From: Candidatus Thorarchaeota archaeon
GTDB lineage: Archaea; Asgardarchaeota; Thorarchaeia; Thorarchaeales; Thorarchaeaceae
Direction of reading: 5' to 3'
DNA: 10,481 nucleotides
Assembly: GCA_046758445.1 (NCBI GenBank)
Contig: JBHIAE010000078.1
Span: forward strand, 1 to 10,481
Translations under genes and position numbers: made by a program
The notes under the pieces: model-generated
The model's input: the letters and a program-made list of their open reading frames with translations, nothing else
The model's database searches: none
What the model was told of the DNA's origin: nothing
Shown here: positions 1 through 10,481 of the stretch, in pieces
Layout of the letters: each line of letters begins with the position of its first letter
Numbering within the stretch: the stretch's first letter is position 1

Positions 1-395
1 TATGCACTGCTCTTGGTAGCACCTATACCTGGGCTGCCATGTCTAACCTGTTTGTTGGTGGCACTGAACTCTCCAAGAACATGTCCAATCATCTGAGGGA
101 GTATCTTCACCTTGACGAATTCCTTGCCGTTGTGCACCCCGACTGTGAGGTCGACCATTTCAGGGAGAATGACCATGTCGCGACAATGGGTCTTTACAAT
201 GACATCTTTGCCTTTTCGGAGCTGTTTCCTAGCTGCTCTGAGCTTCATGAGGAGCTTTCTCTGTCTTGGTGGGAGGCTTCTCTTGAGAGTCCTTCTCCGA
301 CGTGTAGGGAGCAGCTCAATGAGCGAGTCCATGTTCATCTTGGCTAGCTCGGAAAGCTTGTGACCGCGATACATTGGTTCGCCTTTGCTCGACAT
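1..395 (-). CDS. rps19p: 30S ribosomal protein uS19 (archaeal S19P / eukaryotic S15 family), 3'-truncated by the window edge
   Basis: Manual translation from ATG at 395: MSSKGEPMYRGHKLSELAKMNMDSLIELLPTRRRRTLKR...IVKTHCRDMVILPEMVDLTVGVHNGKEFVKVKILPQMIGHVLGEFSATNKQVRHGSPGIGATKSSA. The KTHxRDMxILPEM, HNGK and MIGHxLGEF signatures are diagnostic. SD-like GGTGAT at 404-399. Absent from the ORF track because there is no stop codon in the window. Confidence 0.97.
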   Translation of the reverse strand, partial: MSSKGEPMYRGHKLSELAKMNMDSLIELLPTRRRRTLKRSLPPRQRKLLMKLRAARKQLRKGKDVIVKTHCRDMVILPEMVDLTVGVHNGKEFVKVKILPQMIGHVLGEFSATNKQVRHGSPGIGATKSSA

Positions 396-473
396 TAGAT
401 CACCAAAGATGGCATACCGAGTGGGACATGACCACTCAGAACGGGGCTCTGTCCATGAGGAGCGAATTTAAGG
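396..473 (-). promoter_or_regulatory. Putative rps19 promoter (CCTTAAAT, 473-466) and structured 5' leader
   Basis: TATA-like box directly after the TPR stop. The leader holds an 8-bp hairpin CUGAGUGG/CCACUCGG (439-417) and a weak UGCCA/UGGUG hairpin over the SD. Confidence 0.5.
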
Positions 474-1034
474 TTATCCATGTGGAGTCTCCTCTTCCCA
501 TGGAGTATTGGTCACATTTCCTTCCTCATCCATGTAGCCTGCCTTCTTCATGGCCTCAGGAACCCAATTGAGCGCGCCCTCTATGCCAGGGTCTCTTATC
601 AATGCCAATCTTGCAAGCTCTACAGCCTTCTCATACCTTTCCAACTCATAGTTGATCTCGGCCATGTGGAGGATTGCCAGCGGAAGCCTCTCTTCCACAT
701 CCACTGCAGCTTCGAACGACTCCAATGCGTCATCCAGCTGTCCGAGATCCCGAAGACAGACTCCTTTGTTGAACAATGGTACTGGGTCCTTTGGGTTCGA
801 GTCAGCCGCTTCGTCTAGCAACTGTAGGGCCTCAATAGTCAACCCTGAGTCTTTGGAGGGATTCTCCTGAGCATGAATCAATGCAACTGCAAGGGAAACC
901 TTCGCATCGGTGTGTTTTGGATGCTTCTCCAAGAAGGTTCTCAATGCACCCACAGCCGCTTCTGTCTTACCATCCGCGAGCAGCCTTGCCGCCTCTTGGT
1001 ACTCCTTGTTTCTCTTGCGTCCGAAGATTGGCAT
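474..1034 (-). CDS. Tetratricopeptide repeat (TPR) protein, ~186 aa
   Basis: TPR-like repeats (PLFNKGVCLRDLGQLDDALESFEAAV; AILHMAEINYELERYEKAVELARLALIRDP). Start moved from 1094 to ATG 1034 (MPIFGRK), which follows a GAGGT SD-like motif. Confidence 0.85.
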   Translation of the reverse strand: MPIFGRKRNKEYQEAARLLADGKTEAAVGALRTFLEKHPKHTDAKVSLAVALIHAQENPSKDSGLTIEALQLLDEAADSNPKDPVPLFNKGVCLRDLGQLDDALESFEAAVDVEERLPLAILHMAEINYELERYEKAVELARLALIRDPGIEGALNWVPEAMKKAGYMDEEGNVTNTPWEEETPHG

Positions 1035-1061
1035 TCTAACAACCTCTTCGGTCCCCCTCAT

Positions 1062-1080
1062 CAACACTCTTAAGTCGTTG
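1062..1080. promoter_or_regulatory. Possible shared bidirectional TATA-like element (CTTAAG at 1069-1074)
   Basis: Palindromic CTTAAG flanked by CAAC...GTTG, almost equidistant (~38 nt) from the two divergent start codons at 1034 and 1110. Confidence 0.4.
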
Positions 1081-1109
1081 CCTGGAACCAACACGCTACG
1101 GTGAAGTAA

Positions 1110-2468
1110 GTGGACCGTCTGTTTGGGACGAACGGAGTCCGAGGAGTCATCAACGAGAGTTTGACCGTAGAGATGGCGCTTGACCTAGGTAGGGCGGTTG
1201 GAACCATACTTGGACCAGGAATTGTTGCTCTCTCTAAAGACTCCAGGATGGGTGGTGGGATGTTCGTTAGTGCGGTCATTTCAGGATTACTCTCAACAGG
1301 CTGTTCTGTGATTGACATCGGACCAGCGCCCACACCAACTCTGCAGTTCATGATTCCGCGGCTGGATTGTGTTGGTGGCGTCATGATCACTGCTTCTCAC
1401 AATCCACCTGAGTTCAACGGAATCAAGGTGATGGGAAATAACGGAATCGAAGTGACTCGTGAGGTCGAATCTAGGATCGAAGCCTCATACTCAAGGAAGG
1501 ATTTCAGAGCCGCCGAATGGAGGAACATCGGAGTTGTACGCAATTATGACGGAGCAAACAGGGTCTACCTAGATGCTATCAAATCTCATGTCAATGCAGA
1601 GAAGATTGAAAGTCAGAACTTCAGAGTCGTTGTGGATTGCGCCAACAGTGTGGGATCACTGGCAACTCCTCAGCTCTTGAGAGAACTTGGATGCACGGTC
1701 TTCTCTCTGAATGCGCGACTGGATGGGAAGTTTCCTGGACGGGATCCAGAACCGACTCCTTCGAACTTGTCATACTTGTCACAGGTCGTCAAGTCGGTAG
1801 GTGCAGACATCGGTATCGCCCATGATGGCGATGCAGACAGAGCCACTTTCGTTGACGAGAACGGCCGGGTTCTATGGGGCGACCAGTCATTCGCGATTGT
1901 GGCATCGTATGTCCTTTCTATGATGAAAGGTTCTGTCCTTGTCACACCCGTGAGTAGTGGAAGACTGATTGAAGACGTTGCCAAAAATGCTGGAGCGAAG
2001 ATTGACTGGACGGTCGTAGGTAGTGTTGTGGTATCACATCGTCTTGAGGAAATCGGAGCTCAGCTGGGAGGAGAGGAGAACGGCGGAGTCTTCTATCCAC
2101 CACATCAGCCTGTTCGCGACGGTGCAATGACAGCTGTACAAGTTGTAGAGATTATGGCAGACAAGAAGAAGAAACTCTCCGAGCTAGTCTCTGAGCTGCC
2201 CCGCTACTTCAGCACAAAGAAGAAAGTTCCTGTTCCACATGAGAAAAAGGCCGCTGTCTTGGATGTTCTACTCAAACTATCGGAGGGACATCAGAGAATC
2301 ACAATTGATGGTGTCAAGTTGCTATATGATGAGGGCTGGGTCTTGATAAGACCATCAGGAACAGAGCCTCTTTGGCGATGTTTCTCAGAGTCTTCGACGC
2401 AAGCAGGAGCAGACAGACTGGCAGAACAAGGGGAGTCACTCATTAGAGAAGCAATAGCAAAGCTGTGA
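1110..2468 (+). CDS. Alpha-D-phosphohexomutase (phosphoglucosamine mutase GlmM / phosphomannomutase-phosphoglucomutase family)
   Basis: Motifs LFGTNGVRG, ITASHNP (phosphoserine loop), DGDADR (metal binding), GGEENGG and IRPSGTEP. GTG start follows GGTGA. GlmM versus PMM/PGM specificity cannot be decided by eye. Confidence 0.95.
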   Translation: MDRLFGTNGVRGVINESLTVEMALDLGRAVGTILGPGIVALSKDSRMGGGMFVSAVISGLLSTGCSVIDIGPAPTPTLQFMIPRLDCVGGVMITASHNPPEFNGIKVMGNNGIEVTREVESRIEASYSRKDFRAAEWRNIGVVRNYDGANRVYLDAIKSHVNAEKIESQNFRVVVDCANSVGSLATPQLLRELGCTVFSLNARLDGKFPGRDPEPTPSNLSYLSQVVKSVGADIGIAHDGDADRATFVDENGRVLWGDQSFAIVASYVLSMMKGSVLVTPVSSGRLIEDVAKNAGAKIDWTVVGSVVVSHRLEEIGAQLGGEENGGVFYPPHQPVRDGAMTAVQVVEIMADKKKKLSELVSELPRYFSTKKKVPVPHEKKAAVLDVLLKLSEGHQRITIDGVKLLYDEGWVLIRPSGTEPLWRCFSESSTQAGADRLAEQGESLIREAIAKL

Positions 2469-2480
2469 TCGGGGTACGAG

Positions 2481-3131
2481 CTATCGTGGCCAGAGTAATG
2501 CAGAAGCAGCCTGACTCACAGCGCCCTCTAGGTTCGATAGATACTCTAGAAGACGGCCGCTCTCCGCATCGCTCATCTCTCGAAAGCCTATGAATCTCTC
2601 AATCTCTTTGCCAACAATCCTCAACAAGATGTCCTGAGTGTCTTCTACGACCGTAACATCTCCCGACTGAGCAGCATTCACAAGTGATTCCAGATTGTTC
2701 AACAAGTGCTTCAGAGGTTCTATCTTTCCAAGCCGAAAAGGGCTTCTGAAGCCGATTACAACCAATGCCAAAGCGGTTCCGATTCCAACCGAAAGTAGGA
2801 GTGCTGTCATCATATGTACTCCGAAGTAGTACGCAACGCCTGCTTCTGCAGCAGAGAATCCAAGCGCCAATTCGTAGATGAGGAGGACACCCAGAGAATA
2901 GTCAATCAGCGTGAACAGATTCCATCTCATCGACAGCTTCCGGAGCAGTGACTCGCGTTCTTTGGCAATTCTAGCTGACTCATCATTCTCATATGGATAG
3001 ACAATCGGAAGGCGCCATGCTTTGTCAATTGATTTGCTGCTCTGTTTTGTGCTCAAGTAGATTAGGAGGAGTAGCATGAAGAATAGAAGAATGCGAACGT
3101 TTGTGATGAGCTCGACGTCGGGAGACTGCAA
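2481..3131 (-). CDS. Hypothetical membrane protein (~3 TM segments), ~216 aa
   Basis: Long ORF with hydrophobic stretches (RILLFFMLLLLIYL; LFTLIDYSLGVLLIYELALGF; MMTALLLSVGIGTALALVVIGF). Start uncertain: TTG at 3131 after GAGGGGT is preferred over 3233. Confidence 0.7.
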   Translation of the reverse strand: MQSPDVELITNVRILLFFMLLLLIYLSTKQSSKSIDKAWRLPIVYPYENDESARIAKERESLLRKLSMRWNLFTLIDYSLGVLLIYELALGFSAAEAGVAYYFGVHMMTALLLSVGIGTALALVVIGFRSPFRLGKIEPLKHLLNNLESLVNAAQSGDVTVVEDTQDILLRIVGKEIERFIGFREMSDAESGRLLEYLSNLEGAVSQAASALLWPR

Positions 3132-3283
3132 CAGACAAAGACCCCTCGTGGCCCACGAAAGGAGGAGGATATCAATCTGGTGCTCTACGCGGCATTTCGC
3201 ATAGGCGGAGCAGTGTATCAGGGTCGGTTTCAAGGATTGCTCAATCCGAATGGTATTAAACTGGATAGATTCGCGGTTTTCCT

Positions 3284-4705
3284 ATGTCGCAAGCCGTGGA
3301 AGAAGCTCCGATAGAGGTTACTAAGCCCAAGGACCGCGTGAAATACTGGCAAGTTGACGCGCTGAAGGCTTTTGCAATCGCTCTCGTAGTGTTGGATCAT
3401 AGTCTGACTTGGGAACTAAAGAGCCTCGTGGGAGGAGTCTTCTGGGAACGGACTGCCATCCCCATCTTCATGATCATAATGGGCTTCAATATAGGGCTCT
3501 CCTTCAAACATAGAGGTTTCACTACACTTCGGGAGCTCTATTCTTGGTCATATTGGAAGAGCAAGATTGAGAGGTATGTTCTCCCATTCCTCCTTCTATA
3601 TCTGGGTTCACTCCTTTTGGGAGTATACTTCAACTCAATCACATTCAATGAGTATTCTTTGATAGGGTGGCTTCCATTCTGGGGTCCAGGGAATTGGTTT
3701 GTTCCTGTTCTCTTCAGTTCAATACTTGTCCTCCCTCTGATCTATAGAGGATACATATCATATCCAAAGCTGACAGTATTCCTCTGCTTCATGAGTGAGA
3801 TTCTTCTACAGCTGTTCATGTTCTACAATGTCCCCTTGGTCCCTGTAGATGGCTTCTGGCAATTCCAGAGTTATGAGGCCGCATTCCTGAGCACCCTCAT
3901 AAGAACAAACGTGCTGTTTCTTCTGCCTGCTGTTGGCCTTGGACTATGGTTCGCAGATGGCCCCGAAATCACCGCGAAGCGAAATCGACTCATGGCAGTC
4001 GCCGTGCCTGCTAGCATCGTCTACATGTTCGCCTACCAAGTCCTTGGCTTCCGCGCTGAGATCATCGATGGAATCTACAAGTACAAGCTCATTTGGGGCG
4101 ACTACACCTTCTTGGTGATTCCGTACTCCGCTCTCATATTCCTCCTGGCGATGAAGTACTTGCCCTCAACACCATCGACTAGACTGCAGAAAATCATCCA
4201 AAGAGTAGGTAGAGCCAGCTACCATATCCTTCTCGTTCAGATATTCTACTACTCCATTTGGTACTTCTCCAATCCAAACTGGGCGAATGTGGGCTTCGGT
4301 TCGAACTATCTTTTCCATATCTGGTTCTACGTTGTCAGTCTGGTGCTGACGTTCGTCGTGGGAATAGTCTGGTACGAGGCCGAAAGAAAAGCATACAGAC
4401 GGAATAGGTCATATTGGAATCACACCTACGTTAGAAGAGCTGTCTATGCCACAGGTGCGTTCATGTCAATCGCGGTATTGGGTATGGCCATCGAGTTTGT
4501 CAGTGAGATTACAGGACTGAGAGAGTGGCAGCGAACCCACGGTCCCTTCTTCGTACTGGACCGGCCCACGGGACCGGGAGTCATTGCTAACATCATTGTC
4601 ATCATCATCATGTTGAGCATCTGCCTATTCTTCATCTACAAGACCTTCACGACTATGGATGAAGAGATACCCATTGAAGTGATCGAAGGGACAGCTATGG
4701 TGTAG
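3284..4705 (+). CDS. Acyltransferase-3 family (OafA-like) polytopic membrane acyltransferase
   Basis: N-terminal motif QVDALKAFAIALVVLDH, followed by AIPIFMIIMG, GNWFVPVL and VGRASYHILLVQ, with more than 10 TM helices. TATTAAA lies ~30 nt upstream of the ATG, suggesting a leaderless mRNA. Confidence 0.88.
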   Translation: MSQAVEEAPIEVTKPKDRVKYWQVDALKAFAIALVVLDHSLTWELKSLVGGVFWERTAIPIFMIIMGFNIGLSFKHRGFTTLRELYSWSYWKSKIERYVLPFLLLYLGSLLLGVYFNSITFNEYSLIGWLPFWGPGNWFVPVLFSSILVLPLIYRGYISYPKLTVFLCFMSEILLQLFMFYNVPLVPVDGFWQFQSYEAAFLSTLIRTNVLFLLPAVGLGLWFADGPEITAKRNRLMAVAVPASIVYMFAYQVLGFRAEIIDGIYKYKLIWGDYTFLVIPYSALIFLLAMKYLPSTPSTRLQKIIQRVGRASYHILLVQIFYYSIWYFSNPNWANVGFGSNYLFHIWFYVVSLVLTFVVGIVWYEAERKAYRRNRSYWNHTYVRRAVYATGAFMSIAVLGMAIEFVSEITGLREWQRTHGPFFVLDRPTGPGVIANIIVIIIMLSICLFFIYKTFTTMDEEIPIEVIEGTAMV

Positions 4706-4742
4706 AAGAACTGACCTTCTACTGTGTCATCTTCTGACAACC

Positions 4743-4783
4743 AAAATGAAGTGAGAGGGCCAATAGGCCCTGTCTTCGCTTCA
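4743..4783. terminator. Long hairpin between convergent 3' ends (probable terminator)
   Basis: Core AGGGCC-AATA-GGCCCT (4756-4771), extended by TGAAGTGA/TCGCTTCA (4747-4783). TTTT follows on the minus strand. Confidence 0.6.
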
Positions 4784-4804
4784 ACAGTGTAGACCATTCA
4801 AGTA

Positions 4805-4897
4805 CTACTCTTCTGGCTTCGCCTCGGCAACCTCTTCCTCGTCGAAGTCAAAGTCCTCTAGGGGCTCTCGAGCAGGAGTGGTCAGCATGGTCCAGCC
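4805..4897 (-). pseudogene. Orphan duplicate of the last 30 codons plus stop of the DPM2-like gene
   Basis: GWTMLTTPAREPLEDFDFDEEEVAEAKPEE* versus GWTMLTTPAPEPLEDFDFDEEEVAESSPEE* (6303-6211): 27/30 aa and 68/90 nt identical. Confidence 0.9.
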
Positions 4898-4997
4898 GGG
4901 ACATTCCGCTCCAAGGACAGGCCGTTCTACAGATAGAAGGGTGGTCGCCAAGAGGGAAGGTAAGGGTCTAGTAGCAAAGAACGGCATCAGATGTCCC
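4898..4997. repeat. Nested inverted repeats at the left islet junction
   Basis: GGGACAT (4898-4904)/ATGTCCC (4991-4997) encloses GCCGTTCT (4921-4928)/AGAACGGC (4978-4985). Confidence 0.55.
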
Positions 4998-5727
4998 ACG
5001 GAAAGGGTCCCGGTCGTGTGGCCTCTTCCTTGGTCATCAGTCCTGAAAGACGAATAGGAATGACCCTCTCTCTGTCCTTGACCTCAATCTCAAGGCAGCC
5101 ATCCTCAGGCACATCCTTGTAGAAGCCATCTATAGACACAAACGGGCCGGTCAATCTAGATTCACGCTCATCCTGTCTTAGAATCTCGAACGCATACATC
5201 CCCTCCCTCGGGGGATCCTCCATGCCATATTCATGTAGTGTTTCGGGGAACACCCAGAACACCGAAACCCCGTAGACCTCTCCATCGCACTCAAACTTGA
5301 CTGTTTTGATGTGCACCCGCTCATTGTCTGCGAAGCCACCATACTCCTCTCCTTCAATTGCTCTTTTGAGATGCTCCAGAGAGAACTCTTGGACAGGATA
5401 CTGCTTCGGCTTGGGCTTTCTCTCCTTCTTCGCCTCCCAGTCGTGCCTCTCAAGTTTCAGCATGAAGTCCCATAGGTTAGCCCTCTTCACAAGACCAACG
5501 GCATCAAATAGGTCCTTCTCGACAACGCGTTTCCCCTCCGCATTGAGATTCGCCTGCTCCTTGGATGCGAAGAACTCCCAGACATCTTCCGTCTTGAATC
5601 CCCAGACTCTCGTACCCTTATTCAGTGGACAGTCACCATCAGGACGCCTTGTGAGGGAGCAATACCTGTCTTCCCAGAATTCGCAATGCTTGCATCGTAT
5701 GAAGCTAGACAGCTTATCGTCCCCCAA
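4987..5727 (-). CDS. Hypothetical protein with N-terminal Cys4 motif (C-x2-C-x7-C-x9-C), 246 aa
   Basis: Long ORF with soluble, charged composition and the motif CKHCEFWEDRYCSLTRRPDGDCP. TTG start with TTTACAAA ~27 nt upstream. No family recognised. Confidence 0.75.
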   Translation of the reverse strand: MGDDKLSSFIRCKHCEFWEDRYCSLTRRPDGDCPLNKGTRVWGFKTEDVWEFFASKEQANLNAEGKRVVEKDLFDAVGLVKRANLWDFMLKLERHDWEAKKERKPKPKQYPVQEFSLEHLKRAIEGEEYGGFADNERVHIKTVKFECDGEVYGVSVFWVFPETLHEYGMEDPPREGMYAFEILRQDERESRLTGPFVSIDGFYKDVPEDGCLEIEVKDRERVIPIRLSGLMTKEEATRPGPFPWDI

Positions 5728-5826
5728 TATGTGATGTTTCTTGAAGTTTGTAAATGTTGCTTCTACAGTGGGGTATGCCTGTCATCATAATGACTCTCCG
5801 CGACCTCCTCCATGAAGGCGACAAGT

Positions 5827-5849
5827 GTGTTCTGATGGGTGTTCTGATG
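5827..5849 (+). repeat. Tandem 11-bp direct repeat GTGTTCTGATG x2
   Basis: Exact copies at 5827-5837 and 5839-5849, immediately before ATG 5851. Confidence 0.8.
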
Positions 5850-5850
5850 A

Positions 5851-6018
5851 ATGCCTGAAAAGGTCGAGATTCAGAGGGGTGACCTCAGGGTTCAGGTCCG
5901 CCCGAAAGGATACAAGGACAAGGATATCCTGAAGGAGAAGCTCGACATACTTGAAGCTAGGATCCTTGAGTATATTGCCTCCCTGAAATCCAGTGAGGCC
6001 CTGCCTGACCTTAGATGA
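5851..6018 (+). CDS. Small hypothetical protein, 55 aa (below the ORF-track cutoff)
   Basis: MPEKVEIQRGDLRVQVRPKGYKDKDILKEKLDILEARILEYIASLKSSEALPDLR*. It has an amphipathic-helix pattern and protein-like AAG/GAG/GAC codon use. No clear SD. Confidence 0.5.
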   Translation: MPEKVEIQRGDLRVQVRPKGYKDKDILKEKLDILEARILEYIASLKSSEALPDLR

Positions 6019-6181
6019 ATGCGAGCTAGAGAGCATCTAGGAGCGCCTGTCTTAGCCGCTCCACATCGTCGACGCACTCGCCCCCAACTAGATAAGGCTA
6101 GTTGGGGATTCCATCTAAACCCGAACTGACCTCGACACTTCGTCAATCATTACCAGCTATCTCATAGAAAAGACATGCTGG
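5995..6181 (-). ncRNA. Candidate structured RNA (or folded ssDNA) with nested 3-way and 4-way junctions
   Basis: Six contiguous helices between 6011 and 6118 with no linker nucleotides at the junctions, an outer helix 5995-6000/6128-6133, and a further hairpin 6153-6181. G-U pairs favour the minus strand. Confidence 0.6.
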
Positions 6182-6210
6182 GGGAATCTGCTGCCACAAG
6201 CGTGCACGAA

Positions 6211-6549
6211 TCACTCTTCAGGACTTGATTCTGCGACCTCTTCCTCGTCAAAGTCGAAATCTTCTAGAGGTTCAGGTGCTGGAGTTGTGAGCATCGTCCA
6301 ACCAATCCATTGCGCAATCACCATAATCAAGACTGCCGCTGCCCAGACTGGTAGAATCAAGAGGAACATTGGATCGGGGTTAAGGATGTCATGCAGAAGA
6401 GTTCCGGCTCCGAACGTATCAGTGACCCACTGCTGCAATCCCGGTCCAGTGAGTCCATTTTGGAGCAGAACCAGTGCCCACGTGTAGTATATGAGCACCA
6501 AGAACGCGAAGATGAATATCAGTGCACCAAGTATCTTTTCTCTGCCCAT
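6211..6549 (-). CDS. Small two-TM membrane protein with acidic tail, DPM2-like (dolichol-phosphate-mannose synthase regulatory subunit-like), 112 aa
   Basis: Two TM helices (KILGALIFIFAFLVLIYYTWALVLL; MFLLILPVWAAAVLIMVIAQWIGWTML) with YYTW and LP motifs placed as I recall them in eukaryotic DPM2. ATG 6549 lies 8 nt after GAGGT, with TATA-like TTTTATGA at 6612-6605. The CDS is well supported; the DPM2 call is tentative. Confidence 0.7.
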   Translation of the reverse strand: MGREKILGALIFIFAFLVLIYYTWALVLLQNGLTGPGLQQWVTDTFGAGTLLHDILNPDPMFLLILPVWAAAVLIMVIAQWIGWTMLTTPAPEPLEDFDFDEEEVAESSPEE

Positions 6550-6653
6550 CGACAACTACCTCAATTGGCGTTTAATGGAACTAAGACGTTTACCGCAGCA
6601 CGTATCATAAAAGGATTGCGCAGGAACAAGAATTGCTCTAGAGTGCAGTTGAG

Positions 6654-6827
6654 AAAAAACAAGGTTGAACAGTGCTCCGAGTTCTGTTGCCCGGAGGATG
6701 TCATTGGAGTATCAGTCCAAAGTATGCCGCACTGCGACACACCGTCCAGTGGTCTTCGTGTCATTGGATTCATAGTGCTCGAGGTCTGAATGAAGAACAT
6801 TCAGTGCCATTTCAGAACACTGCTCAA
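6654..6827 (-). ncRNA. Candidate stand-alone ncRNA, ~165-175 nt
   Basis: 16-bp terminal stem UUGAGCAGUGUUCUGA (6827-6812)/UCGGAGCACUGUUCAA (6680-6665) with 3 G-U pairs and no mismatches. Internal hairpins are present. TTATTA lies at 6854-6849, and a U6 tract follows at 6659-6654. Confidence 0.68.
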
Positions 6828-6891
6828 TACAATAGCTAATCGTCTCAGTAATAAGGCATACGATAGAGGAACTGCGAGTTCAGTCCACTGA

Positions 6892-7719
6892 CTATGGGGT
6901 TCTACTTGGATCCCAACTCGAACGGAAGTTCTCGTGGAGTCCATTCAGACTCTCCATATCCTCCTTCGAGATTGAGAAGTCGAATACTTCTGCATTCTCT
7001 CGAATTCTTGCGAGATTACTCGATTTTGGAATCACCACCAAGTTGTGCTGCAGTGACCAACGAATCAGTATCTGAGCCACAGTCTTCTGGTACTTCTCTC
7101 CCATCGCAATTAGCCTCTGATCACTCAACTTCCGCCCTTTTGTCAAGGGACTGTAAGCTTCGAGCTGGATGTCTCTGGAGTTACAGAAGTCTAGGAGTTC
7201 CTTCTGGTAGAGGAATGGATGAAACTCCACTTGGTTGATGGTTGGAGTCACGGTGCCATTGTCCAGCAGTTCCTGAAGGTGCCATTGCATGTAGTTGCTA
7301 ACACCGATTGCACGACATCTTCCCTTGTCAAGTAAGTTCTCTAGCGCTCTCCATGATTCCAGACGCAATCTCTGCACAGGGAAATGAATCAGATACAGGT
7401 CAACATAGTCAAGCCCGAGTCGGTCAAGACTCGCATCAAAAGCGGCAAGAGTGGAGTCATATCCGTGATCATCGTTCCAGAGCTTTGTTGTTACGAAGAC
7501 CTCTTCACGGTCGATTCCACTCTCTGTTATTGCTGCTCCAATGGTCTTCTCGTTTCTATAGAAGGCAGCTGTATCAAAGTGCCGATATCCAACTGCCAAG
7601 GCCTCAAGAATAGCTCTCTTTGTTCGTTCTCCCTCGGACGATAGATAAGTTCCCAGCCCAAGCACTGGAATCTTGACACCATTGTTCAAGGTCAACTTAG
7701 TATCTTGAGTCAATCCCAT
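6892..7719 (-). CDS. Aldo/keto reductase (2,5-diketo-D-gluconate/glyoxal reductase-like, AKR5-type)
   Basis: Motifs LNNGVKIPVLGLGTY, GYRHFDTAAFY (Asp, Tyr), VTTKLW (Lys), DLYLIHFP (His), AIGVSNY, NQVEFHP, AYSPL and IPKS. Confidence 0.96.
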   Translation of the reverse strand: MGLTQDTKLTLNNGVKIPVLGLGTYLSSEGERTKRAILEALAVGYRHFDTAAFYRNEKTIGAAITESGIDREEVFVTTKLWNDDHGYDSTLAAFDASLDRLGLDYVDLYLIHFPVQRLRLESWRALENLLDKGRCRAIGVSNYMQWHLQELLDNGTVTPTINQVEFHPFLYQKELLDFCNSRDIQLEAYSPLTKGRKLSDQRLIAMGEKYQKTVAQILIRWSLQHNLVVIPKSSNLARIRENAEVFDFSISKEDMESLNGLHENFRSSWDPSRTP

Positions 7720-7828
7720 AAGGTTCAGACTCCATCAATTTGAATAACAAACAATCTGTGTTCCACACTTGTGTCCGGAACTCAAAGGTCAATCGGTTGC
7801 GGCTGCCCTCTTCTTCCTGCTACATATT

Positions 7829-7838
7829 GCTTATAATG
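7829..7838 (+). promoter_or_regulatory. Putative TATA box of the etfBA operon
   Basis: TTATAA at 7831-7836 and SD-like GGAGTGTGA at 7879-7887. Confidence 0.5.
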
Positions 7839-7892
7839 GGCCAATGTCCCGTGCGGACCTATCACGTAATCGACATTCGGAGTGTGACGCTA

Positions 7893-8681
7893 ATGAAGAT
7901 CATTGTACCAGTGAAGCAAGTGCCTGAAGTGGCTGAAGTAAAAGTCAATGAGGAAACTGGAACGTTGATTCGTGAAGGTGTGCCCAGCATCCTGAACCCG
8001 TTCGATGAGTTTGCGGTCGAGGAGGCCATAAAGCTCAAGGAGGAGTATGGCGGCGAGGTCACTGTCATCACAATGGGTCCACCACAGGCCAAGGAAGCTC
8101 TGTGGAAAGCCCTGGCAATGGGGGCTGACAAAGCAGTCCACATGACAGATCGTGTTTTCGCAGGGGCTGACACATGGGCCACAGCATATACTCTTGCCCA
8201 GCAGATCAAGAAGATGGAGTTTGACTTGGTCATTTGTGGAAAGCAAGCAATCGATGGAGACACGGCACAGGTGGGTCCTGAGCTGGCTGAGTTGCTGAGT
8301 CTTCCTCAGATATGTTATGTACGTCATCTCGAGATTGCTGAGGGCGGGAAGCATGTCATAGCGCATAGGGAAACGGATGATGGCTATGACGTTGTTAGAG
8401 CCAGAATGCCTGTTCTACTCACAGCCACAAAAGGTCTCAATGAACCAAGACTCCCCAACATCATGGGAATCATGAAGGCCAAACAGAAGCCCTTGGAGGT
8501 TGTCGATGCAGCAACTCTTGGAGCCCCTGAGGATGAGCTCGGTCTAAAAGGGTCGCCCACAACGGTTCGGAAGGTGTTCCCGCCTATGAAGCGTGCTGGC
8601 GGAACGAAGCTTGAAGATGTAGACGCTAAGACTGCAGCCAAGCAGCTCGTCGAGTTCTTGGCAAAGAAGGGGGCGATCTAG
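7893..8681 (+). CDS. etfB: Electron transfer flavoprotein beta subunit (EtfB/FixA)
   Basis: Motifs MKIIVPVKQVP, NPFDEFAVEEA, GADTWAT, CGKQAIDGDTAQVGP, NEPR and GLKGSPT. Start corrected from 7740 to ATG 7893. Confidence 0.97.
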   Translation: MKIIVPVKQVPEVAEVKVNEETGTLIREGVPSILNPFDEFAVEEAIKLKEEYGGEVTVITMGPPQAKEALWKALAMGADKAVHMTDRVFAGADTWATAYTLAQQIKKMEFDLVICGKQAIDGDTAQVGPELAELLSLPQICYVRHLEIAEGGKHVIAHRETDDGYDVVRARMPVLLTATKGLNEPRLPNIMGIMKAKQKPLEVVDAATLGAPEDELGLKGSPTTVRKVFPPMKRAGGTKLEDVDAKTAAKQLVEFLAKKGAI

Positions 8682-8683
8682 AT

Positions 8684-9883
8684 ATGGGTCTAATCTATGA
8701 TAGAGATACGTGCACAGGCTGTATGCTATGTCCGAAGGTCTGCAACTTCGGGGCTATCGAAGAGGATGGTGACAAGGTAAAGTTCGACCTTGACCTATGT
8801 GTGCTCTGTGGCTCGTGCGAAGAGGTGTGCCCGGTTGATGCCATCGTTATTGAGCGTAAGGCTGTTGACAAGGTCAAGATAGCAGAGTACAGGGACGTCT
8901 GGGTGTTCTGCGAAACGAACGAGGGACGCCTACGCAGTGTTGCCTATGAGCTTGTGACAAAGGGACGCGAGCTTGCCGACAAGCTGGGCGAAGACGTTGT
9001 GGCAGTCTTAATCGGTCATGGAGTCGAGAGTCTAGCTGAATCACTGATCCATCAGGGTGCTGACAAGGTCCTTCTGGTTGACGACAAGATCTTCGGGCAC
9101 TACACTACTGATGCTTTTACAATTGCTCTGACTACGCTCATAGCTCCGAGAAAGCCCGCGATAGTCCTGTATGGGGCAACAAGCAACGGCCGCGACTTAG
9201 CACCGCGTGTTGCAGCAAGGATGGCACTAGGCCTGACTGCAGACTGCACCGGACTTGACATTGATGACGAACGGCAACTGGTACAGACACGTCCTGCGTT
9301 TGGTGGAAACATCATGGCCGAGATTCTGTGTCCCTACACAAGACCCCAGATGGCCACTGTCAGACCTAATGTGTTCAAGCCTTGTGAGCGCGACAGCTCT
9401 CGTAGTGGTGAGATTGAGAAGGTTGAGATAAAGATCGGCGCGAACCAGGTGAGGACGCGAGTCACTGATAGTGTGAGAGAGGTCGTTGAGGGCATGAAGT
9501 CAGTCGAAGAGGCTGATGTTGTGGTCTGCAGCGGACGAGGTATCAAGGACCCCTCCAATCTTGACCTGCCCAAACAGCTTGCTGACTTACTTGATGCAGC
9601 AGTTGGAGGCTCCCGACCCATAGTGGACCTGGGCTGGCTTCCACCGTCTCAACAGGTCGGCCAGTCTGGCCGGACAATCTCGCCGAAGCTATACTTTGCA
9701 CTGGGAATCTCTGGAGCGATTCAACATTTGGCTGGAATGTCTAGCTCCGACATTGTGGTTGCTGTGAACAAGGACCCTGATGCCCCAATCTTTGAGATTG
9801 CTGACTTTGGCATAGTTGGTGACCTATTCGAGGTCGTGCCAGCGATAATCGAGGAAGTCAAGAGAGTTCAAGCTGAGAGATAG
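8684..9883 (+). CDS. etfA: Electron transfer flavoprotein alpha subunit (EtfA/FixB) with N-terminal 2x[4Fe-4S] ferredoxin domain
   Basis: CTGCMLCPKVC and CVLCGSCEEVCP, then GRDLAPR, GLTADCT, TRPAFGG, QVGQSG, GISGAIQH and NKDPDAPIF. Confidence 0.97.
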   Translation: MGLIYDRDTCTGCMLCPKVCNFGAIEEDGDKVKFDLDLCVLCGSCEEVCPVDAIVIERKAVDKVKIAEYRDVWVFCETNEGRLRSVAYELVTKGRELADKLGEDVVAVLIGHGVESLAESLIHQGADKVLLVDDKIFGHYTTDAFTIALTTLIAPRKPAIVLYGATSNGRDLAPRVAARMALGLTADCTGLDIDDERQLVQTRPAFGGNIMAEILCPYTRPQMATVRPNVFKPCERDSSRSGEIEKVEIKIGANQVRTRVTDSVREVVEGMKSVEEADVVVCSGRGIKDPSNLDLPKQLADLLDAAVGGSRPIVDLGWLPPSQQVGQSGRTISPKLYFALGISGAIQHLAGMSSSDIVVAVNKDPDAPIFEIADFGIVGDLFEVVPAIIEEVKRVQAER

Positions 9884-9901
9884 GTACAACGGTGCTCTCC
9901 A

Positions 9902-9921
9902 GCAAGAGAAACTGCTCTTGC
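9902..9921. terminator. Hairpin between convergent etfA and Lrp/AsnC genes
   Basis: GCAAGAG-AAACTG-CTCTTGC, a perfect 7-bp stem. Confidence 0.45.
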
Positions 9922-9947
9922 ACAAGACCATTGAAATGGGAACTCTC

Positions 9948-10172
9948 TCAAATGGCGATCCAGGTCTCAGTACTGACGACCCCTTCTATACTGTGGATCA
10001 TCTCCAGCAAGCGTTTCAAGTCGTCAGTTGAGGGAAGACTAACGAGGGCCACTAGATCATATGGACCGGTGATCACATGAACATCTATAACTCCCTCGAT
10101 ATTCTCGATGTCACTTCGTACGTTCCACATCGTTCCTGCCTTTGCACGAATCAGAACATACGTTCTCTTCAT
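9948..10172 (-). CDS. Stand-alone Lrp/AsnC ligand-binding (RAM) domain protein, 74 aa
   Basis: MKRTYVLIRAKAG...IEGVIDVHVITGPYDLVA...IHSIEGVVSTETWIAI. Carries the TGxYD motif and has no HTH. Start corrected from 10394 to ATG 10172 (GGAGA upstream). Confidence 0.92.
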   Translation of the reverse strand: MKRTYVLIRAKAGTMWNVRSDIENIEGVIDVHVITGPYDLVALVSLPSTDDLKRLLEMIHSIEGVVSTETWIAI

Positions 10173-10318
10173 CTGTGGTTTCTCCGTCAAGCATGCTTGG
10201 TGCACTGAATAGTAGTCCCGGGTGAGGATAAATGCTTCATCCAAGAGCCCCAGTCCATGAAACATGCAAGCCAGGAGGTAGGTCGAGTTTTCGGAATGCT
10301 GAATAAGGTTTCCTGCGC

Positions 10319-10481
10319 ATGGATGTAGTCGGCGTGGGCAGAGTGTCAAGTTCAAGACAATCCGAAGTGCAATTCGGGTCAGAAACGATTCCACGATTAT
10401 TGTGTGGAACTAGTCCCTTCATGGGAGCCGGGCAGTTTGGGCGAGCTGGACAGGAATGGTATAGGCAATTCTTCAATTATC
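10319..10481 (+). CDS. 5' part of a conserved archaeal hypothetical protein (possibly aldo/keto-reductase-like TIM barrel), truncated by the window edge
   Basis: Open frame to the window end: MDVVGVGRVSSSRQSEVQFGSETIPRLLCGTSPFMGAGQFGRAGQEWYRQFFNY. IPRLxxGTxPFxG resembles an AKR-like N-terminus. The true start may be GTG 10343. Not in the ORF track. Confidence 0.7.
   Translation, partial: MDVVGVGRVSSSRQSEVQFGSETIPRLLCGTSPFMGAGQFGRAGQEWYRQFFNY

Follow-up and report, generated by a model that had tools for sequence, protein, structure and literature searches.

Homology-facilitated illegitimate recombination (HFIR) is documented in bacteria and has been proposed as the source of the orphan 3′ ends seen at Rhs and T6SS loci (PMC5361080). 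In the Rhs, CdiA, and T6SS displacement arrays, the incoming DNA finds its anchor in a conserved stretch of the resident gene, its far end is joined without homology, and the old 3′ end is pushed downstream; no integrase takes part, and the process is recurrent and brings variable cargo (PMC5361080). Integrative elements can produce a similar arrangement. The e14 element and phage 21 supply the icd gene of E. coli with a mostly synonymous alternative 3′ end and leave the displaced native end as a pseudo-copy (163 bp, against 93 nt at the locus described below), and e14 carries an integrase, is flanked by defined homologous attL and attR sites, and restores icd when it excises (PMC6379469, citing Hill et al. 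1989). The cis-mobilizable elements (CIMEs) and decayed ICEs of streptococci are small integrase-less cargo islets (1.2-13 kb) bounded by gene-3′-end repeats; the att sites of CIMEs have stayed functional and match exactly those of resident ICEs or IMEs, with one of which a CIME usually stands in tandem (PMC7563491).

Here we describe a locus of a Candidatus Thorarchaeota archaeon at which the end of a gene for a small membrane protein has received, probably by recombination, about 1.42 kb of DNA from a related species. The window, that is, the whole stretch of DNA that was analysed, is a contig of 10,481 nucleotides (JBHIAE010000078.1 of assembly GCA_046758445.1; C78 below). The locus is a tail-displacement scar and bears no sign of an integrase-driven element. 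Its architecture is that of the known replacement-end and tail-displacement scars, so that it forms no new category but an archaeal member of an existing one. The features are as follows, with native or imported origin as assigned by sequence comparison:

3284 to 4705, plus strand: Acyltransferase_3 gene (Pfam), the convergent left neighbour
4747 to 4783, minus strand: terminator-like hairpin followed by TTTT, native and part of the original gene end, conserved with the orphan
4805 to 4897, minus strand: orphan, the displaced native 3′ end, 30 codons and a TAG stop with one P-to-R change, matching the relative G010
4898 to 4986, minus strand: distal insert end, its last 12 nt imported-like
4987 to 5727, minus strand: ORF246, an orphan gene that is intact and has a Cys4 motif near its N-terminus; the insert's only whole gene, with a paralogue on contig C19
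5827 to 5850, no strand: tandem 12-nt duplication (GTGTTCTGATG twice), exactly where fam2 homology stops
5851 to 6018, plus strand: relic of a fam2 ("277-aa family") gene, last 55 codons, convergent on the gene tail and matching a C-terminus in G007
6026 to 6079, minus strand: relic of a "fam9" small gene, last 17 codons (ECVDDVERLRQALLDAL and stop), matching the 3′ ends of small ORFs
6080 to 6210, minus strand: imported spacer 3′ of the new stop; it contains a T-rich stretch as well as a perfect 10-bp hairpin (6082-6107) and is without counterpart at empty sites
6211 to 6319, minus strand: imported replacement 3′ end, now the working tail (about 35 codons and TGA), unlike sampled relatives
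6320 to 6555, minus strand: native 5′ part of the gene for a small two-TM "DPM2-like" membrane protein, 94% identical to G010

The likeness to the Rhs, CdiA, and T6SS arrays extends to an apparent anchor in a conserved part of the resident gene, a far joint without homology, an old 3′ end pushed downstream, the lack of an integrase, recurrence, and variable cargo. Unlike in those arrays, the new tail here encodes the same peptide and nothing is diversified; the targets are ordinary genes rather than toxin genes, the host is an Asgard archaeon, and the two joints are unusually close. To our knowledge, HFIR has not been shown in archaea, and we know of no description of HFIR-type tail displacement in Asgard archaea. 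The mostly synonymous replacement end is shared with e14, but the locus has no integrase and no core, has lost 12-16 native bases, and holds a patchwork insert of 1.4 kb. Like a CIME it is a small integrase-less cargo islet bounded by repeats of a gene 3′ end, but it has neither a resident partner nor att identity.

The tail duplication is far beyond chance, since a self-tblastx search gives E = 4e-16 for the pair. When the two are compared codon by codon on the minus strand (4808-4897 against 6214-6303), 11 codons are identical, 16 differ synonymously, and 3 differ in the encoded residue (R/P, A/S, and K/S); the longest identical run is of 14 nt, and the stop codons are TAG in the orphan and TGA in the intact gene, which reproduces exactly the comparison made in the preliminary description of this DNA. 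The copies, which encode the peptides GWTMLTTPAREPLEDFDFDEEEVAEAKPEE and GWTMLTTPAPEPLEDFDFDEEEVAESSPEE, agree at 68 of 90 bases, and third codon positions hold 19 of the 22 differences. The repeat extends 12 nt past the limit first reported (4898-4909 against 6304-6315, 8 of 12 bases identical). The heavy synonymous divergence reflects the service of each tail as the working end in a different species. The target gene itself scores E = 0.0046 and 17.6 bits against Pfam DPM2 (PF07297), below the gathering cut-off of 27.3, and a few of its homologues bear precomputed PF07297 or PF08510 labels.

Sequence identity and a tree of the tails both identify the orphan as the native gene end and mark the working tail as foreign. 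The orphan is identical to the tail of G010, the nearest species, at 88 of 93 bases (95.7% by blastn) and pairs with it in the tree, and on a contig of X4, a metagenome run of another study that contains a relative, the orphan-type tail is contiguous with the gene body. In G012 and G006 (87%), as well as in X4, the hairpin at 4747-4783 is conserved along with the orphan. Upstream of about 6320 the gene body is back at the native level, 94% to G010, and 6320-6375 is identical to the X4 relative. The working tail has an ending of the genus type; against 12 genes from the same genus, only 69-75 of its last 93 nt are identical, and it stands alone on a long branch in the tree. Of 120 clusters of the family, no other shares its AQWI and ESSPEE variants. 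No donor lineage emerged: among the 87 genomes of the order the best match to the imported tail is at most 84% identical, and no protein cluster carries AQWI or ESSPEE. The preliminary description had taken the orphan for the displaced native end and the insert for the source of the working replacement, and had looked to a nucleotide tree to identify the native copy; identities and tree agree with it on both points.

It had also predicted that relatives would have the gene directly convergent on the acyltransferase gene, and this is the arrangement in G010 and X4. The X4 contig joins 4898 to 6320 via 15 native bases and is about 95% (94-96%) identical on both sides of the empty site; a 30-nt loose end of this contig matches none of the loci compared. 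G007, which together with G010 is the closest species, has an assembly that breaks inside the locus. The gene is present in 77 of the 87 genomes of the order, and the second tail occurs only in this one. These comparisons show that the insertion took place recently, at an age of less than about 5% sequence divergence.

The same comparisons, together with the assemblies, bear on whether the locus might be an artefact in which two strains were assembled into a chimera, or else a duplication in situ, with old tandem copies or paralogues diverging where they stand. In favour of this reading, the source is a metagenome-assembled genome and the locus lies at a strain-variable border. However, in each of three samples one contig spans 4300-6900, at depths of 13-29, and the three agree base for base across both joints with zero differences, the low-share runs X5-X9 forming no part of this evidence; the shared runs of sequence, at most 14 nt, are too short to mislead a k-mer assembler, and the scar of the C94 type occurs independently in G007. 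As for divergence in place, the 26% difference between the tails cannot have arisen there, because a relative that is 94-96% identical has an empty site, and all other genomes have a single copy. We reject both versions as effectively refuted and regard this reading as extremely improbable. Neither the chimeric assembly nor the two full-length ancient paralogues against which the preliminary description had warned is seen at a locus that is identical in three samples and single-tailed in the other genomes.

The joints are non-conservative. The working gene switches in frame from native to foreign sequence at about 6312-6319, in register and within homology; the far joint, at 4897/4898, is apparently without homology and lies 12-16 nt away in recipient coordinates. 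The 12-16 native bases at the joint are missing, and the sequence ATA GCT ATG TGG ATT (15 nt), present in X4 and G010, is in neither copy. The borders share no core, and neither joint fits the form expected of attL (B-O-P′) or attR (P-O-B′). No recombinase was found in the insert or in the 10.5-kb contig (Pfam, PHROGs, and PADLOC on insert ORFs), and the preliminary description is borne out on the lack of both a recombinase and an identical border core. There are no terminal inverted repeats at 4898/6319. A transposon, IS, or casposon was rejected as a candidate, there being no TIR, no TSD, and a loss rather than a duplication of native bases.

The reading that we favour, with a probability of roughly 0.55, is that the host's own recombination found its anchor in the conserved gene end and that the other end was joined illegitimately, as in HFIR. 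DNA of a congeneric species of Thorarchaeota would have entered the cell, carrying the orthologous small membrane-protein gene and then accessory genes. One incoming end would have paired with the highly conserved last part of the recipient gene, with an in-register crossover at about 6312-6319, and the other, without homology, would have been joined illegitimately inside the recipient tail at 4897/4898, so that 12-16 native bases would have been exchanged for about 1.42 kb of foreign DNA. The gene would thus have gained a synonymously diverged tail from the donor, and its native tail, together with the terminator, would have been stranded downstream as a dead fragment. We infer the route of DNA entry, as well as the origin of the second joint by illegitimate end-joining and not by inheritance from a donor that already carried the duplication.

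The interior of the insert is a patchwork of two truncated gene ends and the intact ORF246. The fam9 relic matches the 3′ ends of small ORFs at C19:48733-49053 and at about 9507-9686 of C12 (blastn, 83% over 35 nt, and translation). The fam2 relic is 58% identical in amino acids and 83% in nucleotides to the C-terminus of G007:C454:2471-3304, and the family has six full copies elsewhere in the genome; the duplication at 5827-5850 is an internal rearrangement joint. ORF246 has only 4 representatives among 1.8 billion proteins and a 35% identical paralogue at C19:47798-48559, a locus at which no tail duplication was found. It has no match in Pfam, PHROGs, or PADLOC (only a sub-threshold Dicty_CAD in Pfam); ESM Atlas comparison gave TM scores of at most 0.33, and a Foldseek search of the PDB with its AlphaFold model (pLDDT 68) returned nothing at E <= 0.001, the predicted structure matching no recombinase-like fold. 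A search of the viral, metagenome, and genome collections with ORF246 found no related loci. In composition the insert equals the host genome (GC 0.511 against 0.494 +/- 0.02; tetranucleotide distance at the 64th percentile of genome windows), which, like the genus-type ending of the imported tail, points to a related archaeon as the probable donor. In the 87 genomes of the order that were searched, no second copy of the insert was found and no cargo match beyond an 88-nt fam2 stretch in G007.

These contents weigh on the idea that the locus is the remnant of an integrative element, or a non-autonomous one, whose attP brought the replacement 3′ end and whose tyrosine or serine recombinase was later lost or acts in trans, as for a CIME. 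The replacement 3′ end does come with the insert, the native end has been displaced, and the site is empty in relatives, an architecture like that of e14 in icd (PMC6379469) and of ICEs and CIMEs in the 3′ ends of fda, rpsI, and rpmG (PMC7563491). The cargo consists of orphan genes, the joints lie within 16 nt of each other, and the genome has two tyrosine-recombinase genes (PF00589), both of them elsewhere (C34 and C52). Against this stand the non-conservative joints, with no identical core and 12-16 native bases gone, the lack of a recombinase in the insert or contig, and the truncated members of chromosomal paralogue families that make up the interior. This genome holds no other copy of the tail or insert DNA, and the contig has no element next to the locus; a duplicated tail is seen in none of the other 86 genomes, their only cargo match being the fam2 stretch, and nothing similar was found in viral, metagenome, or genome collections. 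With less than about 5% divergence since insertion there has been little time for erosion, and integrase loss would be required at five loci with different cargo. We therefore consider such an element unlikely. The preliminary description had preferred it in the form of a provirus that has eroded or of a non-autonomous element mobilised in trans, possibly by way of a structured single-stranded intermediate, a view that is not supported in light of the state of the joints, the missing recombinase and insert copies, the host-like composition, the mosaic of chromosomal-family genes, the end folds, which are not significant (see below), and the four further scars in the same genome.

Those scars speak for host recombination anchored in gene ends. 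Loci on C12, C10, C8, and C94 have the same architecture, with repeats of 75-147 nt that are 71-80% identical, empty sites in relatives, unrelated cargo, and no recombinase, so that there are at least 5 loci of this type in the 3.25-Mb genome. Recurrence with unrelated cargo and no recombinase argues for a general host recombination route. At C8 the start of the foreign tract lies upstream of the repeat border by about 135 nt, which is what a homologous crossover of variable position would lead one to expect. C78 and C8 have a native orphan; in C10 it is foreign and the working tail native, a polarity that a simple one-sided anchor does not predict and that counts against HFIR. So does the spacing of the joints, since a random illegitimate join would fall within 12-16 nt of the anchored one in only a few percent of cases.

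The 12 nt beyond the orphan border (4898-4909, GCGGAATGTCCC) resemble imported GCGCAATGGATT (8/12, p about 0.003) and not native GCTATGTGGATT (4/12), which hints that the incoming DNA already had the repeat at both ends. It is conceivable, though improbable, that a recombinase-free cassette with its own homology arm was acquired, the tail-cargo-tail arrangement having pre-existed in the donor and having been transferred by two-flank homologous recombination or by loop-out between its direct repeats and re-entry via one Campbell-type crossover in the conserved tail of the orthologous gene. The imported-like 12 nt would then look like a donor orphan copy that was partly carried over, the foreign tract in the working gene starts 0-4 nt from the extended repeat border at 6315, and both polarities would be explained by which donor tail pairs or by the crossover position. 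Moreover, a fam9/fam2 module follows the imported tail in the same order at two target genes, those of C78 and C12. On the other side, the 12-nt stretch matches neither parent exactly (TCCC versus GATT), no donor with the duplicated structure was found, contig-level data, which are ill suited to reveal one, show no circular form, and the origin of the first duplication is pushed back and left unexplained. A broader and rather doubtful suggestion is that conserved gene tails serve as portable homology arms in Asgard archaea, accessory genes moving between species on the last 75-150 nt of a conserved neighbour gene by host recombination alone; the route might run via loop-out circles and Campbell-type re-entry. 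If so, such arms would amount to a recombinase-free cassette system that provides a measurable share of gene gain.

The locus is a concrete and datable example of gene gain in an Asgard archaeon, probably without a mobile-element enzyme. If the process is general, such scars would offer a simple sequence signature by which recent inter-species recombination and gene gain could be counted in uncultured archaea. They also call for caution in annotation, as a replacement gene end with an orphan copy is by itself no basis for calling a provirus or integrative element.

The preliminary description had further remarked on secondary structure. The hairpin after the orphan is present, and TTTT follows it on the minus strand, but its stability does not exceed that of shuffled sequence (z = -1.6), and the claim that both insert ends are folded finds no statistical support (z = -0.5 and -1.6). 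The perfect 10-bp hairpin at 6082-6107 does exist. Scans of the window for Rfam families and tRNAs gave no match.

The adjoining DNA has been exchanged as well. The Acyltransferase_3 gene belongs to a glycan-type cluster whose alleles are swapped among species: it is 75% identical to that of G010, yet the G010 and G004 genes are 95% identical, against genome backgrounds of 86-90% and 70-76%. The locus is a recombination border, with allele swapping in the adjoining glycan genes, and in G006 a different gene, of 422 aa, occupies the same gap.

The two 3' ends of the DPM2-like gene in the Thorarchaeota genome (G000) flank an insert, and the features are arranged as follows.

4805-4897, minus strand: orphan, the displaced copy of the 3' end
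4898-6319: insert, about 1.4 kb
4987-5727, minus strand: ORF246, the one whole gene of the insert
5851-6018, plus strand: small ORF, the last 55 codons of a gene of the 277-aa family (fam2)
6029-6079, minus strand: last 17 codons of a small gene of the fam9 type, 8 bases from the stop of the preceding ORF
6211-6319, minus strand: working tail, the 3' end of the intact DPM2-like gene
Left neighbours (Pfam): phosphoglucomutase/phosphomannomutase (PGM) gene, uncharacterised 250-aa gene, Acyl_transf_3 gene
Right side (Pfam): small membrane-protein gene, aldo/keto reductase gene, two ETF genes

The codon comparison in the preliminary description was reproduced in full, with 11 identical codons, 16 synonymous and 3 non-synonymous changes, TAG and TGA as the respective stop codons, and a longest shared run of 14 nt. 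Third codon positions hold 19 of the 22 differences, and the repeat extends 12 bases further with 8 of the 12 identical. The tails differ by 26%, a divergence that could not have built up at this locus; they evolved in different species, in each of which the tail was the working end of the gene.

The window is a complete contig of a 3.25-Mb assembly (113 contigs, 92.7% complete), and its DNA is present in hydrothermal-vent metagenomes. The organisms named as sources of its protein homologues also fit a Thorarchaeota (Asgard) archaeon. An assembly artefact was considered and rejected, as three per-run assemblies agree and the copies lack a long identical run. In each of three samples, which were assembled separately although they are perhaps the source of the genome, one contig spans 4300-6900 with zero differences at a depth of 13-29, and the runs shared between the copies are too short to mislead a k-mer assembler.

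Which of the two tails is native? Of 87 genomes of the order, 77 carry the DPM2-like gene, and 13 of 16 same-genus genomes have it in single copy; a second tail occurs only in G000. Over its last 93 nt the orphan matches G010, one of the two closest relatives, at 88 positions and G012 and G006 at 84-85, whereas the working tail matches every genus member at 69-75, which is under the lowest within-genus value. Identity of the gene to G010 returns to 94% upstream of about 6320, and genome-wide identity is 86-90% to G010 and G007 and 70-76% to G012, G004 and G006. In a tree built from the 66 most conserved bases, the orphan groups with G010 and the working tail forms a solitary long branch; support is weak, as a 66-nt alignment would be expected to give. 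Taken together, these comparisons show that the gene body, right flank and orphan are native, as had been proposed for the orphan, and that the working tail is imported.

The empty site predicted in the preliminary description was seen in G010, where the gene is directly convergent on the acyltransferase gene with no DNA inserted between them. Run X4, of an unrelated study, has a contig in which 15 bases with the native codons ATA GCT ATG TGG AT connect window positions 4898 and 6320. The insertion is younger than about 5% divergence, because the identity of this contig to the window is about 96% on the side of the orphan and about 94% on that of the gene. The sequences at the joint are as follows.

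Native: GTC ATA GCT ATG TGG ATT / GGC TGG ACC
Working copy: GTG ATT GCG CAA TGG ATT / GGT TGG ACG
Orphan: ...GGA GCG GAA TGT CCC / GGC TGG ACC

The native 12-16 bases are missing from both copies; therefore, about 15 nt were exchanged for about 1.42 kb. The CAA (Gln) codon of the working copy is unique; Met occupies this position in 110 of 120 family clusters.

An integrase-type element, the mechanism first suggested, shares its replacement-end architecture with e14/icd (PMC6379469) and with CIMEs (PMC7563491), but the defining features of both are absent from the window locus. The joint is not of the conservative type that an integrase would give, domain annotation of the insert (Pfam, PHROGs, PADLOC) found no recombinase, and the insert ends fold no better than shuffled sequence. 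Such an element is therefore not supported. The scar fits best with a general host-driven route, homology-facilitated illegitimate recombination (HFIR), in which incoming DNA would pair by homology within the conserved gene end and its far end would be joined without homology. HFIR is documented in bacteria and has been suggested as the origin of orphan 3' ends at T6SS and Rhs loci (PMC5361080). The observation is real and was correctly described, and the scar is of a known kind in a new host. The simplest model does not account for the 12 bases upstream of the orphan, which are closer to the imported than to the native version. A recombinase-free cassette with both repeats already present in the donor would account for these bases, for the closeness of the joints to each other and for orphans of either polarity (native or foreign), although we consider it unlikely.

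A scan of G000 for gene tails with a nearby repeat found four further loci with the same architecture.

C12:8309-10195 (L063:3310-5196): 142-aa zinc-ribbon gene (9767-10195, minus strand); cargo, fam9 and fam2 genes
C10:26195-29492 (L070): 557-aa gene; cargo, TPR protein
C8:25033-28238 (L071): 118-aa gene; cargo, 859-aa protein
C94:23-2210 (L072): EamA transporter gene; cargo, 380-aa protein

The repeats at these loci span 75-147 nt with 71-80% identity. Empty sites are seen in relatives in every case (seven same-genus genomes at C12; G010 at C10, C8 and C94), and G000 shares the C94 insertion with G007. At C12, the last ~35 codons of the target recur at 8309-8407 with 68% amino-acid identity, and between the copies lie a small fam9 gene and a complete fam2 gene, ordered like the window relics. 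The orphan is the native copy at C8 (96% to G007), where the foreign tract starts about 135 nt upstream of the repeat border, and the foreign copy at C10 (75% versus 88.8% to G010 for the working tail). Comparison of the loci found no common border motif, and no recombinase was found among their cargo genes.

Within the insert, ORF246 is a genuine but nearly orphan gene, with one paralogue in G000 (35% identical), two remote relatives among 1.8 billion representatives and no match in a structure-based fold search. The fam9-type small gene accompanies fam2 at C19 and C12, and a 12-nt tandem duplication sits at the break of the fam2 relic. The insert is thus a patchwork, truncated internally at least twice; in GC content and tetranucleotide usage it matches the host genome. 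The multi-junction RNA structure initially proposed at 5995-6133 proved to be two convergent gene-end relics and a perfect 10-bp hairpin (6082-6107), and 6066-6215 folds no better than shuffled sequence (z = -1.6).

The gap between the acyltransferase and membrane-protein genes differs among genomes, being 175 nt in G010 and holding a 422-aa gene in G006 (L029, G006:C12, 4945-6213, between the acyltransferase and DPM2-like genes). The glycan-type genes to the left (window 1-4755, compared with G010, G004 and G007) have been exchanged among species by allele swapping. The acyltransferase genes of G010 and G004 are 95% identical, yet their PGM genes are only 76% identical; the G000 copies reach at most 79% identity to any sampled genome, and the X4 contig also diverges left of 4755.

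Fam2 (~290 aa), which has no Pfam match, also follows fam6 (a 420-520-aa multi-TM protein) in a sporadic, expanded gene pair. G000 has six full copies (loci include C66:6629-8998, C19:48965-52424, C82:3726-7013, C13:18-908 and C18:54010-54855) and G007, G008, G018 and G023 a few; 36 other relatives yielded no copy of the pair. A 160-nt stretch is 85% identical between C12:9526-9686 and C19:48749-48908, although the adjoining fam2 proteins share only ~25-30% identity. The product of this stretch is a small acidic protein (..LVEW.S.EFDE...ACLSILE...ESYPK..CVEDVERLR); its gene is convergent on fam2, and the last 17 codons of that small gene are those kept in the window at 6029-6079. Downstream of the pair on C82, two adjacent small paralogous genes (2805-3679; 125 and 154 aa) encode candidate profilin-like proteins, judged by eye.

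Follow-up and report, generated by a model that had tools for sequence, protein, structure and literature searches.

The minus-strand interval between an aldo/keto reductase (AKR) gene (7719-6892, minus strand; Pfam E-value 2.8e-53) and a gene for a small DPM2-like membrane protein (6549-6211, minus strand; the DPM2 match is weak) raises the question of whether this part of the window (i.e., the whole 10,481-nt stretch of Thorarchaeota DNA analysed here) carries an RNA gene of its own and, if so, of what kind. The original prediction placed there an independently transcribed, structured non-coding RNA with paired ends, and considered that it might represent an undescribed RNA class. Judged from sequence comparison, the existence of a real RNA gene under selection is highly probable. 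The complete reading that we favour, in which a single-copy gene specifies a panhandle RNA acting through a protein-docking helix, is given a probability of about 45%, mechanism included.

The features of the locus are collected in Table 1. A check of the sequence agrees with the predicted closing stem, P1 (6827-6812 paired with 6680-6665 on the minus strand; 16 positions, i.e., 13 Watson-Crick and three G-U pairs), and the other elements named in the prediction are also present as claimed, namely the hairpin at 6804-6786 on the minus strand (perfect, 7 bp with a 5-nt loop), the decamer UCCAAUGACA in two copies (6768-6759 and 6708-6699), the TATA-like box CCTTATTA and the T6 run. P1 is the closing helix of the minimum-free-energy fold of the window copy. 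Its 5' strand contains an invariant 14-nt core, GAGCAGUGUUCUGA (6825-6812), and its 3' strand an invariant part, CACUGUUC (6674-6667). The TATA-like box, which reads TTTATTA(A/G) in groups other than that of the window genome, is centred approximately 26-27 nt upstream of G6825, and from this spacing a transcription start near G6825 is predicted. The TTCCTCT block may be a BRE or a factor site of the promoter of the RNA gene, and the T6 tract (6659-6654) is presumed to be an archaeal transcription terminator which also yields a 3' oligo-U tail. The TATA box of the downstream gene, CCTTTTATGA, shows high conservation throughout the family, whether the RNA gene is present or not.

Table 1. Features of the candidate RNA gene and its surroundings (window coordinates; groups A, B and C are the homologue groups defined in the text)
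Feature	Coordinates	Strand	Remark
Upstream block TTCCTCT	6865..6871	-	about 15 nt 5' of the TATA box; near-invariant in 11/11 homologues
TATA-like box CCTTATTA	6849..6856	-	constant spacing to the conserved 5' end in 11/11 homologues
Promoter-proximal block ATTAGCTA, around -10	6833..6840	-	kept in groups A and B, recognisable in C
5' strand of terminal helix P1	6812..6827	-	core identical in 11/11 homologues
5'-proximal hairpin P2 (GG / CUGAAUG, loop UUCUU, CAUUCAG / CC)	6783..6808	-	suggestive, not proven
Mostly unpaired segment with the first UCCAAUGACA decamer	6744..6782	-	conserved within group A
Hypervariable central hairpin region	6721..6743	-	fastest-evolving stretch of group A
3' segment with small hairpin 6720-6704, second UCCAAUGACA and motif AACAGAAC	6681..6720	-	
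3' strand of terminal helix P1	6665..6680	-	standard pairs in 94% of cells across 10 sequences
T6 tract	6654..6659	-	T-rich tract after P1 in groups A and B, less clear in C
TATA box CCTTTTATGA of the downstream DPM2-like gene	6605..6614	-	outside the RNA; marks its 3' boundary

The P1 stem is not decisive alone, because the folding z-score is modest and comparable stems exist elsewhere in the genome. The z-score calculation proposed together with the prediction gave -2.2 for the window copy on either strand, i.e., a value only modestly unusual in comparison with shuffled sequence, and copies from the other groups were similarly modest (-1.2 and -2.4); across the whole genome, there are 19 gapless stems of at least 16 bp with no more than three G-U pairs and spans of 60-300 nt. 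The genome was also scanned for stems of at least 13 bp (spans 60-300 nt) that are preceded by a TATA-like box at 18-36 nt and followed by a T-run. Both signals accompany two of the 1044 stems, and the second of these stems sits inside a 209-aa ORF, which leaves the candidate locus as the only intergenic one in the genome. It is the combination of features, rather than the stem, that makes the locus stand out.

Homologues were sought with BLAST, then with a covariance model and then with a pattern derived from the conserved ends. BLAST indicated two copies with 93% identity within the same genus (the relatives are described as 93-95% identical). The covariance model brought up more diverged copies, and the end pattern added further ones. 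The first covariance model (R1), built on three near-identical sequences, missed the homologues present in G005, G011 and G015, and negative results obtained with it therefore carry little weight. The end pattern was present in 10 of the 17 genomes of the genus and in none of the 383 other genomes of the phylum, and the improved covariance model found nothing convincing in the 15 other genera of the family. Finally, 11 distinct homologues were recognised, originating from 10 genomes of one Thorarchaeota genus and from one metagenome contig. They form three groups, i.e., group A (the window genome, G007 and G010), group B (G009, G013, G014, G015, G005, G011 and the metagenome contig) and group C (G016). 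The element is single-copy in the window genome and in every carrier, it occurs each time in the same neighbourhood and it has no flanking direct repeat, which rejects a MITE, an alternative that the prediction had itself named.

Common to all 11 homologues are the TTCCTCT block, the TATA-like box at its fixed distance, the block around -10, GAGCAGUGUUCUGA and a complementary 3' end with CACUGUUC; a T-rich tract follows the stem in 10 of them, with no clear T-run in G016. Within group B, the pairwise identity amounts to 0.77-0.79 for the promoter and 0.63-0.93 for the RNA, as compared with 0.13-0.5 for the upstream flank and 0.36 for the spacer behind the T tract. The fixed promoter, the paired ends, the T tract and a conservation well above that of the flanks thus support, at the level of sequence, the proposal of an independently transcribed minus-strand RNA gene. 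What would be expected of a generic trans-encoded archaeal sRNA gene is found here, i.e., an intergenic location, a TATA promoter, an oligo-T tract, a non-coding character and conservation above the background.

As to the strand, the prediction had argued that the three G-U pairs, being A-C mismatches on the opposite strand, suggest selection on an RNA. Taken alone, this argument is weak, as a wobble-based strand bias of this kind would arise by chance in approximately 1 in 6 to 1 in 10 cases (~0.1-0.2), but it is moderately strengthened by the relatives, in which the 3' strand of P1 toggles between A and G opposite U12 and U14 with the pairing kept. These changes, together with the G-U pair fixed at P1 position 5, are paired only in a minus-strand RNA; in a transcript of the opposite strand, they would be A-C mismatches. 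Stronger strand indicators than the wobble pairs are the promoter and the T tract. Pairing is broken at two P1 sites, i.e., at U11, which in group B faces C or U, and at A16, which faces G in G011. The search for covariation among relatives, called for by the prediction, brought conservation and one-sided P1 changes but no double-sided covariation anywhere in the homologue set, because the 5' strand of P1 never varies; the support for P1 therefore consists of one-sided changes.

The statistical weakness of this strand bias speaks for an inverted repeat acting at the DNA level, in which the 14-16 bp arms would be protein-binding or recombination sites (of a mobile relic, an invertible segment or operators ~147 bp apart). 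It is in line with such a repeat that the arms are far more conserved than the interior, that the interior length is constant and that the neighbourhood is an insertion hot spot (the AKR gene in group A, three small ORFs in G016 and a duplicate of the 3' end of the DPM2-like gene at 4808-4957). We nevertheless consider it improbable, as each genome has a single copy, which lacks a target-site duplication, the adjacent genes include no transposase or recombinase, and the interiors align no better in reverse orientation. Moreover, the repeat is preceded at a constant distance by a conserved promoter directed into it and is followed by a T tract, and phage and plasmid collections and viral contigs contain nothing similar to the element. 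The one pattern match in a viral contig was without every other feature and came at the expected chance rate, and no viral contig contains an exact copy of the hypervariable loop. An inverton was rejected on the reverse-complemented alignments and on the neighbours (i.e., AKR, ETF and small membrane proteins), and a retron RNA was rejected as well, for inverted ends are present but no RT gene occurs in the window or in the related loci.

The duplicate mentioned above (4808-4957, minus strand) is a partial second copy covering the C-terminal 50 residues of the DPM2-like protein with 58% identity, approximately 1.3 kb downstream of the intact gene.

The interior enclosed by P1 measures 130-138 nt in all groups. 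It is conserved within each of the three subgroups and not alignable between them: the group A and group B interiors score no better than shuffled sequence in either orientation, and those of groups B and C have a single short block in common. Group A changes in three places, i.e., the P2 loop (the P2 stem is invariant and the loop alone varies), the central hypervariable stretch and the outer pairs of the third hairpin. At the place of P2, group C has a 6-bp hairpin of unrelated sequence and group B a weak counterpart of 3-4 bp. The central region (6721..6743) shows one compensatory pair versus three broken pairs in group A, and an equally variable loop is located between AAGGG and CCCUU in group B, for which the consensus fold is without covariation and both variable sites falling into one predicted hairpin break it. 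The segment 6744..6782 of group A has only short motifs (UGA ... CGAA) in common with groups B and C; further downstream, AACAGAAC recurs in group C, and AACAAC occupies the same place in group B. Long unpaired sequence blocks are kept in group B with no helix support.

The inner architecture proposed originally did not withstand this comparison. The GCACU/AGUGC and GACAC/GUGUC arms and the outer UUGGA/UCCAA pairs are lost even in relatives with 93-95% identity (the small hairpin at 6720-6704 lacks its outer pairs in G007 and G010), and none of the internal helices of groups A, B and C, the predicted hairpins included, is backed by covariation. As far as the aligned sequences indicate, the promoter and the paired ends are what has stayed frozen, and the interior is constrained within sublineages only.

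A coding function was considered for the interior, in the form of a small protein translated from the 79-aa ORF at 6800-6561 or from shorter internal ORFs, with the paired ends as a structure of the mRNA. ORFs do occur in all groups, and in group B the first eight codons of one of them vary mostly at third positions. On the other hand, groups A, B and C do not use a common reading frame, and the 79-aa ORF in group A extends across the T tract and the promoter of the next gene. The group B ORF is frameshifted in G013 by the loss of 1 nt, and the stop codon is missing from three genomes. Substitutions are mostly non-synonymous (approximately three synonymous and nine non-synonymous between G009 and L031, in an alignment read by eye), and the internal ORFs have no Pfam match. 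All this makes a small protein very improbable.

With respect to known RNA families, the Rfam 15 search of the whole window gave no match at gathering thresholds, in agreement with the original prediction. At E ≤ 10, the group A and B copies yielded only chance-level snoRNA/sRNA matches (12-15 bits versus cut-offs of 35-67 bits) and the group C copy no match at all. No tRNA or tmRNA was found. A 5S paralogue was rejected, as the 5S rRNA of the genome (G000:C2:29256-29407) is located elsewhere and has no similarity to the candidate RNA; the SRP RNA and RNase P RNA also lie away from the locus. The G016 copy contains the stretches UAGCAUGG and CGCAAGG (L075 1575-1615, minus strand) in what we take to be the order of U6 snRNA, a likeness ascribed to chance, as Rfam gives no U6 match at E ≤ 10 in any group.

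Two observations concern the universal RNAs of this genome. The 5S rRNA candidate, with 152 nt, is approximately 30 nt longer than the model and scores 32.4 bits versus a gathering threshold of 38, so that it may carry an expansion segment. The SRP RNA (G000:C20:50319-50630) matches the archaeal model over its full length with 83.7 bits versus a threshold of 96.5, and the SRP RNA of Thorarchaeota may be divergent.

Reading by eye revealed no hammerhead, K-turn, C/D or H/ACA motifs. Box C/D RNAs have a C box (RUGAUGA) inside the 5' strand and a D box (CUGA) inside the 3' strand, a K-turn and guides of approximately 12 nt; here, the sole conserved CUGA is part of the 5' strand, where it forms Watson-Crick pairs, no RUGAUGA is conserved across the groups and the spacing is wrong. 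H/ACA RNAs carry their ACA box immediately after the basal stem, on its 3' side, and possess a pseudouridylation pocket and an upper-stem K-turn; the candidate stem is followed by ACC, CUU, UUC or CCG, never by ACA.

The prediction had further pointed to 6S, Y and vault RNAs as possible analogues, and no positive evidence for this was obtained. 6S RNA forms an extended, imperfect rod whose central bubble imitates an open promoter of the bacterial sigma-70 polymerase. The candidate is similar in being a putative stable RNA with paired ends (6S RNA has ~180 nt), but the folds of groups A, B and C consist of one closing helix with a multi-branched or mostly open, poorly structured interior, and Rfam gives no match. 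With Y and vault RNAs of eukaryotes and the bacterial YrlA, it has in common paired 5' and 3' ends, an oligo-U tail, a fast-evolving interior, a kept length and a size within 90-200 nt. Unlike them, it has no covariance-model match and no TROVE/Ro domain found in its genome, and it is confined to one genus and dispensable, so the likeness is architectural only. A search for PF05731 (TROVE/Ro60) in the 92.7%-complete genome gave no match, and the control search detected this domain in Deinococcus and Bacteroides; the vault repeat PF01505 also gave no match in the genome, but its control likewise matched no genome. As for the stem of the Y RNA type, the 16-bp helix is perfect in group A and contains one mismatch (U-C or U-U) in group B, and no conserved bulge resembling a Ro site can be defined. 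The idea of a new Y/vault-like class is speculative.

The history of the gene can be followed in its neighbourhood. All homologues are located in the ETF-beta/DPM2-like intergenic surroundings. The DPM2-like gene is present in 76 of the 86 genomes of the family, including all 23 high-quality ones, and all 16 genera, the majority of them element-free, conserve the gene's own promoter and leader. In the other genera, the DPM2-like promoter faces a divergent ETF-beta gene, and the ~150-250 nt separating the two contain no RNA gene. This divergent intergenic region is where the RNA gene of group B lies; in group A, the AKR gene is added upstream of it; and in G016, three small ORFs (73, 129 and 223 aa) are added around it, between the ETF-beta gene and the DPM2-like gene (L075 348-1967). 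G012 and G006 have a common deletion, in which the promoter and most of the RNA are gone and a remnant of the 3' arm and the T-rich tract are left, and G003 and G004 have no copy near the locus. From this comparison we infer that the gene arose within the genus and was inherited vertically, and that it is dispensable, given its deletion in G012 and G006 and its absence from the locus in G003 and G004. To speak of an undescribed RNA class was therefore an overstatement for an element confined to part of one genus and deleted in close relatives. The RNA is best filed as a genus-restricted orphan small RNA of the broad kind of lineage-specific prokaryotic sRNAs.

Concerning the rearranged loci themselves, the last ~20 codons of the AKR gene remain in G006 (L042), fused to the remnant of the RNA 3' arm, and G012 (L038) keeps the whole AKR gene with the same deletion junction, a pattern that, on comparison of the sequences, suggests that the region upstream of the DPM2-like gene has decayed in steps. 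Of the extra ORFs of G016, the two smaller ones, at least, look like membrane proteins, and its 223-aa gene is also present in G003.

The constant vicinity of the DPM2-like gene could also mean that the element is a cis-acting upstream unit, in which transcription through the element and its T tract tunes the promoter of the downstream membrane-protein gene (by interference, read-through or a processed leader). The element is always co-oriented with the next gene, 40-60 nt upstream of its TATA box, and for groups A and B this neighbour is the DPM2-like gene; G016 has a 129-aa membrane ORF in its place. Such a unit appears hardly probable, however, as the downstream gene, its promoter and its leader are conserved in 16 genera, mostly element-free, the downstream partner is a different one in G016, interference alone needs no invariant paired-end structure, and the lack of interior conservation between the groups is at odds with a ligand-binding leader. 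A riboswitch or cis leader was rejected on the same grounds, i.e., the group A and B interiors that align no better than shuffled sequence and a downstream gene with its own promoter, element-free in 15 genera.

The leader of the DPM2-like gene is of interest by itself. Its ~50 nt between the TATA box and the ATG (6549-6604, minus strand; L040-L046) are 0.9-1.0 identical across group B and recognisably conserved across genera, far above the neighbouring spacer, and the leader may fold with the GAGGU ribosome-binding site paired.

We propose the following model. The locus would be a stand-alone, single-copy non-coding RNA gene on the minus strand, with transcription starting at approximately G6825, ~26 nt downstream of the TATA-like box, and ending in the T tract at 6659-6654, which would give an RNA of ~165 nt. 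The first and the last 14-16 nt would pair into a long closing helix (panhandle) ending in an oligo-U tail and enclosing the ~130-nt interior. This helix, and above all its invariant 5' strand, would be the selected core, with the interior constrained in sublineages. The product is probably a stable, protein-bound or regulatory panhandle RNA. It would act in trans, its helix and U-tail protecting both ends and docking a protein (e.g., an Sm-like or other RNA-binding protein) and its interior carrying lineage-specific binding or regulatory surfaces. As an invariant helix is combined with a freely changing interior of constant length, protein docking is favoured over seed pairing, and the lack of complementarity to rRNA and to the adjacent leader beyond shuffled controls was counted in the same direction. 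The docking or sequestering mode as such is put forward tentatively, at rather worse than even odds.

The main competitor of protein docking is base pairing, i.e., a trans-acting antisense sRNA that would bind mRNAs through its unpaired interior blocks, or through its 5' strand after opening of P1, and thereby affect mRNA translation or stability, a behaviour known from further genus-restricted sRNAs of archaea and bacteria. The genus restriction, the own promoter and terminator and the intergenic site are typical of such RNAs, group B keeps its long unpaired blocks with no helix support, and ribosome-binding sites are conceivable pairing partners of the decamer repeat and of a CCUCC stretch in group A. 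However, the most conserved segment is locked in a helix of 14-16 bp, the candidate pairing blocks are not conserved between the groups, and the searches for targets found chance-level sites only. Thus, the 14-nt 5' end met only such sites in its own genome, genome-wide 10-mer counts showed no excess, and short complementary matches in five group B genomes included no convincing recurrent site. Duplex energies with rRNA were no better than those of shuffled controls (full-length duplex folding is a poor test), and complementarity to the leader of the downstream mRNA gave z-scores between -1.2 and +1.1. We therefore regard antisense pairing as unlikely, though it deserves more weight than the other alternatives considered here. 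A precursor of Argonaute guides was rejected, as no Piwi domain is found in the genome.

Under the favoured reading of a protein-docking panhandle RNA, the relation to other small RNAs can be described as follows. Lineage-specific archaeal sRNAs (e.g., those restricted to Methanosarcina or Haloferax) have been found by RNA-seq and act mostly via exposed, conserved pairing motifs. The candidate resembles them in being intergenic, in having a TATA promoter and an oligo-T tract, in its size (100-250 nt), in its restriction to one genus, in having no Rfam family and in being dispensable in some strains. The difference is that those RNAs are defined by expression, whereas the candidate is known from sequence and has its sole invariant part in a terminal helix of 14-16 bp. 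OmrA and OmrB of Enterobacteria have near-identical 5' and 3' ends and a variable middle, with the 5' end being a free seed and the 3' end an Hfq-binding terminator hairpin. Conserved ends and a divergent middle are also found in the candidate, but its two ends pair with each other, and it belongs to another domain of life with other protein machinery.

A more far-reaching version of protein docking, which we rate as doubtful, and below antisense pairing, is that the RNA is the scaffold of a so-far unknown Asgard ribonucleoprotein. A protein would read the invariant 14-bp panhandle and the U-tail, in a manner comparable to Ro and La on Y RNAs, and the ~130-nt interior would serve each lineage as its own effector or decoy surface, perhaps in the course of an arms race. 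If true, this would explain why the arms are frozen and the interior is replaced between subclades at constant length.

To our knowledge, few Asgard non-coding RNAs have been defined beyond the universal ones, and we know of no lineage-specific one with a known function. The general importance of the finding is limited by the occurrence of the gene in part of one genus and by its dispensability. Within these bounds, the locus is a well-delimited Asgard non-coding RNA candidate obtained by comparative genomics and a concrete target for metatranscriptome mapping or RNA pull-down. As it comes with natural controls (i.e., a precise deletion in relatives and three subgroups with frozen ends and unrelated interiors), it offers a tractable case for studying the birth and upkeep of an RNA gene in the archaeal relatives of eukaryotes.
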